This document shows, piece by piece, positions 1-56,169 of a DNA stretch of 56,169 bases (positions within the stretch are counted from its first letter, which is position 1; every line of letters begins with the position of its first letter). The translations under genes were made by a program, and so were the position numbers. The stretch is from Candidatus Kapaibacterium sp. (GTDB lineage: Bacteria > Bacteroidota > Ignavibacteria > Palsa-1295). The DNA is taken from contig JBKJTP010000084.1 in the NCBI GenBank assembly GCA_046590195.1, forward strand, positions 1 to 56,169. Direction: 5' to 3'. The notes beneath the pieces were generated by a model, which worked only from the letters and a program-made list of their open reading frames with translations, searched no databases and had not been told where the DNA came from.

Positions 1-1
1 C

Positions 2-1285
2 ACAGTCTGGCACAATGATGCTACTAATCTCTGGTACATTTGGGATGGTTCGGATTTCGTTCTTGCCGAGCCAATGTATTACCACGAAGACCCTTATCCG
101 TCACCACGTCTTGCCGGCTTTTACTGGTACGACATCACAACCAGTCTACTCAAGCGTTGGAGTGGTACCGCATGGGTGACCACGGCGCACACCACAACTG
201 TGGTTGGTAATGTAATCGGTTCGTTCTGGTTCAATAGTGTTGACGATGAGTTATTTTCGTGGTCTGGTACTGCATGGGTGGCCTCTATTGGCCTTGCGTC
301 GATTGTGATGGTACCACCGACCCTCAGCACGGGTAGAAGCTACTTGTCGTTCTACACTCGCGATATTGGCTGTTCCTCTAGCATTGAGGTTGTATCCGGT
401 TCAACGCTCCTGTTGGCGCTCCTAACGCAGCCTGTCATCTTCACTGATCCTGTTAGTGGTGAAGACGGCAAGGTTGGTGGAACGCTAGCTAAGCAGCTTG
501 GTGTCGGTGATGACGGTAGTCCAGACGAACGCCGCACACTGCATAATGATATCCGTTCCATGCTTGGTCATCCTGTGATTCAGGTCGAATTGACAAAGGA
601 ACAATTGGACATTTGTGTTGACTTGGCGCTACGTGAACTCCGCAAGTATTCGTCATTCTCCTACAAGCGTGTGGTGTTCTTCCTCGACCTCAAGCCGAAC
701 CAGCAGACGTACCTAATGACCAATCGTTGTGTTGGCTTCAACAAGATTACCGGTATCAACTCCATCCATCGTTCTCGTGGCTTGGCGATGAGTTCCGCTT
801 CGATTGATGGTGACATGTTTACTTACGCTGCAATCCAGCGCCTGTACACCATGGGCACCTTCGACATGTTGACATACTATCTTGTTTCTGCCTACATGGA
901 AGAACTGGAAACGCTATTCGCTAATCGAATTATGTTCAACTGGAATGAGTTGGACCGTGAGCTTGGTATCTTCCAGAAGGTCGGTAGAAACGAGCGTGTG
1001 CTTATAGACGCCTTCATCGAGCGTACCGAACAGGACTTGATGATTGACCGCCAGACGGGCTTGTGGCTTCAGCGGTGGGCTCTGGCTGAGGCCAAGCGCA
1101 TCCTGTCGCAGAGCCGTGGCAAGTTCCAGACTCTGCCGGGTCCGAACGGCTCCACGACTCTCAATGCGCAAGACCTACAGCAGCAGGCTCAGGACGAGAT
1201 GGAAAAGCTACGTGAACAACTTGAAGACGGAAGCATGCAGAATTATACTGGTCTTGGCTTAAGAGCGCATCTGATTATGGGGTAA
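2..1285 (+). CDS. neck protein, T4 gp13-like; 5' end runs off the window; N-terminal Trp-rich repeat extension
   Basis: The frame is open from nt 2, with no stop before the listed ATG at 74. The C-terminal ~270 aa match remembered T4 gp13 blocks: LGHPVIQVELTKEQLDICVDLALRELRKY vs T4 [29 protein letters not shown], plus the C-terminal WLQRWALAEAKRIL...EKLREQLE block. The N-terminus has 3 copies of a [FL]W[YF]x(10-14)Wx(2-4)W[VI] motif. Confidence 0.65.
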   Translation, partial: TVWHNDATNLWYIWDGSDFVLAEPMYYHEDPYPSPRLAGFYWYDITTSLLKRWSGTAWVTTAHTTTVVGNVIGSFWFNSVDDELFSWSGTAWVASIGLASIVMVPPTLSTGRSYLSFYTRDIGCSSSIEVVSGSTLLLALLTQPVIFTDPVSGEDGKVGGTLAKQLGVGDDGSPDERRTLHNDIRSMLGHPVIQVELTKEQLDICVDLALRELRKYSSFSYKRVVFFLDLKPNQQTYLMTNRCVGFNKITGINSIHRSRGLAMSSASIDGDMFTYAAIQRLYTMGTFDMLTYYLVSAYMEELETLFANRIMFNWNELDRELGIFQKVGRNERVLIDAFIERTEQDLMIDRQTGLWLQRWALAEAKRILSQSRGKFQTLPGPNGSTTLNAQDLQQQAQDEMEKLREQLEDGSMQNYTGLGLRAHLIMG

Positions 1286-1304
1286 TGCGCACATTTTGCA
1301 CGTA

Positions 1305-1338
1305 GGTTCTCCTAGACCATAAATAGTCTAGGAGAACC
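1305..1338 (+). promoter_or_regulatory. 13-bp perfect hairpin with CATAAATA in the loop; the 3' arm contains the SD of the downstream endonuclease gene; may also terminate the neck gene
   Basis: GGTTCTCCTAGAC (1305-1317), loop CATAAATA (1318-1325), GTCTAGGAGAACC (1326-1338), then TTT and ATG at 1342. AGGAGA lies within the 3' arm. Confidence 0.6.
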
Positions 1339-1341
1339 TTT

Positions 1342-2160
1342 ATGCCAGTACGAAAAACCACAGAAGCCTTTATCATAGAGTCTAGGATGGTTCATGGTAG
1401 TAAATACGATTATTCCCGTGTTGTATATAAGAACAATAGCTCCAAGATCGAAATAGGATGCCCGTCGCATGGATACTATTTCGCTATTGCTAAACGGCAT
1501 TCTCATCATGAGCAAGGATGTCCGATTTGTGGAATAGGAGCGTTGAATCATAAGAACCACTCGCTTAATAACAGAAAAACGCAGGAGCAATTCTTACTGG
1601 ATGCCGAAAGAGTCCATGGTGATAAATTCGATTACAGCTTATGTCGTTACGAGGGCGGTAAGAAAAAGATGCCGATTATCTGTAGAACTCATGGCATTTT
1701 TTATCAGCACAGTGAGAACCATATTAATGCCGGGACCGGATGTCTAAAGTGTTACCGTGAGAGTAGAATAGGAAAGAAAGCGGTAAGCGGATATTGTGCT
1801 GCGTATTTTGCATCTTATCCAGAAAGACGAGGAATCCCGGCTTTGGTATACGTGGCAAGGATGCAACATCTAAACGATGACTTCATTAAGATTGGAATAA
1901 CCACTAAAAACTCAGTTAAGCAACGATTTTATTATCATGCCAAACATGGTACTGTGATTACGCCCTTGATAGAAAAACAAGAAACTCTATATGACGCCTT
2001 TGTGGTGGAAACTGAAATATTATTGGCGCTCGCATCTCATCGTTATTATCCGAATAGGAAATTCGCAGGCTACACTGAATGTGTCAAGATAAACGCTGAG
2101 TCACTATCCCTGTTGTCCGGCTACTTCGGTATAAATATACAAGAACTGATAGTGAACTGA
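1342..2160 (+). CDS. free-standing homing-endonuclease-like protein: two Zn-ribbon DNA-binding repeats plus a T5orf172 / GIY-YIG-superfamily-like C-terminal domain
   Basis: Two repeats VHGxK[YF]DYS...C..HG...GC..C. The C-terminus ALVYVARM..FIKIGIT...VKQRF....E..LL.....R....F.GYTEC resembles the T5orf172 pattern. Visibly AT-richer than its flanks. Sits between gp13-like and gp14-like genes that are adjacent in T4. Confidence 0.55.
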   Translation: MPVRKTTEAFIIESRMVHGSKYDYSRVVYKNNSSKIEIGCPSHGYYFAIAKRHSHHEQGCPICGIGALNHKNHSLNNRKTQEQFLLDAERVHGDKFDYSLCRYEGGKKKMPIICRTHGIFYQHSENHINAGTGCLKCYRESRIGKKAVSGYCAAYFASYPERRGIPALVYVARMQHLNDDFIKIGITTKNSVKQRFYYHAKHGTVITPLIEKQETLYDAFVVETEILLALASHRYYPNRKFAGYTECVKINAESLSLLSGYFGINIQELIVN

Positions 2161-2165
2161 GATAA

Positions 2166-3794
2166 ATGGATACCACAACCCCTAATTGCATCTCTTGCGG
2201 ACCTGAAGACGAAAATCCGCTCAACATCTCCAACTGCCCACCAGAAGTGACGGTTGAGACGCCCGAGACCGCCTGCGATTTCTGGGAACTGGTCAACAGT
2301 CCGGAAGCCTGCATCATTGGCGGGTTCATAGACGAATCGCTGACCATAGGTGGCGCTCCCCTGAATGTCTATAAGCTACTCGGTGTCCACGAACAGGATT
2401 TGTTACAGGACGTGTCCGGGCTTGGAGCGCCTATTTCGGGTGGCGACCACCCGAGCTTCCCGGCTAGCAACGCCTTCGATACCTACATTACGGAATGGCA
2501 CTCTCGTCAGACCGGTGTCGAGGTTACGACTTCGGCTTACATCGGCTACGACTTCGGTCCGATTAAGCTGAACAACGGTCGTCTTCGTTACGGAATCGAC
2601 ACCTTCATCAAGCATGACATCGCTGCCTTCCGTATCAAGCAGGGCTGCGAACCAGAAAATCGTGTCACCAAGGTTCGCGTGGAACGTTCCGCTGATGGTG
2701 TGAAGTGGTATGGTGTCACCATCCTAGACTTACAGGATTGTGATGGCCTCATCACTGTCTACTTCAACAAAAGTGTTCCGTCCCGCTACTGGCGTCTCCG
2801 TCCGACCGCATTCAATGGCGGCACGAATGACTTCTGGGCCGTACAGGCATTCCAGCTAATGGAATATGAAGCCACCAACATCAGTAACATTCAGGACAAG
2901 ATTTTCATGGAGAATCGCGACCGCGATTACAATGAATTTCCAATCCGGATGAAGTGTGCGTACACCCCACAGGATGTGGTCGCCAACCAGATGAAGTTCG
3001 GCTTCATGGGTGAGGAACAATACATTCTCGAAGTCTCCTTTGCACAGGCCGTTGCTAAGCTAGGACGCCCGTTTGTCATCGGTGACATTATACAGCTACC
3101 AAGCGAAACCCAGTACACACCGCTACTCAAGGCCAAGAACAAGTACCTTGAGGTCATGGACGTGGGTTGGAGTACGAACGGGTTCACCCCGACGTGGGTA
3201 CCGACCATGCAGCGTCTGATTGCTAAGCCGGCGTTTGCCTCGCAAGAAACACAGAAGGTCATGGGTAAGCTGACAGGTTCAGTGGACACCAGCGGCCTGT
3301 TTGATGTAGACGACGGAAACGCCGCTAAATATCAGGATTATTCGGACGTATCGCAGGCTATCAAGGCTGAGGCAAACACCAAGGTACCGCAAGACGGTGC
3401 CGACTACGCGAACATTCCCGTTCTTTCTGATGCGCTAATCAATTATGGCGCAGAAAGAAATCTAGACCTAACCAAACTGTCACGTCGTCGCCATCCACAT
3501 GGTGTTGACGCTATGCCACCAAACGGGTTACCCTTCACCGAGGGTGATGTTCTTCCGGATAGCCCAAAGGACCAAGCATACCATCGCCTCACCTACACAT
3601 CTGTTGGTAAGGGAATTCCAGCGCGTCTATATCGTTACTCTGCGGCCAAGCGACTGTGGATTTTCCTAGAGACCGACCAACGCTACCGTATGAAGAATAC
3701 GCGTTCGCAACTGGAAGAATTCAAGAATGGTAACCATACCGGTCGTGCGGTGCCGGCAGATAACGTTGACGACGAACTGGCGAAGGACGTATAA
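2166..3794 (+). CDS. neck protein, T4 gp14-like core with an N-terminal discoidin (F5/8 type C)-like domain
   Basis: WHSRQTG..AYIGYDFG...FRIKQG...KVRVERSADGVKWYGV...SRYWRLRP..WAVQAFQL fits a galactose-binding-like/discoidin pattern. Downstream, RPFVIGDIIQLPSE...YLEVMDVGW resembles the T4 gp14 block GDLIYFPMDNSLFEINWVE. Position follows the gp13-like gene. Confidence 0.45.
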   Translation: MDTTTPNCISCGPEDENPLNISNCPPEVTVETPETACDFWELVNSPEACIIGGFIDESLTIGGAPLNVYKLLGVHEQDLLQDVSGLGAPISGGDHPSFPASNAFDTYITEWHSRQTGVEVTTSAYIGYDFGPIKLNNGRLRYGIDTFIKHDIAAFRIKQGCEPENRVTKVRVERSADGVKWYGVTILDLQDCDGLITVYFNKSVPSRYWRLRPTAFNGGTNDFWAVQAFQLMEYEATNISNIQDKIFMENRDRDYNEFPIRMKCAYTPQDVVANQMKFGFMGEEQYILEVSFAQAVAKLGRPFVIGDIIQLPSETQYTPLLKAKNKYLEVMDVGWSTNGFTPTWVPTMQRLIAKPAFASQETQKVMGKLTGSVDTSGLFDVDDGNAAKYQDYSDVSQAIKAEANTKVPQDGADYANIPVLSDALINYGAERNLDLTKLSRRRHPHGVDAMPPNGLPFTEGDVLPDSPKDQAYHRLTYTSVGKGIPARLYRYSAAKRLWIFLETDQRYRMKNTRSQLEEFKNGNHTGRAVPADNVDDELAKDV

Positions 3795-3815
3795 TCTTCG
3801 CCACGCGGAGATTGT

Positions 3816-5477
3816 ATGAATTCAAACGAACAAAAACTCATCATTGATAATCTATTGTCATCGGCCGAGCTTTATGCCCGATGCGCCGGCATTGTCGAGG
3901 GTGAGTATTTCGATCCGGAATACCAGAATGTAATTAATTACATTAAGACGTATACCGACAAGTATGGCGCAACGCCAGACTTCGACCGCGTGAACGCCAA
4001 GTTCGATCTTGGCTTCAAGAAGCGCGCTGTAACTTTACCTGAAATCAAGGAAAACTGCGACTCGATAGAGCTATTCTGTCAGCAGCAGGCTCTATCTGCG
4101 GCTGTTCTAGCCGCTCTGGAAGACATCGAATCGGGCAACCTAGGGGCGATGAAGGCCCGTATCGACAAGGCATCCCTTATATCCCTTGAAAAGGATATGG
4201 GTGTCGAGATGTTCGAGAACCCGGAAGCCTATCTAATCAGTCTTCTAGAAAACGACATTTACTACTCCACCGGAATCAAGGGTCTCGACGACTATCTTGA
4301 CGGTGGTCTTGCTCGTAAGCAGCTTACACTTTTCTCCGCCAACTCCGGCGGTGGTAAGTCTGTAATGCTATCAAATCTCGGCGTCAACTACGCCCTGATT
4401 CATGGTATGAACGTGCTGTACATCTCGCTGGAACTTCCAGAGACGATGATTTACAAGCGCAATGCTTTCATTATGTCGGGCGTAAGCGCGAAGGAGTGGA
4501 AGGAAAAGCTCATCTCCATCGCGGCCAAGATCAACTCCATCAAGGCGGATGGTGCAGGCAGCTACCGAGTCAAGCGTCTACCGACCGGCTCTAACACCAA
4601 CGATATCCGTTCTTACCTGAAACAGTACGAACTGACGTATGGTTTCTGCCCCGATGTAATCATCGTCGATTACCTCGATGTTATGAGCCCGAACGAGGGC
4701 ACCAAGAATCTATCAGTATCCGAGCAGGACAAGCAAAAGGCTGAACAGCTTACACAGCTTCTGCATGACTACAATGCTATCGGCCTGTCCGCTTCACAGC
4801 AGAACCGCGAAGCCATAACAATGTCAGACCCTAATCAGGGCGTCATTGCCGGCGGTTTGACCAAGGTCAATGCAGTAGACAATTACGTCTCATTGTACAT
4901 GTCCCCAGAGCTTAGAGCCAAGGGTCAGTTTCTGATTTTCTTTCTCAAGACGCGATCATCAGATGGTGTAGGTAAGAAAACCATGCTCTCATTCGATAAC
5001 TCATGCCTGAGAATGGGTGACTTCGACGGGGGTGGCATGAGTTCTATTGCTGAATCCGCAAAGAAGCGAAAAAAGAAGGCAGACCTTGATAAGGCATTAG
5101 GTGTTTCCTTAACTGAACAAATTGAAGGATTACCCGGTGCCGAACCTGCTACTACACCCACACCAAGGCTGGACAAATTCGAGGAAAAGCTGGACAATAG
5201 CGTCACTGTAACTCGAACTGCAACAAAGCGAGATAATGTTGCGGACGTAGGTAAGCTACTCAAGGATTCCAAGAAGACGATCAAGCAGAAAACTGCTCTC
5301 GACCATATGGATGAAGAAGAGCAGATTACCAGCTACGGTAAGGGTACGATTCCACAACAGCAAGCAGTAACTAATCCGGAAACTGGAAAGGTACTTGACG
5401 ATGAGACGGTTGAGTTCATTGAAAAGAACGAACTGGATAAGGGCGCAGTAGAATTCATAATGAGTTTCATGGAGTAA
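3816..5477 (+). CDS. DnaB-family replicative DNA helicase (T4 gp41-like) with a ~150-aa charged C-terminal extension
   Basis: Walker A SANSGGGKSVML, Walker B VIIVDYLDVM, SASQQNREA motif. Confidence 0.85.
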   Translation: MNSNEQKLIIDNLLSSAELYARCAGIVEGEYFDPEYQNVINYIKTYTDKYGATPDFDRVNAKFDLGFKKRAVTLPEIKENCDSIELFCQQQALSAAVLAALEDIESGNLGAMKARIDKASLISLEKDMGVEMFENPEAYLISLLENDIYYSTGIKGLDDYLDGGLARKQLTLFSANSGGGKSVMLSNLGVNYALIHGMNVLYISLELPETMIYKRNAFIMSGVSAKEWKEKLISIAAKINSIKADGAGSYRVKRLPTGSNTNDIRSYLKQYELTYGFCPDVIIVDYLDVMSPNEGTKNLSVSEQDKQKAEQLTQLLHDYNAIGLSASQQNREAITMSDPNQGVIAGGLTKVNAVDNYVSLYMSPELRAKGQFLIFFLKTRSSDGVGKKTMLSFDNSCLRMGDFDGGGMSSIAESAKKRKKKADLDKALGVSLTEQIEGLPGAEPATTPTPRLDKFEEKLDNSVTVTRTATKRDNVADVGKLLKDSKKTIKQKTALDHMDEEEQITSYGKGTIPQQQAVTNPETGKVLDDETVEFIEKNELDKGAVEFIMSFME

Positions 5478-5478
5478 T

Positions 5479-5718
5479 ATGACAGTAAATAAGACAGTTA
5501 CATTCAAGGTCGGTGAGAAAACAGTAGTCATCTCCGAGCTAGCTGCTGAGCTTCGAGAGCGTTTCGCAACGCTGGATACATTTCGTCAACGCCAGTCTGA
5601 TGCGATGGCCGACCTAGAAATGGCAACCATGGCCGTGGCGGTTCTAACCAACCAGTTACAGAAGGCTATTCAAACTAAATTCACTAAGCCAGAGACCGGT
5701 AAGAACGAAAATGAGTAA
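5479..5718 (+). CDS. hypothetical protein
   Basis: ORF tightly coupled to the helicase stop (TAATATG). No motif recognised. Confidence 0.5.
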   Translation: MTVNKTVTFKVGEKTVVISELAAELRERFATLDTFRQRQSDAMADLEMATMAVAVLTNQLQKAIQTKFTKPETGKNENE

Positions 5719-5974
5719 TGAAATCAAGGAGTTGCTGGATACTTACGAAGAGTACACCAAGCTATTCGCTACGCAGGTTTTCAGTCCTGTTGTATGGAAT
5801 GAACAAACCGGCTGTGAGATAGAAGAATACTTTGGATATGTAGCTTGTTGTGAAGTCCGGCTATACGATTTTTCAACGTGGTATGAACATACTCACAGTA
5901 AAGAGTATCCGAAGGGAATCGACTGGGACTTCTATAAGACCCACAAGTTCTCGCTCTTGTCCTACCACTCATAA
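5711..5974 (+). CDS. hypothetical protein
   Basis: ORF overlapping the previous stop by 8 nt. No motif recognised. Confidence 0.5.
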   Translation: MSNEIKELLDTYEEYTKLFATQVFSPVVWNEQTGCEIEEYFGYVACCEVRLYDFSTWYEHTHSKEYPKGIDWDFYKTHKFSLLSYHS

Positions 5975-5993
5975 ATACCGTATTACTCGGTAT
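5970..5993 (+). promoter_or_regulatory. late-promoter-like CATAAATA followed by a 6-bp hairpin upstream of the ATG at 5999
   Basis: CATAAATA at 5970-5977 embeds the TAA stop. ATACCG (5975-5980) pairs with CGGTAT (5988-5993). Confidence 0.4.
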
Positions 5994-5998
5994 TCACC

Positions 5999-6442
5999 AT
6001 GAAAAAGGCTATCGTAACCATACAGAAGAAAATTGCACATCCGCTTGAAGATGTCTTTGACATCGAGCCCGAGACTACTGAAGTCATTCGTCATGAGCAG
6101 AAGACCGAACTAGCAGTCGTTGCTGAGTACGATGAGAAAGACCAAGAAATCGAAGAGGCGATGCAGGAAGTGTACGATAAAGCTATGTCTGGCTACGAGC
6201 GTATACAAGACGAGTGTGAGGATATCGAAGGTCGGTATCTTCCTCGTATGATGGAAGTCGGTGTCCAACATCTGAAAATGGCGCTGGACGCCGCCGAAGC
6301 CAAGGCTAAGATTAAGGAATTGAAAGACAAACTCAGCGGAAAGGCAAAGGCCGGACCGCAGACTGTCAACAATAACTTGGTCATCAGTCGAGAAGAACTG
6401 CTTCGAACAATGTTCGAGAACGGAGATGATGAAAACAAGTAA
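5999..6442 (+). CDS. hypothetical acidic coiled-coil protein
   Basis: E/K/D-rich helical-looking ORF. No catalytic motif. Confidence 0.55.
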   Translation: MKKAIVTIQKKIAHPLEDVFDIEPETTEVIRHEQKTELAVVAEYDEKDQEIEEAMQEVYDKAMSGYERIQDECEDIEGRYLPRMMEVGVQHLKMALDAAEAKAKIKELKDKLSGKAKAGPQTVNNNLVISREELLRTMFENGDDENK

Positions 6443-7013
6443 CAAGTATTCTTGTCGCTTGAAACTGTCCGACGCTGGAAATGACTTCGGATATGCGGAG
6501 CATTGTTCCTATCTGGTGGCCGTGTTCAAGGTTAATCCTCCGCCATCAATGGCAGAAGATTACAGCTTAATCGCAGACGATTTAGGTGTTCCCACACATC
6601 ATAGTGTCAGGTCGGCGGTAAACTATCTCTACTCGTATTTCGCGTATCAACTCAATCAACGTTTCGCAGACGACGGTAGTCCCGAACACCTCTTCATATT
6701 CATCACTAATTTTGTAAATGGTCTCACTGATTTTTGTAAGAATGAGACCACGGAACGACTAGATATAGAGTCGATCAACTATCAGCAACTATTCGAAGAC
6801 TTGAAATTATTCAAGCTCCGTGCTATTGTTGGTGGTAGTAAAGAGCCGCATATTCGCATTGTTGACACTACTACAAAGCGGTTCATTTTCCAGATACGAA
6901 TAACAAAAACAAAAAGCTGGACTGCACTAACCAAAGTTGACCATAACTTCGAGCTTCATCTGGAAGTCGGCATAACGTTGGAAACAGTTCTGAATCCAAC
7001 GGAGCCGCAATAG
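6426..7013 (+). CDS. hypothetical protein
   Basis: ORF overlapping the previous gene by 17 nt. No motif recognised. Confidence 0.5.
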   Translation: MMKTSNKYSCRLKLSDAGNDFGYAEHCSYLVAVFKVNPPPSMAEDYSLIADDLGVPTHHSVRSAVNYLYSYFAYQLNQRFADDGSPEHLFIFITNFVNGLTDFCKNETTERLDIESINYQQLFEDLKLFKLRAIVGGSKEPHIRIVDTTTKRFIFQIRITKTKSWTALTKVDHNFELHLEVGITLETVLNPTEPQ

Positions 7014-7014
7014 C

Positions 7015-8793
7015 ATGTACGAACATTTGGAACTTCTGAATAGTAAGAAAACATCAACCGAAGAATTCATTGCACAGTACAAGGCTGCACACAAAGCCAA
7101 GCTGTCCAAGGAGCAGTTCTCCAAGCTTCTAGGCATCATGCCCGAGTCCATGCGTCGTCGTCGCTGGGCTGTCAGTAAGTCCAGCAGTGTTATGCTGCCG
7201 GAGTTGAAGTCCAGTGCCGATCAGGCTGAGCCGGACCACATTCCGCAGGATAAGCTTGAGAGCTACTACACCAATTTACAGGAACTAACCAAGAACGCCG
7301 CTGGCCGTTCCGAGATGAAGAACATCTCCGGCTTTAACCGTTATGTCATTACATCGGCGCAGAACAACACCCCGGTGCATGAGAAGTTCCTGTACACTCT
7401 GAACAACTACTGTGAGGTCAATGACGCTTGTCTGGTGGTCATTCCCTACCGCTACAAGAACCCGACCTCCGTCTTCACTCCGACGCAGGAATCCGAAGAA
7501 ATCTGGAATCCTCGCCTGACGCCATACATCATCGACGAGATGACTCGCCTGTCGAATAACTTGGTGCTTCTAGCCAATGTTAAAATCCAACCTACGGCCA
7601 TTCAGCCGCTATCCGGGTTCGACGGCTACACCGGTCTCGATTCCGCCATTCTAGGACACCCGAAGATTCAGCTTGTTACCGTCCCGACCCCAAGCCAGCA
7701 TCTTCCGAAGATTCTAGCCACCACGGGCTCCGTAACGCTGCCTAACTATACGGACAGCAAGGCCGGCTGGAAGGGTGAGTTCCATCATAGTCTCGCTGCA
7801 ATAGTCGTTGAAATCGACGCAGACGGTGACACGCACATCCGTCACATTCACGCTGACGATGTTACCGGGCACTTCTACGACCTCGACAAGTGCTACACCC
7901 CGACCGAAGTTACAGACGGCCACCGTGCCGCTGCACTGGTCACGGGCGACACCCATGCCGAGTTCATGGACGATAAGGTTAAGGCCGCGACGTATACGAA
8001 TGTAGACTCCATGTGCAGCCTACTACGTCCGGAGGTTATCGTCCGTCATGACGTGGAAGACTTCTACGCTCGTAACCATCATCACCGTGGCAATGACCTC
8101 ATTGCATTCGGCAAGCATCACTTCGGTCGTGACAATGTAGAAGAATCGCTACAGATTACAGCGAACTTCATTGACGAAACTACCTACCCGGAGAGCGTCA
8201 ACATCATCGTCAAGTCTAATCATGATGAGGCGTTGGACCGTTGGCTTCGTGAGGCCGAGCCAAAGTACGACCAAGAAAATGCCGTACTGTATTACTACAT
8301 GAAGTTCCATCAGATGCGTAATGTTCGCATGACGGAAACGGGATTTAGCAGCATCGACCCGTTCGAGTTCTGGTGTCATAATCCATTAGACCAGAAGGGT
8401 CTACGTAACAAGGCGCAGACCAAGTTCCTGAAGCGCGATGAGTCGTTCCGCGTCTCTGACGTGGAGTTAGGTTTCCATGGCGACATCGGTCCGAACGGAG
8501 CGCGGGGCAGCATCAAGTCCTTCGCCAAGATAGGTCCGAAGACCATCATCGGTCATAGCCATTCTCCGGGTATCCACGAGGGTTGCTATCAGGTCGGCGT
8601 CAGTGCCAAGCTCAACCTCGAATACGCTTCAGGTCCAAGCTCGTGGTCGCACACGCACTGCATTGTCTATCCGGATGGCTCGCGTACACTGGTCCACGTA
8701 ATCAATGGCAAGTGGCGCACCGCTGGCACGGTACCGCAGGATGACAAGGGTAAGGTCCGAGTAAAGTTCATCGACGCTATTGACGCAGAATAA
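7015..8793 (+). CDS. calcineurin-like metallophosphoesterase-domain protein with a ~300-aa unknown N-terminal region
   Basis: The ordered metallophosphoesterase motif set is visible: TGDTH (DxH), HDVEDF (GDxxD-like), KSNHDE (GNHD/E), GFHGD, GHSHSPG (GHxH). Confidence 0.55.
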   Translation: MYEHLELLNSKKTSTEEFIAQYKAAHKAKLSKEQFSKLLGIMPESMRRRRWAVSKSSSVMLPELKSSADQAEPDHIPQDKLESYYTNLQELTKNAAGRSEMKNISGFNRYVITSAQNNTPVHEKFLYTLNNYCEVNDACLVVIPYRYKNPTSVFTPTQESEEIWNPRLTPYIIDEMTRLSNNLVLLANVKIQPTAIQPLSGFDGYTGLDSAILGHPKIQLVTVPTPSQHLPKILATTGSVTLPNYTDSKAGWKGEFHHSLAAIVVEIDADGDTHIRHIHADDVTGHFYDLDKCYTPTEVTDGHRAAALVTGDTHAEFMDDKVKAATYTNVDSMCSLLRPEVIVRHDVEDFYARNHHHRGNDLIAFGKHHFGRDNVEESLQITANFIDETTYPESVNIIVKSNHDEALDRWLREAEPKYDQENAVLYYYMKFHQMRNVRMTETGFSSIDPFEFWCHNPLDQKGLRNKAQTKFLKRDESFRVSDVELGFHGDIGPNGARGSIKSFAKIGPKTIIGHSHSPGIHEGCYQVGVSAKLNLEYASGPSSWSHTHCIVYPDGSRTLVHVINGKWRTAGTVPQDDKGKVRVKFIDAIDAE

Positions 8794-9275
8794 TGACTAC
8801 GAAATTCACTGACACGCAGAAGGAAATGCTTGCCCATTTCAAGGCTTGCAAGGGTCGCGGAGTTTATAACCAGACCGACCGCCGTGCCGGTTGTACTACA
8901 TTTCTAGCTATTCAGGCAATCGCCGAGGTGCTTCGCACCGGTCAGGACGTAGCATTTGTAACAGACTTACCCAAGGAGTTTTTCACCGACATCATTGTTA
9001 AGTCCGCTGAGAAATGGTTCATGATGAAGGCAACAAGGTCGCCACATCAGTATGTGCAAATTGGAGACCGCCGCATAGACCTTCTGCATGTCGGATTTGA
9101 TATAGACCGTATCATGGGGAAGACTTACGGTGCAGCGTTTGCTGAGATTTGGACAAACGCTAATCATGATAGTCCTCTCAGATGGAAACGTTTACATGCG
9201 TTCGAGGCGATACAGAGTTCTCTCTATGGATTGAACTTTGAAGATAAGGTCTTCTATAGACTATTCGGTCACTAA
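8793..9275 (+). CDS. hypothetical protein, possibly a degenerate P-loop
   Basis: DRRAGCTTFLAIQAI loosely resembles the ARQTGKTE..AFLL Walker A region of TerL. Weak. Confidence 0.45.
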   Translation: MTTKFTDTQKEMLAHFKACKGRGVYNQTDRRAGCTTFLAIQAIAEVLRTGQDVAFVTDLPKEFFTDIIVKSAEKWFMMKATRSPHQYVQIGDRRIDLLHVGFDIDRIMGKTYGAAFAEIWTNANHDSPLRWKRLHAFEAIQSSLYGLNFEDKVFYRLFGH

Positions 9276-9296
9276 GCGACACTCGAAAAAAGCCTT

Positions 9297-9330
9297 CATA
9301 AATAATGCCTTAGACAACTAGGGCATTATT
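9297..9330 (+). promoter_or_regulatory. CATAAATA box overlapping a 9-bp hairpin plus T-run, immediately upstream of the ATG at 9334
   Basis: CATAAATA at 9297-9304. AATAATGCC (9301-9309) pairs with GGCATTATT (9322-9330), followed by TTT and ATG. Confidence 0.5.
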
Positions 9331-9333
9331 TTT

Positions 9334-10101
9334 ATGGCTGATTATACTCAAGAGATTATTGAAGAGTGTCACGCTTGCGAGCGCAACCCGCTGTATTTCA
9401 TAGACAAATACGTTAAAATTCAAAGCAGTCGCGGTCAGATACCACTTACGCTATATCCAGCGCAGGCCAATTGCGTTGAGTCATTCGGCAGAGAGCCGCG
9501 AGTCGTCATCGCTACCCAACGCCAGCTTGGGATGACTTCTGTATTCACGGCCTATCTGCTGTGGTACTTGATATTCAATAAGGACAAGACTGCCGGTCTT
9601 GTCCTTCCTCGACTGCAAATGGTGCATGAATACATTCGCATATTCTATGAGATGTATGAATTATTGCCGGACTGGATGCGTCCGGGGATTGAAGAGCGTA
9701 CCAAGTCCTCTATTCGACTGAGCAACAACGCTCGTCTTATCACCTCTACGGCCGGGTCGAATACATTCAAAGGTAGGACTATTAACCTCTTGGTATGGGA
9801 CTTGGTTGGCTTTGGTCGGTATACCGATGAAGAATGCTTCCTCAACGAAATCTATCCTTGCATGTCCATCCCGGCTGGACAAATCATTATGTGTGGGAGT
9901 GGTCGCCCAGACGATACGCCAAACTTCTTAACGCAGGTTTACCTATCCGGACTGGTCGGTGGAACTTTCTATCCTATTCAATTGCGTTGGTGGGATAACC
10001 CATCGCTGACCCGCAAGTGGAAAGCAAAGCAGATAGAAGTTATCGGTGAAGAGCAATTCAAGTGGGAATACGAGTCTATTATCCTACCGTCTCGCCACTA
10101 A
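9334..10101 (+). CDS. terminase large-subunit ATPase-domain paralogue with degenerate Walker A and B motifs
   Basis: Collinear with TerL residues ~30-266. NPLYFIDKYV/DPAYFARNYV; LYPAQ/LYPYQ; ATQRQLGMTS vs SARQTGKTE (Lys lost); ELLPDWMRPGI/EELPNWLKPGI; LLVWDLVGF vs LLYCDEFAF (Glu lost); ends at WEYESI, aligned to QEYE|C, which is the intein insertion point. Confidence 0.6.
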   Translation: MADYTQEIIEECHACERNPLYFIDKYVKIQSSRGQIPLTLYPAQANCVESFGREPRVVIATQRQLGMTSVFTAYLLWYLIFNKDKTAGLVLPRLQMVHEYIRIFYEMYELLPDWMRPGIEERTKSSIRLSNNARLITSTAGSNTFKGRTINLLVWDLVGFGRYTDEECFLNEIYPCMSIPAGQIIMCGSGRPDDTPNFLTQVYLSGLVGGTFYPIQLRWWDNPSLTRKWKAKQIEVIGEEQFKWEYESIILPSRH

Positions 10102-10110
10102 GAGTGCCTC

Positions 10111-11112
10111 ATGGCTAAGAAAAACCCACGCCTAAAGAAATCCGGGACTGTAGAAGAATACACCCCGGAAATGATTGCTGAAATCCGCAAGTGCAAACTT
10201 GACCCGGCGTATTTCGCACGCAATTACGTCATGATTAAGCATGCCAAGCGAGGCAAGATTAAGTTCGCTCTCTATCCGTATCAGGAAGAGATGCTTCAGA
10301 TGTACAAGGACAATCGCTACAACATCATCTTGTCCGCTCGCCAGACCGGTAAGACCGAAACCACCTGTGCCTTCCTACTGTGGTTCGCTATCTTCCATTC
10401 CGACAAGACCATCCTTGTCGTATCCAACAAGTCCTCCAACGCCAAGGAAATGATTGGTAAGATTCAGTATGCCTACGAAGAGCTACCGAACTGGCTGAAG
10501 CCGGGTATCGACGCCGATAGCTGGAACAAGCACGAGTGCAAGTTCGAAAACAAGTCCCGCATCATCGCTCAGGGTACATCTACAGACTCTGGTCGTGGTC
10601 TATCCATCTCTCTACTATACTGCGACGAATTCGCATTCGTCCGGCCGCACATTCAGGCCGAGTTCTGGGACTCCATCTCTCCTACACTGGCGACCGGTGG
10701 TGCGTGTATCATTTCCTCTACGCCGAACGGTGACAGTAACCTGTTCGCTGAACTATGGCGTAAGGCAACGCTGGGCGGGCTGTCTGAAGATGATGCGCCG
10801 TTCAAGTCCAAGCACGTTCCATGGGATGCTCCGCCGGGCCGTGACGAGAAGTTCAAGCGTCAGCAGATTGCCATCCTTGGTGAGCGTAAGTGGCGTCAGG
10901 AGTACGAGTGTGTAACCGGTGACACTATCGTCACGGTTAGGAACAAGGAAACTGGTGAAATAGAGAATCTTGCTATCGCTGAACTTAAGATGCGAATTCT
11001 TATAAATAATCTCCATGAATCGGAGAATATAGTATGTCATGTGTCTACAAACTCACCAGAGCAGATGGTCTTGAATATATCGGGATTACGGTCAATCTGT
11101 CGAAAAGATTGA
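10111..11112 (+). CDS. terL: terminase large subunit, N-terminal ATPase fragment (N-extein, 266 aa) fused to a short N-intein and a read-through tail
   Basis: Walker A SARQTGKTE, Walker B LLYCDEFAF, coupling motif SSTPNG. At Cys267 (nt 10909) the sequence switches to the intein block A pattern CVTGDTIVTV. Confidence 0.85.
   Translation: MAKKNPRLKKSGTVEEYTPEMIAEIRKCKLDPAYFARNYVMIKHAKRGKIKFALYPYQEEMLQMYKDNRYNIILSARQTGKTETTCAFLLWFAIFHSDKTILVVSNKSSNAKEMIGKIQYAYEELPNWLKPGIDADSWNKHECKFENKSRIIAQGTSTDSGRGLSISLLYCDEFAFVRPHIQAEFWDSISPTLATGGACIISSTPNGDSNLFAELWRKATLGGLSEDDAPFKSKHVPWDAPPGRDEKFKRQQIAILGERKWRQEYECVTGDTIVTVRNKETGEIENLAIAELKMRILINNLHESENIVCHVSTNSPEQMVLNISGLRSICRKD
10909..10989 (+). other. 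N-intein fragment (~27 aa, block A only)
   Basis: CVTGDTIVTVRNKETGEIENLAIAELK. Block B (TxxH) is absent here and appears in the downstream ORF. Confidence 0.6.
11001..11008 (+). promoter_or_regulatory. exact T4 late-promoter consensus TATAAATA upstream of the GIY-YIG gene
   Basis: TATAAATA at 11001-11008, followed by the short hairpin TCTCC/GGAGA that contains the SD, then ATG at 11034. Confidence 0.5.
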
Positions 11113-11675
11113 GTGGGCATCGGCGATCAAGACGATTCGCCGATTACCAAATTACTAATGTTGAAATACTATTCACCGGGACGTATGACGAGTGTGATGC
11201 ACTAGAAGAAGGCTACATTACGCAATACGACACCTTTTACAAGGGGTTGAATATGACCAACCGTGGGAAGGGTCGTAATCTTTCGAGCAAGTTCAATACC
11301 TTCGGATACAAATTTAGTGAGAGTAGTCGCAAGAAAATGTCCGAGAAGTCAAAAGCTAGAACAGATCGAAAGACGGGACACAAACATAGTGATGAGGTCA
11401 AGAGACATTGGAGTGATATCAGGCGCGGGAAGGTCTGGGGTCCAATTAAGGTAGACGTTCAGACCCTACTATCTCAATGGGGTGAGTTCGCCCCATCGTT
11501 AGCTGATATGGAGTCCATGGTGGTCTACCGAGATGATAAGGTGTGGTTTAAGAATGGTAGGGAGTTTTCTTATCCAAAGGGTAAACTATCACTGTTCAAA
11601 AGGTTGAAAAGTGTGGAATACGGTGTAACTCCGGAAGCCATCAAAAGGATAATTGTAGATGAACAGCTTGTATGA
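11034..11675 (+). CDS. GIY-YIG homing endonuclease with NUMOD3-like repeats, lying between the two TerL/intein halves
   Basis: CVYKLTRADGLEYIGIT..LSKRLSGHR, E..YI, NMTNRGKG, then G[YH]K[FH]S[ED]..[KR]K.. repeats. A different frame from both TerL fragments; overlaps their ends by 79 and 17 nt. Confidence 0.85.
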   Translation: MSCVYKLTRADGLEYIGITVNLSKRLSGHRRSRRFADYQITNVEILFTGTYDECDALEEGYITQYDTFYKGLNMTNRGKGRNLSSKFNTFGYKFSESSRKKMSEKSKARTDRKTGHKHSDEVKRHWSDIRRGKVWGPIKVDVQTLLSQWGEFAPSLADMESMVVYRDDKVWFKNGREFSYPKGKLSLFKRLKSVEYGVTPEAIKRIIVDEQLV

Positions 11676-11970
11676 AATTCTGACCGAAAATGGTTTTAGA
11701 GACTTTATGACCGTCACTTCAAAGATGACGCCGGGCTACTGTGTCATCACTCTTACCGATGGTGTTGTGGTTAAGTGTACCCAGAGTCACCGATTCAAAG
11801 TAGGGGAGGAATTCGTCGAAGCCCGCGACCTCAAGCTTTCAGACAAGCTGGCACCGACCGGGGTTGGCGTATCGGCCATTGAATACGTTACGGATGAAGT
11901 TGAAGTTTTTGATGTAGTTAATGTAGATGATGGTAATCATTATATCACCAACGGTATAACATCACATAAT
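11659..11970 (+). other. C-intein fragment (104 aa, blocks B, F, G)
   Basis: See the TerL C fragment above. The terminal His-Asn occupies residues 103-104 and Cys is at +1. Confidence 0.7.
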
Positions 11971-12747
11971 TGTGACTTCCTGTCCTCTGACGGTGGCCTC
12001 ATGGATTCTTACGTCATGGGTAGCATCCAAAAGGAAGTCGAGATTATGACTCCTACATTCGTCATTGAGGATGAGGGCGAATTGTACAAATTCTACGCCA
12101 AGATTAATCCGCTATCTACCTACATCATCGGCATAGACCCGGCGACCGGTTCCGGTGTGGATTACAGTGTAATACAATGCTTTGAATTCCCGTCGATGAA
12201 TCAGGTCTTCGAGTATCGTAGTAACGTAATGCGACCGGAAAGTATCTACAAGGTCGTAAAAAAACTAATAGCCTTCATTTCCCAGACCGGTGCGGTGGTA
12301 TACTTCTCGGCTGAGAACAACGGTGTCGGCCAGTCCATTATTTCATTGTACCTGTCCGACGAAACGCCAGCCCCGGCAACCTTCGTATCCGAGGACGGTA
12401 AGGACAAGTACGGCTTCTTCACCAGTCCTCGAAGCAAGATTCGATGCTGTGTCAAGATGAAGAACATGATTGAGAACCGGACCATTAAGCTATCCTCCGA
12501 AACCATGGTCAAGGAGCTAAAGAGCTATGTCCGTAAGGCCGGCTCGTATTGCGCTCAGATTGGTGCTACCGACGACTGCATTGCGGCCTTCCTAATTGTT
12601 ATACGCATCATCGAAGAGATTGCGACGTATGACGAAAAGGCGTACCATATGATGTATCAGTTCGAAGAGCCGGGAGCATGGAAGGATGAGGGTCATCCGG
12701 AGCCGGATTACGGCTACACTATTCCAGTTGAAGCGATGCGCGGATAA
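11659..12747 (+). CDS. terL: terminase large subunit, C-terminal nuclease fragment (C-extein, 258 aa) preceded by a 104-aa C-intein
   Basis: Intein block B LTDGVVVKCTQSHRF, block F VEVFDVVNVDDGNHYITNG, block G ITSHN followed by the +1 Cys (TGT at 11971). The extein then continues CDFLSSDGG... with the RNaseH-like nuclease pattern IIGIDPATGSG. Confidence 0.85.
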   Translation: MNSLYEILTENGFRDFMTVTSKMTPGYCVITLTDGVVVKCTQSHRFKVGEEFVEARDLKLSDKLAPTGVGVSAIEYVTDEVEVFDVVNVDDGNHYITNGITSHNCDFLSSDGGLMDSYVMGSIQKEVEIMTPTFVIEDEGELYKFYAKINPLSTYIIGIDPATGSGVDYSVIQCFEFPSMNQVFEYRSNVMRPESIYKVVKKLIAFISQTGAVVYFSAENNGVGQSIISLYLSDETPAPATFVSEDGKDKYGFFTSPRSKIRCCVKMKNMIENRTIKLSSETMVKELKSYVRKAGSYCAQIGATDDCIAAFLIVIRIIEEIATYDEKAYHMMYQFEEPGAWKDEGHPEPDYGYTIPVEAMRG

Positions 12748-12755
12748 ATAGAAAC

Positions 12756-13298
12756 ATGACTAAGAAAATGCTATCCGTTGACATCGAAGACCTCCTAACC
12801 GAGTCCTCAACCGTTCATCAGTTGAAGTCCAATACCAAGGTTTTCTTTGGTCCCGAGCGTGAACGCAAAGCTGGACAGGTCCAGCTTACGAACGTCGAGT
12901 ACGTTCCGGCCGTTGCTAACGGAATGCTGATAGTAAAGTCCAAGACGCGTAGCTCTGACAAGACCTACGAGACAACCATCCAATTCTCCAAGGTTAAGTT
13001 CGTCAAGCCGGATACGCAGTATGCAGTGCCGGTTGCTACAGGTCAGGAAGAGATGCATATCATGCCGCTGAAGGCTCGTGAGAACGACGTACAGGTGCAT
13101 TGCACTTGCATGGACTTCTACTGGCGCTTCGCTATGCACAATGACCAGAACGATAGCCTCATCGGTAAGCCACCGGCACCCTACGTCAAGAAGACGGACC
13201 GCCCACCTCTGAATCCTGACCGGGTGCCGGGCGCTTGTAAGCACATAGACAAATTAACACAATATCTGTCCATGGAAAGGATATTGAAGCAGGCTTGA
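12756..13298 (+). CDS. SWIM-type zinc-finger protein (function unknown)
   Basis: HCTCMDFYWRF...(long spacer)...GACKHI fits CxC...CxH. GATAAATA at 12743-12750 precedes it. Confidence 0.4.
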   Translation: MTKKMLSVDIEDLLTESSTVHQLKSNTKVFFGPERERKAGQVQLTNVEYVPAVANGMLIVKSKTRSSDKTYETTIQFSKVKFVKPDTQYAVPVATGQEEMHIMPLKARENDVQVHCTCMDFYWRFAMHNDQNDSLIGKPPAPYVKKTDRPPLNPDRVPGACKHIDKLTQYLSMERILKQA

Positions 13299-13324
13299 CA
13301 TCTGTAATGTTACCCGCGTATTAT
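13295..13324 (+). promoter_or_regulatory. sigma70-type (early) promoter
   Basis: TTGACA (13295-13300, embedding the TGA stop of the previous gene), 18-nt spacer, TATTAT (13319-13324). Confidence 0.55.
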
Positions 13325-13346
13325 GGCTCACGTGTTTAGATATGTA

Positions 13347-13353
13347 CTAAATA
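13347..13353 (+). promoter_or_regulatory. late-promoter-like CTAAATA in the gene-32-like leader
   Basis: gtACTAAATAct, inside the longest intergenic region of the window. Confidence 0.35.
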
Positions 13354-13399
13354 CTCTTGTCGGAAGCAATTTCTTCTGACGCCATAGCTGCAAACCTAA

Positions 13400-13439
13400 G
13401 CGTCACCAACTAAGAAATAACAAATGCGTCACCAACTAA
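13400..13439 (+). repeat. two 14-nt direct repeats GCGTCACCAACTAA in the SSB mRNA leader
   Basis: Copies at 13400-13413 and 13426-13439, embedded in an A-rich, structure-poor tract that ends in the SD AAAGAGGAA before the ATG at 13464. Confidence 0.7.
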
Positions 13440-13463
13440 AACAATAACTAAAGAGGAATCAAC

Positions 13464-14546
13464 ATGTCTAAGAAGCCATCTCTGGCCGATATCCGCGCCA
13501 AGTACAAGCAGAAAATCGAAGGAAAGAAGAAAGATTTCGGTAACACCAACAACGATGTATATCCACACTGGAACATCGAAGAAAATGCAACTGCAACGGT
13601 TCGCATTCTACCGGACAAGAACGAAGACAATGAAGACAACTTCTTCATTGAGAAGCTAGAACACAAACTCTCCATCAATGGTAAGGATCGTAAGATTCCT
13701 TGCATCAAGATGTGGGGAGAGAAGTGCCCAATCTGCGAACTTAGCGCCAAGTACTACAAGGCCGACAAGGCTGCTGGCAACAAGGATTCCGTACAGGGTA
13801 AGTACTACTACTTCAAGCGCACCAGCCTGATGAAGGCTCTCATCACCAAAGACCCAATCTCTTACGAGGGCGGCGGTGAATCTGCTGTCGGTCAGGTCAA
13901 GACCCTACAGTTCACCTATCAGCTAATGAATCTCATCAATGCCGCGCTAGCGGAAGAAGATGAAGAGAAGGCGCTGACGGCACTGCCATGGGACTTGGAC
14001 GAGGGTTACAACTTCGTCATCAAGAAGACCAAGCAGGGCGAGTACGATAACTACTCCACCGGTTCGGGTTTCTCGAACAAGGTAACCGGCATTCCGGAGC
14101 AATACCGTGAAGCTGTCGAAGCGGGTATGGTTGACCTGTCCACGCTACTCCCGGCCAATCCCGGTCTGGAAGCGGTCCAGAAGCTACTCGAAGCTCACCT
14201 GAGCGGCGATGATGTCGAGGACGAGGAAGAGGATGACAAGCCGGTCAAGCGGAAGGTAGTGGAAACCGTAGAAGACGATGATGATGTACCTGTAAAGCGT
14301 CGTAAGCCAGTGGTCGAAGAAGAAGCCGAGGAAGAAGCCCCAGTCGCCAAGAAGCGCAAGCCTGTTGTCGAGGAAGAGGAAGAAGAAGCCCCGGTTGTCA
14401 AGAAAAAGAAGCCAGTGGTAGAGGAAGAAGAGGAAGAAGTAGCACCAGTTGTCAAGAAGAAGGTTACGCCAGCACCGGTAGCCGACGATGATGAGGATGA
14501 GGATGCTGCTCTGATTGCCAAGATTCGCGCTCGAAAGAACGCCTAA
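13464..14546 (+). CDS. ssDNA-binding protein, T4 gp32-like, with an expanded Lys/Glu repeat tail
   Basis: Blocks matching remembered gp32: VRILPDKNED (T4 IRFLPSKNDE), Zn site CPICE (T4 CPVCQ), FKRTS, ITKDP, LPWDLDEGYNFVIKK (T4 CPWEGANFVLKVK), NYS.S.F. Acidic C-terminus. Confidence 0.85.
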   Translation: MSKKPSLADIRAKYKQKIEGKKKDFGNTNNDVYPHWNIEENATATVRILPDKNEDNEDNFFIEKLEHKLSINGKDRKIPCIKMWGEKCPICELSAKYYKADKAAGNKDSVQGKYYYFKRTSLMKALITKDPISYEGGGESAVGQVKTLQFTYQLMNLINAALAEEDEEKALTALPWDLDEGYNFVIKKTKQGEYDNYSTGSGFSNKVTGIPEQYREAVEAGMVDLSTLLPANPGLEAVQKLLEAHLSGDDVEDEEEDDKPVKRKVVETVEDDDDVPVKRRKPVVEEEAEEEAPVAKKRKPVVEEEEEEAPVVKKKKPVVEEEEEEVAPVVKKKVTPAPVADDDEDEDAALIAKIRARKNA

Positions 14547-14561
14547 GCAATCGGCCTCAAC

Positions 14562-14589
14562 GAAATGGGGGCAGTGATGCCCCCATTTC
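14562..14589 (+). terminator. intrinsic terminator hairpin
   Basis: GAAATGGGGGCA, loop GTGA, TGCCCCCATTTC: a 12-bp stem followed by T-rich sequence. Confidence 0.75.
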
Positions 14590-14614
14590 TATTACAACCT
14601 ACAGGTAACTAATT

Positions 14615-15763
14615 ATGACTTTTAACATTAAGGCGAAGTTCAAGAAGAACAACGCGAATAGTAGAACTATTTCTACTGATGATCCAACGCCGGATTTTTA
14701 TCTCAATACCGGTAACAAGCTACTAAACAAGATTATCTCTGGTCAATATGACAGAGGTTGGGCTCAGGGGCGCATCGGTGGTATAGCCGGTCTGTCCGGA
14801 GCGGGTAAGTCATTCCTACTCGGTAGTGCCATGGTACAGGCTCAGAAGCAAGGATACTTCATCCTAGTAATCGACGCTGAAAACGCTCTCGATAGTGATT
14901 ACTTGAACGCAATCGGCGTGGACACGGAAAGCGATATGTACTTGCACGTGTCAGTGTCCACATTGAGTGCATGTACCGATTCCGTTCGACAGGTTACAGA
15001 AGATTATCATACGGCTCGGACTAACAAGAAGCTGGACGAAATGCCACGCATTCTAATCCTTATCGACTCTCTGGACTTCCTGTTTACAGATTCTATGATG
15101 AAGCGGTTCGAGGAAGAGAACGAGCTTGGTAGTGACCAAGGTCTTCAGGCTAACAAGACCAAGCAGATGCTGAAGTCTTTCGTTGCTGACCTCAAATTCT
15201 TGCCCGCTGTTATGATTTGCACCAAGCAGGTTTACATTGACCAAGCCCCGAACGCGCAGCCACCGGTCAAGATGTCGGAAGCTGCCAAGTTCGCTTTCAC
15301 ACAGCTACTTCTGGTATCTCGTCTGATGAAAAAGGATGAGAAGTCGAAGGAGAAGTACGTAACCTATAACGGTATCGAGCTTCGAGCATTCGCGTGGAAG
15401 ACGCGTGGATGTAAGCCATTCCAACGCTGCGATCTAGTAATTCCTTACGATGAGGGCATGGACGAATACGAAGGTATGCTTCAGGTAGCTGTCAAGCATG
15501 GTATTGTTGAAGCCGCCGGTTCATGGTACACCTTCGGCGAAACTAAGTGGCAAGGCGCGGACAAGTGGCGCTCGCTTGCCACCACGGTGAAGGAAGAAAT
15601 CTTCCAGCAGATCGTCGAGAAGGACATCAAGACCATCAATGTTACGGAAGGCGAAGATGAGGTTGACGTGGAACTGGGCGGTGTTACCGGACCAAAGAAA
15701 GGCAAGGCGACAAGCGCAGTAGCCAAGCTGAAGGAACGTCTCGCTGATGTTGATGGTGAGTAA
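14615..15763 (+). CDS. uvsX: RecA-family recombinase (UvsX-like)
   Basis: Walker A GLSGAGKSF, Walker B ILILIDSLD. Overall collinear with the remembered T4 UvsX layout. Sits next to the SSB gene. Confidence 0.7.
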   Translation: MTFNIKAKFKKNNANSRTISTDDPTPDFYLNTGNKLLNKIISGQYDRGWAQGRIGGIAGLSGAGKSFLLGSAMVQAQKQGYFILVIDAENALDSDYLNAIGVDTESDMYLHVSVSTLSACTDSVRQVTEDYHTARTNKKLDEMPRILILIDSLDFLFTDSMMKRFEEENELGSDQGLQANKTKQMLKSFVADLKFLPAVMICTKQVYIDQAPNAQPPVKMSEAAKFAFTQLLLVSRLMKKDEKSKEKYVTYNGIELRAFAWKTRGCKPFQRCDLVIPYDEGMDEYEGMLQVAVKHGIVEAAGSWYTFGETKWQGADKWRSLATTVKEEIFQQIVEKDIKTINVTEGEDEVDVELGGVTGPKKGKATSAVAKLKERLADVDGE

Positions 15764-15773
15764 GTTAAACCCC

Positions 15774-15797
15774 GAAGGGCCGGTACGCCGGCCCTTC
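15774..15797 (+). terminator. intrinsic terminator hairpin
   Basis: GAAGGGCCGG, loop TACG, CCGGCCCTTC: a 10-bp GC-rich stem. Confidence 0.7.
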
Positions 15798-15815
15798 AAC
15801 TCTTAGTGTAAATCA

Positions 15816-16394
15816 ATGGACATATCCCTAGAACTGCTACTAAGTAAACGTGACTACGATAACATCGCATTCACAAGACAGATTATCGCGCTTTTCGGTG
15901 AGAACCTGAGCAAAGCGGTGTGCTTAATATTCAAGATGGATCGTCGCATTCAGTGGAAGACGGTGAACCGTTACAACCCGCTTCCGGGTTACGTGACCAT
16001 CACCGGGGACATTCAAACCGATGTTGGTGATTTGATCCGTACTTTGAATGGTGAAGTCCTCATAACAGAAGACAACATCAACGATTACACCAACACTTTG
16101 CGTTATGTGCTGAAATCGAGTATCATTCAGCACGGTACGATAGAAGATATCTACCAACACATTACCTTCGTAGCGGCGATGTCAAATGCCCTAGAAGAGA
16201 AAGAATTGATGGATTTGCTTCGTTCCGGGGCCGTTTGCCATACCAGTGCAATCGAGAACCCGACAACCGAAGCCATTTTAGACAAAATAACAAGACCGAC
16301 CGTCTTTGAGTCGTTCCGAACTGAATCCCTCTCCGAGGACCAATTCACTTCACTACGACTGAATGCACAAGCGGGAAAGAACAGAGTACAGTAA
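15816..16394 (+). CDS. hypothetical protein
   Basis: ORF with no motif recognised. Confidence 0.5.
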   Translation: MDISLELLLSKRDYDNIAFTRQIIALFGENLSKAVCLIFKMDRRIQWKTVNRYNPLPGYVTITGDIQTDVGDLIRTLNGEVLITEDNINDYTNTLRYVLKSSIIQHGTIEDIYQHITFVAAMSNALEEKELMDLLRSGAVCHTSAIENPTTEAILDKITRPTVFESFRTESLSEDQFTSLRLNAQAGKNRVQ

Positions 16395-16864
16395 TGGCAG
16401 TTGTTGACCTAATCAAAGACGACCTATCCAACCTGCAAGAGGTGGTGAGGTATTATGACGCCGAGTTCAAGGCGCATGTAAAAGAACTCGCCTTGGATAT
16501 GAAGACGTATTCAAGAGCCAACTCAGAACAAGCCGGACTACTGGGCTTCTATGACCAGCTTCGCTGTGAATTGGAAGTCATGCTGGACGACATGAAGATG
16601 CGTTACGACGTAGCACGTTATCTGGCGCTGAGAGAGCTACAAAAAAACGAGTCGAAGACCCACCCGGAACGTACCTTGAACATGCTAATCGACGGCAACA
16701 AGGATGTTATCCTACACCACAAAGCCAAGAACGAAATAGACGAAAGGCTCAAGAAGGCCAAGTCCATCGTAGGCGCGTTCGTTCAGCGTGGACATTCGCT
16801 ACATAATCTCGTGAAAGCACGAACCGGCGAATTCCAGAACGAACCCATCTACGTGAATGAGTAA
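16394..16864 (+). CDS. possible UvsY-like recombination mediator
   Basis: Size (156 aa), helical character and the C-terminal FVQRGHSLHNLVKAR (T4 UvsY IKSRGFAIKHIQDMR as remembered). Located between the UvsX-like and UvsW-like genes. Confidence 0.4.
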   Translation: MAVVDLIKDDLSNLQEVVRYYDAEFKAHVKELALDMKTYSRANSEQAGLLGFYDQLRCELEVMLDDMKMRYDVARYLALRELQKNESKTHPERTLNMLIDGNKDVILHHKAKNEIDERLKKAKSIVGAFVQRGHSLHNLVKARTGEFQNEPIYVNE

Positions 16865-18347
16865 GAAAACAGCTACAATAAAAATACTCGATGAAACAAA
16901 CATCGTAGTTATAGGTCTGACCCAGTCCGAGTACAAGGTGCTGTCTGGCATATTCTCGGTGTTTGCCAAGGCGTACATGTTCCACCCGCTCTACAAGCTG
17001 AAGAAGTGGGACGGCCGGATACGTTTCTTCTCGCAGGCCGGCGCATCTTACATTACCTTGTTGCAGGATATCGTCCCGCACATCAAGAAGATGGGCTACG
17101 CCATTAAGTACATCGACCGCCGCCGCTATGTCGATGTCGAAATCCCGCAGATCGACAAGGACTATCTGTCCGACTACGGCTGGGAGCTTGGCGAGCATCA
17201 GGTTAACGCTATTAACGCTATTGCCGAACATGGTAATGGTATGCTCATCGCCGGTACCGGTGCGGGTAAGACCCTTATCACGGCGGTCCTATGCGACCTC
17301 TACGAGCGTATTTGTCGCCTTAAGATTGTCGTCATTGTCCCGAACATCGACCTTATCGACCAGACGGCGTTAGAACTTAGAGCCTTCGACCTCAATGTCG
17401 GTACCTATTCCGGCGCGGGAAAGTCTCTAGAAGAGAACATCATTGTTTCGACGTGGCAGTCTATCCAGAACAACCCTCGTATTATGTCCAACTTTCAAGC
17501 CGTCATTGTAGACGAATGCCACGGCACCACGGGTAAGGTACTTCAGGAAATCCTGAACGAGCATGGCGCTCACATTCCTGTCCGTATCGGTATGACTGGT
17601 ACCCTCCCGAAGGAACCCGCAGACCTCATGGCCGTGTCCGTAACATTGGGCAAGGTGCTTTACGAGGTCAAGGCCCATACGCTAATCGCTAAGGGTTGGC
17701 TGGCTAACCTCTTCATTAAGATGTACTGCCTGATGGAAGATTTCTCCGAACGATGGGCTGCCTTCCAGAAGAAACATCCGGAAGATGCCGCCGAAATGAC
17801 CGAGAAGGATTTCATCGAGCATCTGTTTCCAGATTATGAAGCCGAAACGACCTATCTACAGAAGCGCAAGCTCCGAACGGTATTCATGGCAGACTTCATT
17901 GAGAATATCCGTGGTCAAGCCAAGGGTAATACATTCGTTCTGGTGAAGTCGATTGCTGTCGGTAAGGCACTAGCCAAGCTCATCGAGGGTGCGTTGTTTA
18001 TCTACGGTCAGGACAAGACCGCAGTGCGTAAGCAAATCTACAAGATGTTCGAGGAACACGATAACCTCGTTGTCATCTCTACCTTCCAGCTTGCTTCCAC
18101 CGGACTGAACATCAAGCGCATCTTCAACCTCGTCTTCATCGACGCCGGTAAGTCCTTCACCAAGATTGTGCAGGCTATCGGTCGTGGTCTTCGTAAGGCC
18201 AAGGATAAAGATTTCGTCAACGTCTATGATTTCCACTCCAATCTAAAATTCTCGAAGCGGCATGCCGGACAGCGCAAGTCGTTCTACAAGGAACAGAAGT
18301 ACAATTATGTCGTTAAGAAGGTCGATTACGAGTCATACTACAAGTGA
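16857..18347 (+). CDS. uvsW: SF2 DNA helicase (UvsW-like)
   Basis: Motif I AGTGAGKT, motif II DECH, motif III TGT, motif VI QAIGRGLR. Confidence 0.75.
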   Translation: MSKKTATIKILDETNIVVIGLTQSEYKVLSGIFSVFAKAYMFHPLYKLKKWDGRIRFFSQAGASYITLLQDIVPHIKKMGYAIKYIDRRRYVDVEIPQIDKDYLSDYGWELGEHQVNAINAIAEHGNGMLIAGTGAGKTLITAVLCDLYERICRLKIVVIVPNIDLIDQTALELRAFDLNVGTYSGAGKSLEENIIVSTWQSIQNNPRIMSNFQAVIVDECHGTTGKVLQEILNEHGAHIPVRIGMTGTLPKEPADLMAVSVTLGKVLYEVKAHTLIAKGWLANLFIKMYCLMEDFSERWAAFQKKHPEDAAEMTEKDFIEHLFPDYEAETTYLQKRKLRTVFMADFIENIRGQAKGNTFVLVKSIAVGKALAKLIEGALFIYGQDKTAVRKQIYKMFEEHDNLVVISTFQLASTGLNIKRIFNLVFIDAGKSFTKIVQAIGRGLRKAKDKDFVNVYDFHSNLKFSKRHAGQRKSFYKEQKYNYVVKKVDYESYYK

Positions 18348-18354
18348 TGTTTCG

Positions 18355-18383
18355 TTGACACTGCCGCGCTAATCCCGTAGAAT
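18355..18383 (+). promoter_or_regulatory. sigma70-type (early) promoter
   Basis: TTGACA (18355-18360), 17-nt spacer, TAGAAT (18378-18383). Confidence 0.6.
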
Positions 18384-18413
18384 ACTAGAAATATTCGAGG
18401 AAACCATTGTCAT

Positions 18414-18902
18414 ATGATTATTTCAGACGAAAACAGCTATCCTGTAATGGTGGACAGCGTTGAAACTCCACTGAGTACGGAATGGTTCTGGGTTCTGGAT
18501 TTGGTTAACAAGGACTTCATACTGACGCCATTGATGATGAACGAGGAATTACACACGCCGACGTTCGAGCTTTTAATCAACAACTACGTTATCGAAGTCC
18601 CGACCAACTGGAACATTCTATTGTACTCGGAAGAGACTTCTCAGCTTGACGTTGCCGAAGTGTCGGAATTGACTAGGGGTAACTTCACGGCTCTTGGCTT
18701 CCAACATAAGAAAGACCGTATCGTTCCCGGTGAAGTGAAGGTAATCAACTACAACCCGTTCGCAAGAGTGCATACGCCATCCTTACACAAGACGCACATG
18801 CTCTGTCATGCCCTTGGTCCGGATGTGTGGCTGTGTATCTCACCGAGCGACAATTACAACAAATACCTCAAGAACATGATGATCGGCGACATACTCCCGT
18901 AA
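18414..18902 (+). CDS. hypothetical protein
   Basis: ORF downstream of a strong early-type promoter. No motif recognised. Confidence 0.5.
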   Translation: MIISDENSYPVMVDSVETPLSTEWFWVLDLVNKDFILTPLMMNEELHTPTFELLINNYVIEVPTNWNILLYSEETSQLDVAEVSELTRGNFTALGFQHKKDRIVPGEVKVINYNPFARVHTPSLHKTHMLCHALGPDVWLCISPSDNYNKYLKNMMIGDILP

Positions 18903-18979
18903 AAAGTTGATAACTATAAGGTATACAATCAAAGTGGAGGCCGTTAGGCGAACCACAATTCACCTAGCAGGACAATGCA

Positions 18980-19402
18980 ATGGCTAAGATAGCTAAGAAG
19001 AACTCAAAAAGTATTAGCGCCAAGGAAATCAAGGCGTGGCTACGAGGCATACAAGAGTTTCAGCCGGAAGGTTGGACTCCAAGTAAAGCTCAGTGGGATG
19101 CGATCCGTGACCGTATTTTCTCACTTGACGAGGATGTAGTGGAACATTCACAGTTTGAAGTCTCGCGTTCGACACGCGTAGTCGATTTCGTCCCGGCCCC
19201 GCAGTTTGCGCCACCGGCCCATGGGTTTCCACAGATATCGAATAACGAAACCTATGTAGCTGCTACTCCAATGGGTCCGTCTATACTGGCCGATACAGCT
19301 AACGCGACAGCTAAAAACGTTAAGTTGAAGCCGGCAGGCGATGGCGGTGTGTCTGTAATTGCAGACCCGACTGCCGAAGGCGAGTACAAGTCTCCATTCT
19401 AA
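18980..19402 (+). CDS. hypothetical protein
   Basis: ORF with an ATGA-type junction to the next gene. Confidence 0.5.
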   Translation: MAKIAKKNSKSISAKEIKAWLRGIQEFQPEGWTPSKAQWDAIRDRIFSLDEDVVEHSQFEVSRSTRVVDFVPAPQFAPPAHGFPQISNNETYVAATPMGPSILADTANATAKNVKLKPAGDGGVSVIADPTAEGEYKSPF

Positions 19403-19941
19403 TGCAGACTGTGTTGAAAGACAGAATACTCTGGTTCGATGGTGATTCCACTATCGAACCAGATGTTCTTGCGGATATCGTCCTAAAAGGATTAAAACTC
19501 AAGAAGGGTATCTTCGTGAGTGAGGTCACAGACGAGATTGAGCAGTTCAATCGGATTTCCACTTATCAGCTTGAAGAAAAGACCGAGAACCGCCCGTTAT
19601 CATTTGACTGGAATATCCCGGAGAAGTATATAGAGATGAATCTCCGGACGTTCTTTCTAGGCAAGCTGGCCGAAGAAGCCGAATGGAATATAAAGCTTTC
19701 GCAATCAGACTTGGAAGAACGAATCAAGAGAATCGACGTTGAACTGGACGCGTATTACCAGTCAAATGTCAACATGTTGCTCCGTTCGACCCTGTTCATC
19801 ATAGATACCTTTAAGGAGAAAAACGTGGTATGGGGGGTAGGCCGAGGCAGCGCCTGTAGCTCATATATACTGTATCTTGCTGGCGTTCATGATATAGACA
19901 GCGTAGCCTACGAATTGGATATCAGTGATTTCCTTCGCTAA
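19402..19941 (+). CDS. DnaE (Pol III alpha)-like fragment 1: palm segment up to the ERFL helix; no PHP domain
   Basis: VWGVGRGSACSSYILYLAGVHDIDSVAYELDISDFLR* aligns to E. coli DnaE [39 protein letters not shown]. Upstream, EERIKRIDVELDAY... aligns to YDERLETELQVI.... The ORF stops exactly where DnaE continues into PDFDVDF. Confidence 0.65.
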   Translation: MQTVLKDRILWFDGDSTIEPDVLADIVLKGLKLKKGIFVSEVTDEIEQFNRISTYQLEEKTENRPLSFDWNIPEKYIEMNLRTFFLGKLAEEAEWNIKLSQSDLEERIKRIDVELDAYYQSNVNMLLRSTLFIIDTFKEKNVVWGVGRGSACSSYILYLAGVHDIDSVAYELDISDFLR

Positions 19942-19983
19942 GGCTGAGTATAAATAGAGTTTGCCCAACAGAGGATTTTTCAA

Positions 19984-20268
19984 ATGGCTAGAAAAGCAAC
20001 CAGTATGCGTGGCGAGACCGTCGATTTTGACCTATTCGCTATCAAGGAACAAATCAACGGCGCACCGGTTACGGAGACTATCCAGAATCGTGAGCGTTTC
20101 ATCGACCTACGTCGTAAGCGTGGCACGCGTCGTAAACTACAGGACATGCTCGCCGAACAGGAAGCATCCAAGAAATCCGTAACTGAAGCCATCAAGGCGG
20201 ACGCGACGGCTGATCCTGCCGGCGCTGCCCCGAAAAAGCGTACCATCCAGAAGAAAAAGGAAGTCTAA
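19984..20268 (+). CDS. hypothetical charged protein
   Basis: ORF only. Confidence 0.45.
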   Translation: MARKATSMRGETVDFDLFAIKEQINGAPVTETIQNRERFIDLRRKRGTRRKLQDMLAEQEASKKSVTEAIKADATADPAGAAPKKRTIQKKKEV

Positions 20269-20585
20269 TGTCAGCATCAAATCTGCGTTGCCCTAAGAGC
20301 CGAATCCTATTCCAGTTTTACGAGGGGGTTAGTGGTGGTTCGTTCGACAACAAAACGGATTGGGGGTTTAACATCAAGAAGCCAACCCAAGACATCCTTT
20401 CCCCACGTTGGGCTACGGTGAAGGTTGTAGGTAAGGACGTGAAGTATGTTGTACCGGGGCAATACATCTTGATTGAACCGTCCATGTGGACAATTGGATT
20501 CACCTACAATGATGAGAAGTATTGGGCTACTGCCGAAGAAAAACTCATCGCTGTGTCAGACGAAGCCCCAAGGGGCATGGTCTAA
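20268..20585 (+). CDS. possible GroES/gp31-like co-chaperonin
   Basis: About 100 aa with the pattern RILFQF...(loop)...ATVKVVGKDVKYVVPGQYILIEP......EEKLIAVSDE, resembling the GroES layout. Weak. Confidence 0.3.
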   Translation: MSASNLRCPKSRILFQFYEGVSGGSFDNKTDWGFNIKKPTQDILSPRWATVKVVGKDVKYVVPGQYILIEPSMWTIGFTYNDEKYWATAEEKLIAVSDEAPRGMV

Positions 20586-20600
20586 GTAATATCAATATAG

Positions 20601-20636
20601 CGGAGACGGTGTGCATTCCCGTCTCCGTTGTCGTTT
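20601..20636 (+). terminator. intrinsic terminator hairpin
   Basis: CGGAGACGG (20601-20609) pairs with CCGTCTCCG (20619-20627), followed by TTGTCGTTT. Confidence 0.7.
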
Positions 20637-20644
20637 GTAACGTC

Positions 20645-20673
20645 TTGATAAATCCCCTGCTTGCGTGTACACT
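20645..20673 (+). promoter_or_regulatory. sigma70-type promoter
   Basis: TTGATA, 17-nt spacer, TACACT. Confidence 0.45.
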
Positions 20674-20702
20674 TGTCGCATAACAAGTAGAAGGATTGTA
20701 TT

Positions 20703-21653
20703 ATGCTACAAACTCCGTGGGCGCTGAAGCATCGCCCCGCCAATCTCAAGGAATTCATCTTTCAGGACCAGCAGACCAAGGATTTGGTTGCGCGATATAT
20801 CGAAGATAAGAGCTTTCCGAATCTACTCCTGATAGGGCATCGCGGTACTGGTAAGACCTCTCTTGCATTGCTGCTCAAGCAGCAGCTTGGCATTGACGAC
20901 ATGGACTTTTTGGCTCTCAATGCTTCGGACGATAACTCCGTCGATGTTATCCGGACCAAGGTCAAGAGCTTCATTGGCACCTTCGCGCTGTCGGAATTCA
21001 AGATTGTTCTTCTAGACGAAGCTGATTACCTGACGCCTTCGGCTCAAGCTGCACTGCGCGGCATGATGGAAGATGAGGAATTCTCTACCAATGCTCGGTT
21101 CATCTTGACCGGTAACAAGGCACACAAGATTATCCCGGAGCTACGCGACTCGCGTCTCACGGAGATAGTATTCAAAGCCCCCGACCGCGATGCAATGCTA
21201 TTACGTGCTGTCAAGATTTTGAAGAAGGAGGGGGTTACCATTGATGATGATTCATTGGGGCTCTTGGAGAAATACCTTGATGAATCCTATCCTGACTTCC
21301 GCAAGCTGTTGGTCAGACTGGAACGCCATACCGTCAATGGTAAGCTGACAGACTCGGAGACAGGGAAGTCCACCGGTAATGAATTCCTCGTTGACCTGAT
21401 GGATATGATGGAGAGTAACAAGTGGGGTAGCATTCGCGGCTACATGGCCGAGAATACTCCGGATGACCAATGGGAAGAAGTATATCGCTTCCTATATGAT
21501 TACATCGGTGAAGTTGTTAGCTTCAAGTCCGCCGATAAACAGGATCAAGCAATCGTTGTAATTGCTGACCACCTGTACAAACACGCCTTTGTGGCCGATC
21601 CCGAGATAAACTTCGCGGCCTGTATCATCAAACTATCAAAAATCAGCAAGTAA
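20703..21653 (+). CDS. clamp-loader AAA+ ATPase subunit (T4 gp44 / RFC small-subunit-like)
   Basis: Walker A GHRGTGKTS, Walker B/DEAD LLDEADYL, sensor-1 FILTGN, SRLTE (SRC-like). Confidence 0.8.
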   Translation: MLQTPWALKHRPANLKEFIFQDQQTKDLVARYIEDKSFPNLLLIGHRGTGKTSLALLLKQQLGIDDMDFLALNASDDNSVDVIRTKVKSFIGTFALSEFKIVLLDEADYLTPSAQAALRGMMEDEEFSTNARFILTGNKAHKIIPELRDSRLTEIVFKAPDRDAMLLRAVKILKKEGVTIDDDSLGLLEKYLDESYPDFRKLLVRLERHTVNGKLTDSETGKSTGNEFLVDLMDMMESNKWGSIRGYMAENTPDDQWEEVYRFLYDYIGEVVSFKSADKQDQAIVVIADHLYKHAFVADPEINFAACIIKLSKISK

Positions 21654-21662
21654 GAGGACATC

Positions 21663-22073
21663 ATGCAAAATACAGACCCATATAACCAGTCACCGAACCT
21701 AGACCTGTTTCAGGAACCTATTACACAGGAACTTGCTAACAAGCATATCGCTGCCGTCGCCGCGCATCATGGCAAGAATGAGAAGCTCGCGTGGAAGCGT
21801 AAGGTCAAGAAGATGATGGGCTACATCGAAGAGGTCGGTAAGTTCGAAGAGCAGATAATGGAACTCACCAAGGCCAAGCAGCCAATTCTAGACGCGATTG
21901 CATTCCTGCGTAGCGAGATGACAAAGGAGTGCATTCATCCGAAGGACCACCTCGCGCACCTGAATACATACCTAATCTGTAAGTTCTGCGATAACAAAAT
22001 CAGCATTCCTCGCATCCTGAAGGCCGAAGAGCCTGACACTGATGAGGAAGAGGCTGACGATGGCGGAGAGTAA
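21663..22073 (+). CDS. hypothetical Zn-ribbon protein with an acidic tail
   Basis: CIHP...H......CKFC and the C-terminal EEPDTDEEEADDGGE. Confidence 0.5.
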   Translation: MQNTDPYNQSPNLDLFQEPITQELANKHIAAVAAHHGKNEKLAWKRKVKKMMGYIEEVGKFEEQIMELTKAKQPILDAIAFLRSEMTKECIHPKDHLAHLNTYLICKFCDNKISIPRILKAEEPDTDEEEADDGGE

Positions 22074-22515
22074 GCTCGACATTTGGGAATTGCTGCGAGC
22101 TATCGACGATAATAAGCGGGCATTCTTAAAACAGCTTCCGGAAGCACAACGAAAGGGTTTTGCCCCTATCGTTGTGCTTCGCTGGCTGTCGGGTTCCGGA
22201 GACCAAGCGCAGCTTCATAATCTGAATGAGCTAGTCAATTCCACGGTATTCAACCTCTACAAGCATCCGGACCTACTTTACCGGCTCATGACGGCGGCTA
22301 CTCCGGCCTGTCGCAAACAGTATCAATGGATCAAGCCGCACAAGAAGGCAAAGCTCTCTAAGCGCATTGATGTTATCAAGCGATATCTCAGCGTGCCCAA
22401 TCGGCAGGCATTTGAATTCACCGAGTTGTATACCGACGATGACATACTGGAAATGAGTGACGCTCTCGGGGATGACAAGGACTTCACCAAGCTACTCAAG
22501 GCAGAAATGAAATGA
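22060..22515 (+). CDS. possible clamp-loader small subunit (T4 gp62-like)
   Basis: LLYRLMTAATPACRKQYQWIKP....IDVIKRYLSVPNRQAFEF resembles remembered gp62 [21 protein letters not shown]...LLAKRYQVNTNDAINY. I prefer the start at ATG 22060 (SD GAGGAAGAGG) over 22042. Confidence 0.45.
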   Translation: MAESKLDIWELLRAIDDNKRAFLKQLPEAQRKGFAPIVVLRWLSGSGDQAQLHNLNELVNSTVFNLYKHPDLLYRLMTAATPACRKQYQWIKPHKKAKLSKRIDVIKRYLSVPNRQAFEFTELYTDDDILEMSDALGDDKDFTKLLKAEMK

Positions 22516-23195
22516 ATAAGTTCGGCTTCTATGAATGTGAATACTGTTCCAAGCGATACCTAAAAGAAGCTCCATTCAAGAAGCACACTTGCGAAGCCGG
22601 CGTGCGACAAAAGTTTACCCGTACCACTAAGCGCGGGCGTTTCTGCTACAACGTCTACAAGTCATGGTTGAAGTATCGCGGATTCCACGAGTCGGATATT
22701 GACGCTTTTGTCGAATCTCGTTACTACAATCCTATTATCAAGTTCGTTGAATTCTACTACACCACGATGCTTCCGGACATGGACGACTATATCAAGTCCA
22801 TGGTCGAGCAGAAGATGCTACCGCAGATGTGGACCAATGGTACGGTTTACGAACAGTACATTTCAAACTACGACGAAAGTGTAACCCCGGTAAGACAAGC
22901 CGAGATATCCATTCGGCATCTTAATACCTTGGCAAAGACACTGGAATGTGAGCCAGTAGAGGTATTCGATTACTTGTATGTCCCCGATTTGGTGAAGCTC
23001 ATTCAATGCCGCCGATTCTCACCGTGGATTCTATTGGCCTCTAAGCGTTTTCAGCGATACATGGCAGAGACAGATTTAGCTGAAAGGCCGGCTCTGGAAA
23101 TGATGGTCAATCTCGATGTGTGGCTGCCGCGCTTCCGAGAATGGCCGAAGGAGCGGGAAATCATCGCAAACCTCACAAAGCAGTTAGGAATCTAG
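22512..23195 (+). CDS. hypothetical protein with an N-terminal C2HC-like zinc finger
   Basis: CEYCSKRY...H.C. Any gp59-like helicase-loader resemblance is too weak to call. Confidence 0.45.
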   Translation: MNKFGFYECEYCSKRYLKEAPFKKHTCEAGVRQKFTRTTKRGRFCYNVYKSWLKYRGFHESDIDAFVESRYYNPIIKFVEFYYTTMLPDMDDYIKSMVEQKMLPQMWTNGTVYEQYISNYDESVTPVRQAEISIRHLNTLAKTLECEPVEVFDYLYVPDLVKLIQCRRFSPWILLASKRFQRYMAETDLAERPALEMMVNLDVWLPRFREWPKEREIIANLTKQLGI

Positions 23196-23203
23196 CCAGT
23201 GTG

Positions 23204-23211
23204 TATAAATA
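23204..23211 (+). promoter_or_regulatory. T4-type late promoter TATAAATA upstream of the fibre gene cluster
   Basis: Exact TATAAATA, 27 nt before the ATG at 23238. Confidence 0.5.
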
Positions 23212-23237
23212 CATTGAGTATTAAAACGGGATGAGAC

Positions 23238-24527
23238 ATGGCTAACTGCGCTGAAAATGTATATGTAATCAAATACACCGATATCGCCAAGGGTACGATT
23301 ACGATCACCAAGTCTTCCTTGGTTACGAATCTGATCGACATCGCGCTGGTCGGTAAGTCGCGTCTTGATTACGGCGAACTATTCGACGAGAACCTACTCC
23401 ATCTTCTAGAGAACTTTGCTTGCCCGGAAGACTCCGGTACGCCGGGTACTCCTGATCTGTCCGAAGCCTATGGCACCCTTCTAAGCAATCCTATTCAGGG
23501 TCAGAAGTGGTACAACTCAACCAATGGTTATCTGTATATCTTCAGCAACGATGAGTGGATTTGTCAGGGGCGTCAAGGCGACGTTGCTGGTAACTCCGGC
23601 GTCATTGCCCATGGCGCGTATCTTCCGCAGCCTGTTAACTCCCTCGGTTACGTGTTCCCGTATGCAGAGTGTAGCTTCGTTGTAAGTCCTCATTCCTATT
23701 TGGCTACTGATATTACCGGCCTCCCGGCTGATATAGAAGTTGATTTCATGACGTGTAATGTCGATGCAAATGGGCTAGTAACAATGCAGTTCCGTTATCG
23801 CGGTGAGTCTTCTCTACGAGACGGTTACGTCAATTATCAGATTATTGGTATCCGTGGTGAAACCAACGGTGCGGTCATGGTGGTAACACCATACCCTGTC
23901 CCATCTCCGACTCCGGGTGTGAGCCCGACAATTACACCAACGATGACGCCTACGAAGACGGTCACACCGACCCCAACGAAGACCCCGACACCGACCCCGA
24001 ACTTGTCTGTCTCGGTAACACCGACGAAGACGGTAACCCCAACACCGACGATTACTGTCACCCGTACAGTAACTCCAACACCGACACCGACGAAGACGGT
24101 AACCCCAACTCCATCGCCGTCTACTGCGGCAGCACTGGACCTGAGTCGTTTCTCCGGGCTTATTGGTACCACCAGTCTCCACAATCCGGCAGCAGTGGTT
24201 GTCACATTCGATGTTGATGGTACATGGGCTATTGATAGAATTCCGGGTACGGATGAGACCGGAACTTTCCTTGCTTCCGGTGATACATCAGAATATGAGT
24301 TTGAATTCTCCTATACTGGTGATGACGACCCATCCGGTGGCGCTTATGTCCCAAGTACATGGTATCCTGTAGCAGACGGTATTTACTTGTCTATTTCTGA
24401 TGCTGTTGTTGGCTCAGGTTTTAATTCCTCATTGTGTGTGTTGACCATGCGTAAGATTAGTAATAATGCCATTTCCGAGACCGCATCATTCACAATGCGT
24501 GCAGACGGTAATACATACGACGGATAA
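23238..24527 (+). CDS. fibre-like structural protein, paralogue A (conserved N-domain, PT linker, unique C-domain)
   Basis: Its N-terminal ~215 aa are shared with the ORFs at 24583 and 27054 (blocks listed in the findings). Followed by an 80-aa Pro/Thr linker. Confidence 0.7.
   Translation: MANCAENVYVIKYTDIAKGTITITKSSLVTNLIDIALVGKSRLDYGELFDENLLHLLENFACPEDSGTPGTPDLSEAYGTLLSNPIQGQKWYNSTNGYLYIFSNDEWICQGRQGDVAGNSGVIAHGAYLPQPVNSLGYVFPYAECSFVVSPHSYLATDITGLPADIEVDFMTCNVDANGLVTMQFRYRGESSLRDGYVNYQIIGIRGETNGAVMVVTPYPVPSPTPGVSPTITPTMTPTKTVTPTPTKTPTPTPNLSVSVTPTKTVTPTPTITVTRTVTPTPTPTKTVTPTPSPSTAAALDLSRFSGLIGTTSLHNPAAVVVTFDVDGTWAIDRIPGTDETGTFLASGDTSEYEFEFSYTGDDDPSGGAYVPSTWYPVADGIYLSISDAVVGSGFNSSLCVLTMRKISNNAISETASFTMRADGNTYDG
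23886..24125 (+). repeat. Pro/Thr-rich linker-coding low-complexity repeat (paralogue A)
   Basis: TPYPVPSPTPGVSPTITPTMTPTKTVTPTPTKTPTPTP...TVTPTPSPS. Reiterated ACN-CCN codons create spurious antisense ORFs. Confidence 0.85.
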
Positions 24528-24582
24528 TCGTCTGGTGATAGATATAGAGATGTAAAGCGGTACCAAATCATAAGGTAATAGA

Positions 24583-26883
24583 ATGTCGGATTACAACGTA
24601 AAGTTTACAGACACCAACAAAACTCCCATTCTCGTCGAACAGGATGCTCAGAAGTCAACCGAAACGGACCTCGTTCTGTTCGGTCGAAGCTTCTTGGAGT
24701 ATGGTGAACAACTGAATGAGAATCTGGTAAAGATACTAGAGAACTTTGCATGTTCCGAAATGGCAGCACCACCGGAAGCTGGCGATTGGCCCGACACCGA
24801 TCTTACCGTCAATGAGACACTTACCGAGCCACTCGAAGGTCAGTTGTGGTATAACACCACGAAGCAGGCCCTGTACAATTACAACGGTACCATGTGGATT
24901 CCGCTGGTGACGGGTTCGGACTATGCTGCCAATTGGGGACAAGTCACAGACGGTACACTATTACCGCGTCCGGTTGCACAAAATGGATATGTTTTCCCTT
25001 ACTCGGAGTGTATCTGGATAGTCTCTCCGGCCGGACATGGCGGTCGATTCGATTATATGGCTTGCACTACAGACGAAGACGCGCAGGTACTGATGCGTTA
25101 TCGTTTACTCGGTGACGACACGCTGACTAGCGGTACCGCAAATTATCTCATTATTGGTATTCGTGGTAACACTAACAACGGTACCATCGTTGTGGACCCG
25201 CCGATTTATGTCGAGCCGAGCCCAACACCGGGTGCATCCCCGACACCGGCACCGTCAAGTACGCGTCCGCCGACTCCAACTCCAACGAACACACGCACTG
25301 CAACGCCGACGATTTCGTTGACGCGTACACCGGTACCGTCCGCCTCACGTACTCCACCACCAACACCATCACCACGTCCGGCTCTCGCCATGAACATCGT
25401 TGACAGTGCCCGTGGTGGTGACTACGTGGACTCCATCAGCCTATGCAACATGGGTGACTACATCTCGACCTTGGACGTTGGTAATCAGGGTTGCACGGTA
25501 ACTATCGGTAACTGCACCTCCGGTGCATGCGCTCCGGAACCGGGTGATTTCTCCACGGGTGACGTAGCAATCGGTGCGGCTATGGGTATCACTGTAACCG
25601 GTGGCACTGCACCGTACACCGTCAGATTCAAGACCTTCACCGCTACGAGCGGCGCGGCAGCATTTGCAGCTAGTGGCGACTGTCTGTTCATCGGCGGTAG
25701 TTCTGGTTTCAGCACACTACCAAGCGGAACAGTCTATTCTTTCATCATCCCGACCGATGGTGGTAGTCAGGATGGCATCACAATCAACGCTTCATGCGGT
25801 GACGATGTTTACACGCTGACTGGTAACTTCACAGTTGAGGTAACGGATTCCGTTGGTACCATCATATCGGAAACATTCCCTTACACCGTAGAACGTAAGA
25901 ACGAAGCAGCTTGCTATGACATCACCGATTTCCGCTCCGGATTTATGCTATCTGATAGTAATGGTGGGTCTTCAAGTTGTGATGGTAGCGCCATGGCGTC
26001 CTCCGGTACACCTACTAACTGGCTAGCGAAGACGGCCAGCGTAAACTACACATCGTTCAATTCGAACGTCGGAGCGCCAAGCAAGGTAATCATGTCCGGT
26101 ATTCCGAAGTGGTGGCCGCGTCCGGCGGCGCGTGTGACATTAACCATTACACACCCACTAGCCGGCTCTGCTCCGGTAACAGTAACGGCGTTCCGTGATA
26201 CTGGTAGAGCTAGCGCGGCTAATGGTGTATCGACCGGAACCGGTTCAGTTACTATTGGCGCGCATACCTATACCGTGACACTGTCGATAACAGTAGGATA
26301 CACCGGTAAGGACCAAATTGATGGTGTGTGTAATGATATTTACTACTACAATATCAGTCCGTCCTTCACAATTTCTCCGGCTATTACTTCTTGTTCAGCA
26401 CTGACACCGCCGGGTGGCGCACTCTATGACGGTGGTGGTGGTGGTGGTTGTGTTACGACCGAATCCATGATTTACGGTAGTGGCCTAGCTTCCGGCGTCA
26501 TGGTCGGTGCGACCATGACGGTCATCGACCCATCCAGTCTAGAGTTGGGTACGGGTATTGTTTCTCTGGCCGACATCAAGCTACAGCCTTGCGTGCGAAT
26601 CACTTCCGAGTCAGGCGTTGTGCTGGAATGCTCGACAACCGCTCCAATCGCTAACAGCGACGGTGTGCAGGTTCTAGCTCCTGACCTGTTGGGTGTCGAA
26701 GTGCTTGTCTACGACAATGGTGTGGTGCGTTCTGAGAAGGTTGTGAGTGTTGAAGACATCGGTGACAAGGAAGTCGTCCACATCACGGTAGAGAACAACT
26801 ACTTCTTGGCCGGTGCCGAAGACGGTCGTTACTTCTTCCACCATAATATCAAAAACTTCATTGGCGGGTTACAGCCTTACTAA
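24583..26883 (+). CDS. fibre-like structural protein, paralogue B, with a C-terminal Hint (intein-like) domain
   Basis: Shared N-domain, PT linker (25195-25380), a ~350-aa G/S/T-rich region, a Gly6 run, then the Hint domain. Confidence 0.75.
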   Translation: MSDYNVKFTDTNKTPILVEQDAQKSTETDLVLFGRSFLEYGEQLNENLVKILENFACSEMAAPPEAGDWPDTDLTVNETLTEPLEGQLWYNTTKQALYNYNGTMWIPLVTGSDYAANWGQVTDGTLLPRPVAQNGYVFPYSECIWIVSPAGHGGRFDYMACTTDEDAQVLMRYRLLGDDTLTSGTANYLIIGIRGNTNNGTIVVDPPIYVEPSPTPGASPTPAPSSTRPPTPTPTNTRTATPTISLTRTPVPSASRTPPPTPSPRPALAMNIVDSARGGDYVDSISLCNMGDYISTLDVGNQGCTVTIGNCTSGACAPEPGDFSTGDVAIGAAMGITVTGGTAPYTVRFKTFTATSGAAAFAASGDCLFIGGSSGFSTLPSGTVYSFIIPTDGGSQDGITINASCGDDVYTLTGNFTVEVTDSVGTIISETFPYTVERKNEAACYDITDFRSGFMLSDSNGGSSSCDGSAMASSGTPTNWLAKTASVNYTSFNSNVGAPSKVIMSGIPKWWPRPAARVTLTITHPLAGSAPVTVTAFRDTGRASAANGVSTGTGSVTIGAHTYTVTLSITVGYTGKDQIDGVCNDIYYYNISPSFTISPAITSCSALTPPGGALYDGGGGGGCVTTESMIYGSGLASGVMVGATMTVIDPSSLELGTGIVSLADIKLQPCVRITSESGVVLECSTTAPIANSDGVQVLAPDLLGVEVLVYDNGVVRSEKVVSVEDIGDKEVVHITVENNYFLAGAEDGRYFFHHNIKNFIGGLQPY
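25195..25380 (+). repeat. Pro/Thr/Ser-rich linker-coding repeat (paralogue B)
   Basis: DPPIYVEPSPTPGASPTPAPSSTRPPTPTPTNTRTATPTISLTRTPVPSASRTPPPTPSPRP. Confidence 0.85.
26449..26847 (+). other. Hint / bacterial-intein-like autoprocessing domain at the fibre C-terminus
   Basis: Begins with Cys after GGGGGG (CVTTESMIYG, block A-like). Block F-like VVHITVENNYFLAG. Ends FFHHN (block G His-Asn). The +1 residue is Ile, followed by only 11 aa (IKNFIGGLQPY). Confidence 0.6.
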
Positions 26884-27053
26884 TGTATATCATCGTCCGA
26901 CACAAAGATAATGTAATCGTAGGCAACGCTCTTCGTCCGGTTGACGAAGTTCAGTTGTCCAAAAATGGCTATAAGGTATTCGAGATAGATGACTCCGAGT
27001 TCTCTATCTCAATGCTGGGCTCCAAACTGGACGGGTTTCAAGAGGTTAAGTAA
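26883..27053 (+). CDS. small hypothetical ORF (56 aa), below the ORF-track cutoff, between fibre paralogues B and C
   Basis: ATG overlaps the upstream stop (TAATG) and its own stop abuts the next start (TAAATG). Translation: MYIIVRHKDNVIVGNALRPVDEVQLSKNGYKVFEIDDSEFSISMLGSKLDGFQEVK. Confidence 0.4.
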   Translation: MYIIVRHKDNVIVGNALRPVDEVQLSKNGYKVFEIDDSEFSISMLGSKLDGFQEVK

Positions 27054-28259
27054 ATGACAGTCTACAAGGTAAAGTACACCCTAGCGGACAAGACTCCAAT
27101 TTCCATTCCGGAATCGGAAGTCGATAGCTCGACGGCCGTAAAGTTATTCGGTCGTAAGAAGCTCGCTTACGGTAAGGACTTGAACGAGAACCTACTACGC
27201 CTTCTGGAATCATTCTCCTGCCCGGAACTCGCTGCTACGCTTCCGGTCACCCCGGACGCGGACTCGCTGGCAGACGCTACCGTATTTGCAAACCCGGTCG
27301 AGGGTCAGTTGTGGTTTAATTCAACTAGAGAAACCCTCTATGTCTGGGACGCGACAGAGTGGATTGAGCATAAGAAATTTGGTGACATTGCCGCGAATTG
27401 GGGTATAATTGCATCTGGCGGTCAGATTCCACTACCCGTCTCGTCCAACGGTACAACTTACACATACGCAGAGTGTTCATGGATTGTTAGCCCGTGGGGT
27501 TATCCAAACGCTATAGATTTCATGCGGTGTTTTACTGATGACGACGCCAACGTGACGATGGAGTATTCTCTGGAAGCCTCCGGTAGTAACGTCGCAGGCT
27601 TCGCAAATTACATCATCATCGGCATTCCGGGTAACGTCAATCTTGGTGTTACACTGCCACCTGTTTCCATGACACCGACACCGACAGTCACGCCGACAAT
27701 TTCCATAACGCCGACCATGACACCGACACCAACGCCGACAACTTCGGTAACGCCAACGTTACCAACGTCACCAACCCCAACCCCGACAATTACGGTCACG
27801 CCGACAATTACGGTCACGCCGACACCGACAATTTCCATAACGCCTACACTTTCCCTGACACCAACGCCGACAGTTTCCAGCGGCGCGTTGATTTCAATGC
27901 CAGCGGAAGGTACGGAAATCTCGTCGTTGGAATCCGCAGCAGCACCGGCCACGGCGGACTTTGCACTTCAGTCGGATGGTGATTATGCTTACTTCGAATT
28001 TGCCACACTTCCACCACGGTGGTTGGTCAGTGGTACTCCGAGTGACTACGAATGTCGTGTTATTCAAACGAGCGGCTCGTTCGACGCCGGTTCTGCTACG
28101 AATACATGGCTAAACCTCGGAACGACTCGTTCGTGGCATAATACCTCCACACTACCACAGACCATAAACTTCACGCTTGAAATCCGTAATGCTGGTACGC
28201 TGGTTAGCTTTGGTGTAGTTAACATGGTAATGTACACTGAAGGTAACATTGGCGCATAA
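27054..28259 (+). CDS. fibre-like structural protein, paralogue C
   Basis: Shared N-domain, PT linker (27654-27875), unique ~125-aa C-domain. Confidence 0.7.
   Translation: MTVYKVKYTLADKTPISIPESEVDSSTAVKLFGRKKLAYGKDLNENLLRLLESFSCPELAATLPVTPDADSLADATVFANPVEGQLWFNSTRETLYVWDATEWIEHKKFGDIAANWGIIASGGQIPLPVSSNGTTYTYAECSWIVSPWGYPNAIDFMRCFTDDDANVTMEYSLEASGSNVAGFANYIIIGIPGNVNLGVTLPPVSMTPTPTVTPTISITPTMTPTPTPTTSVTPTLPTSPTPTPTITVTPTITVTPTPTISITPTLSLTPTPTVSSGALISMPAEGTEISSLESAAAPATADFALQSDGDYAYFEFATLPPRWLVSGTPSDYECRVIQTSGSFDAGSATNTWLNLGTTRSWHNTSTLPQTINFTLEIRNAGTLVSFGVVNMVMYTEGNIGA
27654..27875 (+). repeat. Pro/Thr-rich linker-coding repeat (paralogue C)
   Basis: LPPVSMTPTPTVTPTISITPTMTPTPTPTTSVTPTLPTSPTPTPTITVTPTITVTPTPTISITPTLSLTPTPT. 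Confidence 0.85.
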
Positions 28260-28267
28260 CCATAACC

Positions 28268-28921
28268 ATGCCCCTTAAAATAAAGAACATAACAACTTCG
28301 AAGACCGTAGAGCAGGGAAGATTGGAGTGGGCGGAAACCCTCTCCCATCGTAATAAACTGCTCACCTCTTCGGATTGGACCCAGCTTCCGGACTCCGGTC
28401 TTACGTCTGAGTGTGTTGAGAACTGGCGTATCTGGCGAGGCATCGTCCGGCAGCTTCGCAAGGACAATCATCCTGACCGTAATCTTGTTACGGAGCAAAT
28501 CAATCGTCTTACTCGTGCCAAGCCCGTCAACCGATGGGCCGACGAGCCTGAGATTGCGTTGCCTCTTCTCGATAACTCATTCGCTAGCCATCAAAAGCGC
28601 GTCATGGATTACATGGACGTGATGTTCAACGATGCCGCCACTGTCAAGTCATTCCTCGAACATCCTCTCCTGATAGATGCCGGCCTCCGGAAGGCAGAAA
28701 AGGAGCTTGGTATATTGGGTAAAATTGGAATCCTATCCAGAAAAATATGGTCCGATAAACTATTCGAATTGAATCACCGAAGGAATGTTAGTGTAGCCCG
28801 TATTTTCAAGCTACAGAGCAAGTACTTGGAGTTTTCCGAGCTTGTCAAGAACGCCACGGCTACTGTAGAATTGCAGACACTACAGGTAGAAATAAAGCAA
28901 TGGATATCGACATTGACTTAA
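28268..28921 (+). CDS. possible tail-fibre assembly/chaperone-like protein
   Basis: The N-terminal RNKLLTSSDWTQLPDSGLTSECVENWRIWRGIVRQLR matches the remembered tail-fibre-assembly signature (LL..SDW..lpD......W..YRq.LR). Lies directly after the fibre paralogues. Confidence 0.35.
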   Translation: MPLKIKNITTSKTVEQGRLEWAETLSHRNKLLTSSDWTQLPDSGLTSECVENWRIWRGIVRQLRKDNHPDRNLVTEQINRLTRAKPVNRWADEPEIALPLLDNSFASHQKRVMDYMDVMFNDAATVKSFLEHPLLIDAGLRKAEKELGILGKIGILSRKIWSDKLFELNHRRNVSVARIFKLQSKYLEFSELVKNATATVELQTLQVEIKQWISTLT

Positions 28922-29469
28922 GGTCGGACTTCAAGGTGGAGCGGGTGTTCAAGCATGTAACGCCCGCTTCTATGGTAGAGAAGGATGAACTTAAGCGACA
29001 TAACGTTGGCGCGTACTTCCAGAAGATTCCGCGTGACCCCATCTCCAATCTCGCCGCAATCCCCTATGGGGAGGCGGAGGAATTGGGCTATCTGAAAATA
29101 GACTTCCTTTCACTAAATTTACTGTCCAGTTTCGAGACTAAGGCCGAAGTTTTACACTTCGCCCGCAAGGAACCAAACTGGAAGAGATTGAACGATGAAC
29201 AGTTCGTAGAGAAGCTATTCCACATTTCCAAACACTATGACATGGTTCAAAAGGTCAACCCACGTTCCGTACTGGAACTGGCTGACATTCTGGCTCTGAT
29301 TCGACCGGGTAAAACCATTCTTCTGGATAAATACCTGAAGAACAAGAAACTGACGAGGAAGGAACTGTACACCAAGCGGCAGGTATCGGACCTACGAAAG
29401 TCCCATGCCATAGCTTATGCAGTCAACATCGTCATTAATATGAATCTGGTTGAGGCCGGAATACTATGA
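28900..29469 (+). CDS. DnaE (Pol III alpha)-like fragment 2: catalytic palm aspartates plus an abbreviated fingers region
   Basis: MDIDIDL (DnaE PDFDVDF), RHNVGAYF (HAGGVVI), GYLKIDFLSLNLLS (GLVKFDFLGLRTLT, third catalytic Asp), LADILALIRPGK (MIALVALFRPGP), LRKSHAIAYAV (FNKSHSAAYAL). The thumb is almost entirely missing. Confidence 0.7.
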   Translation: MDIDIDLRSDFKVERVFKHVTPASMVEKDELKRHNVGAYFQKIPRDPISNLAAIPYGEAEELGYLKIDFLSLNLLSSFETKAEVLHFARKEPNWKRLNDEQFVEKLFHISKHYDMVQKVNPRSVLELADILALIRPGKTILLDKYLKNKKLTRKELYTKRQVSDLRKSHAIAYAVNIVINMNLVEAGIL

Positions 29470-29807
29470 GTTACAATCCCAATTCGGTAATGCTGACGGT
29501 AACCCAGAAGGCTATCCTTGCCGTCCTCCACAACGCACCGACTCCTGAAGCCGCCTTTGAGACCATCAATGGTTCCACGGCTCTGGTTACCGCTCGTAAT
29601 TTGTTAGAGCGCCTAGGACTCATCTACGTGGCCGACAACAAGGCAGCCCTGTCAGATGCCGGTCGCCATGCGGTCGCAGCCAATAACATTGCAGACGAAT
29701 CAGGGCAGCTAACCGATGAAGGTGCCGCCCTGATTGATGGATTGAACAACGCTCGCGCTGCCGAGGTTACTATCGAGTCGTTCTCGCTGTTAGCCAGCCT
29801 GCTTTAA
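29466..29807 (+). CDS. hypothetical protein (113 aa)
   Basis: ORF only. The hydrophobic C-terminal tail ...IESFSLLASLL is faintly reminiscent of the clamp-binding tail of T4 gp33 (...LDFLL). Speculative. Confidence 0.45.
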   Translation: MSYNPNSVMLTVTQKAILAVLHNAPTPEAAFETINGSTALVTARNLLERLGLIYVADNKAALSDAGRHAVAANNIADESGQLTDEGAALIDGLNNARAAEVTIESFSLLASLL

Positions 29808-30265
29808 TAATGCACGCGGTCGATGAACTCTACACCTTTCGGGACCGGCTTGCGCTTGCGCTTCTTGGTCTTGAACGGACCACCCATCTCGTAGCGCGGT
29901 AGTGGACCGATAACCCGAGTAACATAATCCACCGTAAAGCGTCGTAGAATTTTGGATGCTTCTACACTCACACCCCGGCGGGAGAACTCAATCGAGATTG
30001 GATAGTCCGGCTTTGGTGAGGTGTACCACTCATAGGCAATCTCAATAAGAGCATGTTCTCTAAGTTCAGGCTTGTAGTCAAATTCCTTCGGGCAGAAATC
30101 TAGGACGTAGGATACAATTTCGTTGTTGATTACGTTATCGACAATATTAATGTAATCAACATCATTGAAACGAATGAGAGTTAGAAACGCAGGACCGCTA
30201 TAAGTCTCTGGATGCGGTTCATTGATTAGTGGAAATGCTTGGTTGATCTTTTTCATGTCATTCAA
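29804..30265 (-). CDS. hypothetical protein; the only minus-strand gene in the window that is not endonuclease-like
   Basis: 153-aa ORF with a basic patch KTKKRKRKP. Its stop overlaps the convergent + gene stop (TTAA). CATAAATA lies upstream on the minus strand. Confidence 0.55.
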   Translation of the reverse strand: MNDMKKINQAFPLINEPHPETYSGPAFLTLIRFNDVDYINIVDNVINNEIVSYVLDFCPKEFDYKPELREHALIEIAYEWYTSPKPDYPISIEFSRRGVSVEASKILRRFTVDYVTRVIGPLPRYEMGGPFKTKKRKRKPVPKGVEFIDRVHY

Positions 30266-30283
30266 TACCTTAGAGACTTCCGG

Positions 30284-30291
30284 TATTTATG
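30284..30291 (-). promoter_or_regulatory. late-promoter-like CATAAATA (minus strand) for the gene at 29804-30265
   Basis: The + strand reads TATTTATG. On the minus strand, CATAAATA is followed by the SD TAAGG and an ATG. Confidence 0.4.
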
Positions 30292-30322
30292 TCAGGGAAA
30301 TTGGTGTTGATAATTCCCCCGT

Positions 30323-30330
30323 AATAAATA
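30323..30330 (+). promoter_or_regulatory. late-promoter-like AATAAATA for the acidic protein gene
   Basis: gtAATAAATAct, 22 nt before the ATG at 30352. Divergent from the minus-strand box. Confidence 0.35.
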
Positions 30331-30351
30331 CTAGGAGAAAATGGAGTCCTC

Positions 30352-30957
30352 ATGAAAAAGTTAACTGAAGTAGCCGGCATCAAGAACATGAACACTGACG
30401 AGACCACCATCATCGACGATGAGGGTAACATCAATGAATTGGAGCCGGGCGAGGAAAGTCCATTCGATTTTTTCGCTGGAATTGAAGACGAATTCGGCGG
30501 TGAAGAGGACGGCGGCTGGAATCTAGATAATCCGTTCGGTGATGCCGAAGGTGGTGATATGGAAGGTCTCGACTTCGAAGGTGAAGGTGACCCAGCCCTA
30601 GATGCACCACTAGAAGGTGGGGAAGAGGAAGGTCTCGGTGACGAGATGAATCCTGATGACGAACTCGGACTAGGCGAAGAAGAAACCGATGAAGACCCGA
30701 ACTTTCAGGGTGTAATCCGTACTGTAACCGGTGCCTGCCTAGTGTATAAGCGCAAGGGCGAGGAAGGCACTTACGAAGAGCTATGGGTTTACGGCATCGG
30801 TAAGAACATGCGTAACGAAGCCAAGATTCGCCGTGCTATCCTAGCCGGTACGGACATTGGTATTCAGGACGTTTCCTCCGAGGATGGCACGCAGGAATGC
30901 GTTACAACCAACATCGGAAATGTGCAGTACCTGAAGATTATGGGCCTGCCAAACTAA
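30352..30957 (+). CDS. highly acidic protein (N-terminal ~120 aa rich in D/E/G) with a folded C-terminal domain
   Basis: A run of EEDGGW..DAEGGDMEGLDFEGEGDP..EGGEEEGLGDEMNPDDELGLGEEETDED. N-terminus MKKLTEVAGI. Confidence 0.6.
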   Translation: MKKLTEVAGIKNMNTDETTIIDDEGNINELEPGEESPFDFFAGIEDEFGGEEDGGWNLDNPFGDAEGGDMEGLDFEGEGDPALDAPLEGGEEEGLGDEMNPDDELGLGEEETDEDPNFQGVIRTVTGACLVYKRKGEEGTYEELWVYGIGKNMRNEAKIRRAILAGTDIGIQDVSSEDGTQECVTTNIGNVQYLKIMGLPN

Positions 30958-30986
30958 TTGACATCGACCCGGTATTTCTGTAACAT
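30958..30986 (+). promoter_or_regulatory. sigma70-type (early) promoter
   Basis: TTGACA (30958-30963), 17-nt spacer, TAACAT (30981-30986). Confidence 0.55.
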
Positions 30987-31015
30987 AGTTTACCAACTAT
31001 TACAGGAGTACCGGG

Positions 31016-31450
31016 ATGGATTTCAACCCGCAGGTTTACAAGGGCGAACCGGCCGCAGAGCCAGTCGAAGCCACCTACGAAGACAATGTTGAAGGCAAGC
31101 TTCAGCATATGACCGATCTTTCATTGTACTACGGTGCGATGAAGAAAGAAGCAAAAACGCAGTTCAAGCGTGACTTCTACCAGAAGAAGCTGGTCAATAA
31201 CAATCGCAAACTGTACCGCCTTCTGGTACGCACCCCCAACGCTTTCAATCCCCTCATGGAACTCCTGAAGGGTAATGATACTGTGACTGTGAACATGGAA
31301 TCTAATCCGTTACCAGAAGATGGTGTATTATCTCCATTTTGTCAGGTAGTGGGTGACGAGAATGCCGAACCGGAACTGGTAGAATACACCATCACTGCTA
31401 CCGGTGACACCGAGCAGGTATGGATTGACATGAAGAAGGACGCCGAGTAA
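31016..31450 (+). CDS. hypothetical protein
   Basis: ORF only. Confidence 0.5.
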   Translation: MDFNPQVYKGEPAAEPVEATYEDNVEGKLQHMTDLSLYYGAMKKEAKTQFKRDFYQKKLVNNNRKLYRLLVRTPNAFNPLMELLKGNDTVTVNMESNPLPEDGVLSPFCQVVGDENAEPELVEYTITATGDTEQVWIDMKKDAE

Positions 31451-32086
31451 ATGCCTATCTCGACCGTCTCCGGCTCTCAGGGGCAGGGTAAATCCACTGT
31501 CCTGAATACCCTCTCGTCAATGTGCTATAGTGTTGTCGAGCGTAAGACTTCGCGCTCCATCCTCAGCGAATGGGGCTTTACATTGAACGAAGTAAACAAG
31601 TACCCACCACTCACCGCCCGCTTCCAAGATGAAGTGCTACGTCGTCATCTGGAAAGCATGCGTCCGCTTATTGACGATGACAACTTCCATTTCATGGAGC
31701 GTTCGTTCTCGGATATCTTCACCTACGCGGTCATGGCGATTGGCTCGTTCAACGAGTACAACGACTGGATGGAAGACTATTATCACAAGTGCATCGAAGC
31801 TCAGTCCTACTTCCACAAGGTATTCCACCTCACCGGCCGTACATTCGTTCCTGAAGAGGATGGTGTCCGTTCCACAAGTCGCTTCTTCGGTCCTGTTGTT
31901 GACCGTGAGATTGCTGATTGCTTGAAGCGTATGGATGTTGCCGTTGGTAAGGGTCAACTTATCACTATCGGCGTCCCGGACAATGAGGAACGTGTGCAAG
32001 CTATCCTGCGCCACAGTGTCGGCACTGAACGCGTAGTGGGATGTCACCCTGATATTGTTCTTCCGGCGTGGGACAATGGCTGTTAA
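31451..32086 (+). CDS. P-loop kinase, AAA_28 / NadR ribosylnicotinamide-kinase-like (tentative)
   Basis: Walker A GSQGQGKST. VERKTSR after the P-loop, FMERSFSDIFTYA (NadR FIDTDFVTTQAF) and PEEDGVRS (NadR WVADGLRS) parallel the remembered NadR kinase domain. Confidence 0.35.
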   Translation: MPISTVSGSQGQGKSTVLNTLSSMCYSVVERKTSRSILSEWGFTLNEVNKYPPLTARFQDEVLRRHLESMRPLIDDDNFHFMERSFSDIFTYAVMAIGSFNEYNDWMEDYYHKCIEAQSYFHKVFHLTGRTFVPEEDGVRSTSRFFGPVVDREIADCLKRMDVAVGKGQLITIGVPDNEERVQAILRHSVGTERVVGCHPDIVLPAWDNGC

Positions 32087-32672
32087 GCCGCAGGGTTGGT
32101 ACAACAAGTTCTTGGTCATTGATGCTGAGACTTCCGGTCTCAACTTTGACCAGAACAGCCATGACATTACACTGGGCTATCAGTCGGTAGCATGGGGCTT
32201 CATCGTTTCCGATATGAAGACGATGAAGCCTATCGACGAACTCTACTTGGAAATCAAGTGGGACGGTGAATCACTGTGGCATTGGAAGGCCGAGAAGACC
32301 CATGGTCTGTCTAAGGCAAAGCTTGAGAAGACTGGTATGACGGCTTCTGATGCGGCCGATGCCATTGTAATGTTTCTAGCCGAGCATTTCGAGGTTGAAG
32401 AGACCATCATCTGCATGGGTATCAACGTTGCCCGGTTCGACATTCCCTTTCTTAAGAAGCTGCTCATAGCTCACGGCTACCCTGTAAGCTTCTCCCATCG
32501 TTGTCTTGATGTGTCGGCCCTTGCTGCTATGACCATCGGCACCTATACCAGTCAGCAAATGTTTGATGAGCTAGGTATTGATCGCGGCTCCGTACATAAT
32601 GCATTAGAAGACTGTCGTGCTACCCTGAAGGCTGCTCGTATTATCAGGTCACTGTTTCGCGCTAGTGCATAA
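32076..32672 (+). CDS. DEDDh 3'-5' exonuclease (DnaQ/RNase T-like)
   Basis: ExoI VIDAETSGL, ExoIII HNALEDCRAT. I prefer the start at ATG 32076, which overlaps the upstream stop region. Confidence 0.75.
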   Translation: MAVKPQGWYNKFLVIDAETSGLNFDQNSHDITLGYQSVAWGFIVSDMKTMKPIDELYLEIKWDGESLWHWKAEKTHGLSKAKLEKTGMTASDAADAIVMFLAEHFEVEETIICMGINVARFDIPFLKKLLIAHGYPVSFSHRCLDVSALAAMTIGTYTSQQMFDELGIDRGSVHNALEDCRATLKAARIIRSLFRASA

Positions 32673-32679
32673 ATAGGCG

Positions 32680-32937
32680 ATGGAACAGAAGAAACTGACA
32701 CGGGACCAAGCTCTAATCAAACTTCTCCGCGAAAGTGTGGAGAAGGATGCGAAGATTAGGAAGCTTGAGAAGGAAAAGAAAGGCCACGACCAGCGCATCA
32801 GAAAGCTGGAAGAGGAATACAAAAGACTCCTTCGCCTCATCTTGGAAGGTGATAAGACCGTCCGTGTCCTCAAGGAAAAATCGTCAAACCACGAGAATGA
32901 CTTAACCAGCGTAAAGCGTACCCTGAGCAGGAAATAA
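32680..32937 (+). CDS. hypothetical coiled-coil protein
   Basis: K/E/L heptad-like sequence. Confidence 0.5.
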   Translation: MEQKKLTRDQALIKLLRESVEKDAKIRKLEKEKKGHDQRIRKLEEEYKRLLRLILEGDKTVRVLKEKSSNHENDLTSVKRTLSRK

Positions 32938-32938
32938 C

Positions 32939-33355
32939 ATGGAAACCCCTAGTGAGATATCCCTACCCTCGGTGGTAGGCAAGCTGTCCAACTGGAAGAC
33001 GTATGTAATCTACGCACTTCTGGCTACGGTCGCGTTACAGACTGTCTGGATTCTATGGCAGCGCGGCAATGTTTCCAAGCAGGAAACCGAGATAGTAGAA
33101 TTGAAGATAGCGCGGGACGTTGCCAAGGGTAACGAAGATCGTTGCCGTCTCGCCTTCGACGACCAGAGTAAGCGAATTGTAGATGCCGGAGCCGAATTCG
33201 AGCAATCCCAGAAGAAGGTCAATGACCTGAATAAGTGGATTCGTGAAAACATCGCTAACGGTACCATCCATAGTAAGTCTGATGGTATCCGTAACCAGAA
33301 CACACCAGAGAATTGCCAAGAGGCATTGGAATTCATGCAGAGGAACATTCCATGA
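32939..33355 (+). CDS. i-spanin (Rz-like)
   Basis: N-terminal TM helix YVIYALLATVALQTVWILW followed by a charged coiled-coil periplasmic domain. Confidence 0.55.
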   Translation: METPSEISLPSVVGKLSNWKTYVIYALLATVALQTVWILWQRGNVSKQETEIVELKIARDVAKGNEDRCRLAFDDQSKRIVDAGAEFEQSQKKVNDLNKWIRENIANGTIHSKSDGIRNQNTPENCQEALEFMQRNIP

Positions 33356-33696
33356 AAATGAACTTCCTAATCATAGCACTATCCCTATCCCTGACAGCTT
33401 GCGCTACTAAGCCGCTCATCGAAACTCATTATGTTGACAAGCCATACCCGGTGAATGCAGTCCCGCATACGGACATGCCAGCGAAGCCCGTCCTAGAGAC
33501 CACTAAGCTTACTCCGGTCCAGCGTAATGATATCGGTGCATTCTCCAAGGCAGTGACCGTCGAGAACACACAGTTGAAAGAATACATCGGAGTACTTGAG
33601 CTAATCATAAATACATACAATGATTTGGCAAAGAAGTCCGTAGTCACCTCTACCCTAGTGGTTCCGGGACTGAAGACGGATAAGCCGAATCCGTAA
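33352..33696 (+). CDS. o-spanin (Rz1-like outer-membrane lipoprotein)
   Basis: MKMNFLIIALSLSLTAC: a signal peptide with lipobox L-T-A-C. Pro-rich mature part. ATGA overlap with the i-spanin stop. Confidence 0.55.
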   Translation: MKMNFLIIALSLSLTACATKPLIETHYVDKPYPVNAVPHTDMPAKPVLETTKLTPVQRNDIGAFSKAVTVENTQLKEYIGVLELIINTYNDLAKKSVVTSTLVVPGLKTDKPNP

Positions 33697-33711
33697 CTAT
33701 GAGGCTTGTAA

Positions 33712-34038
33712 ATGCGTCATCTAAAGGAAATTCTGGCCGAGGCCAAGAAGGAAAAAGAGAAAAAGGTCGTCTTCGTTGAGACTGACCCGCGTGAAGCGTT
33801 TCCGAACGACACGTTCTCGGCCCTGAAGAAGGACATTCACAAGAAAGCCAAGGATTTGACGGCACACTGGGATTCATCCATTGCACTCGTCGATGCTGTA
33901 TTCGAAGACCTAGAGGTTCCGAAGCCGGCCGCACATCAATCCGAACGATGGGAACAGTACAAGGAACTCCTTGGTATTGCCATCAAAGCACTATATGAAG
34001 CCCGAGGATTCAAGGGCGGCTGGACGAAGACCATCTAA
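33712..34038 (+). CDS. hypothetical protein
   Basis: ORF only. Confidence 0.5.
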   Translation: MRHLKEILAEAKKEKEKKVVFVETDPREAFPNDTFSALKKDIHKKAKDLTAHWDSSIALVDAVFEDLEVPKPAAHQSERWEQYKELLGIAIKALYEARGFKGGWTKTI

Positions 34039-34048
34039 GGAGAATGAA

Positions 34049-34999
34049 ATGGATTTTGAACGTATGAAGAAACTGGCTGGTCTTAACTATATTACGACCG
34101 AGCCAAAAGTACTGGTAGAAGCGGAAGCTCCGAAGGATGAGTACGATTTCGGTCTTATCTCTGTAGACGAACAATCGGAAGAATTGACCGAGAAGCTAGG
34201 TTCCGCCGACCAGAACGAAGACGCCGAGGATGAAGATTCCAAGGAAAATCAGGCTAAGCGACTGAAGGAACGTTATCGTCGTGCCGGTATTTCTCATCGT
34301 GAACATGGTGGTAATGCTGAAGTGAGTCGTAAGGAACAGGATGATGCATTTCATGCTTTATCCTCTCTGCTTGGTGGACCACACCATGCCGCGCATCATC
34401 TAATGCATGAATCTGTATCGGTGGTCGAATCCGTATCGGTAGACGAGCTAAACGCGGGCGATTCCACTCCACCACCGCAGGCTAGTCCACACTCTAGAGT
34501 CAAGGTTCCGAGTGATGTTACTTCGGCTGCTAAACAGCGTATTGCCGAACTCAAGAAAGCCATTATAGACTTCGACGAGAAGGGTGTAAATGATGGCGGT
34601 ATCAAGCAAAATGCTATCGACGCATTGGAACAGATTCTATCTGATTTCGGTAAGCCGGACGGTCATCATGTTGCAGCATTGTTCTATGGTAGCCTGATGA
34701 GCCCTATTCAGGACTTGCTCCCACCGAAGCTTATCAAGTTCATTCACGCTAGTGGCCCGGCCAAGCCAGTTAAGGAAGCTTTCCAGAGCCAACGTTGGTA
34801 CGAGTTGCTTTATTATTTTCCCGCTGGAACTGAACATATTCCGGGCGATTGGGATGCAGCCGATGTGCAGTCTGATGGTCGCGTTCTAGCACGATGGGAT
34901 GTTCCTATGGAAATCTTCAATAATCCTTCTAAATTTGCTCTTCTTTGTAAGGAACGTGGAGTTCCAAAAGATTTCGAATTAGGGAGCGAGGTTAAATGA
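34049..34999 (+). CDS. hypothetical acidic protein
   Basis: I prefer the start at ATG 34049 (SD AAGGAG, 6 nt upstream) over the listed 33971. N-terminus MDFERMKKLAGL. Confidence 0.55.
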   Translation: MDFERMKKLAGLNYITTEPKVLVEAEAPKDEYDFGLISVDEQSEELTEKLGSADQNEDAEDEDSKENQAKRLKERYRRAGISHREHGGNAEVSRKEQDDAFHALSSLLGGPHHAAHHLMHESVSVVESVSVDELNAGDSTPPPQASPHSRVKVPSDVTSAAKQRIAELKKAIIDFDEKGVNDGGIKQNAIDALEQILSDFGKPDGHHVAALFYGSLMSPIQDLLPPKLIKFIHASGPAKPVKEAFQSQRWYELLYYFPAGTEHIPGDWDAADVQSDGRVLARWDVPMEIFNNPSKFALLCKERGVPKDFELGSEVK

Positions 35000-35445
35000 A
35001 ACTGGAATTACTAAAGAAATTACTAGCGGAATCTGATGATTCTATCTACGCGGATAGTCCGGGATGGGCTGAAGCGGAAGAGCGTCGCCGCCAGCAGGCA
35101 CTTCCTAAGCAGGTAACACCAGAGCAGGCAGAACGTCGCCGGCAGGAGATGGAACAGAGTGAAGTTCGTGGCCGGGAGAATGCGGAAATCGAAGCTTTTG
35201 GTAAGGATTTGAATATAATCTATCAGGCCGTGTTGGCTCACAATAGAAAAGCCGGACAAGCTAAACTGGACTTCAATGCATTGACCCGTGGTATCTACAT
35301 GGACGTGCATGATTCGAGTGACCCGTATAGCTACGCCAAGCAGTTCGTAGTGTTTCCGGAGAAGTCCGGTGGTGTTGAAGCGGTCCGTGCTAAGATTGAA
35401 GCACTAAAAAATGACCCGGTACTTTCTAACTACATTCGGCGATAA
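34996..35445 (+). CDS. hypothetical protein
   Basis: ORF with an ATGA overlap with the previous gene. Confidence 0.5.
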   Translation: MKLELLKKLLAESDDSIYADSPGWAEAEERRRQQALPKQVTPEQAERRRQEMEQSEVRGRENAEIEAFGKDLNIIYQAVLAHNRKAGQAKLDFNALTRGIYMDVHDSSDPYSYAKQFVVFPEKSGGVEAVRAKIEALKNDPVLSNYIRR

Positions 35446-35460
35446 TGCGAACGATTACCA

Positions 35461-35490
35461 TTGACATGTAAAGCGCCGGGGGCCTACAAT
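35461..35490 (+). promoter_or_regulatory. sigma70-type (early) promoter
   Basis: TTGACA (35461-35466), 18-nt spacer, TACAAT (35485-35490). Confidence 0.55.
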
Positions 35491-35512
35491 GTCCCCTTCT
35501 CTGTGGAGGCGT

Positions 35513-35695
35513 ATGGAAGACGTGTATATTTGTTTATGTAATGCAGTGCGACAGTCAGATATTGAACGCGCTATTGACAAAGGGGTGACAACTCTTGCAG
35601 GATTAGAAGAAGTCCTCGAAGTGAACATCAACTGTGGCTGCTGTGAACAGGAAGTCATCCAAATCCTCAAAATCAAGACGCAAGGTGATGTCTAG
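35513..35695 (+). CDS. BFD-like [2Fe-2S]-binding domain protein (bacterioferritin-associated ferredoxin-like)
   Basis: MEDVYICLCNAV....I..AI..G.TTL..L......NCGCC matches the Bfd pattern MYVCLCNGV....I.......l......G..CGKC. The start is moved to ATG 35513 because 35489 lies inside the -10 element. Confidence 0.65.
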   Translation: MEDVYICLCNAVRQSDIERAIDKGVTTLAGLEEVLEVNINCGCCEQEVIQILKIKTQGDV

Positions 35696-35965
35696 TCCAT
35701 CATACGAAGGTCACGAGTACACTTTACAGAGCCAATCGGACAAGCTGCGTCGATTGGCGGTGTACCATGCCTACTGGCGACCCAAGAGAACAAGAAGATT
35801 CCGGGTTGGACCTATGATGTGTCGTTTCACTGGGAAGCTGCCACTGATCTGCTCGCGATGGCTAACCTGCACGATAGTCGTAATGAGTTCATCCCGGAAC
35901 TGGTCAAGAAATACTTGCGACTCTTGAAAGCGTCACCGCTAAATAGAGATATGGAGAAGGCTTGA
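35688..35965 (+). pseudogene. disrupted small ORF: the N-part is in one frame (ATG 35688) and the C-part in the frame that continues from the Bfd TAG stop
   Basis: Frame from 35688: MSSPSYEGHEYTLQSQSDKLRRLAVYHAYWRP looks protein-like, then degrades into R/C/W-rich text. Frame ending at TGA 35963-35965: QENKKIPGWTYDVSFHWEAATDLLAMANLHDSRNEFIPELVKKYLRLLKASPLNRDMEKA looks protein-like. Adding one C to the CCC run at 35781-35783 joins them. Confidence 0.35.
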
Positions 35966-35990
35966 CAGGGGTTCCCTAAAGTCGTATCCT
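35962..35990 (+). promoter_or_regulatory. sigma70-type (early) promoter for the NAD salvage genes
   Basis: TTGACA (35962-35967), 17-nt spacer, TATCCT (35985-35990). SD TAAGGAG precedes the ATG at 36018. Confidence 0.5.
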
Positions 35991-36017
35991 ACTAACGTCA
36001 CTAAGGAGCTTAGGACT

Positions 36018-37088
36018 ATGAAGAACACAGTTACCGTCTATATTGGGCGCTTCCAGCCTCCGCATCGCGGCCACATTCTCACGGCCAGCCATGCCCTCGA
36101 CCATGCCAATCGTGTCATCGTTGTCATCGGGTCGCATAACTCCCCTCGCACCATCGTTAACCCGTGGACCGCTGCTGAACGCGAAGACATGTTCCGTGCC
36201 GCTTTGTCGCCGGAGCATAACCAGCGCATCGAATTCGTCTATGCCGAGAATCGGCTCTACAGCAATGCCATGTGGGCTCGCAACGTAGAGCGTCAGGTCA
36301 ACGAGGTCATTGCTAGCTTCAACTTCATCAAGCCAACCATTTCCATCATTGGCAACGGTAAGGGTGACCCTGACACGGACAGCTACATCAACATGTTCAA
36401 GCAGTGGAAGCGCCTCCCGGCCAAATGTATTCGCATCAGCGACACCCCGCTCAATGCTACTAAGCTCCGAGAACTCATGTTCACCGGATATACCGGGCTG
36501 CTTGAGGGTCCGATTTCTGGCGGAGCGTTCAATCTTATCAAGGTGTTTACCCAGACACCTGAATTTGCCGCATTGAAGACCGAATACGACGATGGTATTG
36601 CATACGAAAAAATGTATGCCAACGTTCCGTACAACAACATGAACTTTTACACGGTGGACTCGGTTGTCATCCAATCGGGTCATGTGCTGTTGGTGCAGCG
36701 CGGTCATACGCCGGGTAAAGGGTTGTGGGCATTACCGGGTGGTCATGTTAACCAGAACGAGACATCGGCACAGGCGTCGATTCGTGAGCTTTATGAGGAA
36801 ACCGGCATCAAAGTTCCCCGTAAGGTGTTGGAAGGTAGCCTATTCTGTGAGAAGTTGTTTGACCATCCAGACCGCTCGCTTCGCGCCCGTATCACCAAGA
36901 AGAATGCCCGCACCGTAACTGTTGTATTCGGGTACAAGCTTGATGATGCCGCAGAACTCCCGAAGGTTGTCGGTAGTGATGATGCCACAAAAGCATATTT
37001 CTTCACCTTTAATGAAATTTTGAATATGAGAGATTCCATGTTCGAGGACCATTTTGATATTTTGGAATATTTTATCACCAGAGTATAA
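36018..37088 (+). CDS. natV: bifunctional NMN adenylyltransferase / Nudix hydrolase (NatV/NadM-like)
   Basis: Nucleotidyltransferase motif GRFQPPHRGH. C-terminal Nudix box GGHVNQNETSAQASIRELYEETGI (Gx5Ex7REUxEExGU). Confidence 0.85.
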   Translation: MKNTVTVYIGRFQPPHRGHILTASHALDHANRVIVVIGSHNSPRTIVNPWTAAEREDMFRAALSPEHNQRIEFVYAENRLYSNAMWARNVERQVNEVIASFNFIKPTISIIGNGKGDPDTDSYINMFKQWKRLPAKCIRISDTPLNATKLRELMFTGYTGLLEGPISGGAFNLIKVFTQTPEFAALKTEYDDGIAYEKMYANVPYNNMNFYTVDSVVIQSGHVLLVQRGHTPGKGLWALPGGHVNQNETSAQASIRELYEETGIKVPRKVLEGSLFCEKLFDHPDRSLRARITKKNARTVTVVFGYKLDDAAELPKVVGSDDATKAYFFTFNEILNMRDSMFEDHFDILEYFITRV

Positions 37089-37125
37089 ATACCTACAATC
37101 AAAGTCGTGATGACGGAGTGTAGGT
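37084..37125 (+). promoter_or_regulatory. TATAAATA late-promoter consensus abutting a 7-bp hairpin that spans the SD-to-start region of the endonuclease gene
   Basis: TATAAATA at 37084-37091. ACCTACA (37091-37097) pairs with TGTAGGT (37119-37125). GGAG at 37115-37118, ATG at 37127. Confidence 0.5.
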
Positions 37126-37126
37126 A

Positions 37127-38044
37127 ATGCGAAATAAATGGACTACCGAACTAATGCTAATAGAGATTAGAAAGAGATTAGGCGATAGTATACGAGTTCC
37201 GAAAGACTTTAAGTATGAAGGAATTGATACTTTAGCAACATTTATATGTGAAGTACATGGGGAATTCCAAAAATCCTGTTATAGTTTACTTAAAAGCAAA
37301 ACTCCATGCCACTGGTGTGCCCCCAACCACAAAAGGACTTGGGCGGAGATTGAAGAGAAGATGGAGCTTATACACGGTAAAAAATACGATTATTCCTTAT
37401 GTCAGAAAACGTACATGCCTAAGTATAAGCTTAGCATTATATGCCCGGAACATGGAGTGTTCAAACAATCCGCTGCCGAGCATCTAACGGGCGCTGGTTG
37501 TAGAGTGTGTTACGAGGACAAGAATAGATTATCAATCAATACATTTCTAAAAAATAGTATTGAATTACATGGTGAAAATTACGATTATCAAAAAGTTTTT
37601 GAAACGTTTAGAAATGGTAGGTCGAAGGTAGAAATAATTTGTAAGAGACATGGAGTATTTACACAAAAGGCCACCGACCACTGTAGGGGTGTAGGATGTC
37701 CGTCTTGTCGTTCATCTAAAGGGGAACAACAAATTGAAAGATTTTTGAAAGCTACTCTTATTGATTTCATAAAACAGAAGACGTTCCCAGATTTAAGGTC
37801 ACTACGAGGGGGTTATCTAAAGTATGATTTCTTTATACCATCTCTTAATTGCTTAATAGAGTACGATGGTGTCCAGCATTTTAATGAAATAGGCCATTTT
37901 GACCACCAAAGAACAAAGGAATCTGATTTACTGAAAGATGAATATGCTAAGCTGAATAAAATCTTACTAATAAGAATACGTTATAACGAAGATGTGAACC
38001 AAAAATTAGAAGCTCTTATTTCATCATTGACAACTACACCGTAA
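37127..38044 (+). CDS. free-standing homing-endonuclease-like protein: three Zn-ribbon DNA-binding repeats plus a Vsr/PD-(D/E)xK (EDxHD-type) nuclease domain
   Basis: Repeats [IL]HGx[KN]YDY....C..HG.F.Q.....H..G.GC..C. C-terminus YDFFIPSLNCLIEYDGVQHF...HFD. Strongly AT-rich relative to the flanking natV and nadV. Confidence 0.65.
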   Translation: MRNKWTTELMLIEIRKRLGDSIRVPKDFKYEGIDTLATFICEVHGEFQKSCYSLLKSKTPCHWCAPNHKRTWAEIEEKMELIHGKKYDYSLCQKTYMPKYKLSIICPEHGVFKQSAAEHLTGAGCRVCYEDKNRLSINTFLKNSIELHGENYDYQKVFETFRNGRSKVEIICKRHGVFTQKATDHCRGVGCPSCRSSKGEQQIERFLKATLIDFIKQKTFPDLRSLRGGYLKYDFFIPSLNCLIEYDGVQHFNEIGHFDHQRTKESDLLKDEYAKLNKILLIRIRYNEDVNQKLEALISSLTTTP

Positions 38045-38078
38045 AGATATACAATAATAACAACATCAACAACGACAC

Positions 38079-39521
38079 ATGGGAGACATGGTCATGAATA
38101 ACCAGAATATCAGAAGCAAAGACCTACTTAAGAACGTCTGCATTAATTCAGATTCCTACAAGCAGGGGCACTTCAAGTTCATGAAGGCTGGCACCACGTC
38201 CGTATTCATCTACGGCGGACCTCGTACAGGCGCAAAATTCAAGGATGTCGTGCCCTTCGGACTTCAAATTTACACCAAGAACTTCCTTCGTCGCCGGGTG
38301 ACCCGGAAGATGATTGAACAAGCGGCAGTCTTCATGACATGCCACGGCTTACCCTTCAATCGCGAAGGCTGGGAGTACATTCTCGAAAAGCACAACGGCT
38401 ATCTCCCGCTCCGCATCAAGGCAGTTGAAGAAGGCACCATCGTGCCAGAAGGCAACGTTCTGTTTACAGTCGAGAACACTGACGCAAACTGTGCATGGGC
38501 CACCAACTTCATCGAAACGCAAATTCTTCGAGCCGCATGGTACGGAACCACAGTCGCCACCCTGAGCCGCGAGTTCAAGCGAATCATCAAGAAGTACCTT
38601 GACCTGTCTGGTGACGCTTCCGGCCAGAGCTTCAAGCTGGTGGACTTCGGTGCCCGTGGCGTTTCGTCCTTCGAGAGTGCCTACATCGGCGGTGCAGCCC
38701 ATCTGGTCAACTTCATGACCACGGACAACCTCGTCGGTATCGCTGCGTCCATGGAATACTACGGCGTGAAGTACATCACTCCGGAGACCATCACTGGTGT
38801 GAGCATCCCGGCCTCGGAACATGCCGTGACCACTGAGCGTGGTCGTGACGGTGAACTTGAGTTCTTCTCGGACTCCATTGACACCTTCTTGACCGGCCCC
38901 GGTACGATGGTGTCGTTGGTCAGCGACACTTATTCGCTTCGCAACGCTATCAAGCTGTTTGGTGTGGACCTGAAGGATAAAATTATCGCTTCGGGTGGAA
39001 CGGTTGTAGTTCGTCCGGACTCTGGCGACCCGGTCGAGCAGGTACTGTTCACGGTATCCGAGCTTGACAACTACTTTGGTGTCACGGTCAACGAGAAGGG
39101 TTACAAGGTGCTGCATCCATCCGTCCGCGTGATTCAGGGTGATGGTATCAGCATCGACACCATCGAACCCATTCTTGAGGCCCTGACGAACGCAGGGTAC
39201 AGTGCCGACAACCTGACTTTCGGGAGTGGCGGTGGATTGCTGCAAAGCGTAACCCGTGACACCGAACGCTTCGCTCAGAAGGCTTCGCATGTAGTTGTGG
39301 ATGGGGTCGGTAAGAACATCCGCAAGGAATGTGAGACTGACCCAACTAAGGCTTCGCTTGCTGGTCGTCTGGAACTGGTTCGCCGTAACGGTCAGGTGCT
39401 GACCGTCACCGAAGAGGAAGTTCTGGCGACTGACAACAAGCTGTTGAAGGTCATCTATGAGAACGGCAAGCTCAAGAACCCGGTCAAGTTCGAGAAAGTA
39501 CGAGCCAACGCCAGTTTATAA
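38079..39521 (+). CDS. nadV: nicotinamide phosphoribosyltransferase (Nampt/NadV)
   Basis: Length and blocks NSDSYKQGH, DFGARG, PDSGDP, IQGDGI, FGSGGGLLQ are typical of Nampt. The exact start (38079/38088/38094) is uncertain. Confidence 0.85.
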   Translation: MGDMVMNNQNIRSKDLLKNVCINSDSYKQGHFKFMKAGTTSVFIYGGPRTGAKFKDVVPFGLQIYTKNFLRRRVTRKMIEQAAVFMTCHGLPFNREGWEYILEKHNGYLPLRIKAVEEGTIVPEGNVLFTVENTDANCAWATNFIETQILRAAWYGTTVATLSREFKRIIKKYLDLSGDASGQSFKLVDFGARGVSSFESAYIGGAAHLVNFMTTDNLVGIAASMEYYGVKYITPETITGVSIPASEHAVTTERGRDGELEFFSDSIDTFLTGPGTMVSLVSDTYSLRNAIKLFGVDLKDKIIASGGTVVVRPDSGDPVEQVLFTVSELDNYFGVTVNEKGYKVLHPSVRVIQGDGISIDTIEPILEALTNAGYSADNLTFGSGGGLLQSVTRDTERFAQKASHVVVDGVGKNIRKECETDPTKASLAGRLELVRRNGQVLTVTEEEVLATDNKLLKVIYENGKLKNPVKFEKVRANASL

Positions 39522-39524
39522 CCG

Positions 39525-39548
39525 AAAGGGCCGCTCAAGCGGCCCTTT
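39525..39548. terminator. bidirectional terminator hairpin between nadV and the convergent endonuclease remnant
   Basis: AAAGGGCCGC, loop TCAA, GCGGCCCTTT: a 10-bp stem with A/T runs on both sides. Confidence 0.7.
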
Positions 39549-40101
39549 CCTTATGTGATATAGACCAACCTACGGTTTGTGGTAGAAGTGATGAGTGCTT
39601 CGACTTCCTCACGTTCGTAATAGTGTGTGGAATTGGTCCCTTATTGACGTACTTCAGAAGAGAGTAGTAATGTAGCCCCATCTGCTCGCAGAAGTTCTTG
39701 ATGTCATCTTTAAGTATTTCAAATACTATACCTGCTGGCCCACTCACTTCGTATGTTTTGGTCTTGGCCTTGCTCAGCATGCGACGATGTTCTATCGTTT
39801 TTGCTACCCCACGTAGACCAGCACTTATTTTATCGCGATTATCTTGACGCTTGGCGGGGTTCGCATCTCCATATAAAGCAGACTCTCGACACTTCTGTTT
39901 AATCTTTTCAATTGTAGTGTCTGAATGGCGCTTGCCATAGAAATGATTAATGTCACCAACTCTTCGACTCATTCTTTTCGATTGTGCTTTCTTGTTTTCC
40001 TCAGTGTGCTTCTTTCCATAGAAACTATTCTTGTTTCCGCTCACATCGTCACTATGAAATCCGAAGCCCCCAAGTTTTATATTATAAGTATCGTCACGCA
40101 T
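39535..40101 (-). CDS. homing-endonuclease-derived protein retaining NUMOD3-type DNA-binding repeats but lacking the GIY-YIG catalytic N-terminus
   Basis: Starts at ...YNIKLGGFG, which corresponds to the end of a GIY-YIG domain (compare NMTSGGDG in the ORF at 53051-53764). Then NSFYGKKHTEENKK and NHFYGKRHSDTTIEKIK repeats. No GIY or YIG motifs. AT-rich. Confidence 0.55.
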   Translation of the reverse strand: MRDDTYNIKLGGFGFHSDDVSGNKNSFYGKKHTEENKKAQSKRMSRRVGDINHFYGKRHSDTTIEKIKQKCRESALYGDANPAKRQDNRDKISAGLRGVAKTIEHRRMLSKAKTKTYEVSGPAGIVFEILKDDIKNFCEQMGLHYYSLLKYVNKGPIPHTITNVRKSKHSSLLPQTVGWSISHKERAA

Positions 40102-40104
40102 CAA

Positions 40105-40322
40105 CCAGTCGGCGACAACTCCAAGGCGTCCAAGCGTGGCCGTCTGACGCTGGTCCGTGATGCCAAGACTGACAAGTTGGAGACCATGCGTCTGGATGAG
40201 ACGAGTGTGGTAGCAACAAGGAATACGTGGACATGATGGTAACGGTATACGATAATGGCCCGGTCGAAAGTGCTTACGTTACCTTCGACCAAGTGCGTGC
40301 TGAGAGCAACAAGTACTTGTAA
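40105..40322 (+). pseudogene. orphan, frameshifted duplicate of the nadV 3' end
   Basis: DNSKASKRGRLTLVRDAKTDKLETMRLDE.. then, after a 1-nt frame change, SNKEYVDMMVTVYDNGPVESAYVTFDQVRAESNKYL*. This aligns with the nadV end DPTKASLAGRLELVRRNGQVLTVTEEE..TDNKLLKVIYENGKLKNPVKFEKVRANASL*. Confidence 0.6.
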
Positions 40323-40349
40323 CCAACACGTCAATTCTGTAAACTGAAT

Positions 40350-40380
40350 GCCCCGAGTGTAATGCTCGGGGTATTTCTTT
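40350..40380 (+). terminator. intrinsic terminator, presumably the ancestral nadV terminator
   Basis: CCCCGAG (40351-40357), loop TGTAATG, CTCGGGG (40365-40371), then TATTTCTTT. Confidence 0.7.
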
Positions 40381-40414
40381 GTGGCTTAGCCAAGCTCGCT
40401 CCCATTTCTCATAA

Positions 40415-40421
40415 CTAAATA
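40415..40421 (+). promoter_or_regulatory. late-promoter-like CTAAATA upstream of the capsid gene
   Basis: taACTAAATAac, 20 nt before the ATG at 40442. Confidence 0.4.
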
Positions 40422-40441
40422 ACAAAAACAAGGTGAAAATT

Positions 40442-41647
40442 ATGTCTATAATCAAGAAGTTAAAAGAAAAACTCAATCAATGGAAGCTTCAACTCAATGG
40501 TAAGCTAGCCGATCTAGAAACGCTGGTGATGGGAAAGCTGTGGGTAATCGCGAAGTTAGAGAAGCTGTATGGTGCGATTCGAACCCTGCTAGACAAGCAC
40601 GCGCATGCTAGACGCGTTCGTCTTATTGACGAATTGATAGCCTCATCGAATCTGTATAATGCTCATCCCGTAGCTGTCAAGACTATAGCTATGAATGTTC
40701 TAGTAGACCAGCCTTCCGATCCCTCTAGCAGCGTTAAGACTGAACTACTAATTGCGATTACCATTCGTACCGCAATTACAGTGTTGAATGAAGTCGGGGC
40801 CATAGCCGGCGTCCAGCCGATGCAGTCACCAATCGGTAAGGTCTATTCGATGGAATATCTTGATGCGGCTACACGAGAGACACTTTCGGATGCCGAACTC
40901 TGTCCTGAACCGTTGGACTTGAATTCTCCTAATCCGCTTCCGCGTAAGTTTTCACTAGCAATCATCTCTAAGGCCATAGAATCTCATACCAAAAGGCTAC
41001 AGGTGTCGTGGACATTTGGACTGCGCGACCTGAAAGCTTTCCACGGCTTAGATATTGAAGCCGAAATTGCTAAAGCAATTGTCTCCGAAATCTCATATGA
41101 AATACTAAGCAATGTGCTTCATGAAATAGTGGCTACCTCGCCTCATGTTGAATTGTCTTTCGCATTGGAAAGTCCCCTCCCCGCTAGTCAGAGATTGTCT
41201 ATCAATTTGACAATGCTAGCCAGTGATATAGCACGCACTACGCGACGCGGTTCTGGTAATTTCATCGTTTGCTCTCCCCTTGTCGTCTCTCTTCTACAGG
41301 CATGCCCTGAGTCTGTATTCTCGCCGGCAATCGAGGGTTCCTTCAAGGGTCCGAACAACTTTACTTATGCTGGCATATTGAACGGAGTCATTAGGGTTTA
41401 CTGCTATATCTGGGAAGGAAATAATGGTGCCGGCACTGATAGAATTCTAATGGGTTATAAGGGTGGAAACGGTGAAACTGACGCCGGATACATTTTTGCC
41501 CCGTATGTATTGATATCCCCTTCCGGTGTCGTCGTCAACCCGGTCACGTTCCAGCCGCAACAGCAACTCATGACACGCTCCGGAAGTCTATTCCACGGTA
41601 AGAACTACTACCGCGTTCTGGACCTAAAAGACTTGGAATTCTGTTAA
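40442..41647 (+). CDS. T4 gp23/gp24-family capsid protein (major capsid or vertex protein; lacks the gp23 insertion domain)
   Basis: Blocks vs remembered T4 gp23: LNQWKLQLNG/LNKWKPLLEG; IAGVQPMQSPIGKVYSM/ICGVQPMNSPTGQVFAL; LRDLKAFHGLDIEAEI/AQDLRAVHGMDADAEL; RRGSGNFIVCSP/GRGEGNFIIASR; GYKGGNGETDAGYIFAPYV...FQPQQQLMTRSG/GYKGPNEMDAGIYYAPYV...FQPVMGFKTRYG. I prefer the ATG at 40442 to the GTG at 40433. Confidence 0.85.
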   Translation: MSIIKKLKEKLNQWKLQLNGKLADLETLVMGKLWVIAKLEKLYGAIRTLLDKHAHARRVRLIDELIASSNLYNAHPVAVKTIAMNVLVDQPSDPSSSVKTELLIAITIRTAITVLNEVGAIAGVQPMQSPIGKVYSMEYLDAATRETLSDAELCPEPLDLNSPNPLPRKFSLAIISKAIESHTKRLQVSWTFGLRDLKAFHGLDIEAEIAKAIVSEISYEILSNVLHEIVATSPHVELSFALESPLPASQRLSINLTMLASDIARTTRRGSGNFIVCSPLVVSLLQACPESVFSPAIEGSFKGPNNFTYAGILNGVIRVYCYIWEGNNGAGTDRILMGYKGGNGETDAGYIFAPYVLISPSGVVVNPVTFQPQQQLMTRSGSLFHGKNYYRVLDLKDLEFC

Positions 41648-41650
41648 TGG

Positions 41651-41672
41651 GAGGGAGCGAAAGCTCCCTTTC
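41651..41672 (+). terminator. terminator hairpin after the capsid gene
   Basis: GGGAGC, loop GAAA, GCTCCC, then TTTC. Confidence 0.6.
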
Positions 41673-41713
41673 ATCTATGCTAAACCGCTAAATAGATGTA
41701 CGAATCGAGGTTC

Positions 41714-41962
41714 ATGATGAAAACACTATCCCTACTCTCTTCACTCACGGTTGATAAGCCGAAGCCAATTGTAACCGAATCCACAGAAACTGCCACTCGG
41801 CAGTATCAAGTGTATCTCTTGGACACCAAGGAAGGCCGTGCTAAGATTGCCGTTCCTGTCGAAATGGTTGAAGCTTTCGACCTCTATGTGGAAGGTAATC
41901 CGGACAAGTTAGCTTCCATCAACGAACATCTGGCTACCTTTGAAGCCGTTATAGTAGAGTAA
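41714..41962 (+). CDS. hypothetical small protein
   Basis: GCTAAATA at 41687-41694 abuts the first ATG (41696), so I prefer the start at ATG 41714 (SD GAGG). Confidence 0.45.
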   Translation: MMKTLSLLSSLTVDKPKPIVTESTETATRQYQVYLLDTKEGRAKIAVPVEMVEAFDLYVEGNPDKLASINEHLATFEAVIVE

Positions 41963-41965
41963 TAA

Positions 41966-42706
41966 ATGGCAACCTATACCATAACAACGGCTGCCAACAA
42001 AAAGCATCTTCATAAGAGAATGTGCGTATATCTCATTCGACACAAGATATCAAACAAGATTTATGTAGGACAAACTATCCAGCAGTTGGGTCGGCGTTGG
42101 CGGGCACACTTGAGTGTGGCAAGTGGAGCAGGACGTAGTGCAATAAAAGCAGCCATTGCAAAATATGGCGCAGACGCGTTCGAGTTCCAATTTCTTTGTC
42201 AGGTAGAAACTCAAAACCAGTTAGACGCGAAAGAAATTCATTGGATTGCCAAGTTAGATACACTGTCACCCAACGGTTACAATCTCAATACCGGTGGAGG
42301 GGGAGGTAAGAAACATTCCGAACTAACTATCAAGCGAATGAAGTGCGCTGCTAAAGCACGATTTGACAGAGAAGGTAGAACAGTAATACCCGAAACAGAA
42401 GCTCAGTTGGCGATACGCCGAGTCAAGTGGGCAGAGGCTAGCAGAAAACGTGCTTTAGGTAACACCTACAGAAGAGGTCAGAAATCTTCTGAGGAAACGT
42501 GTAGAAAAATCACCAAGGCAAAAACAGGTGTGCTGATTCCTGCTAGATGGAAGCCTATCGTGTCATCTGACGGTAAGGTATACAAAAGCGTAGGTCATGC
42601 GGCAACTGCCATAGGATGTAATAAATCAACTTTGATGCGACATCTAAACGGCAGCTTAAAATCTGTGTATAAAAAAACCTATTCCTATTACAGAAGTGTT
42701 GACTGA
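41966..42706 (+). CDS. GIY-YIG homing endonuclease (Seg/I-TevI-like) with NUMOD3-type repeats
   Basis: CVYLIRHKISNKIYVGQT..LGRRWRAH, E..WI, NGYNLNTGGGGG, KKHSELTIKRMK, C-terminal HTH-like GCNKSTLMRHLNG. Confidence 0.85.
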   Translation: MATYTITTAANKKHLHKRMCVYLIRHKISNKIYVGQTIQQLGRRWRAHLSVASGAGRSAIKAAIAKYGADAFEFQFLCQVETQNQLDAKEIHWIAKLDTLSPNGYNLNTGGGGGKKHSELTIKRMKCAAKARFDREGRTVIPETEAQLAIRRVKWAEASRKRALGNTYRRGQKSSEETCRKITKAKTGVLIPARWKPIVSSDGKVYKSVGHAATAIGCNKSTLMRHLNGSLKSVYKKTYSYYRSVD

Positions 42707-45700
42707 TGGCTACGTTCACTATCACGGTTGCGCAAAATATCGACGCCCTAGCCTCTAAGGTCGGCTCCGATACCTACAATATTAACGGTGGGTATCTTAC
42801 TGTTGACCAGCACACTCGTTATGGTACCAACCAGAATACCAGCGCCGGCATGGGTAACATTACTATGTCTGCGTCGTTGGGTGGTACGATAGAATTTAAC
42901 AGTACCTTGGTCAGGGCGATTGCATACGACACGGGTACCGGTAACGTTCCGGCCCTTGGTACTACGATTTCCAAAGGTAGCGCAAGCGGTATTCTACTCG
43001 GGGTTTATTCGGCCCTCAACGTGGCTCCAACCACGGCTGGCTCGGCCATGCCAGCCTCTGGCTACATTCTAATCCGTCAGTGGAACGAAGTTGCATACTC
43101 CACAGGTGCTTTGACTGGCATCACCGCTTCCGCGACTGCGGCCGACCGCGCCGGTTGGTTGGAAATTGTAGGGGTTGATGCGCTAACTGCTACCGTGAAC
43201 CGATTGAACCTGTTCAAAGTTCGTGGAGCCTATTACGATTTCCAAGGTGTCACTACAGACGGTACGCGAGCAACTACCTACCAGCTTCCAACAAATGGTG
43301 CATTGGTCTATCTTCCCGGTGTCGAAGTTGAAACCGGAACGGGTACAGGTGTATACGAAGCCTACCCATGTGCCGGCTCACTCACCGCCCTCGCTGCCAA
43401 CATCGCCACCGACGCGGTACGTGGTAAGGTATGTTGGATTAGCACGGCAGGATTGGTCCGTTTCGGACACGATGGCACGAACAGCACTGGTGGCTACGTA
43501 CCACCGTCCGGCCGCAAGATTCGTGTCCCTAACATCTTCTTCAATTGCTGTACTGCCGCCGCATTGACAGTCAATGTTATTCCGAACGCAACACCTGCGA
43601 CTCGCTATGAATTTGCTACTACGGGTGGTGGTGTAATTGATTTTGACAAGGCCAGCGTCAACTGGTACCTGAATATCAATCAGCCTTTCTCAGTAGCTTT
43701 AACCGATACAGGTGTGATGGGAACTGTCACGATGACAGAATGCGCTTCCCCTATAGCGTGGTCTAACGTATATGTTGGACAGGAAGCAGCAACCACCTTA
43801 ACGCCATTTCTAATGAGCTTAAACTTTGCGGGCGGCACAATGACCAATTGTGTTTGGTCCCGCGCCAGCACAGGTGTTTCTGGTGCCTACATCGGCAACT
43901 GGACCGACTGTTCCGGGTTTACGATAACAGGCGAACGGTCATTCTCACTCGTTAAGGGAGCCAATGCCACGACCGGCACGATGTCATTGGTTCGCGTGTC
44001 CAATTGCTCTTGGACAAACACTACGCTCGGTGCTGGACGCGTTTTGCAAACTACTTGCACAAACGTAACCATGACCAACTCAATTTATTACGATCACCCG
44101 GCAACCACCACCCCAACGGCAATTCCGATGTTTGCATTTGATATTGCTTCGGGCTGCTCGAACTCGATTTTTGATGGGCTAACATTTGGTGGTTTGACAA
44201 TGGTCCAGCCGTACTCTGGCATCTTGAACATCGGTGCTGCCGGTTGTACAAATATCAAACTTAGAAATCTAGGAACAGCGGCCTCTCCACTTGATATGGG
44301 CAATGCATACGTTGATGCTACTTGGGCACGTACTACTACAACCATGACAGTAACAAAAACGGCACATGGATTGAAGACCAATGACCTGATTGCGGTCAAT
44401 ATCGTATCCGACGTTGCGCCTAAAGCTGTCACCACGACTACTGCGACACTATGGACAGTTGCCTCAGCGCCGACTGCTGATACCTTTACCGTTACTGTCA
44501 CCAGTGCCGGTGCCACGTCCGGCACTATGTCGTATTACCCAACCATGGCCGGCACTTTGGTGGCTCTCGCTGCCTCTGCCGCTGCGAACAGCGTTAAGGT
44601 ACAACGTTGCTACACCCCCCACTTGCGTACCGGTGTGATGTCGGGCGATAACTCGTCAAAGAACATTACACTCGAAAGCGTATGGGGTACCGAATGGGGC
44701 GTCCAGCTTATGCCAGAACTGAACGCGATAATGCGCGGCATCCAATCAACTCCCGCATTAACCGCTCAGACATCCGTTTACGGCACCCACTATTTCGACT
44801 ATTACACGACTGGCGTTCCTGCCAATCTAGCTGCGGTAGCATGGGCACGTTCAACAACAACGGCGACCATTACAAGTACGGGGCATGGACTGCGAACCGG
44901 TGATTTGATTAATGTGACGGTAACATCTGACGCAGCGGCCATCGTCAAGGGACAGAAGACCATTACCGCTACCACAAGCAATGCTTTTACGTTCACGTGT
45001 TTGAACGCGGGCGGTACTTCAGGTACTTTGACATTTGCACCATTGAACGGCCGAATTGCCATTCAAATGAATGAGACGACTTCGGAAACTACTGCACAGA
45101 TTACATTGTCTAGTTCTAACTTCACATCGGCTGGCGGGTTGTACATGCCAGACGTAAACGACCAAGTTGACTTCACGTTTCCGACAAACGTTTGTGGACA
45201 TAGTAGTTTTCCGATTTCGGAAGCAGTCATGGCCGGCGGCACGATTGCTAATTACGACATTACCTACTCGGTGGATGGTGGCGTTACATACAAAAACCTT
45301 GCCTATACAAGAGCCGGCGGTGGCGGTTCCAACGCCTCTACGAACGTAACAATGACCGCCACTACGGGCGTCGCTACGGGCGACTACGTGTTCGGTACGA
45401 ATATCGCGCCGAATGCCAAAGTAACTAACATTACAAACGGAACCACGGTTGTGGTTGACATCGCCAATATCGGTGCGGTGTCTGGTGTTCTTCGGTTTAA
45501 CCAGATGCCAAATGAAGTCGTGTCCGACCCAACGGTTGGCATCCCTTTCAGAGTTAGAATTAAGACTACGACCGCGAACGCACTGTCCATCACATCACTC
45601 TATGCATTCACCGTTAGCACCACGGCGGCTCGCGCTGCCACTTACCCGATGGATACGGTCGCGGCGTCGCTATACTTGTATGGAATGGAAGTAGGCACTG

Positions 45701-45933
45701 AAGTACGAGTCTATCAAACGTCCAATGACGCGGCCGTCGCCGGAATAGAGTCAACAGCAAGTACCACTTTCACCTATAACTATACGTGGTCCGGAACTGA
45801 TACTAACGTTTATATTGTAGTGTTCAGCATGACCGCTCAGCCGATTCGTTATACCAATCAGGTTTTGGGTCAGGCCGGCTTAACAATTCCAGTCCTGCCC
45901 GTAATCGACAGGCAATACAGCAACCCGGCCTAA
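42706..45933 (+). CDS. large T/A/G-rich virion structural protein (1075 aa) with beta-helix-like centre and internal ~65-aa repeats
   Basis: Repeats WARTTTTMTVTKTAHGLKTNDLIAVNIVSD...TFTVTVTSAGATSGTMSYYP and WARSTTTATITSTGHGLRTGDLINVTVTSD...AFTFTCLNAGGTSGTLTFAP. C-terminal DRQYSNPA. Confidence 0.65.
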   Translation: MATFTITVAQNIDALASKVGSDTYNINGGYLTVDQHTRYGTNQNTSAGMGNITMSASLGGTIEFNSTLVRAIAYDTGTGNVPALGTTISKGSASGILLGVYSALNVAPTTAGSAMPASGYILIRQWNEVAYSTGALTGITASATAADRAGWLEIVGVDALTATVNRLNLFKVRGAYYDFQGVTTDGTRATTYQLPTNGALVYLPGVEVETGTGTGVYEAYPCAGSLTALAANIATDAVRGKVCWISTAGLVRFGHDGTNSTGGYVPPSGRKIRVPNIFFNCCTAAALTVNVIPNATPATRYEFATTGGGVIDFDKASVNWYLNINQPFSVALTDTGVMGTVTMTECASPIAWSNVYVGQEAATTLTPFLMSLNFAGGTMTNCVWSRASTGVSGAYIGNWTDCSGFTITGERSFSLVKGANATTGTMSLVRVSNCSWTNTTLGAGRVLQTTCTNVTMTNSIYYDHPATTTPTAIPMFAFDIASGCSNSIFDGLTFGGLTMVQPYSGILNIGAAGCTNIKLRNLGTAASPLDMGNAYVDATWARTTTTMTVTKTAHGLKTNDLIAVNIVSDVAPKAVTTTTATLWTVASAPTADTFTVTVTSAGATSGTMSYYPTMAGTLVALAASAAANSVKVQRCYTPHLRTGVMSGDNSSKNITLESVWGTEWGVQLMPELNAIMRGIQSTPALTAQTSVYGTHYFDYYTTGVPANLAAVAWARSTTTATITSTGHGLRTGDLINVTVTSDAAAIVKGQKTITATTSNAFTFTCLNAGGTSGTLTFAPLNGRIAIQMNETTSETTAQITLSSSNFTSAGGLYMPDVNDQVDFTFPTNVCGHSSFPISEAVMAGGTIANYDITYSVDGGVTYKNLAYTRAGGGGSNASTNVTMTATTGVATGDYVFGTNIAPNAKVTNITNGTTVVVDIANIGAVSGVLRFNQMPNEVVSDPTVGIPFRVRIKTTTANALSITSLYAFTVSTTAARAATYPMDTVAASLYLYGMEVGTEVRVYQTSNDAAVAGIESTASTTFTYNYTWSGTDTNVYIVVFSMTAQPIRYTNQVLGQAGLTIPVLPVIDRQYSNPA

Positions 45934-45957
45934 TTTTCGGTACTGTTGGACGTGAGT

Positions 45958-45965
45958 CATAAATA
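45958..45965 (+). promoter_or_regulatory. late-promoter-like CATAAATA
   Basis: gtCATAAATAgt, 26 nt before the ATG at 45992. Confidence 0.45.
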
Positions 45966-45991
45966 GTGTATACTTTTAGAGGATTCAAATA

Positions 45992-48022
45992 ATGATTACT
46001 GTCGGCGGTTTAATTACAGACCCGGATTCCCTGTCATACGAAATCGTATCGACCGGAACCACGGAAGTGTTTATCGACAACACGACTCTGAAGATTCGCC
46101 TAGTTCGTACTGGTAACCTGACGGCTGACGGTGTGACTCTGAAATGCCTATACTCGAAGCTTAAAGAAGTCTGGAAGGCTGATGCCACCCTGATTAAGTA
46201 CGCATTCCCGATGACTCCAATTACCGACGAGCAGTTTGAGTTCTCTAACGGTTGGGATTTGGATAAAACTGTAGTGGCTTCTACATCCATCGTGCATGGC
46301 GGTACCAACTCCGGCACCAATGCGACTTTCGTCATAACGACAACTGGTAACTTCAACACTTCGAACGTTGTTCCCGGCATGTATGTCTCCGGAACCAACG
46401 TTGGCACGGGTGCCCGCGTAGTCACCGTAAACTCTAACACCTCTATCACTGTCAGCGTCGCCAACTCAGGTGCCGTTTCAGGCTCCTTGACCTTCTGGAC
46501 AGACAACGATTACACATATAATCTGATTCGTACCGGTGGTTGGGCTCTCAAAAGCACAGCCGGTGTGACGCAGGAAGAGTGGATTGGCGTCATCTCTCTA
46601 GGTAATCTAGGCGCTGAATTGACTAACAAGACGCTGGCGCTAACGGCTGTAACTACTGCGTCCACAACGTTGACCGTGGCTTCTACGACGGGTCTACAGG
46701 CCGGTTCGTTTGTAACTGGCAAGGGTATCCCATCCGGCACGACCATCGCATCCGTAACCAACTCTACCACCTTTGTGATTTCCAAAACAGTAACCATCGC
46801 CAGCGGCGCGTTGGTTACTGTGCGTCCCAAGGACCAATTGTATTATCAGATTGGTACAGGAACGTCCGCACCAATCAACTTCGGTCTAACAGGTGCCGTT
46901 AACCAAGCTATTAAGACTTACGGTGACGCTTCCAACGGTAACTTCGATTATCGCGGTACCGGCTCCGTTCTAAAGCTATACGTCCGCGAACAGGGCTATA
47001 CCTACGGTAAGCAGAAGAAGGAAGACATCGGTATCAACGCCACGATGACTTACCAGACGTACCGTTTCCCGGTAACCAACGCTTCTGACGCCATCAAAAT
47101 TACCCATACCGACGTACAGATCGACGCCGATAGTAACAACGTCGCAGATGTTGCGCCGTATACCAACATGAACATCAAGTGGTATGCTACTCCACAGTCG
47201 CGCACCATTGGTGGCGTTTCTCGTAACTTCAATATCATCATAGATGCCGATACTACATTAGCTTCCGGGCTTTCTGGTTCTGCCACCGCCGAACAGATTT
47301 ACGAGTTCGTTCAGTGGTCACTACGGCGCGGCGTAGGTACCGACATTGACGCTGATGGTACGACCACCGCAGTCGGCTCGATTACTCGTGACCTCGTACA
47401 GTTCGTCGGTGATACACTATTCACACTATACGATTCGAATGATGGTCACGGTATCTACATTGATAACTTCAGTTCGTCGGATACCAACCGAATCACCTTC
47501 GCCGACAATACCGGCACGAACCGTACATTCCCATATACGGCTGCTGGCACATTGGCTTTCAACAGCAACCTTGTCGCTGACGGTGCAAATGGTATTTACC
47601 GCTTGTTCTTCAACAAGCTATACAATGCCGCATTTGGTACGGCCAATGCCGTCATAGTACTGAAGGCAGACAACTCTACAGCAATCTCGGGAACCATCTC
47701 AGGAGCTAGCATCTCTTTCGATTTCGACTATGACGGCAACACACAGGCAGCATGGGCGGCATCAAGAACGTATGTTATCAACGATGAGTATCGTAATAGC
47801 ACCACTTGGTATCGTGTGACTACTGGCTACACTTCCGGTGGCACATTCGGCGCTACTGACACGACCAATACGACGGTCATCGCCGGTCCATCGGTAAAAC
47901 TGGTTGCCATCGGCCTGTCCAACTCTCAGTACGTGCTTTCCGATGGTACGATTGCTCGGTCGATTGCTAATTCGTTAAGTGCCACGGCCAGCCTTGAGCG
48001 TAATTACAGCAATCCAGTATAA
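45992..48022 (+). CDS. T/A/G-rich virion structural protein (676 aa) related to the preceding gene
   Basis: Carries the same module type (…GMYVSGTNVGTGARVVTVNSNTSITVSVANSGAVSGSLTFW; GSFVTGKGIPSGTTIASVTNSTTFVISKTVTIASGALVTVRP). C-terminal ERNYSNPV parallels DRQYSNPA. Confidence 0.65.
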   Translation: MITVGGLITDPDSLSYEIVSTGTTEVFIDNTTLKIRLVRTGNLTADGVTLKCLYSKLKEVWKADATLIKYAFPMTPITDEQFEFSNGWDLDKTVVASTSIVHGGTNSGTNATFVITTTGNFNTSNVVPGMYVSGTNVGTGARVVTVNSNTSITVSVANSGAVSGSLTFWTDNDYTYNLIRTGGWALKSTAGVTQEEWIGVISLGNLGAELTNKTLALTAVTTASTTLTVASTTGLQAGSFVTGKGIPSGTTIASVTNSTTFVISKTVTIASGALVTVRPKDQLYYQIGTGTSAPINFGLTGAVNQAIKTYGDASNGNFDYRGTGSVLKLYVREQGYTYGKQKKEDIGINATMTYQTYRFPVTNASDAIKITHTDVQIDADSNNVADVAPYTNMNIKWYATPQSRTIGGVSRNFNIIIDADTTLASGLSGSATAEQIYEFVQWSLRRGVGTDIDADGTTTAVGSITRDLVQFVGDTLFTLYDSNDGHGIYIDNFSSSDTNRITFADNTGTNRTFPYTAAGTLAFNSNLVADGANGIYRLFFNKLYNAAFGTANAVIVLKADNSTAISGTISGASISFDFDYDGNTQAAWAASRTYVINDEYRNSTTWYRVTTGYTSGGTFGATDTTNTTVIAGPSVKLVAIGLSNSQYVLSDGTIARSIANSLSATASLERNYSNPV

Positions 48023-48063
48023 GATATTACAGCCGTAACCCTGCGACACGTAAAAAGTTTCAG

Positions 48064-48094
48064 ACTAAATACTCCTACACAACTAGGAGTATTT
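48064..48094 (+). promoter_or_regulatory. ACTAAATA box overlapping an 11-bp hairpin whose 3' arm holds the SD of the LAGLIDADG gene; also terminator-like
   Basis: ACTAAATA at 48064-48071. AAATACTCCTA (48067-48077), loop CACAAC, TAGGAGTATTT (48084-48094), then TTT and ATG at 48098. Confidence 0.6.
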
Positions 48095-48097
48095 TTT

Positions 48098-48766
48098 ATG
48101 GACGACACAATTTTGGATGCATATTTTGCTGGACTGTTCGATGGTGAAGGGTCAGTTGGTATCTACTGCGTCAGCAATGGTAAGGGTAGCAATGAAAAAA
48201 AGTTCTATGCTATCAAGTTAGCAATTGTGGGTACTCATCGTCCTATGATAACAAAAGCATTTAACAACTATGGGGTAGGTAATATATCTACACAGAAGAG
48301 ACAGACATTATCAGTTACTCCGAAGGGAAATTATAGAGTCGAAGATGCTACCGATAATATCAAAATATGCAAACAGGGTTGGGTGTGGTTCGTGACATCC
48401 AAAAGCGAGGTAAAGTCTGTACTGTTAAGATTACTACCATATCTAAATGAAAAGAAATTGCAGGCAGAGATATGTCTCAAATTTGTAACCGGTGAGTTGG
48501 ACGGAGAGACGGCAAGCAATTTATGTAAGGAAGCCAAGAAGTTTAATTTTCCGAACGAGGGCTTTGTTCAAGGTCCGAGACGTTCTGGTGGGCTGCTCGG
48601 TGAAGATAATCCAACTGCCAAGCTCACTATTGCTTCAGCCACTAGTATCAGGCAAGAACACGTTGCTGGGGCTAAGGTAAAAGACCTAGCAGATAAGTGG
48701 GAGGTGTCGCGAGATACGATTTATAGAGTAATACGAAATGAGAGATATTTCGCCAGCACACAATAA
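48098..48766 (+). CDS. LAGLIDADG homing endonuclease (single-motif type) with a C-terminal HTH
   Basis: LDAYFAGLFDGEGSVGIY is a canonical LAGLIDADG motif. C-terminal VKDLADKWEVSRDTIYRVIRNE is HTH-like. AT-rich. Confidence 0.8.
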   Translation: MDDTILDAYFAGLFDGEGSVGIYCVSNGKGSNEKKFYAIKLAIVGTHRPMITKAFNNYGVGNISTQKRQTLSVTPKGNYRVEDATDNIKICKQGWVWFVTSKSEVKSVLLRLLPYLNEKKLQAEICLKFVTGELDGETASNLCKEAKKFNFPNEGFVQGPRRSGGLLGEDNPTAKLTIASATSIRQEHVAGAKVKDLADKWEVSRDTIYRVIRNERYFASTQ

Positions 48767-48787
48767 ACAACTCCTTTCACGCTTGAC

Positions 48788-48795
48788 GATAAATA
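48788..48795 (+). promoter_or_regulatory. late-promoter-like GATAAATA
   Basis: cGATAAATAgt upstream of the SD AAGGAAG and the ATG at 48823. Confidence 0.4.
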
Positions 48796-48822
48796 GTCCT
48801 ATCACTCATTAAGGAAGAAATC

Positions 48823-49092
48823 ATGGCGGACCTTACCACCCTGACCCGTACCGAAATAAGATATGCATTATATCGCTGCCGCTCTGGCGGACCAGACAAG
48901 AAGCACAAGGACGTGCTGGCATTCTTCGCCGCCGACCTCAAGACCTTCGGTATGACCATCTCCACGTTTCCGGATACATGGGACGTTGGTATAAATAACC
49001 CATTAGAGCTTGTCTCCGGGCACATGTTGATTCCGTTGAAAGCGAAAATTACCGACTCCCTATTCAATGATGACGGTACGATAAGAGAATAA
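48823..49092 (+). CDS. hypothetical protein
   Basis: ORF with a good SD. Confidence 0.5.
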   Translation: MADLTTLTRTEIRYALYRCRSGGPDKKHKDVLAFFAADLKTFGMTISTFPDTWDVGINNPLELVSGHMLIPLKAKITDSLFNDDGTIRE

Positions 49093-49098
49093 CCTATA

Positions 49099-49127
49099 TT
49101 GACGGTGATCGGGATTTATTGTACGAT
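49099..49127 (+). promoter_or_regulatory. possible sigma70-type promoter
   Basis: TTGACG, 17-nt spacer, TACGAT. Confidence 0.35.
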
Positions 49128-49155
49128 GTCACGATAAGTAGAAAAGGGCCATACC

Positions 49156-49863
49156 GTGAAGGTAACGTTTAACGGAATACAAAAATTAATCATAATTGAT
49201 ACCGGGGTGACTGAAATTGATGTCAAGGTTGACTTGTATTCCGATTGGAAGGAATGGGTCATATTGAGTGATAACACCAAGTATCCAATTGCATTATCAG
49301 CCATCGGCGGCGACCCTCTTCCCGGCGGTAAATTTCTAGGTTCTACTTTCTTCCTTGAAAATGGGTGGAAGATTAGACCGTATGAAGGGGACCACACACT
49401 AACGCTATCAGGTAATTTATACAGCCGTGATGGTAGTGATGTTACCGTACATACGTTGGGTTCATATAACGTAGCAATCAATCTATCCACTTCTAATCTA
49501 GTGGACACAATCAGCACCAGCGGCTCTACGATTACCGCGAATGAGGTGGCTGAAGCGGTTTGGGACAGAATGGCCGTTTCTAGTACCGATACTGGTAGTT
49601 TCGGTGAATTCATTAACATGATTAAGGCTACTGTTGATTTGAACTTCACTAAATTAGTTGAGGCCAATTCCAAGCTGGATACTGCTACCACGCTCATCCA
49701 GACTTTGATGAAGTACGAGTCCAACAGAACCAAAATCGACCAGACCGCAAAGACTCTGACCGTCTTCGATGATGATGGTATTACGCCATTGAAGGTGTTT
49801 AATCTGAGAGACTTTGCCGGTAATAGTTCTATTACCGAGGTCGCAGAAAAAGTACCAGTCTGA
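49156..49863 (+). CDS. hypothetical structural-type protein (GTG start)
   Basis: The + frame has natural composition (KVTFNGIQKLIIIDTGVTEIDVKVDLYSDWKEWV...). The competing antisense ORF at 49116-49733 looks like off-frame text. Confidence 0.5.
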   Translation: MKVTFNGIQKLIIIDTGVTEIDVKVDLYSDWKEWVILSDNTKYPIALSAIGGDPLPGGKFLGSTFFLENGWKIRPYEGDHTLTLSGNLYSRDGSDVTVHTLGSYNVAINLSTSNLVDTISTSGSTITANEVAEAVWDRMAVSSTDTGSFGEFINMIKATVDLNFTKLVEANSKLDTATTLIQTLMKYESNRTKIDQTAKTLTVFDDDGITPLKVFNLRDFAGNSSITEVAEKVPV

Positions 49864-50216
49864 TGGATAGTTTAGGCGGCATCCTAATCAAGGGGTTGCT
49901 TGGTAATCCAATCCTTGCACAGTTCAGGTTATTTCTCGATGTCACCATTGAAGAAGTAGTAACTGATGACTGGACCGGTGGTCGAAGCCGAGTCTTTATA
50001 AGGGGGGATGAACAGCGTTCAAAGACCGTTAAGATTACTATCCGATACAAAAACATGGAATATGCGAAAGTCTATACATTAACTGAAAGAATGTTGAAGG
50101 TTACGATAAATACTATCAATTACTTGAATACGGTTAAGGATAGGATTCTCGGCCTTTCTGTAAAATTAAAAGAGAAAAAAGTTGTATCTGTGAAGGTTAA
50201 GCGAAATGATGATTGA
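49863..50216 (+). CDS. hypothetical protein
   Basis: ORF with an ATGA-type coupling. Confidence 0.45.
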   Translation: MDSLGGILIKGLLGNPILAQFRLFLDVTIEEVVTDDWTGGRSRVFIRGDEQRSKTVKITIRYKNMEYAKVYTLTERMLKVTINTINYLNTVKDRILGLSVKLKEKKVVSVKVKRNDD

Positions 50217-50628
50217 ACTCGACATTGATAAGGAAAGCTCCTTCACCCTCGAAATGAAAATTGACGGTGATGTGGGAACAAGCCGGCTTCCGTCTATGAG
50301 ATTCTCCATTGTTTCAGAAGACTTCACCTTTTCCATCCCAGCTACCCGCGTTGAAAATGGCATCTATGAAGTCGCCTGCCCGAAGTTAAAGGGTATCCTG
50401 AAGCCGGGTGAGTATGAGGTTATGGTTGAAGTGTTCATTGACGAGAAGCATTTCGTTCCGATGACTGACACCATCCGCATCAAGGAAGAAGTCAAGCCTG
50501 TCGTAACGATGGTTGACAAGAAGAAGCCGGCCAAGGTTACCGAGGTGAGTGTCGCTGTCACGAAAATAGACGCTACTCCCCTCTTCGAAAACAAACTAAC
50601 TAAGACCACCGAAATCATCACTCGTTAA
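50206..50628 (+). CDS. hypothetical protein (beta-rich, Ig-like feel)
   Basis: ORF only. Confidence 0.45.
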   Translation: MMIELDIDKESSFTLEMKIDGDVGTSRLPSMRFSIVSEDFTFSIPATRVENGIYEVACPKLKGILKPGEYEVMVEVFIDEKHFVPMTDTIRIKEEVKPVVTMVDKKKPAKVTEVSVAVTKIDATPLFENKLTKTTEIITR

Positions 50629-50642
50629 CAGGCGTCAAATCA

Positions 50643-51374
50643 ATGGATACCCGCCTGTTAACGGTCAGAAACTTAATCAACTTCTTCACCAAGGGCGATT
50701 CCTCTACTCTGGTCGGCGAATACAACGATCTTTTCTGTCTGATGCTAAGTCAGATGGTATACTTCTCTGACACCTTCATCCGTAAGTACCTCAAGAAGAT
50801 GGGCTGCCAGAGTGTACGCGTTCTGGACTATGATGGCCCCACGGCTGTTTGTGTTCACTTCAACGGCACGAATTACTTCTCCGTCAAGGGTATGACTGGT
50901 CGTCACCGGAAGGACTGGATTCGCGTCCTCCATATCGTCCCGCGTCAGTTCATGGGTATCACGGCCCACGCCGGCTTCGCTCATGCCGCCGAACATTCGC
51001 TCCCACACCTACAAGAATTCCTAGCTAAGCATGAAGGTCCGGTAATACTTACTGGACATTCCATGGGCGGAGCCATTGCTACACTGACCAGTCTGGCCGT
51101 GGATAGTGTCAAAGTGGTAACCTTCGGAGCGCCGAAGAGTGTCCTGTCTGATACGGCCTTTACAGACAAAAACATCAACAACTATCGCATCAACACCGAT
51201 CCCGTTCCATTCCTACCGCCTCTTTTCTATAAGCGTCCGGGAAGCCAGATGCTTCTCAAGCGTGCATGGGATTGGAATCCGTGGATGGGTCATAAGCTTT
51301 TCATCTACAGCACCTTCATCATGCCGCTGATTATGGAAGCCGCCGGTCGCCCATCGGGCTTGTGTCACAGCTAA
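50643..51374 (+). CDS. class-3 lipase / alpha-beta hydrolase
   Basis: Nucleophile elbow LTGHSMGGAIA (GxSxG), preceded by the HAGF pattern typical of the Lipase_3 family. Confidence 0.6.
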   Translation: MDTRLLTVRNLINFFTKGDSSTLVGEYNDLFCLMLSQMVYFSDTFIRKYLKKMGCQSVRVLDYDGPTAVCVHFNGTNYFSVKGMTGRHRKDWIRVLHIVPRQFMGITAHAGFAHAAEHSLPHLQEFLAKHEGPVILTGHSMGGAIATLTSLAVDSVKVVTFGAPKSVLSDTAFTDKNINNYRINTDPVPFLPPLFYKRPGSQMLLKRAWDWNPWMGHKLFIYSTFIMPLIMEAAGRPSGLCHS

Positions 51375-51388
51375 GGACTTGCTATAAT
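51359..51388 (+). promoter_or_regulatory. sigma70-type promoter with an extended -10
   Basis: TTGTGT, 18-nt spacer ending in TGC, TATAAT (51383-51388). Confidence 0.45.
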
Positions 51389-51417
51389 CCTCTGATCGTA
51401 TTACATTAGGAGATTGT

Positions 51418-51900
51418 ATGTCCGGTTTACCATGGTTGACAGAGGAAGAAACTTGGGATGAATACTTTTACAGAGATACCGAAAAGGTAGCTCGTAAGGC
51501 GAAAGACCCGAGTCGAAAAACCGGAGCCATTGCTGTCCGGGATAATATTCCATTGATGACGGGGTTCTGCGGCTTTCCTCGCCGAGTTAATGATCGTATC
51601 CCAGAACGCTACGAGCGAAGTGTAAAGAATCTCTATACCGTCCACGCTGAAGCCAACATTGTGGCATTGGCGGCGCATGAAGGTGTTAGATTGAAGGGTG
51701 CAACGCTTTACAGTAACTTGCATCCATGTATTGTATGTGCTAATCTAATAATCCAAGCTGGGTTTGTACGGGTGGTCTGCAAAAAGCTTCCCGAGAACCC
51801 GATCCGAAATGAAATTTACCGCTTCGACTTAGCCAGAGAGGTGATGTTAGAGGCAGGCATAGAGATTACTGAGGTTGCAGATGAAGATGAACCAGCTTAG
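51418..51900 (+). CDS. dCMP deaminase
   Basis: Zinc-binding motifs HAEANIV and PCIVCANLI (HAE...PCxxC). Confidence 0.85.
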   Translation: MSGLPWLTEEETWDEYFYRDTEKVARKAKDPSRKTGAIAVRDNIPLMTGFCGFPRRVNDRIPERYERSVKNLYTVHAEANIVALAAHEGVRLKGATLYSNLHPCIVCANLIIQAGFVRVVCKKLPENPIRNEIYRFDLAREVMLEAGIEITEVADEDEPA

Positions 51901-52396
51901 AATTGACGAGAGTAATCGTCCGGAACTCATTGTTTTGGTTGGAGTTCCTGCCAGCGGTAAGTCAACGTGGACGAAGCATTTCACCGCCTCTTCCACTAAG
52001 CAGTATAACGTGGTATCCTCGGATGCCGTTATCGAACAGGTGGCTGCGGAGCGTGGTATCACGTACTCCCAAGCTTTCTCGGATGCTATCGGTTTCGCGA
52101 CCGCCAAGACCAAGCAGAATCTGCGTCAGGCGTTCGAATCCGGCGACAACATCATCTACGACCGTACCAACGTGTCGAAGAAGTCACGTCGGGGTCTGTT
52201 GGACCGTGCGAAGCAGTATGGCTACCGAGCCATCGCTGTTGAGTTCAAGACGGAGGATAAAGTAGTGGAACAGCGGCTGAAAACACGTTTCGAAGAGACA
52301 GGCAAAGGTATCCCTCCGGAGGTAATGAAGGATATGTACGCCAAGTGGGAAGCACCGTCGCGGGAAGAGGGCTTTGACGAGATAATCAAAGCATAG
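51875..52396 (+). CDS. P-loop polynucleotide 5'-kinase-like protein (T4 Pnk kinase-domain-like, no phosphatase domain)
   Basis: GVPASGKSTW (T4 GCPGSGKSTW), IIYDRTNVSKKSRR (T4 VIISDTNLNPERR), YGYRAIAVEF, EQRLKTR...IPPEVMKDMY parallel remembered T4 Pnk residues 1-150. Confidence 0.55.
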   Translation: MQMKMNQLRIDESNRPELIVLVGVPASGKSTWTKHFTASSTKQYNVVSSDAVIEQVAAERGITYSQAFSDAIGFATAKTKQNLRQAFESGDNIIYDRTNVSKKSRRGLLDRAKQYGYRAIAVEFKTEDKVVEQRLKTRFEETGKGIPPEVMKDMYAKWEAPSREEGFDEIIKA

Positions 52397-52427
52397 CTCT
52401 CTTCCCTAAATAAGGGAAACAAGAGAG
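52397..52427 (+). promoter_or_regulatory. bulged hairpin with CTAAATA at the loop, upstream of the HNH gene
   Basis: CTCTCTTCCC (52397-52406), T-AAATA-A, GGGAA-ACAA-GAGAG (52414-52427). The AGAGAG SD-like sequence is in the 3' arm. ATG at 52435. Confidence 0.45.
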
Positions 52428-52434
52428 TTGTGCC

Positions 52435-53067
52435 ATGCTAATCAACAAAGAGAACCCATCCGAAATCACCCAAGGCTTCCCGCCAATCCTCGCACTCAAT
52501 GCGGCTGGTGAGGCTGTCGAATGGCTGACTTACGAAGACGCTGCCTGCTACCACGCCAAGGGTAAGATTCTTTGGTCGGTCGGCTCGCACGAGATGAACA
52601 TCCGTGGCGGTACGAATGCTAAGACGGGTCTGCCGACTGTCGTTCGTATCGAGACCATTGTTGCCATCGCCAACGACAAGAGCCCGACACGCTACCACGC
52701 TCGCGACCCGCGTCTGTCCAACAAGACGCTGTTCGAGCGCGACCGTAACCTGTGCGCCTACTGCGGTGAGACGTTCAAGCACAAGGCACTGACGCGCGAC
52801 CACGTTCTGCCGACCTCTAAGGGCGGTAAGGACTCGTGGGCAAACGTGGTCACGGCTTGCGCCGGATGCAACCAGTGGAAGTCCGACCGTACCCCGGAAC
52901 AGGCAGAGATGCCGCTCCTGTACGTTCCGTACACGCCGTCGTACAACGAGAAGCTCATTCTCGACAACCGTAGGATACTTTTTGACCAAATGGAGTTCCT
53001 TATCAAGGGTGTCTCGCCACACAGTCGTGTGTACAAAGAATACATGCGTACTAAGGAAGCGGCCTAG
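52435..53067 (+). CDS. HNH endonuclease
   Basis: CAYCGE......DHVLPTSKGGKDSWANVVTACAGCNQWKSD (CxxC...H..N...CxxC..N..K). Confidence 0.8.
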   Translation: MLINKENPSEITQGFPPILALNAAGEAVEWLTYEDAACYHAKGKILWSVGSHEMNIRGGTNAKTGLPTVVRIETIVAIANDKSPTRYHARDPRLSNKTLFERDRNLCAYCGETFKHKALTRDHVLPTSKGGKDSWANVVTACAGCNQWKSDRTPEQAEMPLLYVPYTPSYNEKLILDNRRILFDQMEFLIKGVSPHSRVYKEYMRTKEAA

Positions 53068-53764
53068 GTAGTAATTGGAAACCCTTATTACTACCAGATG
53101 ATATCGGCTTCTTCCTAATAAAGCTCCCGTACAGTGAATGGTACGGGAGCTTTTCTTTTTCGCAGAACGCCTTTAGATGGTCGATGTCTGCTGTACTCCC
53201 GTCAGGATATACGACCGTCCATTTGTGACCTCTGAAATCAGAGCCGCCCGGCCCCCGAACTGCTCGCATTCTCTCCTTGGTCGAGTCGGAATGCTTGAGC
53301 TTCTTACTGTTCTCACTTAATCGTCGCTTGACCTCATCAGAATGGGTCTTCCCATACATCGGATTCTTTTCTCCCGGAAGGCCGGAGCGTTTTCTTAGTT
53401 CATCGCATATGGTGTATCCGTCACCCCCGGATGTCATGTTACAAAGAGGCCCGCGCTTAAGTTCGGGAATGCACCATTTCGTGCCTATCCGTTCGATCCA
53501 TTCCTTTTCCAATACCATTGCGGCTTCTTCGTCCATATTACTCTCTAGGAAGACGATTTTAGGCACGAACCCCGCATCTACGATTCTTTGTATTTTACCC
53601 TTCTTCAATGAATTATTAGTTCGATGATTTGGGTCTAAATGGCACCACGCCCGCCTTCCCTTACCCTTTCCAATATAGAATGGTTGATGGTCTAGCCTAT
53701 GCCCGTCTTCGGTGGTATACTCTTCTCTTCTCGGGTCGAGATATGCGTACACGTAATATTCCAT
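53051..53764 (-). CDS. GIY-YIG homing endonuclease with NUMOD3-like repeats
   Basis: YVYAYLDP....PFYIGKGKGRR..H, E.EWI, NMTSGGDG, NPMYGKTHSDEVKRRLSE. I prefer the start at ATG 53764 (SD GGAG) over the listed TTG at 53779. Converges on and overlaps the HNH gene by 17 nt. Confidence 0.8.
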   Translation of the reverse strand: MEYYVYAYLDPRREEYTTEDGHRLDHQPFYIGKGKGRRAWCHLDPNHRTNNSLKKGKIQRIVDAGFVPKIVFLESNMDEEAAMVLEKEWIERIGTKWCIPELKRGPLCNMTSGGDGYTICDELRKRSGLPGEKNPMYGKTHSDEVKRRLSENSKKLKHSDSTKERMRAVRGPGGSDFRGHKWTVVYPDGSTADIDHLKAFCEKEKLPYHSLYGSFIRKKPISSGSNKGFQLLPRPLP

Positions 53765-53778
53765 TGAAAACTCCATCA

Positions 53779-53802
53779 AGTCGATACTGTATTTATTCGA
53801 CT
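53779..53802 (-). promoter_or_regulatory. 6-bp hairpin with ATAAATA in the loop (minus strand) upstream of the GIY-YIG gene
   Basis: The minus strand reads AGTCGA-ATAAATACAGTA-TCGACT, immediately before the start region. Confidence 0.4.
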
Positions 53803-53838
53803 AGATGAATTTTCCTAAAGAACGAAAGGTAATCTATT

Positions 53839-54615
53839 ATGAGCGTCAAGATTTACAACGGATTCAGGCTCAAGGGCATCAAGTCGCTAGACAAAGCTTT
53901 CGTAGAGATGCAGACGCTTCGTCCGATCATCCAGCAGGCTGCACAGGTTGAGACATCGAAGATGCTGGCCGGCTTAGCCACTAAATTCTACGATGACGTG
54001 TCGTTATACGAGAAGCCTCTAGGGGATTCCGCCCTGATGTCAGCACTGGATAATGTCACCGCCGCCCTCAAGGAAAGCGCGGCTGAGCGCGCCGCCAGCC
54101 CTTACGACTTGTCCTTCTCCCTTACACTCGGGGTGACCTCAGACAGGCACGTCATCGGTATTCTGTTCTGCACGAACCGTCCGCTTTGCAAGTTGTTTAG
54201 GTCGCTTCCGCTCTATGAAGAGTACGGCTACTGGAACAACACCGACCGTCCGGAAGGTGTAACACTACGTCGTTGGAATAAGCGTAGCGACGACTGGGAG
54301 GAAGTGTTACCAACTGGAATTCCTTCGGAAAGCATGTTCAGTATCGAATTCGTTCCCGAATACTCTGTAGGATTCCCACAGCGGGAGCTAGTACAACAAC
54401 ATATACCAACGTTTGAATATCGCTTGCAACGTGCATTGGAAGCGTATACCATGTCAAACGTCGTGGCGGAGTTCGGTTTCACTACTGCCAGCGAAATGGC
54501 GAAATTCAGAAGCACCGGGGACCGCTATCAAAATAGGCTCGAACTATACCGACCCTTCGTTACCGAGCGTTTGAAGCAAGACCTAACAGCAGAAATATTA
54601 CTAGAGAAAATATAA
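53839..54615 (+). CDS. hypothetical protein
   Basis: 258-aa ORF. No motif recognised. Confidence 0.5.
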   Translation: MSVKIYNGFRLKGIKSLDKAFVEMQTLRPIIQQAAQVETSKMLAGLATKFYDDVSLYEKPLGDSALMSALDNVTAALKESAAERAASPYDLSFSLTLGVTSDRHVIGILFCTNRPLCKLFRSLPLYEEYGYWNNTDRPEGVTLRRWNKRSDDWEEVLPTGIPSESMFSIEFVPEYSVGFPQRELVQQHIPTFEYRLQRALEAYTMSNVVAEFGFTTASEMAKFRSTGDRYQNRLELYRPFVTERLKQDLTAEILLEKI

Positions 54616-55499
54616 TGGAACTCAAAGAATTTCAGGGCCTTGCCCTACGCACCGAATCTCGCATTGATGGAATCGGTCTCAATCGTGCCAACCTCGTTAC
54701 CCTTCTGAAGATTGTCGTTGCCGTTTCCGAGATTCTAGACGGCATCAAGAAGGCTGCCTTTTACAACAAGACTGCCAAACTGGAAGGTAACTTCGGTCCG
54801 CTTCTAGACACCATCGAACACTTGGCGCATGACCTGTACCTAGAGAATGAATTCAACGGGACAGTCAACGCCGTTCTCGACCCCAACGAGAGCATTCCCA
54901 ACATTGACCCTCGCGTCTTCCACGGTATCCTCGGAATTATTACAGAGTCCGGTGAGCTTGCGGCTGCACTTCTCAAGTCCGTTGCCGATCCCAAGCATCC
55001 AATCGACGCTGTGAATATCCAAGAAGAGATGTCAGATATCGCTTGGTACAAGGCGATTCTACACGACACCCTAGGGCTGGACTGGAATCAGGGTCTTGCC
55101 AATGTCATCGAGAAGCTGCGTATCCGTTATCCGGAGAAGTATAGCGACTACAATGCCGACAATCGTAATCTGGATGCCGAGCGTGCTGCTCTGGAAGTCG
55201 GGGTAACTGATGGCGGGAACAGTCGGGACGTTGCAGTAGATATGAAAAATGCTCTTGTAGAGAAGATATACAATCCACTTAGTCGATTTGAGGATTTCTT
55301 CTTTTCGACTTATGCACCTGTAGAAACTGATACTGGCACATACCGAAACGCGGACCAGCCGATACCATTCGGCGACTCGGCCATTCCAATCAAGTCCTCG
55401 CATACTACCAGCGATGAAGTGAAGACGCTTCTAGGTATTACCTTGGAAGAAACTTGCGCCTGCGGTAAGAACCCCGCCTGCGAGTGCAAGGAAAACTAA
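54615..55499 (+). CDS. MazG-like nucleoside triphosphate pyrophosphohydrolase with a Cys-rich C-terminal extension
   Basis: ITESGELAAAL and EEMSDIAWY (ExxE...EExxD metal-binding helices), VIEKLRIRYPEKY. Tail CACGKNPACEC. Confidence 0.6.
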   Translation: MELKEFQGLALRTESRIDGIGLNRANLVTLLKIVVAVSEILDGIKKAAFYNKTAKLEGNFGPLLDTIEHLAHDLYLENEFNGTVNAVLDPNESIPNIDPRVFHGILGIITESGELAAALLKSVADPKHPIDAVNIQEEMSDIAWYKAILHDTLGLDWNQGLANVIEKLRIRYPEKYSDYNADNRNLDAERAALEVGVTDGGNSRDVAVDMKNALVEKIYNPLSRFEDFFFSTYAPVETDTGTYRNADQPIPFGDSAIPIKSSHTTSDEVKTLLGITLEETCACGKNPACECKEN

Positions 55500-56089
55500 T
55501 GTATTACCTGCAAGGGTATAATGCTATTCTCGACTTGGATGATTGCATCGCAAGTATGAGAGAGCCATTGCACAAGATTCTCAATGAAGAGTCCGGCATG
55601 GACTTGCATTGGAGTCAGTGGAGTACCGTACTCGCCGATTCGCTCTACGGTGTATCCGGGCCTCGATTCTTTGAACTCGCTCTGAGTCACCGGCTGATCG
55701 AACGCATGGAACCGCATCCAGAGGCCCGTGGCTTCATGCAGCGACTCAAGGACGCAGGAATCCATACAACCATCTTAACGGCGCGAGGATGGCACCCACG
55801 CGGTCAGACGGTCACTGAAGGTTGGTTTCGATATTGGGAGATACCGTTCGACAAGGTGACCATCTGTCAAGTAACAGATTCAAAGGTAGACTATATACAA
55901 GACATGAAGAAACTCTTGTTCACAGTAGATGATTCACCAAAGCATTGTAATATGTACGCTCGTTCCGGGGTACCGCAACATGTGTTCGCATACGAGATGC
56001 CATGGACTACTGGTAAATTGAATGAGAATGAAGGTATAATCACCGTCAACGCATTAGACGAAATAGGCAATCATATCGAAGGACTCTAA
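55499..56089 (+). CDS. HAD-family 5'(3')-deoxyribonucleotidase-like protein
   Basis: N-terminal ILDLDDCIA (DxD nucleophile motif), TILTAR (Ser/Thr motif II-like), VDDSPKH (motif IV-like). I prefer the start at the TAATG overlap (55499). Confidence 0.5.
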   Translation: MYYLQGYNAILDLDDCIASMREPLHKILNEESGMDLHWSQWSTVLADSLYGVSGPRFFELALSHRLIERMEPHPEARGFMQRLKDAGIHTTILTARGWHPRGQTVTEGWFRYWEIPFDKVTICQVTDSKVDYIQDMKKLLFTVDDSPKHCNMYARSGVPQHVFAYEMPWTTGKLNENEGIITVNALDEIGNHIEGL

Positions 56090-56103
56090 TAACATAGTCC
56101 TTC
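56078..56103 (+). terminator. possible terminator hairpin
   Basis: GAAGGACT, 10-nt loop, AGTCCTTC. No strong T-run follows. Confidence 0.35.
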
Positions 56104-56121
56104 GAATCAAGGAGGAAATGT

Positions 56122-56169
56122 TATGAAGAGGATTGGTAAGAGTCAGGCGCTTGATCTGGTACAGCGCGG
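56122..56169 (+). CDS. 5' end of an ORF that runs off the window
   Basis: SD AAGGAGG then the ATG at 56122. Translation: MKRIGKSQALDLVQR... Confidence 0.35.

Follow-up and report, generated by a model that had tools for sequence, protein, structure and literature searches.

The window, a 56,169-nt stretch of DNA, comes from the genome of an uncultured relative of the giant Xanthomonas phage XacN1, a jumbo phage. On its forward strand lie three paralogous genes, at the coordinates that an earlier note on this DNA had given: A (23238..24527; 429 aa), B (24583-26883; 766 aa) and C (27054..28259; 401 aa). All three products match phrog_15511, a family of unknown function, over residues 1 to ~290 (E = 1.5e-97, 2.4e-103 and 5.2e-98, respectively). 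Between B and C, on the same strand, is a conserved 56-codon open reading frame (26883..27053), whose start overlaps the stop of B (TAATG) and whose stop abuts the start of C (TAAATG). This small frame is 67-79% identical in the related loci L008-L012 and 49-52% identical to XacN1 ORF230 and its counterpart in Stenotrophomonas phage RAS14; a family search with it gave no match. The last gene of the cassette, also on the forward strand (28268..28921; 217 aa), resembles tail fibre assembly chaperones. A, B, the 56-codon frame, C and the chaperone-like gene form a tightly coupled operon with overlapping or abutting stop and start codons.

The chaperone-like product matches PF16778 (Phage_tail_APC) with E = 1.5e-6 and a score of 28.4 bits, above the Pfam threshold of 26.6. 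Two PHROGs are matched as well, phrog_4697 (tail assembly chaperone) and phrog_4912 (tail fiber assembly), and the gene takes the equivalent position in L008-L013, XacN1 and RAS14. A chaperone-like gene thus neighbours the paralogues, as a cognate assembly chaperone does in the class of tail fibres and receptor-binding proteins (RBPs). Upstream of A, a TATAAATA box can be read directly on the forward strand (23204..23211); it follows the T4-type late-promoter consensus, and the first ATG lies 27 nt downstream. Each of the seven loci compared has a NATAAATA box 32-34 nt 5' of its first paralogue, and the window contains six copies of the late box (1.6 expected), every one of them on the coding strand. 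By analogy with T4, TATAAATA would be a working late promoter in this phage. Terminators and sigma-70 promoters were not above chance within the cassette. The surrounding genes are replication genes (clamp loader and a DnaE fragment) and the cassette lies outside any structural module, which counts against placing its products on the virion. GenBank phages yielded no near-identical DNA in a megablast with the locus, and no further fibre copies were found elsewhere in the 3.38-Mb bin.

The earlier note had proposed that the three proteins share an N-terminal domain, and they do. The domain spans about 200 residues (A, residues 1-213, nt 23238-23876; B, residues 1-201, nt 24583..25185, forward strand; C, residues 1-199), with pairwise identities of 38-44%. 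Its similarity is clearly significant (phrog_15511, E = 1e-97 to 1e-103), and a search of the window's own genome recovered the two other N-domain copies (1.9e-55 and 3.7e-43). The motif blocks first listed for it are a fair consensus, but several are true of only two of the three proteins: A has AGNSG where the others have AANWG, and B has CSE where the others have CPE. As many as 170 clusters (50% identity) match the N-domain at E <= 1e-30. Nearly all of the 150 best-listed members, which range from 154 to 1786 aa, have its start among their first ~20 residues. The family is uncharacterised and entirely unannotated, and an overview of jumbo phages does not mention it.

Pfam searches with the whole proteins, pieces of them and 23 N-domains gave no meaningful family, and PDB sequence searches with the N-domain profile and with full-length B likewise gave nothing of note. 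An AlphaFold2 model of the B N-domain, only moderately confident overall (mean pLDDT 77.5), predicts a confident beta-sandwich at residues 85-200 and has low confidence at residues 1-60. A fold search of the PDB with this domain returned nothing below E = 1e-3, the best match being a phage tail fibre (4mtm, E = 0.03), and most matches in a viral fold library were to tail fibres, tailspikes or collagen-like proteins of phages. All such matches beyond the family were weak (TM 0.2-0.3).

Each N-domain runs into a low-complexity tether of 70-90 residues that is 50-62% proline plus threonine (A, residues 214-303, nt 23877-24146; B, residues 202-271, nt 25186..25395, forward strand, 50% P+T; C, residues 200-283, nt 27651-27902). 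The linkers reported earlier are therefore real and Pro/Thr-rich, at 70-90 residues instead of 60-80. A Pro/Thr stretch follows the N-domain in 104 of 126 family representatives. This low-complexity segment connects anchor and tip where tail fibres have a structured, usually trimeric shaft; no shaft-like repeat, shaft-type Pfam repeat or trimerisation element was identified in A, B or C. With no structured shaft evident, 'fibre' is loose wording for these proteins. The near-repetitive linker DNA had also been put forward as a source of recombination points, and this did not hold: the linker repeats are just 60-70% alike, long repeats are absent, and the longest exact matches between linkers of different genes are 10-14 nt, against 13-14 nt between the N-domain DNAs. 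The linker repeats are thus ruled out as recombination substrates at the DNA level. What speaks for recombination in the linker is the mosaic boundary of one relative, which falls at the linker end; the exact DNA identity of 10-14 nt speaks against it.

Beyond the tethers lie distal parts of 126, 495 and 118 aa in A (residues 304-429), B and C (residues 284-401), close to the ~130, 500 and 125 aa first estimated. These had been called completely different, which is true of the middle gene alone, as the small distal domains of A and C are distantly homologous (hhalign probability 87%, E = 3.9e-6, 105 columns). That of A is also homologous to the first distal domain of its positional orthologues in L010, L009 and L012, which are ~150 aa longer than A. 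The distal part of B comprises d1 (~residues 272-461, with a GGTAPY motif) and d2 (~residues 462-616; together nt 25396..26430, forward strand), followed by Gly6 (residues 617-622), a Hint (intein-like) domain and an 11-residue tail, IKNFIGGLQPY (nt 26431..26880, forward strand). Neither d1 nor d2 has a Pfam or PHROG match. All B orthologues have d1, at 48-78% identity, and d1 is 25-28% identical to the C-position tips of L008, L009 and L012; d2 is common to L010 and L008 only. The C tip has homologues in the tips of XacN1 ORF237, 234 and 233, of RAS14 gene 1 and of L011_A, and it aligns by eye with the segment preceding the Hint domain of P0032. It has no homology to the tips of C's own positional orthologues, and a protein search with it found only two relatives.

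Swapping of C-terminal domains, suggested earlier, was borne out when relatives were compared. Positional orthologues with N-domains 58-64% identical carry non-homologous tips, and the opposite pattern is seen between C and P0128, whose tips are 84.8% identical and whose N-domains are 49.5% identical. These comparisons support module swapping among related phages, with a conserved N-terminal, putative attachment region and an exchangeable C-terminal region. In the wider family the tips include SprB, fn3, DUF285 and Hint types; the adhesin-type tips of family members support reading the locus as a fibre or adhesin cassette.

The Hint domain of B (Cys623 to Asn755; nt 26449-26847, forward strand) was recognized by fold model and profile search. 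AlphaFold2 modelled it at pLDDT 91.2, and the best 50 Foldseek matches in the PDB are all inteins, BIL domains or Hedgehog Hint domains (E = 7e-8 to 3e-4, TM 0.54-0.74). Inteins likewise lead a profile search of PDB sequences with this region. The predicted structure thus confirms a Hint fold, and no Pfam sequence-family membership was found for the domain. Nearly all of 34 homologues have G|C at the start and HHN at the end, then a non-nucleophile and usually Lys at +2. The nucleophile Cys1 is invariant in 24 aligned members, with Gly before it in nearly all. The domain does not look like a true splicing intein, which would have Cys, Ser or Thr at +1 and lie inside a host protein that splicing restores: the +1 residue is Ile in B and I/V/A/L/M/K in nearly all 34 homologues, and only 11 residues follow in B. 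This short remainder also rules out a polymorphic toxin with a toxin-releasing PT-HINT.

Type-A BIL domains are a closer parallel, given the His-Asn, the non-nucleophilic +1 residue and the place at a non-conserved position of a variable, presumably surface-located protein. With type-A BIL and Hedgehog Hint domains (2lwy, 6y75, 1at0; TM 0.68-0.69) the B domain has in common the Hint fold, Cys1 right after Gly, the C-terminal His-Asn, the lack of a +1 nucleophile and a terminal placement on a presumably extracellular protein. It differs in its near-invariant Lys two residues past Asn, in being carried by a phage fibre-like protein, in lacking a Pfam match and in having no block-B His: in place of TxxH its family has ECSTTAPIA (TTAP), with Ala aligned to the His of the gp41-1 intein (CSEEH). 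Because this His is absent, N-terminal cleavage may be slow or trigger-dependent. We found no description of Hint or BIL domains on phage fibres in the literature. Self-cleaving C-terminal intramolecular chaperones of the Peptidase_S74 type are known from the K1F endosialidase and T5 pb1. They resemble the B domain as C-terminal modules expected to leave the fibre protein autocatalytically after assembly, but fold and chemistry are unrelated: Hint works through a thioester and the cyclisation of Asn, S74 through a Ser-Lys dyad.

Arrays of the same family occur in XacN1 (ORF237-232 and ORF231-229), Xoo-sp13 and the Stenotrophomonas phages CM1 and RAS14, all annotated as hypothetical. They follow the clamp loader and three small genes, as here, and have the same late box, the small open reading frame and the chaperone-like gene. 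They differ in having six paralogues rather than three, and N-domains do not pair with tips in a clean one-to-one orthology. In XacN1 the Hint domain sits on a separate 285-aa gene without an N-domain, and RAS14 has no Hint domain. The XacN1 paper describes at least two PAS-stained virion glycoproteins and electron microscopy in which no tail fibres were visible; thin tethers could be missed by negative stain. Its text names ORF232-237 in the gene table only.

A link to a virion comes from Agrobacterium phage Atu_ph07. Its protein AUZ94958, by its calculated mass of 66.07 kDa, is gp176 of PMC6102473 (Table S5), which was detected in virions by ESI-MS/MS with 14 unique peptides and 36.2% coverage. 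The gp176 N-terminus matches positions 15-104 of the N-domain profile (4e-14) and phrog_15511 (3e-15), and its C-terminus matches phrog_19602, 'tail fiber protein' (8e-21). The homology covers the first ~105 residues, about half of the N-domain, at 27-31% identity, and includes the N-terminal strand region, the YGE..ENL..LLE.F helix and the W-Y-N hairpin. Unlike the proteins of the window, gp176 lacks the family beta-sandwich and the Pro/Thr tether, has the hairpin three times and a tail-fibre-type C-terminus, and is a single copy near baseplate genes: its gene adjoins that of a giant structural protein, and PMC6102473 gives gp181 and gp182 as baseplate wedge proteins. Similarly, RsoM2USA_355 matches positions 3-106 of the profile (1e-16) and adjoins a mass-spectrometry-confirmed structural protein, the tail sheath and baseplate genes.

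On balance, we consider it fairly probable that the cassette is a late-expressed operon making three kinds of thin, flexible, host-binding appendage of the particle. The first ~105 residues (a short strand region, the helix YGE.LNENL..LLENF and the W-Y-N hairpin) would dock each protein on the virion, followed by a beta-sandwich (residues ~110-200) specific to the family. The Pro/Thr stretch of 70-90 residues would be an extended, possibly O-glycosylated tether, some 20-25 nm long at an estimated ~0.3 nm per residue, and the tip a small binding module. Since A, B and C have one kind of anchor in common, their different tips would be displayed at one type of site; the exchange, gain and loss of tips among related phages, at the tether or close to it, would retarget binding. 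The chaperone-like protein, and perhaps the 56-aa protein, would help in assembly. The common virion anchor with interchangeable modules that the earlier note envisaged thus gains support from the late box, the chaperone-like gene, the gp176 homology and the module exchange, short of proof.

B would be a precursor that, once folded or assembled, most likely loses its Hint domain by self-cleavage at Gly622|Cys623, which would leave a poly-Gly end. A bolder alternative makes the Hint domain no disposable cap but a built-in ligase, on one of three probably glycosylated Pro/Thr lines that each run from a folded docking head to a small, exchangeable, lectin-like tip, a previously unrecognised kind of appendage. 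In this case the histidine-less domain would turn the poly-Gly C-terminus into a thioester that is captured by an amine (candidates are the near-invariant Lys at the second position past the domain, a different protein of the virion and a group of the host envelope), fixing the tip covalently; we think this improbable.

Such an architecture has parallels among modular phage RBPs, in which a conserved N-terminal anchor carries exchangeable C-terminal binding domains and a cognate chaperone serves assembly. Examples are T4- and T7-type fibres, the multi-RBP sets of Klebsiella jumbo phages and the Alteromonas fibre-plus-chaperone modules (PMC10579305). In both, the N-terminus is conserved and the C-termini vary, a genome has several paralogues, diverged phages exchange tips, a chaperone-like gene adjoins the fibre genes and, as we infer for the cassette, expression is late. 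In contrast, the cassette has a low-complexity Pro/Thr tether in place of a structured trimeric shaft, an N-domain without detectable Pfam or PDB relative, and a location within the replication region, and the attachment of its products to the virion is something we infer from sequence.

An unlikely alternative, though the most probable of three, is that the proteins are head-decoration 'hairs' like Hoc, with the N-domain bound to the capsid lattice, not to tail or baseplate, and tips that adhere weakly to surfaces, slime or mucus without recognizing a primary receptor. Jumbo phages of the wider group do have hair-like appendages, described in Atu_ph07 as mainly capsid-associated. A flexible tether with a small tip is more decoration-like than a rigid receptor-binding fibre, several paralogues on one anchor fit a many-copy lattice site, and XacN1 has no visible tail fibres. 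However, the proteins of Atu_ph07 and RsoM2USA that share the N-terminal sub-domain are encoded in a tail or baseplate neighbourhood, the C-terminus of gp176 is of tail-fibre type, and the neighbouring gene resembles tail fibre assembly chaperones. No similarity to Hoc or other known decoration proteins was found: in place of tandem Ig-like domains and a capsid-binding C-terminal domain, there are no Ig-type Pfam matches and the conserved module is N-terminal.

We give still less credence to late non-virion proteins with a task inside the infected cell or at its surface, of which remodelling of the envelope, exclusion of superinfecting phages and lysis are examples. The best-known carriers of Pro/Thr linkers are secreted cellulases and cell-wall proteins, and the resemblance to the linkers of secreted bacterial enzymes, the location among replication genes rather than structural ones and the annotation of one RAS14 paralogue as a D-Ala-D-Ala carboxypeptidase would all fit such a role. 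That annotation looks unsupported, since just 57 residues follow the tether in the RAS14 protein. Furthermore, no enzymatic domain was found in A, B, C or 76 relatives, and no signal peptide or hydrophobic segment was apparent by eye at the N-termini of A, B and C. The late box, the adjoining chaperone-like gene and the homologue in virions speak for structural proteins.

Least probable are neck or collar whiskers, with the N-domain docked on the gp13-like neck protein in parallel to T4 fibritin on the gp13/gp14 neck, a placement that the earlier note had hinted at from a W[YF]N...W motif with three copies near the start of the neck-protein gene: the three W[YFH][ND]...W.G..[WF] hairpins are indeed there (nt 8-58, 125-175 and 227-277, forward strand), in the N-terminal extension of a protein that matches phrog_211 (head-tail adaptor Ad2, E = 6.5e-92) and whose family has a long extension of this kind (profile of 976 positions), but the likeness to the N-domain covers ~30 residues of one beta-hairpin (hhalign, 33 columns, E = 7.7e-5, probability just 62%) and is a motif relation only, which does not imply binding. 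This hairpin also has three copies in the fibre-type gp176 and matches several unrelated PHROGs, and so looks like a generic building block. The gene context weakly points away from the neck, as the proteins of Atu_ph07 and RsoM2USA that share the N-terminus are encoded beside baseplate and tail genes.

Host-binding appendages would be of consequence for XacN1-like jumbo phages, which have a wide host range; in XacN1 itself, tail fibres have been neither seen nor annotated. A conserved array of three to six late proteins, built on one type of anchor with exchangeable tips, makes a concrete candidate for their apparatus of host recognition or adherence. Both the Pro/Thr-tethered design and the Hint-capped tip are unusual among phage fibres, and the cassette lends itself to straightforward tests of tip exchange and of self-processing chemistry in a putative virion protein. 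As the family is large (170 clusters) and entirely unannotated, naming its parts would improve the annotation of many environmental phage genomes.

The contig is that of an uncultured myophage akin to the jumbo phages Xanthomonas XacN1, Xoo-sp13, Stenotrophomonas CM1 and RAS14, and it stands as one entire contig (C43, 56 kb) in a 3.38-Mb metagenomic bin. The three open reading frames of the earlier note are all present: A (23238-24527, 429 aa), B (24583-26883, 766 aa) and C (27054-28259, 401 aa). So is the N-terminal domain it ascribed to them, since all three match phrog_15511, a PHROG without known function (E 1e-97 to 1e-103). These N-domains, each of ~200 aa, share 38-44% identity with one another and 46-52% with their counterparts in the four jumbo phages; a search of the whole bin found no copies besides A, B and C. 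Each is followed by a Pro/Thr tether of 70-90 aa (50-62% Pro+Thr) and a distal part, or tip, of 126 aa in A, 495 aa in B and 118 aa in C. No part of A, B or C matched Pfam.

The N-domain is widespread. When 1.84 billion representatives were searched exhaustively, 170 clusters proved to carry it at E ≤ 1e-30. The best 150 of these include proteins as short as 154 aa and as long as 1786 aa, and in nearly all of them no more than ~20 residues precede the domain. A Pro/Thr stretch was found in 104 of 126 family representatives. Three cysteines (B residues 57, 143 and 161, in ENFACPE, Y.EC.W and M.C.TD) are near-invariant across the family and may pair in disulfides or bind a metal. One RAS14 member, WAX21725 (12001-13044 of the RAS14 locus), consists of an N-domain, a tether and just 57 more residues; its annotation as a 'D-alanyl-D-alanine carboxypeptidase' looks spurious.

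The predicted N-domain structure (mean pLDDT 77.5) comprises poorly defined residues 1-60, a helix at 40-54 and a confident beta-sandwich at 85-200. Neither a profile search nor a fold search of the PDB found a relative, the top fold match (E 0.03) being a phage tail fibre. Against a viral fold library, the model retrieved its own family at E 1e-21 to 1e-23 and, beyond it, many weak matches, chiefly to tail fibres, tailspikes and collagen-like phage proteins.

Distant relatives provide the strongest support at present for a virion anchor, albeit indirectly for A, B and C. Atu_ph07 AUZ94958 and RsoM2USA_355 are homologous to the first ~105 N-domain residues (hmmsearch, 4e-14 and 1e-16, respectively). 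The calculated masses of AUZ94958 (66.07 kDa) and its neighbor AUZ94959 (21.66 kDa) equal those of gp176 and gp177 in Table S5 of PMC6102473. The same table places gp176 in virions, where it was detected by 14 unique peptides (36.2% coverage). The N terminus of AUZ94958 matches phrog_15511 (3e-15) and its C terminus phrog_19602, 'tail fiber protein' (8e-21). Thus, the first half of the N-domain corresponds to the N terminus of a real fiber-type virion protein. The AUZ94958 gene adjoins a giant structural protein gene, and gp181 and gp182 are baseplate wedge proteins in Table S5 (PMC6102473). RsoM2USA_355 adjoins a mass spectrometry-confirmed structural protein, tail sheath and baseplate genes. 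The idea of a common virion anchor with interchangeable tips therefore gains from the gp176 match over ~105 residues and from the exchange of tips among relatives, and for A, B and C themselves we infer attachment to the virion.

A neck or collar location, hinted at because a W-Y-N hairpin recurs in the N-terminal extension of the neck protein, fares poorly. The hairpin also occurs as three repeats in Atu_ph07 gp176, and several unrelated PHROGs match it. It has the look of a generic unit and hence gives no real evidence for the neck. The gp13-like neck protein (2-1285) is truncated by the contig end and matches positions 561-966 of the 976-position phrog_211 profile, so in the neck family the N-terminal extension is very long and is partly made of these hairpins. 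The ORF directly after the neck gene (1342-2160), which contains a T5orf172 domain (E 2.2e-5), is probably a mobile gene of the endonuclease type.

The distal parts were described as completely different. This holds for B; the tips of A and C are joined by profile-profile comparison (probability 87%, E 3.9e-6, 105 columns) between A with its orthologues and C with XacN1 ORF237, 234 and 233, RAS14 gene 1, L011_A and P0032. Distal to its tether, B has a domain with a GGTAPY motif, a variable second domain, a Gly6 run and a Hint (intein-like) domain.

Tips and N-domains are not inherited together among close relatives. Positional orthologues of all three genes exist in this clade (N-domain identity 65-77% for A, 64-68% for B and 58-64% for C). 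Those of C lack its tip and bear a module related to the first distal domain of B; the C-type tip is found on differently placed genes in XacN1, RAS14 and the metagenomic locus L011. Orthologues of A have a second domain of ~150 aa that A lacks. All B orthologues keep the GGTAPY-motif domain; in L009 and L012 another sequence stands in place of the second, which L011 lacks altogether. The sharpest mismatch is between C and P0128, a homologue at metagenomic locus L013: identity is 49.5% in the N-domain and 65% in the tether, and rises abruptly at the tether end to 84.8% in the tip (76% at the nucleotide level), with the flanking chaperone-like gene and polymerase fragment at 30% and 65% amino acid identity. 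Third-position identity is only modestly higher in the tip (54% versus 42%), so any exchange here is an older one; conceivably, this one pattern instead reflects a tip under stronger constraint. As for a route of module exchange, the tether DNA is repetitive as the earlier note held, but just degenerately, with repeats 60-70% identical. It offers no special recombination points: exact identity between the tethers of two genes extends over 10-14 nt at most, as it does between the N-domain DNAs.

The cassette genes are closely packed in an operon. A TATAAATA sequence lies at 23204, 27 nt upstream of A's ATG, and in each of the seven loci that contain this region a NATAAATA box precedes the first paralogue by 32-34 nt. 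There are six copies of TATAAATA in the window (1.6 expected), every one on the coding strand. By analogy with T4, the box may be a late promoter. Between B and C lies a 56-codon ORF (26883-27053) whose start overlaps the B stop (TAATG) and whose stop abuts the C start (TAAATG). Searches assigned it to no family. Its identity to XacN1 ORF230 and the RAS14 counterpart is ~50%, rising to 67-79% within close relatives, and it is more conserved than the neighboring genes; its product may be a small assembly factor. The chaperone-like gene (28268-28921, 217 aa) begins 9 nt after C, passes the Pfam Phage_tail_APC cut-off (28.4 bits against 26.6) and also matches PHROGs for tail-fiber assembly. Clamp loader, three small genes, A, B, small ORF, C and chaperone-like gene follow the same order in four metagenomic relatives (L009-L012). 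The order is partly kept in L008 and L013, whose contigs both start within the array, and XacN1 and RAS14 have six paralogues at the equivalent position. In L013, the small ORF exists though uncalled (1846-2016), and the B-type gene (447 aa) stops after the first distal domain, without Hint. Two small ORFs (19402-19941 and 28900-29469) flank the clamp-loader genes and the cassette; among their orthologues in relatives there are Pfam matches to DNA_pol3_alpha and, weakly, DNA_pol3_finger, and the pair looks like a split DnaE-like polymerase.

The last 144 residues of B start at Cys623, directly behind GGGGGG, and in them FFHHN precedes the terminal IKNFIGGLQPY. Nearly all of 34 homologues share the Gly-Cys junction and an HHN with no nucleophile next to it; the +2 residue is mostly Lys. 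Inteins rank first when the family profile is compared with PDB sequences, and the best 50 PDB fold matches of the predicted structure (pLDDT 91.2) are all inteins, BIL domains or Hedgehog Hint. The block-B histidine is absent. We rejected a splicing intein, because there is no +1 nucleophile and almost nothing downstream. Other members of the fiber family terminate in Hint_2, PT-HINT or Intein_splicing domains, the homologues P0210 and P0032 carry Hint behind a C-type tip, XacN1 has it as a separate 285-aa gene, and RAS14 lacks it. The cap is thus itself a mobile, optional module. A second family (P0011-P0028, ~520-600 aa), without the fiber N-domain, has the same Hint domain mid-protein, after ~135 aa and before a Gly/Ser/Asn-rich ~250 aa; cleavage there would yield two sizeable pieces.

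We propose that the operon would be transcribed late, and infer the steps that follow. The N-terminal ~105 residues would dock onto the particle, with gene context in distant relatives hinting weakly at the baseplate or tail periphery. The Pro/Thr stretch would keep the tip ~20-25 nm off (estimated at ~0.3 nm per residue), where tips would attach to host-surface or matrix components, one type of docking site serving three tips here and six in XacN1. The Hint domain of B would excise itself between Gly622 and Cys623, and assembly would be helped by the chaperone-like protein, possibly also by the 56-aa protein. The XacN1 paper (PMC5852040) gives ORF232-237 as hypothetical proteins only, and its authors observed no fibers, which thin tethers would explain. 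The earlier observation is thus largely right, and its interpretation partly supported. The N-domain proteins form a family that is widespread yet uncharacterized. Their design is the one familiar from modular receptor-binding proteins, with two unusual features: a Pro/Thr tether where a shaft would be expected, and an optional Hint cap.

Follow-up and report, generated by a model that had tools for sequence, protein, structure and literature searches.

Introduction

Hint domains are known in inteins, Hedgehog proteins, bacterial intein-like (BIL) domains and polymorphic toxins, and Ser-Lys chaperone domains are a known means of phage tail fibre maturation. In Hedgehog, the Hog part combines a Hint module with a sterol-recognition region of about 60 aa on its C-terminal side, and to our knowledge C-terminal cleavage by Asn cyclisation has not been reported there. 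Type-A BIL domains, found in proteins such as Neisseria MafB and in C. thermocellum (PDB 2LWY), were reportedly described by Amitai in 2003 and by Dassa in 2004, and the Pfam family PT-HINT (PF07591) presumably covers the MafB/FhaB-type BILs. Type-A BILs carry Cys1 and His-Asn, have no +1 nucleophile, and mainly cleave (PMC4031507); the proteins that carry BILs are secreted or exposed at the surface and not conserved, and the BILs lie in their variable regions (PMC7765530). Pretoxin HINT domains are predicted to release by autoproteolysis what follows them (PMC3482391). In the BUBL BIL2 domain a histidine, H69, has been suggested as the key catalytic residue (PMC8616854). The C-terminal chaperones of tailspikes and fibres of the Peptidase S74 type are self-removing (PMC7824862).

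The gene described here, paralogue B, encodes a putative fibre of a jumbo phage. Its C-terminus is probably a Hint autoprocessing domain of a type-A-BIL-like subfamily, which removes itself from the distal end of the fibre.

Organization of the gene and its surroundings

Paralogue B is an ORF of 766 aa at 24583..26883 of the window, the whole 56,169-nucleotide stretch of DNA that was analysed; its stop codon is at 26881-26883, and all features given below lie, as the gene does, on the plus strand. The N-terminal domain (aa 1 to about 205; 24583..25197) is common to three paralogues, and matches PHROG 15511 (E 2e-103), which carries no functional assignment. It is presumed to be the virion anchor. 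Its AlphaFold model has a pLDDT of 81.5, and comparison with PDB structures gave nothing significant, the best match being the tail fibre gp53 of AP22 (E 0.023). A Pro/Thr-rich linker read from the translation (aa about 206-268; 25198..25386), similar in kind to linkers in paralogues A and C, precedes a variable distal region (aa 269-604; 25387..26394), which ends ...SPAITSC604 and is matched by no PHROG. The flexible linker SALTPPGGALYDGGGGGG (aa 605-622; 26395..26448) includes a Gly6 run (G617-G622; 26431-26448 by translation), and provides in G622 the -1 residue of the Hint domain. The latter spans 133 aa from C623 to N755 (26449..26847), as indicated by predicted structure, hhalign and dN/dS.

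C623 (26449..26451) is Cys1, the predicted nucleophile of an N-S acyl shift at the G622-C623 bond. The block B equivalent, C683-S684-T-T-A687-P688 (26629..26646), has Ser at the Thr position and Ala at the His position, and the block-F-like VVHITVENNYFLAG (aa 731-744; 26773..26814) has H733 at the position of the block-F Asp of inteins. Block G is H753-H754-N755 (26839..26847); N755 (26845-26847), the end of RYFFHHN, is the Asn predicted to cyclise in C-terminal cleavage. A tail of 11 residues, IKNFIGGLQPY (26848..26880), with Ile at +1 and Lys757 at +2, closes the protein, and the part from C623 to Y766 measures 144 aa. The initial annotation of this DNA had listed the Gly6 run, C623, STTAP (S684-P688; 26632-26646), VVHITVENNYFLAG, RYFFHHN, and an Ile followed by 10 residues, and translation finds every one of them in place. 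It had also stated that both a +1 nucleophile and an extein are absent. [quoted passage not shown] A six-frame scan of the whole window identified one copy of the Hint domain. By megablast, the gene had no match in phage genomes, and a promoter/terminator scan around it gave nothing exceeding the shuffled background.

Paralogue B is regarded as a putative fibre. According to the paper on XacN1, that genome has no tail-fibre homologues, and the six homologues of paralogue B are annotated as hypothetical; the paper and its supplement contain no virion evidence for these homologues, and do not report them as structural proteins. A tail-fibre assembly chaperone-like protein of 217 aa is encoded at 28268..28921, as judged from PHROG matches (phrog_4697 'tail assembly chaperone', E 1.2e-5; phrog_4912 'tail fiber assembly', E 1.5e-4), and its L011 counterpart matches Pfam Phage_tail_APC. 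A conserved 56-aa ORF (26883..27053) runs from the stop of paralogue B, with which it overlaps in TAATG, up to the start of paralogue C. It has no Pfam match, and homologues are located directly 3' of the Hint-bearing gene in L011 and XacN1 (ORF230). A role as general Hint-specific partner is not supported, the ORF following the Hint gene only in three related jumbo-phage loci, and being absent beside the homologues in LucasX, RTH11 and PhiXhv-12.

Fold of the C-terminal domain

The AlphaFold model of the Hint domain, built on an alignment of 8 sequences, is all-beta (pLDDT 85.6, pTM 0.81); pLDDT falls below 50 where the model starts, in residues of the linker, and in the 11-residue tail. A Foldseek search of PDB structures with this predicted model yielded 56 matches (E<=0.001), and the best 50 of them are all inteins, BILs or Hedgehog, with probability 1.00 and TM 0.6-0.77. 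TM values are 0.73/0.77 for the Ssp and Npu DnaB mini-inteins, 0.71/0.76 for the C. thermocellum BIL, which ranks 22 and is not nearer than inteins, and 0.69/0.72 for Hedgehog. Tetrahymena BUBL BIL2 ranks 4 (TM 0.69). In a viral structure library uncharacterised members of the family are on top, followed by terminase and RNR inteins.

Profile comparisons lead in the same direction. A profile of 162 family sequences aligns end-to-end with the gp41-1 intein (hhalign 91.5%, E 1.1e-7), C1 falling on C1, S684 on the block-B Ser, A687 on the block-B His and HN on HN; VVHITVENNYFLAG is aligned with LIDIEVSGNHLFYAN of gp41-1, and block B with THDHP and SEEH of inteins. A profile of 7 sequences gave four weak matches in the PDB, all to inteins and in register. 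Single-sequence and 119-sequence full-length profiles returned nothing significant among PDB sequences; a YlbL PDZ-like match, the best of the 119-sequence profile, was discarded as spurious. Comparisons by hhalign with Npu DnaE and with the Hint domain of L011 paralogue A were not significant or out of register, probably because of single-sequence templates and of the internal pseudo-symmetry of the fold. The proposal that the layout is that of a Hint or BIL-like domain rather than of a splicing intein agrees with both the PDB matches and the gp41-1 alignment.

The Hint profile search that had been suggested along with this proposal had the opposite outcome, no match being found in Pfam or NCBIfam. 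Neither the protein nor the domain is matched at E<=1 by Pfam Hint, Hint_2, PT-HINT, Intein_splicing, Hom_end_hint and Vint, or by the NCBIfam intein N- and C-terminal models, and no PHROG with assigned function matches the domain. Since both the structure and the profile-profile comparisons point to a Hint fold, this is not taken as a refutation, and the missing match is a sign of subfamily divergence, not of an absent fold. As modelled, the domain is at the fold level a member of the Hint superfamily.

Paralogues, orthologues and selection

The syntenic orthologue of paralogue B in L011 is P0017, 755 aa long. The two Hint domains are 80% identical, and their dN/dS of 0.155 denotes purifying selection. 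Conservation of the tail stops at Lys +2, the L011 orthologue reading VKQGP. Paralogues A (429 aa; 23238..24527) and C (401 aa; 27054..28259) are both without Hint domain. Paralogue A ends ...ADGNTYDG, and at the same point its L011 orthologue continues, from ...ADGG to CFAVG..., into a Hint_2-like domain of ~150 aa, whose match to Hint_2 (E 1.6e-5) does not reach the gathering score. The XacN1 paralogues ORF235 and ORF232 terminate at a Cys aligned, at low identity, with C604. By the N-terminal domain, six paralogues each were counted in XacN1, Xoo-sp13, CM1 and RAS14. Judged on sequence, the Hint domain is a dispensable, appended module, as the paralogues without it end at or just before the attachment point.

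A family of Hint domains on phage tail proteins

An exhaustive profile search assigned to the family 1,278 protein clusters, 1,032 of which at E<=1e-10, and the representatives come from clusters less than 50% identical to each other. Recurrence in so many clusters indicates that the C623...HHN layout is not due to chance. Conservation was measured on 162 aligned domain copies, from the window protein and the 150 top-ranking representatives; denominators for Cys1, His and Asn are the copies having a residue at that position. Cys1 (150/150), the penultimate His (H754, 157/157) and the terminal Asn (N755, 153/153) are invariant. In block B, C683 is found in 156, S684 in 155 and P688 in 155 of the 162 copies, and position 687 is filled by Ala (131) or Thr (31), never by His (0/162). 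The loss of the block-B His that had been noticed in this protein is thus real, and extends to the whole family. In block F, F741 (158/160), A743 (153/160) and G744 (154/160) are well kept, and H733 occurs in 98/162, so that His stands at the Asp position in the majority of the family. The domain measures 132-144 residues from Cys1 to Asn, and is marked by a C-V start and by the motifs L-x-C-S-x-T-A-P, F-x-A-G and [HS]-H-N-x-K. Pfam at 1e-3 recognised the Hint domain in 0/151 relatives.

The absence of block-B His and block-F Asp, and the silence of standard Hint/intein profiles, could denote an inactive Hint fold, retained as a permanent structural or receptor-binding tip of the fibre, and the domain is indeed the most distal part of the protein, the usual place of binding domains. 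We deem this unlikely. Invariant Cys1 (150/150), His (157/157) and Asn (153/153) placed exactly at the two junctions are hard to explain structurally, and one would hardly expect a binding domain to hang on a flexible poly-Gly tether. A binding tip should moreover be variable, whereas few parts of the protein are as well conserved as this domain (80% identity to the orthologue); finally, paralogues and orthologues exist without it.

The junctions have recurrent features. The -1 residue is Gly in 74/138 relatives, and 100/138 have at least 3 Gly within the 10 residues preceding Cys1. The +1 residue is L/M/V/I in 105/145 and S/T/C in 5/145, and Lys is at +2 in 105/145. Cys1, terminal His-Asn, mini-intein size, and a sequence likeness which is closest to the phage-type gp41-1 might suggest a genuine or decaying mobile intein, located by chance near the end of the gene. 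Such an origin is hardly credible: a +1 nucleophile occurs in just 5/145, both a conserved C-extein and an endonuclease are lacking, the host proteins are variable and non-conserved rather than essential enzymes, the same terminal architecture recurs in over 1,000 diverged clusters, and the domain is under purifying selection.

After Asn, 66/135 relatives have a tail of 0-11 residues, and about half one of 12-300 aa. Nameable partner domains of the relatives are mostly those of phage tail proteins, namely tail fibre, T7 fibre N-terminus, central fibre J, tape measure and baseplate proteins, and the family domain occurs on many unrelated proteins. One RHS-repeat protein and one protein with a Peptidase_M91 effector domain are also included. 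These two relatives and the long tails would fit a domain which, as pretoxin HINT domains, works in cargo release only, by cutting off whatever follows Asn755, the short tail of paralogue B being vestigial; in polymorphic toxins HINT domains directly precede toxin domains (PMC3482391). This is very unlikely to be the case. The tail is 0-11 aa long here and in 66/135 relatives, and is not conserved; Cys1 is invariant, though Asn cyclisation alone needs no Cys1; and no Pfam toxin/effector domain was found in 9/10 of the long-tailed proteins.

Tandem Hint-Hint pilin-like proteins also occur among the relatives. Cultured phages with a member of the family include XacN1 (ORF231), LucasX (gp306), RTH11 (WJJ55140) and DLP_6, whose record opens with the ORF in question. 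A pattern-based locus search found only 3 viral loci, and the degenerate pattern G-x-Y-I-L-H-H-N-x-K 31 loci, of which 3 are real (Stenotrophomonas, Duganella, Undibacterium). In the literature searched, no description seems to exist of a large Hint subfamily located distally on phage tail proteins. The initial annotation knew of no characterised phage fibre matured by a Hint domain, and in the same literature no paper deals with a fibre-borne one.

A plausible route of self-removal

Self-cleavage at the Gly-Cys bond, or transfer to another nucleophile, is predicted from the invariant catalytic residues and by analogy. According to the preferred reading, in which the domain removes itself, the domain would fold at the end of the fibre behind the flexible Gly-rich linker, as both sequence and model indicate. 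Cys623 would then attack the G622-C623 bond, and the resulting N-S acyl shift give a Gly thioester, since Cys1 is invariant and this is the chemistry of Hint domains. Asn755, aided by His754, would cyclise and cut away the 11-residue tail, a step suggested by the invariance of His-Asn. Hydrolysis may eventually dispose of the thioester, or else the alpha-amine freed on the tail may attack it, as happens in type-A BILs; the fibre would be left with ...GGGGGG or ...GGGGGG-IKNFIGGLQPY as its end, and the Hint domain, ~14 kDa in size, would be set free. The biological role would be a single-turnover maturation of the receptor-distal tip.

Fold, sequence, family, selection, the state of appended module, tail context and BIL chemistry were counted in favour of self-removal. 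[quoted passage not shown] Block-B His and block-F Asp are missing, so that some other mechanism would have to make up for them in N-terminal activation. A passage of PMC8616854, which cites Friedel 2019, mentions that a few inteins compensate for missing helper residues.

The G622-C623 thioester may alternatively be captured by a specific nucleophile, in place of simple cleavage. Candidate acceptors are Lys +2 (branched isopeptide splicing), a Lys of a virion protein (cross-linking), and an amine or hydroxyl of the host envelope (covalent adsorption). Among relatives with nameable partners, homologues of tail fibre, central fibre J and tape measure proteins carry the domain at their C-terminus, and in such proteins this end forms the distal tip of the tail, which contacts the host. 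The Gly-rich end preceding Cys resembles the Gly-Gly end of ubiquitin, and Lys +2, kept in 105/145, is otherwise unexplained. Precedents are BUBL BIL2, a structural match of the domain, which makes a Lys isopeptide bond by splicing and without ATP (PMC8616854), and Hedgehog, in which the N-terminal domain is transferred to cholesterol (PMC7765530). Conjugation is nonetheless rather improbable, because the acceptor is purely a candidate, tails and upstream domains vary greatly, and outside the cell an exposed thioester would be lost to hydrolysis; in addition, the invariant Asn suggests a BIL-like cleavage of the tail, and cleavage products dominate in BILs (PMC4031507). In the stricter form of a single-use ligase, whose poly-Gly thioester is captured by an amine of Lys +2, of a virion protein or of the host envelope, the idea is slightly more doubtful still.

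If active, the domain would represent a new maturation route for receptor-binding proteins, and show how a Hint domain works without the block-B histidine. Compact natural modules (about 134 aa) yielding a poly-Gly C-terminus or a Gly thioester would also be of use in protein engineering. The description of the family lets annotators recognise Hint-bearing tail proteins. Were the thioester transferred and not hydrolysed, adsorption or assembly of phages would involve covalent attachment of a new kind; were the domain a ligase, the fibre tip would be isopeptide-linked or covalently anchored to the host, and ATP-free, ubiquitin-like conjugation would take place in phage tails, and possibly in pilus tips.

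Comparison with known systems

Type-A BILs share with the domain of paralogue B a Hint fold of about 135-140 aa, Cys1, a C-terminal His-Asn and the absence of a +1 nucleophile, as well as a location in variable parts of non-conserved surface or secreted proteins, which is here the variable C-terminus of just one paralogue out of three; by analogy, the expected chemistry would be N- and C-terminal cleavage, with occasional ligation. In contrast to type-A BILs, PF07591 is not matched at E<=1, PT-HINT being used here as a proxy for type-A motifs, block-B His is replaced by Ala/Thr within a distinct set of motifs, the domain is usually at the extreme C-terminus with few residues after it, and the hosts are mostly phage tail proteins. 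Type-B BIL or Hint_2 domains are set apart, as PF13403 is not matched and a canonical His-Asn closes the domain.

The best structural and sequence matches are phage-type mini-inteins (gp41-1, DnaB, DnaE). Cys1, block-B Ser/Thr and terminal His-Asn align, and ICSEEH of gp41-1 is mirrored by LECSTTAP. Unlike mini-inteins, however, the domain has no C-extein, no +1 nucleophile and no block-B His, and is not inserted in a conserved enzyme; class-1 splicing cannot occur. The T-x-x-H signature of block B of the Hint superfamily is replaced by S684-T-T-A687, in which Ser for Thr is a conservative change.

Pretoxin HINT domains (PF07591) resemble the domain in ending a filamentous extracellular protein, and some relatives are long-tailed or RHS proteins; they differ in that almost nothing follows the domain here, and no HMM match is found. 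BUBL BIL2 and Hedgehog have the same fold (TM 0.69-0.72) and an upstream domain ending in Gly, and capture of their thioester by Lys or cholesterol is the precedent for conjugation. Yet neither a ubiquitin-like domain nor a sterol-recognition region is present here, and block-B His is absent, whereas BUBL BIL2 has H69. Differently from Hedgehog Hog, the tail is 11 aa long and disordered, Asn is invariant, and Pfam Hint PF01079 is not matched. The likeness to Peptidase S74 chaperones would be a functional analogy only, that of a self-removing C-terminal domain on phage fibres: S74 domains are trimeric and helical and use a Ser-Lys dyad, whereas the domain of paralogue B has no S74 match in Pfam, and has a Hint fold.

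A predicted Hint fold at the end of paralogue B

Paralogue B (24583-26883, + strand, 766 aa) ends in a domain (C623-Y766) which the initial annotation had described as Hint-type and autoprocessing, and the translation bears out each feature assigned to it. The upstream side reads SPAITSC604-SALTPPGGALYD-GGGGGG(617-622)-C623-VTTESMIYG, the middle LEC683-S684-TTA687-P688 and VVH733ITVENNYFLAG, and the protein finishes with RYFFH753-H754-N755-IKNFIGGLQPY. The domain is single-copy, since a six-frame scan of the window detected no second one. [quoted passage not shown] A genuine intein is a lesser alternative.

Pfam and NCBIfam profiles gave no match at E<=1 with either the whole protein or the last 150 aa, and a PHROG scan found no family covering the domain. 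Despite the failure of curated profiles, three independent lines, from sequence and modelling, identify a Hint fold and concur with the Hint/BIL-type (bacterial intein-like) layout first proposed. A 7-sequence profile matched PDB sequences just four times, weakly, but all matches are inteins and in register, the family S-x-x-A-P overlying the intein T-x-x-H-P. The AlphaFold2 model is all-beta (pLDDT 85.6, pTM 0.81), and Foldseek found 56 PDB matches to it at E<=0.001. Hint structures make up all of the best 50, among which the Ssp and Npu DnaB mini-inteins (TM 0.73/0.77), Tetrahymena BUBL BIL2 (TM 0.69), a C. thermocellum BIL (TM 0.71/0.76) and Hedgehog (TM 0.69/0.72). Lastly, the gp41-1 intein aligns globally with the 162-sequence family profile (hhalign 91.5%, E 1.1e-7). 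The two Cys1 residues pair, as do the two His-Asn ends, and S684 and A687 lie opposite the block-B Ser and His, respectively. The gp41-1 sequence used is consistent with the portion shown in the PDB-profile alignment.

Size and conservation of the family

A word-indexed search retrieved only a few relatives; an exhaustive profile search retrieved 1,278 clusters at E<=0.001, of which 1,032 also pass E<=1e-10 and 169 pass E<=1e-30. No Pfam Hint or intein family matches any of 151 relatives at 1e-3. Conservation was counted in the best 150 of the 1,278 cluster representatives plus the window protein, which yield 162 aligned domain copies, ten proteins carrying tandem Hint pairs. Cys1 (150/150), the penultimate His (157/157) and the terminal Asn (153/153) are invariant, Val2 is found in 150/151 copies, and Thr/Ser675, Gly678, Leu681, Cys683, Ser684, Pro688, Gly727, Phe741, Ala743 and Gly744 each exceed 95%. 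Cys1 and Asn delimit 132-144 residues (median 134). The -1 residue is Gly in 74/138 copies and small in the remainder, and at least three Gly occur within the 10 residues preceding Cys1 in 100/138. Position +1 is L/M/V/I in 105/145 copies and S/T/C in 5/145. The tail after Asn spans 0-11 aa in 66 of 135 copies, 12-60 aa in 43, and is longer in 26. The absence of the block-B His, already noted in the window protein, extends to the family, position 687 being Ala (131/162) or Thr (31/162) and never His; H733, at the block-F Asp position, is found in 98/162 copies.

A second Cys right before the block-B Ser (156/162; C683, 26629-26631) and Lys+2 (105/145; K757, 26851-26853) are strongly kept as well. 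Standard Hint chemistry does not account for either; they may act as a redox switch or make up for the missing block-B His.

Genes and phages hosting the domain

The window is jumbo-phage DNA, and Xanthomonas phages Xoo-sp13 and XacN1 are distant relatives of that phage (clamp loader 50% identical). The adjacent paralogues A (23238-24527), B and C have in common an N-terminal domain of 200 aa and a linker rich in Pro and Thr, and their distal parts diverge; six paralogues of this kind occur in XacN1 and its relatives. A gene resembling tail-fibre assembly chaperones (28268-28921) lies 3' of them, an arrangement typical of a fibre or receptor-binding protein set. Fibre identity stays an inference, because the N-terminal domain is not functionally annotated, a structure search with its model gave no significant match (best, AP22 tail fibre, E 0.023), and the XacN1 homologues are annotated as hypothetical in the XacN1 paper, which reports no visible fibres.

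A conserved 56-aa ORF (MYIIVRHKDNVIVGN..., 26883-27053, + strand) overlaps with its ATG the paralogue B stop (TAATG), and its stop abuts the paralogue C ATG. It has no Pfam match; homologues lie directly 3' of the Hint-bearing gene in the related contig L011 (7043-7213) and XacN1 (ORF230). A 189-aa ORF (28900-29469, + strand; PHROG 11778 'DNA polymerase', E 7e-61), which is conserved in L011 as well as XacN1, overlaps the 3' end of the chaperone-like gene and looks like a stand-alone polymerase fragment.

Upstream parts of the relatives, where nameable by Pfam or PHROG, belong mostly to phage tail proteins: tape measure, central tail fibre J, T7 tail-fibre N-terminus, several tail-fibre PHROGs, baseplate tube cap and collagen-like minor tail protein. 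[quoted passage not shown] In cultured phages, namely Xanthomonas phages LucasX and RTH11 (poly-Gly-Cys...THN plus 6-8 aa), PhiXhv-12, Stenotrophomonas DLP_6 and XacN1 (ORF231), the domain sits at the gene end, within the tail module. ORF231 (13602-14459 of the XacN1 locus), encoded directly after paralogue ORF232, is a separate 285-aa protein consisting of an Ig-like part, GGGGGG and Cys...YTHN-VADQKM; modules have therefore been shuffled between genes of related phages.

Bacterial surface proteins are a minority of hosts: five proteins have pilin-like N-termini (N_methyl/PilS), some of them if not all being tandem Hint-Hint proteins, and one is an RHS protein. P0008, P0009, P0011, P0012, P0016, P0018 and P0019 carry back-to-back Hint domains (...HHN-KK-x-G-x-C...), and the second copy ends the protein with HHD or HHS, lacking Asn. 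N_methyl, a type IV pilin-like N-terminus, is found on P0008 and four further long relatives, and may mean that pilus-like filaments carry a related system.

P0021, P0038, P0039, P0081, P0117 and the product of 746-2323 in L005, a relative's locus, have His-His-Asn followed by a common tail of ~240 aa (..K-M-x-P/E-G-T-G-[VM]-D-L-x-G-M-M..) that Pfam does not recognise. The L005 gene lies immediately 5' of genes whose small, mostly hydrophobic products look by eye like a lysis cassette. In the SU10-like phage contig L008, the P0004 gene (4506-5471) is open upstream through three in-frame TAG codons, in a protein-like stretch including ...GGGAG-Cys1, and terminase and portal genes are likewise fragmented; in this phage TAG probably encodes an amino acid.

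Selection, gain and loss

Comparison with related phages provides evidence that the domain is functional, yet apparently dispensable in the mature protein. L011 is syntenic with the window, and its paralogue B has the same Hint domain (80% identity, dN/dS 0.155). The tails after His-His-Asn, IKNFIGGLQPY and VKQGP, are wholly different except for Lys+2. In L011 paralogue A (3028-4770) ends in another, more canonical Hint domain of ~150 aa (CFAVG..., TTREH, ...SHN-ISG), with T-x-x-H and a Pfam Hint_2 match at E 1.6e-5, below the gathering score. Window paralogue A terminates exactly at that attachment point (...ADGNTYDG versus L011 ...ADGG before the Cys). XacN1 ORF232 and ORF235 stop at a Cys aligned with C604, 18 residues ahead of the Hint Cys; since identity is low, this is suggestive evidence only. 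Hint domains from two lineages have therefore come and gone at the very end of these proteins, behind a flexible linker. Erwinia and Yersinia jumbo phages have relatives of the L011 paralogue A domain, under the label 'virion structural protein'.

A plausible mechanism

The analysis shows a Hint fold, by prediction, with invariant residues at both junctions and no nucleophile at +1, set between a flexible linker and a disordered tail and kept under purifying selection. By established Hint chemistry (PMC4031507, PMC7765530), Cys623 would form a thioester at G622-C623, and Asn755, assisted by His754, would cyclise and cut off the tail. Next, hydrolysis of the G622 thioester, or attack on it by the freed amine as happens in type-A BILs, would leave a poly-Gly fibre terminus and a discarded domain of ~14 kDa. 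A structural Hint domain devoid of activity, or one serving solely to release cargo, are lesser alternatives. Capture of the thioester by Lys, as in BUBL BIL2 (PMC8616854), or by another nucleophile, as in Hedgehog, is by analogy conceivable, and rated lower than self-removal. The main weakness of self-removal is the absent block-B His. Compensation for its loss is documented for a few inteins, according to a reference cited in PMC8616854, and conserved H733, C683 or Lys+2 are candidate compensators here.

Comparison with known Hint families

The literature searched holds nothing relevant on Hint or intein-like domains linked to tail fibres or tape measure proteins, which agrees with the initial annotation, aware of no characterised phage fibre matured by a Hint domain; a comparative review of jumbo phages mentions, for fibres, S74 domains alone (PMC7824862). 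The family is large, was missed by the curated profile libraries tried, and is experimentally accessible. By analogy, the paralogue B domain would work like a type-A BIL; by sequence it falls outside every curated Hint family and lacks the Hint-defining T-x-x-H. In contrast to curated families, its own is marked by a distinct motif set, a terminal position and phage-tail hosts.

Follow-up and report, generated by a model that had tools for sequence, protein, structure and literature searches.

The window analysed here, a 56,169-nt stretch of DNA, comes from an uncultured T4-like phage; it covers no more than about 56 kb, whereas the full genome is probably close to 200 kb in size and may hold further NAD+ genes or an Adps partner. 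Within it, the region containing natV and nadV is, in our judgement, likely to be a NARP2-type NAD+ reconstitution locus: as judged from sequence, the pair matches NARP2 both in the genes present and in how their domains are arranged. NARP2 is a known two-enzyme kit with which phages restore NAD+ that bacterial immunity has destroyed. The locus is an ordinary further example of NARP2 and not a new system, and its only notable points are that a mobile endonuclease gene appears to have invaded this kit and that the genes of the kit have been swapped between related phages.

Predicted enzymes of the locus

The first gene, natV (36018-37088, forward strand), is a real and intact open reading frame of 356 aa, and its predicted product is bifunctional, with an N-terminal NadM-type NMN adenylyltransferase (NMNAT) and a C-terminal Nudix hydrolase. 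The initial annotation had recognised a GRFQPPHRGH motif and a Nudix box in this protein, and both could be located: the former occupies residues 10-19 (nt 36045-36074), and the latter is a perfect G-x5-E-x7-REUxEExGU at residues 242-264 (nt 36741-36809), in agreement with the Pfam domains CTP_transf_like (residues 7-66) and NUDIX (residues 212-350), each above cut-off. A second NMNAT motif, NATKLR (nt 36453-36470), aligns with FSSTAIR of the Synechocystis NadM-Nudix protein and with NATEFR of the Francisella enzyme. These two proteins were matched in the PDB (2qjo, 5e-65, and 2qjt, 9e-47, respectively), and NatV is 33% identical to KVP40 NatV across its full length (E 1e-61). It is collinear over 350 residues with the bacterial NadM-Nudix enzymes (i.e., Synechocystis slr0787, PDB 2qjo, and the Francisella protein of PDB 2qjt/2r5w, which we take to be FTT0601, the gene name being uncertain), and shares with them the HxGH motif, the (S/N)xTxxR motif and the Nudix box. 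NatV differs in being a phage copy; at 288 bits, it falls under the strict NCBIfam equivalog cut-offs (354-449), and any substrate assignment for its Nudix domain is putative.

The second gene, nadV (38094-39521, forward strand), is predicted to encode a nicotinamide phosphoribosyltransferase (Nampt) of 475 aa. Its open reading frame opens at 38079, but the start is probably at 38094, because there is a Shine-Dalgarno sequence, GGGAGA, at 38081-38086, because relatives have the homologous start, and because the NCBI gene call is likewise 475 aa in length. Comparison with relatives places this Shine-Dalgarno sequence inside a conserved leader (...cgacacatgggagacatggtcATGaat), of which L081 has an identical copy and L082 and L095 have near-identical ones; the nadV genes of these three relatives belong to the other allele class, despite the shared leader. 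The protein had earlier been called Nampt-like, and the call is borne out by its Pfam domains (NAMPT_N and NAPRTase), by its score against NCBIfam NF006629 (526 bits; cut-off 405) and by its matches to the human and Xanthomonas NAMPT structures (8e-112 and 1e-108); it also matches PHROG 448 (6e-144) and is 42% identical to KVP40 NadV over the full length. In human numbering, NadV keeps D16, Y18, F193, R196, D219, E246, H247, R311, D313, G353, D354, G383, G384 and R392, and the gene reads as an intact Nampt in which the catalytic residues are all present.

Proposed pathway and alternative readings

The reading of natV and nadV as a two-enzyme pair holds on the basis of gene content, full-length homology to the KVP40 pair, which has been tested both biochemically and genetically, and intact catalytic motifs. 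NadV would convert nicotinamide and PRPP to NMN, the N-terminal domain of NatV would convert NMN and ATP to NAD+, and the Nudix domain would most likely split ADP-ribose into AMP and ribose-5-phosphate, which host PRPP synthetase could return to PRPP; thus, both products of immune NADases (nicotinamide and ADP-ribose) would re-enter NAD+. The activities of both enzymes are predicted, and the counter-defence function of the pair is inferred by homology only.

Expression of the KVP40 pair defeats Thoeris, DSR1/2, SIR2-HerA and SEFIR, and Nmnat is also carried by 94% of the phages with a KVP40-type Nampt clade (10.1101/2024.02.11.579819), while KVP40 NatV has been confirmed as an NMNAT plus a Nudix-like module (PMC13464706); both sources agree with the KVP40 and NARP2 context given in the initial annotation. 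The NARP2 of KVP40 (NadV, KVP40.0264; NatV, KVP40.0162; Osterman et al.) consists of the same two enzymes, NAMPT_N+NAPRTase and NMNAT+Nudix, and both KVP40 and the phage of the window are T4-like myoviruses. In KVP40, however, natV and nadV lie 43 kb apart, and KVP40 is therefore no precedent for the cassette, whereas here there is a conserved natV-then-nadV locus into which, unlike in KVP40, a homing-endonuclease gene is inserted. The NadR-like, PnuC and Sir2 genes that KVP40 also carries were not seen in the 56-kb window.

The best cultured-phage matches, at 40-49% identity for both proteins, are the pairs of Xanthomonas phages LucasX, RTH11 and XacN1 and of roseophage MD18, in which natV and nadV adjoin each other or are separated by a few kb at most. 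These are other phage lineages, none within 50% identity, and no nucleotide-level match was found. The genomes of the nearest cultured-phage NadV homologs also contain NatV, often adjoining (XacN1, LucasX, RTH11, MD18, RAS14), and natV is situated immediately upstream of nadV in IMG/VR loci L005, L013, L014, L022 and L035.

A less probable explanation for the pair is that it acts as a general metabolic booster, raising the NAD+ supply that the phage itself draws on (for redox reactions, for its NAD+-consuming enzymes and for nucleotide metabolism) whatever the host, and that counter-defence is not what it was selected for. General NAD+ scavenging for replication was the original interpretation of the pair; and since NARP2 starts from PRPP, it yields excess NAD+ even in defence-free cells (10.1101/2024.02.11.579819). 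Moreover, natV and nadV stand among early, nucleotide-metabolism-type genes, with the promoter type seen at the gp32-like gene and at the kinase/exonuclease operon, and the Sir2, NadR-like and PnuC genes of KVP40 suggest a broader pyridine-nucleotide programme. Against this stands the rescue of phages by the KVP40 pair from several NADase defences; the booster role is, besides, compatible with the counter-defence reading, and sequence analysis cannot separate the two. Far more remote is the prospect that NadV is a NARP1-type Namat, joining nicotinamide to ADPR-pyrophosphate, and not a PRPP-using Nampt. Namat is a homolog of Nampt, and the 2018 phage records matching NadV include both, but the matches of NadV to true NAMPTs (1e-108 to 1e-112) are far closer than those to more distant PDB entries, its KVP40 relative at 42% identity makes no NAD+ from ADPR-PP, its pairing with Nmnat is the signature of the Nampt clade, and a scan of ORFs in the 56-kb window of this probably ~200-kb genome turned up nothing Prs/Adps-like.

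The initial annotation had also suggested, tentatively, that a NadR-kinase-like P-loop protein (31451-32086, forward strand) adds a nicotinamide riboside entry point; in its fullest form, the suggestion is of a three-entry NAD+ module, a hybrid of NARP2 and NARP3, in which this kinase feeds NMN to NatV. We regard this as improbable, and the earlier suggestion as unsupported. AAA_28, a family that includes the NadR kinase domain, is indeed the best sequence-family match (1.9e-10; 41.7 bits, cut-off 27) and is matched by 26/26 homologs, but dNK is matched as well (2e-3), also by 21 of the 26. The fold matches of the structure model (pLDDT 87.7) include the NadR structures 8x7f and 6gyf, yet thymidylate kinases and deoxynucleoside kinases match as well or better, and all of these matches are equally weak; PDB profile search returned P-loop-level matches only, NadR not among them, and profile comparison with the KVP40 NadR-like protein aligned the P-loop only, at 13% probability. 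With regard to gene neighbourhood, natV is preceded by the P-loop gene at a distance of 4-10 kb in 6/6 relatives of the lineage, an ADP-ribosylglycohydrolase adjoins its homolog in one jumbo-phage contig, and in KVP40 the NARP2 genes coexist with a NadR/PnuC route. However, the gene is within 10 kb in none of 80 unrelated NadV loci, PnuC is absent from the window, and the direct neighbour in most relatives is a DEDD exonuclease (of the eight relatives examined, six have this RNase_T gene directly after the P-loop gene, and the remaining two have it within ~5 kb); among the homologs, one forms a fusion with RNase H and a different one contains an intein. Pfam, PDB profile search, fold matches and the KVP40 NadR-like comparison gave no specific link to nicotinamide riboside. 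Its identity as a NadR kinase is not supported: none of these tests separates it from kinases of the dNK or thymidylate-kinase type, and its conserved partner is the exonuclease, not PnuC or an NMNAT. We read the protein as a generic kinase of AAA_28/dNK-like type whose gene is coupled to that of an exonuclease, and do not count it as part of the NAD+ pathway. NARP3 itself (PnuC plus a NadR-like RNK-NMNAT; PMC13464706) is, like the NARP2-type locus that we favour, a phage route for rebuilding NAD+ that ends in an NMNAT step, but the window has neither PnuC nor an RNK domain fused to NMNAT, and its AAA_28 protein stands alone and is not tied to nicotinamide riboside.

Promoters and predicted timing

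The sigma70-type promoter described earlier for natV, TTGACA-17-TATCCT, is an exact match at 35962-35990 and is conserved in L081, L082 and L088 (as TTGACG/TTGACA-17-TATCCT/TACCAT), and the accompanying Shine-Dalgarno sequence, AAGGAG (36003-36008), is real as well, 9 nt before the ATG at 36018. What did not survive is the placement of the pair behind this single promoter: nadV has its own, TTGACA-17-TACAAT (38027-38055), conserved in L081, L082, L087 and L088, and the stop codon of the intervening gene, HEG1 (38042-38044), falls within its spacer with both hexamers intact. The strict pattern TTGACA-N16-18-TAnnnT occurs six times on the forward strand of the window and not at all on the reverse strand (expectation from dinucleotide shuffles, 0.77 +/- 0.81), and 6/6 sites are immediately upstream of ORF starts. 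The two genes are independent promoter-gene units. Because each has a host-type (sigma70) promoter, a Shine-Dalgarno sequence and a conserved leader, unmodified host RNA polymerase should be able to transcribe both as soon as infection starts, an early timing predicted from promoter motifs only.

Counting against purely early timing, a T4-type late-promoter-like motif, CTAAATA (35939-35945, forward strand), whose function is putative, is also present upstream of the natV -35 hexamer and keeps the same position in L081, L082 and L088. The window has seven copies of this motif, all on the forward strand and mostly 18-35 nt 5' of ORF starts. At the other end of the locus, a GC-rich hairpin 3' of nadV (39524-39549, forward strand; folding dG -22.4 kcal/mol, z -5.3) is a probable intrinsic terminator, possibly bidirectional; in L088, nadV is followed by a homologous hairpin and then a T-run.

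Endonuclease genes and exchange among relatives

Separating natV from nadV is HEG1 (37127-38044, forward strand), an intact, free-standing homing-endonuclease-like gene of 305 aa that matches PHROGs 559, 681, 9084 and 7140 (endonuclease or homing endonuclease) at 4e-55 to 9e-12. Its GC content is 35.9%, versus 48.7% for the window. The T4 late-promoter consensus TATAAATA (37084-37091, forward strand) overlaps the stop codon of natV, lies 36 nt before the HEG1 ATG and may serve as the HEG1 promoter; this motif occurs six times in the window, always on the forward strand, and a GIY-YIG endonuclease gene follows the copy at 11001. We suggest that HEG1 is a self-contained mobile gene, equipped with a late-type promoter and a ribosome-binding site of its own and foreign in base composition, that has invaded the short natV-nadV spacer; its endonuclease activity and target are putative. 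Free-standing homing endonuclease genes of T4-type phages include seg and mob, and mobE sits between nrd genes in Aeromonas phage Aeh1. HEG1 resembles these genes in its intergenic insertion between conserved genes, its own late-type promoter, its low GC content, its presence/absence polymorphism among relatives and the mosaic histories of the flanking genes, but differs in that its flanks form a predicted anti-defence pathway and in that its nuclease domain was not recognised by Pfam or PDB sequence search.

The pair had been described as flanked by homing-endonuclease genes, which is correct only for the intact gene that separates natV and nadV: nothing endonuclease-like lies upstream, and downstream there is only HEG2 (39535-40104, reverse strand; 189 aa, TTG start), a truncated relic of a homing endonuclease of GIY-YIG type that contains NUMOD3 but lacks the catalytic domain. 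HEG2 matches NUMOD3 (1.3e-8), PHROG 314 (2.7e-13) and, under its cut-off, TIGR01453; its match to a GIY-YIG endonuclease is weak and begins near residue 70 of that endonuclease, and no GIY-YIG motif was found in any frame upstream. The entire 39522-40432 segment is missing from L088 except for a 13-codon scar.

Comparative data support the view, advanced in the initial annotation, that the natV-nadV locus is a recombination hot spot, with alleles exchanged among related phages. The content of the spacer differs among five relatives (L081, L082, L085, L087 and L088), HEG1 being missing from the site in L081 and L088, and the same locus holds two deeply divergent nadV classes. In L095, a copy of HEG1 with 98% protein identity lies upstream of a nadV of the different class, just 45% identical to that of the window. 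The histories of genes at the locus are incongruent: NadV is 90% identical to that of L088, versus 29-74% for the neighbouring proteins, and only 45-49% identical to those of L081 and L082, which are the closer relatives by other proteins (L081 for the P-loop protein and Exo, L082 for NatV).

A predicted NAD+ salvage pair of the NARP2 type in a T4-like phage

The Nampt-like gene, nadV, which the initial annotation placed at 38079-39521, encodes a protein with the NAMPT_N and NAPRTase domains of Pfam, and the assignment is borne out both by NCBIfam model NF006629 (526 bits against a cut-off of 405) and by matches to the Xanthomonas and human NAMPT structures (1e-108 to 1e-112). In NAMPT, His247 is autophosphorylated, Asp219 governs specificity for nicotinamide, and Phe193 and Tyr18 provide stacking; Arg196, Arg311, Asp313, Gly353-Asp354, Gly383-Gly384 and Arg392 are further catalytic or substrate residues. 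When NadV is numbered by the human chain 4o18 (native numbering), D16, Y18, F193, R196, D219, E246, H247, R311, D313, G353, D354, G383, G384 and R392 are all conserved, as is characteristic of Nampt, a type II phosphoribosyltransferase. The reading frame is open from 38079, but translation probably starts at 38094, to judge from a Shine-Dalgarno sequence (GGGAGA, 38081-38086), from where the homologous gene begins in relatives and from the NCBI gene call of 475 aa.

The natV ORF (36018-37088; 356 aa) stands as it was originally called, and the two features that had been noted in it, GRFQPPHRGH and a Nudix box, fall at residues 10-19 (the HxGH motif) and 242-264 (a perfect box), in a protein whose cytidylyltransferase-like nucleotidyltransferase domain (residues 7-66) and NUDIX domain (212-350) both exceed Pfam gathering thresholds. 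NatV is collinear with bifunctional NMN adenylyltransferase/ADP-ribose pyrophosphatase structures from Synechocystis (2qjo, 5e-65) and Francisella (2qjt, 9e-47), and its NATKLR at residues 146-151, which represents the (S/N)xTxxR motif, aligns with SSTAIR and NATEFR in these two proteins. It therefore combines the features that define NadM-Nudix enzymes, i.e., an N-terminal nucleotidyltransferase with HxGH and (S/N)xTxxR and a C-terminal Nudix box. Against NCBIfam PRK05379 its best score (287.8 bits) is below the cut-off of 397, and all seven sub-models fall below their own equivalog cut-offs, although E-values of 1e-85 still indicate homology; NatV is a divergent phage member of NadM-Nudix, and not an equivalog under the NCBI rule.

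Both components of NARP2, in which a phage Nampt and Nmnat reconstitute NAD+, are present. NadV is a homolog of the KVP40-clade Nampt by its domains, its NF006629 score and its similarity to NadV of Vibrio phage KVP40 (42% identity, E = 5e-103), and natV lies about 1 kb upstream of nadV in the same phage. NatV aligns over its full length with KVP40 NatV (KVP40.0162; 33% identity, E = 1e-61), and with KVP40.0211 ("nadR") in the HxGH motif alone. The KVP40 Nampt makes NMN from PRPP, not NAD+ from ADPR-PP; the KVP40 pair counteracts Thoeris, DSR1/2, SIR2-HerA and SEFIR; and 94% of phages with a Nampt of the KVP40-type clade also encode an Nmnat (10.1101/2024.02.11.579819). That KVP40 NatV consists of an NMNAT and a Nudix-like module was confirmed in the NARP3 paper (PMC13464706). 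This homology supports the original view of the locus as a NARP2-type salvage pair, and on gene content, architecture and motifs it is a predicted member of NARP2; we infer that its products would convert nicotinamide, PRPP and ATP to NAD+ and rescue the phage from NADase defences. No Prs- or Adps-like domain, as would be expected of NARP1 with its ADPR-PP synthetase (Adps), occurs in the window ORFs scanned (the window being about one quarter of the genome) or in the precomputed Pfam annotations of the relatives' neighborhoods. The locus reveals no new mechanism of NAD+ reconstitution, and its significance lies in adding to NARP2 a lineage of T4-like phages that had not been sampled before and is known from metagenomes alone.

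The window, a complete NCBI contig of 56,169 bp, derives from a T4-like phage, and its gene complement includes a gp41-type helicase, UvsX, UvsW, a gp32-like protein, a T4-type terminase and a Gp23-family capsid protein. A nucleotide search against 50,697 phage records returned no match to the window, so the phage has no close cultured relative among them, and the best matches to NadV and NatV in cultured phages are below 50% identity. As a pair, natV and nadV are common among phages, with homologs of NadV in 2018 records and of NatV in 477. A scan of IMG/VR with NadV recovered 80 loci, all at most 49% identical to the window protein, and natV directly upstream of nadV is a frequent arrangement among these distant loci. 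In several of them (L058, L061, L062, L066, L067, L068, L071, L075 and L080) the NadV match splits, or stops near query residue 250 or 320, which suggests that nadV is interrupted or split there by an intron, an intein or an endonuclease insertion.

Gene order and transcription units

Homologs of the P-loop protein encoded at 31451-32086, together with exact-protein look-ups, led to closer relatives (loci L081, L082, L085, L086, L087 and L088 of metagenomic phages). They share the order AAA_28 kinase-like gene, RNase_T exonuclease gene, small ORFs, BFD-like [2Fe-2S] gene, natV, variable insert and nadV, readable in L086, which stops inside natV, up to that gene alone. A Gp23-family gene follows nadV in L082 and L088, with a tblastn match also in L081. 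This arrangement differs from that of KVP40, where natV (KVP40.0162) and nadV (KVP40.0264) are 43 kb apart and which additionally has a NadR-like gene, pnuC and Sir2; in the window lineage the pair occupies one stable locus with separate promoters.

The initial annotation had put both genes behind one promoter. The promoter that it described upstream of natV (TTGACA-17-TATCCT, 35962-35990) is real and conserved, but nadV has its own (TTGACA-17-TACAAT, 38027-38055). Under the strict pattern TTGACA-N16-18-TAnnnT there are six sites in the window, the nadV promoter among them, as compared with 0.77 ± 0.81 in shuffled sequences; each of the six is on the coding strand, a short distance 5' of an ORF. 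In L081, L082 and L088 both the natV and the nadV promoter recur at equivalent positions, and L085 and L087 retain them in part. Because nadV has a conserved promoter of its own, the genes are better viewed as two putative early-type units, independent of each other, than as a single operon. A CTAAATA motif 5' of the natV -35 hexamer is also conserved in relatives, so late expression is possible too, and nadV is followed by a strong hairpin (dG -22.4, z -5.3) that is conserved in L088. Whole-window Rfam and tRNA scans returned no matches; neither an NAD+ riboswitch nor, in the vicinity of the endonuclease genes, a group I intron reached Rfam gathering thresholds.

Several minor features of this region were also recorded. 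In this phage group the leaders of natV and nadV (35991-36020 and 38056-38096 in the window) share the pattern ...GGGAG-N-CA-N-GGTC-ATG-AA..., which may act in translational control, mark a recombination junction or be the target of the endonuclease; the nadV leader of the window matches that of L081 at 37 of 37 positions, although the proteins encoded downstream are only 45% identical. The BFD-like gene (35489-35695, in the region 35461-35695; Pfam Fer2_BFD, 4.6e-10) has a promoter of its own, TTGACA-18-TACAAT, and a homolog lies upstream of natV in L082, L085, L087 and L088, and on the opposite strand in L086. The Gp23-family capsid-like protein encoded just downstream of nadV (40442-41647, ORF from 40433) shares only 29-37% identity with the proteins at the corresponding position in L081, L082 and L088, compared with 40-85% for other shared proteins; a length of 404 aa is short for a major capsid protein, and the gene could encode a gp24-like paralog or be an allele acquired by replacement.

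A mobile homing-endonuclease-like gene between natV and nadV

The ORF between the two genes (HEG1, 37127-38044) belongs by homology to the phage endonucleases and homing endonucleases, matching PHROG families 559, 681, 9084 and 7140 with E-values of 4e-55 to 9e-12. In Pfam it has only a sub-threshold match to DUF5889 (DUF723 in the precomputed annotation), and a PDB sequence search returned no match. By eye, its C-terminus (…IEYDGVQHF…) looks like a Vsr/EDxHD-type PD-(D/E)xK nuclease. Its GC content of 35.9% is below that of the window (48.7%) and those of natV and nadV (51-54%), and the gene is fitted closely between these two: the T4 late consensus TATAAATA precedes it and overlaps the natV stop codon, and its own stop codon lies within the spacer of the nadV promoter, both hexamers of which are intact.

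The same spacer is differently occupied in relatives. It is 66 bp in L081 and 59 bp in L088, both free of any insert, and it contains a 102-aa ORF in L082, an I-TevI-like gene unrelated to HEG1 in L085 and eight small ORFs in L087. The decisive case is L095, a 2.5-kb contig, whose HEG1 is 98% identical in protein to that of the window and whose DNA is 97.8% identical over window positions 37110-38102, a stretch that takes in HEG1 as well as the promoter, leader and first codons of nadV. The adjoining nadV is only 45% identical to the window gene and 72% identical to the L081/L082 type. Nearly identical copies of HEG1 thus adjoin very divergent genes, and the gene is present at some of these loci and absent from others; HEG1 has therefore entered this one site recently, and in more than one genetic background.

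The earlier statement that the pair is flanked by homing-endonuclease genes holds for HEG1, which separates the genes, but not for the outer boundaries: there is no endonuclease-like gene upstream of natV, and the ORF downstream of nadV (HEG2, 39535-40104, reverse strand) contains NUMOD3 motifs and matches in DNA-binding regions alone. A GIY-YIG catalytic domain was found neither in HEG2 nor in any frame upstream of it, and L088 lacks the whole 39522-40432 segment apart from a 13-codon scar, which together indicate that HEG2 is probably a remnant.

Homing-endonuclease-like genes are unusually numerous on the contig: besides the two at the NAD+ locus there are five others (1342-2160, 11034-11675, 41966-42706, 52435-53067 and, on the reverse strand, 53051-53779), which comprise a T5orf172, two GIY-YIG, one HNH and one NUMOD-like gene. 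The T4-type large terminase (10111-12747) is apparently divided into two ORFs, one for the ATPase domain (10111-11112) and one for the nuclease domain (11659-12747); the GIY-YIG gene at 11034-11675 lies between and overlaps both, TATAAATA precedes it at 11001, and Rfam detects no group I intron at the split terminase.

Allele exchange at a fixed locus

Pairwise identities of the P-loop and exonuclease proteins place the window with L081 (71% and 84%) and L082 with L088 (80% and 82%). In NatV, however, L081, L082 and L088 form a cluster (72-78%) to which the window is an outlier (57-65%), and NadV of the window is 90% identical to that of L088, L081, L082 and L087 making up a second class (58-70%). 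Between the two classes NadV identity is 43-49%, a distance as great as that of either class from KVP40 (41-45%). In DNA, the identity of nadV to its L088 counterpart is an even 80% or so over 38055-39590, whereas that of natV is about 63%. Such incongruent groupings mean repeated allele replacement at a locus that itself stays in place, and, with the variable spacer inserts and the HEG1 copy in L095, they strengthen the original proposal of an exchange hot spot.

A causal role of HEG1 in this exchange is plausible. In its most specific form, HEG1 would be active, with a target in the unusually conserved nadV promoter and leader, and its homing during co-infection, with co-conversion of flanking DNA, would shuffle natV and nadV alleles among related T4-like phages, including the two deeply divergent nadV classes; we regard this full scheme as doubtful. 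Were it correct, a selfish element would be spreading and diversifying an anti-defense pathway. The coexistence of the two nadV classes might reflect selection by hosts that target Nampt. We found no relevant literature linking homing endonucleases to phage Nampt genes. The locus provides a natural example of putative counter-defense genes being remodeled by a mobile endonuclease gene and allele replacement, and so bears on how anti-defense genes spread among phages.

A kinase-like protein of the neighborhood

The P-loop protein encoded at 31451-32086 had tentatively been described as NadR-kinase-like, a description that our results do not sustain. Its best Pfam match is AAA_28 (1.9e-10; 41.7 bits against a cut-off of 27), followed by dNK, and among its homologs AAA_28 is matched in 26 of 26 and dNK in 21 of 26. 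PDB sequence and profile searches gave matches at the level of the P-loop alone, with NadR absent from the profile search. In Foldseek searches with the AlphaFold model (pLDDT 87.7), thymidylate kinases, deoxynucleoside kinases and NadR were equally weak (E of about 1e-5 to 1e-4, TM 0.5-0.67), and hhalign against the NadR-like protein of KVP40 aligned the P-loop region alone, at 13% probability. It belongs to a large family (340 representatives at E <= 1e-10), most members of which are stand-alone proteins some 190 aa in length, with a single fusion to RNase H and a single probable LAGLIDADG intein.

Genomic context leads in the same direction. A DEDD/RNase_T exonuclease gene directly follows the P-loop gene in six of eight relatives and lies 1-5 kb downstream in L083 and L084; no PnuC was found in the window, and the P-loop gene is near NadV in none of the 80 unrelated IMG/VR loci. 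Thus, the protein has the AAA_28 membership of NadR-type kinases, with neither NadR-specific similarity nor a PnuC/NMNAT association, and none of the tests applied (sequence, profile, fold, hhalign, Pfam census and domain fusion) gave evidence specific to nicotinamide riboside. That it is a nicotinamide riboside kinase is improbable. It is a nucleoside/nucleotide kinase-like enzyme, and the adjoining exonuclease makes a tie to nucleic-acid and nucleotide salvage more likely than one to nicotinamide riboside.

In two homologs (P0082 and P0093) the profile is matched in two stretches, with a long insert after the P-loop; that of P0082 has a LAGLIDADG domain and is likely to be an intein. L083 and L084 are jumbo-phage contigs of about 292 kb in which the P-loop gene has different neighbors, related to ADP-ribose and anti-defense functions: in L083 (10001-11622) the AAA_28 kinase-like gene adjoins an ADP-ribosylglycohydrolase gene, and in L084 (10001-18410) it lies near genes for GTP cyclohydrolase I/PTPS, an Acb2/Tad1-hairpin protein, a phosphoribosyltransferase and a NADAR-domain protein.

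Follow-up and report, generated by a model that had tools for sequence, protein, structure and literature searches.

Organization of the nadV locus

The window, that is, the whole stretch of DNA analysed here, consists of one metagenomic contig (56,169 bp). Its intact nadV gene is followed on the 3' side by four features: a two-way hairpin, an open reading frame (ORF) with NUMOD3 repeats only, a frameshifted Nampt C-terminus and a second terminator. All four had been proposed in a first-pass annotation of the sequence and were found at, or within 3 nt of, the positions proposed. The features of the locus are:

37127-38044, + strand: intact endonuclease-like ORF of 305 aa (GC 0.36), left flank of the nadV module
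38027-38055, + strand: promoter-like site (TTGACA, 17 nt, TACAAT; 11 of 12 consensus matches), left edge of the apparently exchanged nadV module
38079-39521, + strand: live nadV (nicotinamide phosphoribosyltransferase), 480 aa, Pfam NAMPT_N and NAPRTase
39219-39263, + strand: codons FGSGGGLLQSVTRDT of live nadV, homologous to the putative cassette insertion site
39524-39549, both strands: T1, two-way hairpin terminator common to nadV and the convergent endonuclease gene
39535-39592, - strand: C-terminal tail of the endonuclease (SSLLPQTVGWSISHKERAA, then stop)
39535-40101 (ATG) or 40104 (TTG), - strand: endonuclease remnant, 188-189 aa, NUMOD3 and C-terminal DNA-binding part only
40099-40104, no strand: putative secondary deletion junction, where endonuclease residue 78 abuts orphan codon 'QPV'
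40102-40322, + strand: orphan 'B-type' nadV C-terminus, ~72 codons; the frame changes between 40201 and 40211
40346-40380, + strand: T2, terminator of the putatively displaced nadV end

The live nadV carries both NAMPT_N and NAPRTase at full length, as befits a Nampt/NadV member, and is of one type ('A-type') across its full length. T1, placed at 39525-39548 in the first-pass annotation, folds on both strands (-21.9 kcal/mol on + and -22.4 on -; z -6.6 and -5.1), with none of 200 shuffles folding as well, and the last endonuclease codons overlap it. It was missed by a simple terminator scan because of its weak T-tract, yet it is kept in the relative L082 with one paired change (G-C to A-U), and the layout in the relative L084 is alike. 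T2, directly after the orphan, consists of a hairpin (40346-40376; -20.7 kcal/mol, z -5.8), which the simple scan also listed, followed by the U-tract UAUUUCUUU. A separate Logan assembly of SRR31159418 matches window positions 36283-40338 at 100% identity (4,056 bp), frameshift included.

A truncated endonuclease gene

The minus-strand ORF at 39535-40101 (P0122 in the NCBI annotation, 188 aa) matches Pfam NUMOD3 twice (E 1.3e-8) and PHROG 314 'homing endonuclease' (E 2.7e-13), with no Pfam match to the GIY-YIG catalytic domain. It corresponds to residues 78-265 (to the end) of an intact 265-aa homolog, P0123, at 58-59% identity. In P0123 the NUMOD3 region is conserved, and the N-terminus matches PHROG 314 'homing endonuclease' (E 4e-43) and aligns with the Pfam-positive GIY-YIG domain of a further window ORF (41966-42706; E 1e-5); the GIY-YIG of P0123 itself is sub-threshold in Pfam (SegE_GIY-YIG, E 1e-3), and the match to the I-TevI structure 1LN0 reaches only E 0.2.

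Relative to L084, the window lacks ~385 nt, made up of 77 endonuclease codons, ~58 nt upstream of the gene and ~32 orphan codons. The position of this gap follows from the P0123 alignment and from the orphans of the relatives L084 and L241, which start ~32 codons further upstream. On these alignments the homing junction does not lie at 40101/40102, and the truncation is most simply read as a later deletion that also removed ~32 orphan codons. The decay of the endonuclease gene proposed in the first-pass annotation stands.

A second nadV C-terminus of another lineage

Behind the remnant, the + strand again encodes a Nampt C-terminus, in two frames: frame 40102 reads QPVGDNSKASKRGRLTLVRDAKTDKLETMRLDE and frame 40101 reads SNKEYVDMMVTVYDNGPVESAYVTFDQVRAESNKYL up to a stop, a change that fits a 1-nt deletion. 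Both halves are matched by an nadV C-terminus HMM built without orphans (E 4.2e-5 and 2.7e-3), at adjoining model positions (103-136 and 133-168), and the peptide that they form together aligns with the extreme ends of other nadV genes (for example, 47% over 68 aa with L009, E 2e-10). As only the last ~72 residues (HMM positions 103-168) are covered, the orphan counts as a gene fragment rather than as a member of the family.

The orphan and the live nadV end share 31-34% protein identity and a weak nucleotide match of 43 nt only; against A-type ends in general the identity is 30-35%. Its closest matches are the nadV ends of L240 (53% at the protein level; 74% over the last 81 nt) and L239 (48%) and the orphan of L084 (44%). 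The clade of the orphan shares indels and includes full-length cassette-free genes (for example, L239 and P0133). Judged by these comparisons, the orphan and the live end are of different nadV lineages and not a recent duplication; of the homologous but diverged, 'duplicated' end described at first, homology and divergence hold and duplication does not.

Among 5.8 billion proteins, the orphan peptide matched nothing besides the window's own sequence, and a HMMER search of 1.84 billion representatives returned mostly short fragments. Several of these (P0124/L238) proved to be partial genes at contig ends and not orphans; an apparent 86-aa orphan in L239 is a full nadV interrupted by a scaffold gap of Ns. 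The idea that the window and L084 orphans are sisters travelling with the endonuclease was likewise dropped, their 44% identity being no better than that to several unrelated nadV ends.

Four states of the element in metagenomic relatives

Four metagenomic relatives, L084, L241, L082 and L242, represent four states of the same element. L084, L085 and L086 stem from three sequencing runs and are organized alike, with flanking genes that differ from the window's: an nadV of 478 aa is followed by a hairpin that overlaps the stop of the endonuclease, then by the endonuclease gene in reverse orientation and last by an nadV fragment of 100 codons. The L084 endonuclease is intact (58% identity) and lies in the same reversed position as in the window, between the full nadV and the fragment, which begins at the conserved GGLLQ/RDT motif (GGLLQMVNRDT).

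On L241, a 545-bp contig that includes only the first 11 endonuclease codons, the endonuclease 5' end and the junction are nearly identical and abut a different nadV fragment of 62% GC. Identity between L241 and L084 is 80-90% from the 5' end of the endonuclease gene, across the region upstream of it and the junction, to ~45 nt into the orphan, and drops to ~60% and lower thereafter. In both, the orphan has the GC content of the adjacent host DNA (0.62 versus 0.62 in L241; 0.459 versus 0.464 in L084), and the endonuclease side is AT-rich (GC 0.29 and 0.368, respectively). As the two orphans begin at GGLLQMVNRDT right after the endonuclease-gene upstream region, the insertion site is assigned to the homologous window codons at 39219-39263, and three junctions point to the GGLLQ/RDT codons as the putative target site.

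In L082 the endonuclease gene is gone, and T1 and the last 18 codons of the gene are left. At the same position as the window's tail, the minus strand reads SLLPNTIGWVISHKKKAA and a stop (30 of 44 nt match, unique among 15,940 positions; 77% over 13 aa by tblastn), and TATAGAAGCGCGTCTGTT is tentatively a relic of the canonical junction (p about 0.005-0.015). In L242, T1 is directly followed by the last 12 codons of the orphan (FAEVRAEANKYL, then stop) and by the second terminator; the alignment of this relic scores 40 versus a maximum of 30 in 2000 shuffles. The nadV of L242 is 72% identical to that of the window at the nucleotide level, with the same orphan type behind it.

In L240, a further fragment of a window-like phage, the genes that lie downstream in the window are immediately preceded by an orphan-type nadV end; the large one of these genes is 87% identical in protein to its window counterpart. 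The nadV end of L240 is interrupted by an in-frame stop and could be an orphan in its own right; L240, like L241 and L242, is a short contig (0.5-2.5 kb for the three). L240 is also the one relative that points to a B-type resident in the window lineage, as the syntenic relatives with a whole nadV locus (L082, L233-L235 and L243-L245) all have A-type nadV.

At this site, L084-L086 thus carry the complete endonuclease gene, the window a truncated one and L082 a stub, and L242, L233-L235 and L239 have none. An endonuclease between a complete nadV and a second, divergent nadV C-terminus was found in the window and L084-L086, and a stranded C-terminal fragment behind nadV in none of 80 other nadV loci, where the only other double nadV matches (L056 and L073) are of a different kind. 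An intact endonuclease gene adjoining an A-type nadV was absent from the sampled loci. In comparison with the cassette-free L239, the L084 orphan is 56% identical and the L084 live 3' end 47%; that the L084 live gene is chimeric is only weakly indicated.

The core of the first-pass reading, in which an endonuclease cassette brought foreign nadV sequence, pushed the old end and its terminator downstream and then decayed, is supported by L084-L086, L241, L082, L242 and L240. Its expectation of cassette-free relatives with an orphan-like end is not borne out by L082, the nearest syntenic relative without the cassette, which has a live-type end and an endonuclease stub instead of an orphan-type end.

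Horizontal exchange of nadV, and the ORF on its left

The nadV of the window and that of L082 are 89.5% identical in protein (79% in nucleotides), whereas their neighbours reach only 60% (natV), 60% (dCMP deaminase), 57% (kinase), 66% (HNH) and 29% (gp23-like gene), and the flanks 65-72% at the nucleotide level. Across five syntenic phages, nadV identity is 59-71% and that of natV 45-62%, versus 89.5 and 60% for the window-L082 pair. The gap between the 89.5% of nadV and the 29-66% of its neighbours thus argues for horizontal exchange of nadV. Nucleotide homology begins at 38027 against L242 and at 38060 against L082. The replacement by foreign nadV sequence that had been proposed for the 3' end holds in essence, yet it is not limited to that end, since the live nadV is donor-type from ~38027 onward.

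An identity gradient along nadV was looked for between the window and L082, and none was found (0.71-0.88 throughout). A conserved replacement 3' end common to the window and L084 was ruled out at 39% identity; as the rest of the two genes is 45% identical, there is no direct sign of an end travelling with the endonuclease over the long term.

To the left, nadV is flanked by the 305-aa ORF, which matches PHROG 559 'HNH endonuclease' (E 3.8e-55) and PHROG 9084 'homing endonuclease' (E 1e-25) and, weakly, Pfam DUF723 and DUF5889, so that nadV is bracketed by endonuclease genes, with the GIY-YIG remnant on its right. The 305-aa ORF is absent from L082; a homolog (50% identity) occupies the same site between natV and nadV in L245, and it is absent from L243 and L244, which are 95-99% identical to L245.

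Proposed mechanism

Taken together, the locus is probably the decayed relic of a homing-endonuclease cassette that lived inside nadV. The comparisons suggest that the nuclease inserts inside the gene and brings a replacement gene end, with relatives at earlier and later stages. Observed are the anatomy of the locus, the homologies, the four states of decay and the anomalous nadV identity; where the enzyme cuts, how the break is repaired and in what order the events took place we infer as follows. The intact element, as in L084, would consist of a replacement nadV 3' end of ~105 codons from the GSGGGLLQ/RDT motif to the stop, a two-way terminator, an opposite-strand GIY-YIG/NUMOD3 endonuclease gene and its ~58-nt upstream region, presumably with its promoter. 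During co-infection, cleavage by the enzyme would fall at or close to the GGLLQ/RDT codons of nadV alleles that lack the cassette, and repair would copy the cassette, with nadV upstream of the site as the left homology arm and the old 3' end already behind the endonuclease gene as the right one. The recipient nadV would still work, now with a foreign end or more, and the recipient's own 3' end and terminator would be pushed downstream to become an untranslated orphan. Because the insertion would split the target site, the carrier is proposed to be immune.

In the window lineage, the live nadV would be of the donor ('A') type from promoter to terminator, and the orphan the rest of a 'B-type' nadV. 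A later deletion of ~385 nt would have removed the part encoding the catalytic domain, along with the upstream region and ~32 codons from the start of the orphan, after which a 1-nt deletion would have broken the orphan frame. The invasion probably predates the window phage: as L242 has the same orphan type behind an nadV of 72% nucleotide identity, the displacement probably goes back to an ancestor or a donor, from which the composite locus may then have been inherited or transferred.

The cassette lies in the most conserved stretch of nadV and has nadV-derived sequence on both sides. On this basis the stranded 3' end may be the element's right homology arm and not mere debris, so that the cassette could home into any nadV and move whole alleles between distant phages; we put this forward tentatively and regard it as rather doubtful. 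Homing into nadV whatever its neighbours would fit the presence of the cassette in phages of 46% and of 62% GC. As a weaker corollary, the open 188-codon NUMOD3-only ORF may have been kept as a putative DNA-binding protein.

Alternative explanations

One alternative leaves the A-type nadV as the vertical resident, with the endonuclease and a foreign B-type fragment landing downstream and nothing displaced in the window phage. The A-type nadV of all syntenic relatives with a whole locus speaks for it, as do the orphan type and second terminator that the window shares with L242 behind nadV genes of 72% nucleotide identity, indicating that the orphan travels with the module. Yet the live gene is not simply vertical, given its identity of 89.5% to L082 against ~60% for the neighbours, and it is to this same nadV that the endonuclease stub is attached in L082. 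Moreover, the orphans of L084 and L241 match the GC content of their hosts and differ from each other beyond 45 nt, an orphan-type end lies next to window-like downstream genes in L240, and an earlier displacement somewhere would still be required to join an endonuclease gene to an nadV fragment. This alternative is hence unlikely; it differs from the decayed-cassette explanation mainly in where the displacement event took place. Quite improbable is a single aberrant homing event in which the junction at 40101/40102 was made during repair (one-end invasion, partial copying of the endonuclease gene and end-joining to the resected recipient end) and not by later deletion. Failed second-end capture would give such a junction, and an intact version of this A-linked cassette was not sampled; however, the canonical GGLLQ junction is common to L084 and L241, deletions of differing extent lie within the module in L082 and L242, and L082 may, tentatively, retain a relic of the canonical junction in TATAGAAGCGCGTCTGTT.

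Tandem duplication of the nadV 3' end in place, with the copies diverging later and an unrelated endonuclease gene inserted between them, would account for two homologous segments that are adjacent and in the same orientation. It is already contradicted by the data and very improbable: the segments share 31-34% of protein residues and a weak 43-nt nucleotide match, their indel patterns differ, the orphan is nearer to the nadV ends of other phages (45-53%) than to its neighbour, a neutral copy so diverged in place would not remain readable with a single frameshift, and the same architecture occurs in other hosts with other orphans. That an assembly chimera or a sequencing error lies behind the apparent orphan and frameshift might be supposed of a single metagenomic contig, but it is hardly credible in view of the identical Logan assembly, which includes the frameshift, and of the homologous architectures in L084-L086, L241, L082 and L242.

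Comparison with known systems

Phage homing endonuclease genes are thought of as riders of introns and inteins or as intergenic residents. The decayed nadV cassette would add a third solution in a virus, insertion into a conserved gene core together with a spare gene end, hitherto described for fungal mitochondria. No phage report of an endonuclease with a replacement gene end was found in the literature. Among isolated phages, megablast of 38000-40500 gave no match and distant blastn only short nadV and natV matches, so that no close isolated phage exists among them. In IMG/VR, the nadV protein query found relatives of at most 49% identity, the gp23-like protein one weak match and the L084 nadV protein no match. 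Scans for the endonuclease family in IMG/VR and JGI metagenomes gave 146 loci, none beyond L084-L086 with nadV adjoining the endonuclease gene (in L090, nadV is ~4 kb away), and exact and degenerate junction patterns had no match in viral and GTDB genome contigs.

The closest precedent is the mobile endonuclease ORF (mORF) of fungal mitochondria, which has formed gene hybrids in atp6 of Allomyces macrogynus and in atp6, atp9, cox2 and nad3 of Glomus (Beaudet et al. 2013, PMC3630166, citing Paquin et al. 1994). There, the endonuclease ORF lies inside a conserved gene, behind a foreign C-terminus that makes the gene complete, and the native C-terminus has been moved downstream; the two C-termini are divergent, with the native one like that of relatives (PMC3630166). 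The nadV locus has the same parts, a complete nadV, an endonuclease and a divergent, putatively displaced second C-terminus. It differs in that the host is a phage and the target an auxiliary NAD-salvage gene, and in that the endonuclease, in the window and L084, is on the opposite strand and converges on nadV, with its own upstream region and a two-way terminator in common with nadV, whereas in fungi the ORF usually shares the reading frame or the transcript of the host gene. The window's live gene is, moreover, donor-type over its whole length, and four states of decay can be compared.

Free-standing GIY-YIG and HNH homing endonucleases of T4-like phages (Seg, Mob) carry out intronless homing with co-conversion (Edgell et al. 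2010, PMC2988022). The architecture of GIY-YIG and NUMOD3 and the variable presence among related phages are common to these and the nadV element, as would be the co-conversion of flanking markers and the insertion at a functionally critical motif. The T4 insertions are intergenic or divide a gene so that two polypeptides result (mobE in nrdA, mobA in the topoisomerase gene, a seg gene in gene 43), and the words 'duplicat', 'remnant' and 'pseudogene' are absent from that review (PMC2988022). Unlike in the T4 cases, nadV would stay whole because its replacement end arrives with the endonuclease gene.

In HEG-islands, a cargo gene bracketed by endonuclease genes is far more conserved than the rest of the genomes (nucleotide identity >90%), and the endonuclease content turns over (Barth, Dunham and Seed 2023, PMC10448857). 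The nadV between the 305-aa ORF and the GIY-YIG remnant, at 89.5% versus ~60% for its neighbours in the window-L082 pair, resembles such an island. However, the cargo here is a single metabolic gene that is not essential, whereas that of the islands is an essential module of several subunits; of the flanking endonuclease genes one is defunct, the nucleotide identity is 79%, and HEG-islands as described include no displaced gene end. Integrative elements that insert in the 3' ends of tRNA genes carry a replacement 3' end, and their insertion has no phenotype. They likewise restore the target by supplying their own copy of the gene end, but they use site-specific integrases and short identical att cores, whereas double-strand-break repair over divergent homology is proposed here, and a long divergent orphan is left behind at nadV.

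The four genomes would form a readable life cycle from invasion through decay to loss, and the decayed cassette would offer a concrete route for swapping nadV, an auxiliary metabolic gene, between phages that are otherwise ~60% identical in protein. Should the stranded end indeed serve as a homology arm, it would give a homing endonuclease gene a portable, splicing-free way to live inside a viral protein-coding gene. For annotation, short NAPRTase-matching ORFs beside endonuclease genes may be better regarded as displaced gene ends than as genes. As a weaker corollary, the open 188-codon NUMOD3-only ORF may have been kept as a putative DNA-binding protein.

Structure of the nadV locus

The 3′ side of the live nadV gene is laid out as follows.

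38079-39521, + strand: live nadV, 480 aa, with NAMPT_N and NAPRTase domains
39524-39549, both strands: first hairpin, 26 nt, three bases past the nadV stop, folding at −21.9 and −22.4 kcal/mol
39535-40101, − strand: remnant ORF of an endonuclease gene, carrying a pair of NUMOD3 motifs but lacking a catalytic domain, matching a phage ‘homing endonuclease’ PHROG (phage protein family)
40102-40322, + strand: orphan nadV 3′ end, in which two reading frames jointly encode the last ~72 Nampt residues

None of 200 shuffled sequences folded as well as the first hairpin, and folding placed a second strong terminator after the orphan. The remnant is among the few sizeable minus-strand ORFs of the window, whose long ORFs lie nearly all on the + strand. 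All features listed by the first-pass annotation (nadV, first hairpin, minus-strand ORF, frameshifted orphan and second terminator) are thus present, and the observation is confirmed. Its description of the orphan as a Nampt C-terminus broken by a frame change also holds: with a nadV C-terminus HMM built without orphan sequences, both halves were matched at adjoining model positions, and the joined peptide aligns with the extreme C-termini encoded by nadV in other phages. The frame change was located between 40201 and 40211, and across 4 kb that include this frameshift the window does not differ from the Logan assembly of run SRR31159418.

Two types of nadV end

The orphan had been described as a duplicated nadV 3′ end; that it is a duplicate of the live end is ruled out, as the two are just 31-34% identical in protein and share one weak nucleotide match of 43 nt. 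A matrix of C-terminus identities instead separated two types. Type A consists of the live gene of the window and those of the relatives L082, L233, L234 and L235 (50-80% mutual identity); type B, which carries characteristic insertions, consists of the window orphan, the orphan of L084, the ends in L240 and L239 and the nadV protein P0133. With the other B-type ends the window orphan shares 43-53% identity, versus 30-35% with A-type ends.

An intact element in relatives

The sole homolog of the remnant is a 265-aa protein (P0123) with 58% identity across the entire remnant and 77 additional N-terminal residues that were assigned by sequence comparison to the catalytic domain. In contigs from three sequencing runs (L084-L086), its gene is flanked by a complete nadV (478 aa) and a nadV fragment of 100 codons; it runs on the opposite strand, and its stop codon falls within the hairpin directly 3′ of the nadV stop. 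The flanks are unlike those of the window, with a NADAR-domain gene upstream and a gene for an 866-aa protein downstream. The nadV fragment of L084 starts right after ~58 nt of endonuclease-upstream sequence, at the motif GGLLQMVNRDT, which is the best conserved one in the enzyme.

A search of 1.84 billion representative proteins with the orphan peptide led to a 545-bp contig (L241), the first 92 nt of which are nearly identical to the endonuclease 5′ end, upstream region and junction of L084. Relative to the L084 nadV fragment, identity is 80-90% over the first ~45 nt and then falls to ~60% and lower. The GC content of the L241 fragment and following DNA is 62%, versus 29% on the endonuclease side; in L084 it is 0.459 for the orphan, close to the 0.464 of the gene downstream, and 0.368 for the endonuclease gene. 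Base composition and the drop in identity together argue that the orphan is host DNA past a short co-converted patch, and that it was the endonuclease gene that came in. Both hosts have the insertion at one and the same nadV codon.

Decay of the element

Directly after the shared hairpin, the minus strand of L082 encodes SLLPNTIGWVISHKKKAA up to its stop codon, which is the C-terminal tail of the endonuclease (window equivalent: SSLLPQTVGWSISHKERAA, also up to the stop); this stub matches the window at 30 of 44 nt, a match unique among 15,940 positions. In L242, which has yet another gene context and a nadV 75% identical in protein to that of the window, the nadV hairpin is directly followed by FAEVRAEANKYL and a stop, corresponding to the last 12 codons of the orphan, and then by a second terminator.

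States of the element at nadV
L084: intact element
Window: catalytic domain lost, 72-codon orphan kept
L082: endonuclease tail only
L242: orphan tail only

Relative to L084, the window is missing ~385 nt: the 5′ part of the endonuclease gene, the region upstream of it and ~32 codons at the beginning of the orphan. This argues that the 40101/40102 junction is best read as a secondary deletion rather than as the homing junction; its production in one step by aberrant repair seems very improbable. At this deletion junction lies the ATG of the remnant, whose 188-codon frame is unbroken while the adjacent orphan is already frameshifted; the sequence upstream of the remnant ORF (39535-40101, − strand) showed neither a convincing promoter nor a convincing ribosome-binding site. 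In L082, the tail stub is immediately followed by TATAGAAGCGCGTCTGTT (8055-8075), which resembles the canonical junction of L241, TATAGAAGGTGGTCTGTT, at 15 of 18 positions (shuffle p about 0.005-0.015) and may, on this weak likeness, be what is left of the junction between the endonuclease-upstream region and the orphan.

Exchange of the live nadV and site of the proposed displacement

Close relatives of the window locus were absent among isolated phages and IMG/VR, and were found in a large protein collection. In one of them, a 205-kb JGI contig (L082), natV, nadV and a gp23-like gene are mutually adjacent, and the nadV locus has no endonuclease gene, 305-aa ORF or orphan. Its nadV is 89.5% identical to that of the window, versus far lower values for natV (60%), dCMP deaminase (60%), kinase (57%), HNH (66%) and the gp23-like gene (29%); in a calibration across five syntenic phages, the other comparisons have nadV at 59-71% identity with natV at 45-62%. 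These values argue that the live nadV has been exchanged between lineages. Similarity between the window and L082 runs beyond the nadV stop and across the hairpin, up to 39592. Within the hairpin (L082 7986-8011), one pair is changed on both sides, from G-C in the window to A-U in L082, with the stem kept. The gp23-like gene (major capsid protein family; window 40433-41647, after the orphan) is missing from L240 at this position, a highly variable slot adjoining the nadV module.

Whether the resident end was displaced locally was weighed on the relatives. In an 807-bp contig (L240), a nadV end 74% identical in nucleotides to the last 81 nt of the orphan is followed by a terminator and by counterparts of two window ORFs, 41696-41962 and 42706-45933, with 87% protein identity for the second (L240 versus L082, 63%). 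The contigs L240, L241 and L242 stem from ERZ28573518, ERZ15185027 and ERZ22666005. An orphan-type end next to window-like downstream genes suggests that window-like phages natively carry B-type ends, which counts for local displacement. This nadV end (L240 1-250) has an in-frame TAA and a ~22-residue insertion relative to other nadV ends and, the contig being short, may itself be an orphan in decay instead of terminating a live gene. Two observations count against local displacement: in L242, an orphan of the window's type follows a nadV with just 72% nucleotide identity to that of the window, and all syntenic relatives carry A-type nadV. The composite locus, made up of promoter, nadV-A, first terminator, endonuclease gene, orphan-B and second terminator, may hence go back to an older event and have been passed on whole, by inheritance or transfer. 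The expectation that cassette-free relatives would show an orphan-like end may be borne out in L240, but is not in the syntenic relatives.

Proposed mechanism and comparison with known systems

It is proposed that the endonuclease would cut cassette-free nadV at the GGLLQ/RDT codons and that repair would draw on nadV sequence on either side of the cut, the conserved motif providing short homology patches even for genes ~45% identical. The recipient would acquire the donor 3′ end (or more), terminator and endonuclease gene, with its own nadV end pushed downstream; the carrier would be immune through its split target site, and the endonuclease gene would decay after targets run out. The first-pass interpretation, a cassette with a foreign nadV end, a displaced resident end and later endonuclease decay, is supported by L084-L086, L241 and the decay series, with refinements: the whole live gene appears replaced, the truncation junction appears secondary, and the displacement may predate the window phage.

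Mobile endonuclease ORFs of fungal mitochondria bring an inserted C-terminus and leave the native one downstream, as in Allomyces atp6 and Glomus atp6, atp9, cox2 and nad3 (PMC3630166). Their architecture matches that of the nadV locus, which differs in its phage host, in having the endonuclease gene on the opposite strand and sharing a two-way terminator with nadV, and in the replacement of the whole gene. T4-like phage endonucleases differ in that their reviews describe intergenic or gene-splitting insertions and not the end replacement proposed here (PMC2988022). Counting the 305-aa endonuclease-like ORF on its left, the locus further agrees with the notion of a HEG-island (homing-endonuclease-gene island), a nuclease-bracketed cargo conserved above genomic background (PMC10448857). 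No phage case of endonuclease-associated gene-end duplication was found in the literature searched; within these bounds, the nadV case seems not to have been reported from phages. As homing-endonuclease biology it is ordinary in principle, but its documentation is unusually good.

Other endonuclease genes near nadV

The 305-aa low-GC ORF (window 37127-38044), between natV and nadV, falls in a large endonuclease-like family of phages (PHROG 559, E 4e-55), present at 2181 places in 999 phage records. In L245 (3194-4120), the natV/nadV gap likewise holds a homolog of this ORF, with 50% identity, whereas L243 and L244 (95-99% nucleotide identical) lack it and have other small genes there, including a NADAR-domain gene in L243; this pattern argues that the ORF is a second mobile endonuclease at the nadV locus. 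In L242, an HNH-type endonuclease-like ORF (3-512) lies ~360 nt upstream of the A-type nadV with a 104-aa ORF in between, so a nuclease gene is near the nadV module in a third genomic context too.

Farther downstream, an intact GIY-YIG endonuclease ORF (41966-42706) begins with MATYTITTAAN, which copies the opening ~11 codons of the large gene downstream; that large gene now starts with MATFTITVAQN (42706-42740) directly at the endonuclease stop. The large gene of L082 starts in the same TAATAAATG context and is identical to the 5′ end of the GIY-YIG ORF at 25 of 33 nt, and that of L240, aligned to window 42706, reads ATYTITT. The GIY-YIG ORF looks like a mirror image of the nadV case, in which an endonuclease gene inserted just inside the 5′ end of a gene, took its start and supplied a replacement 5′ end.
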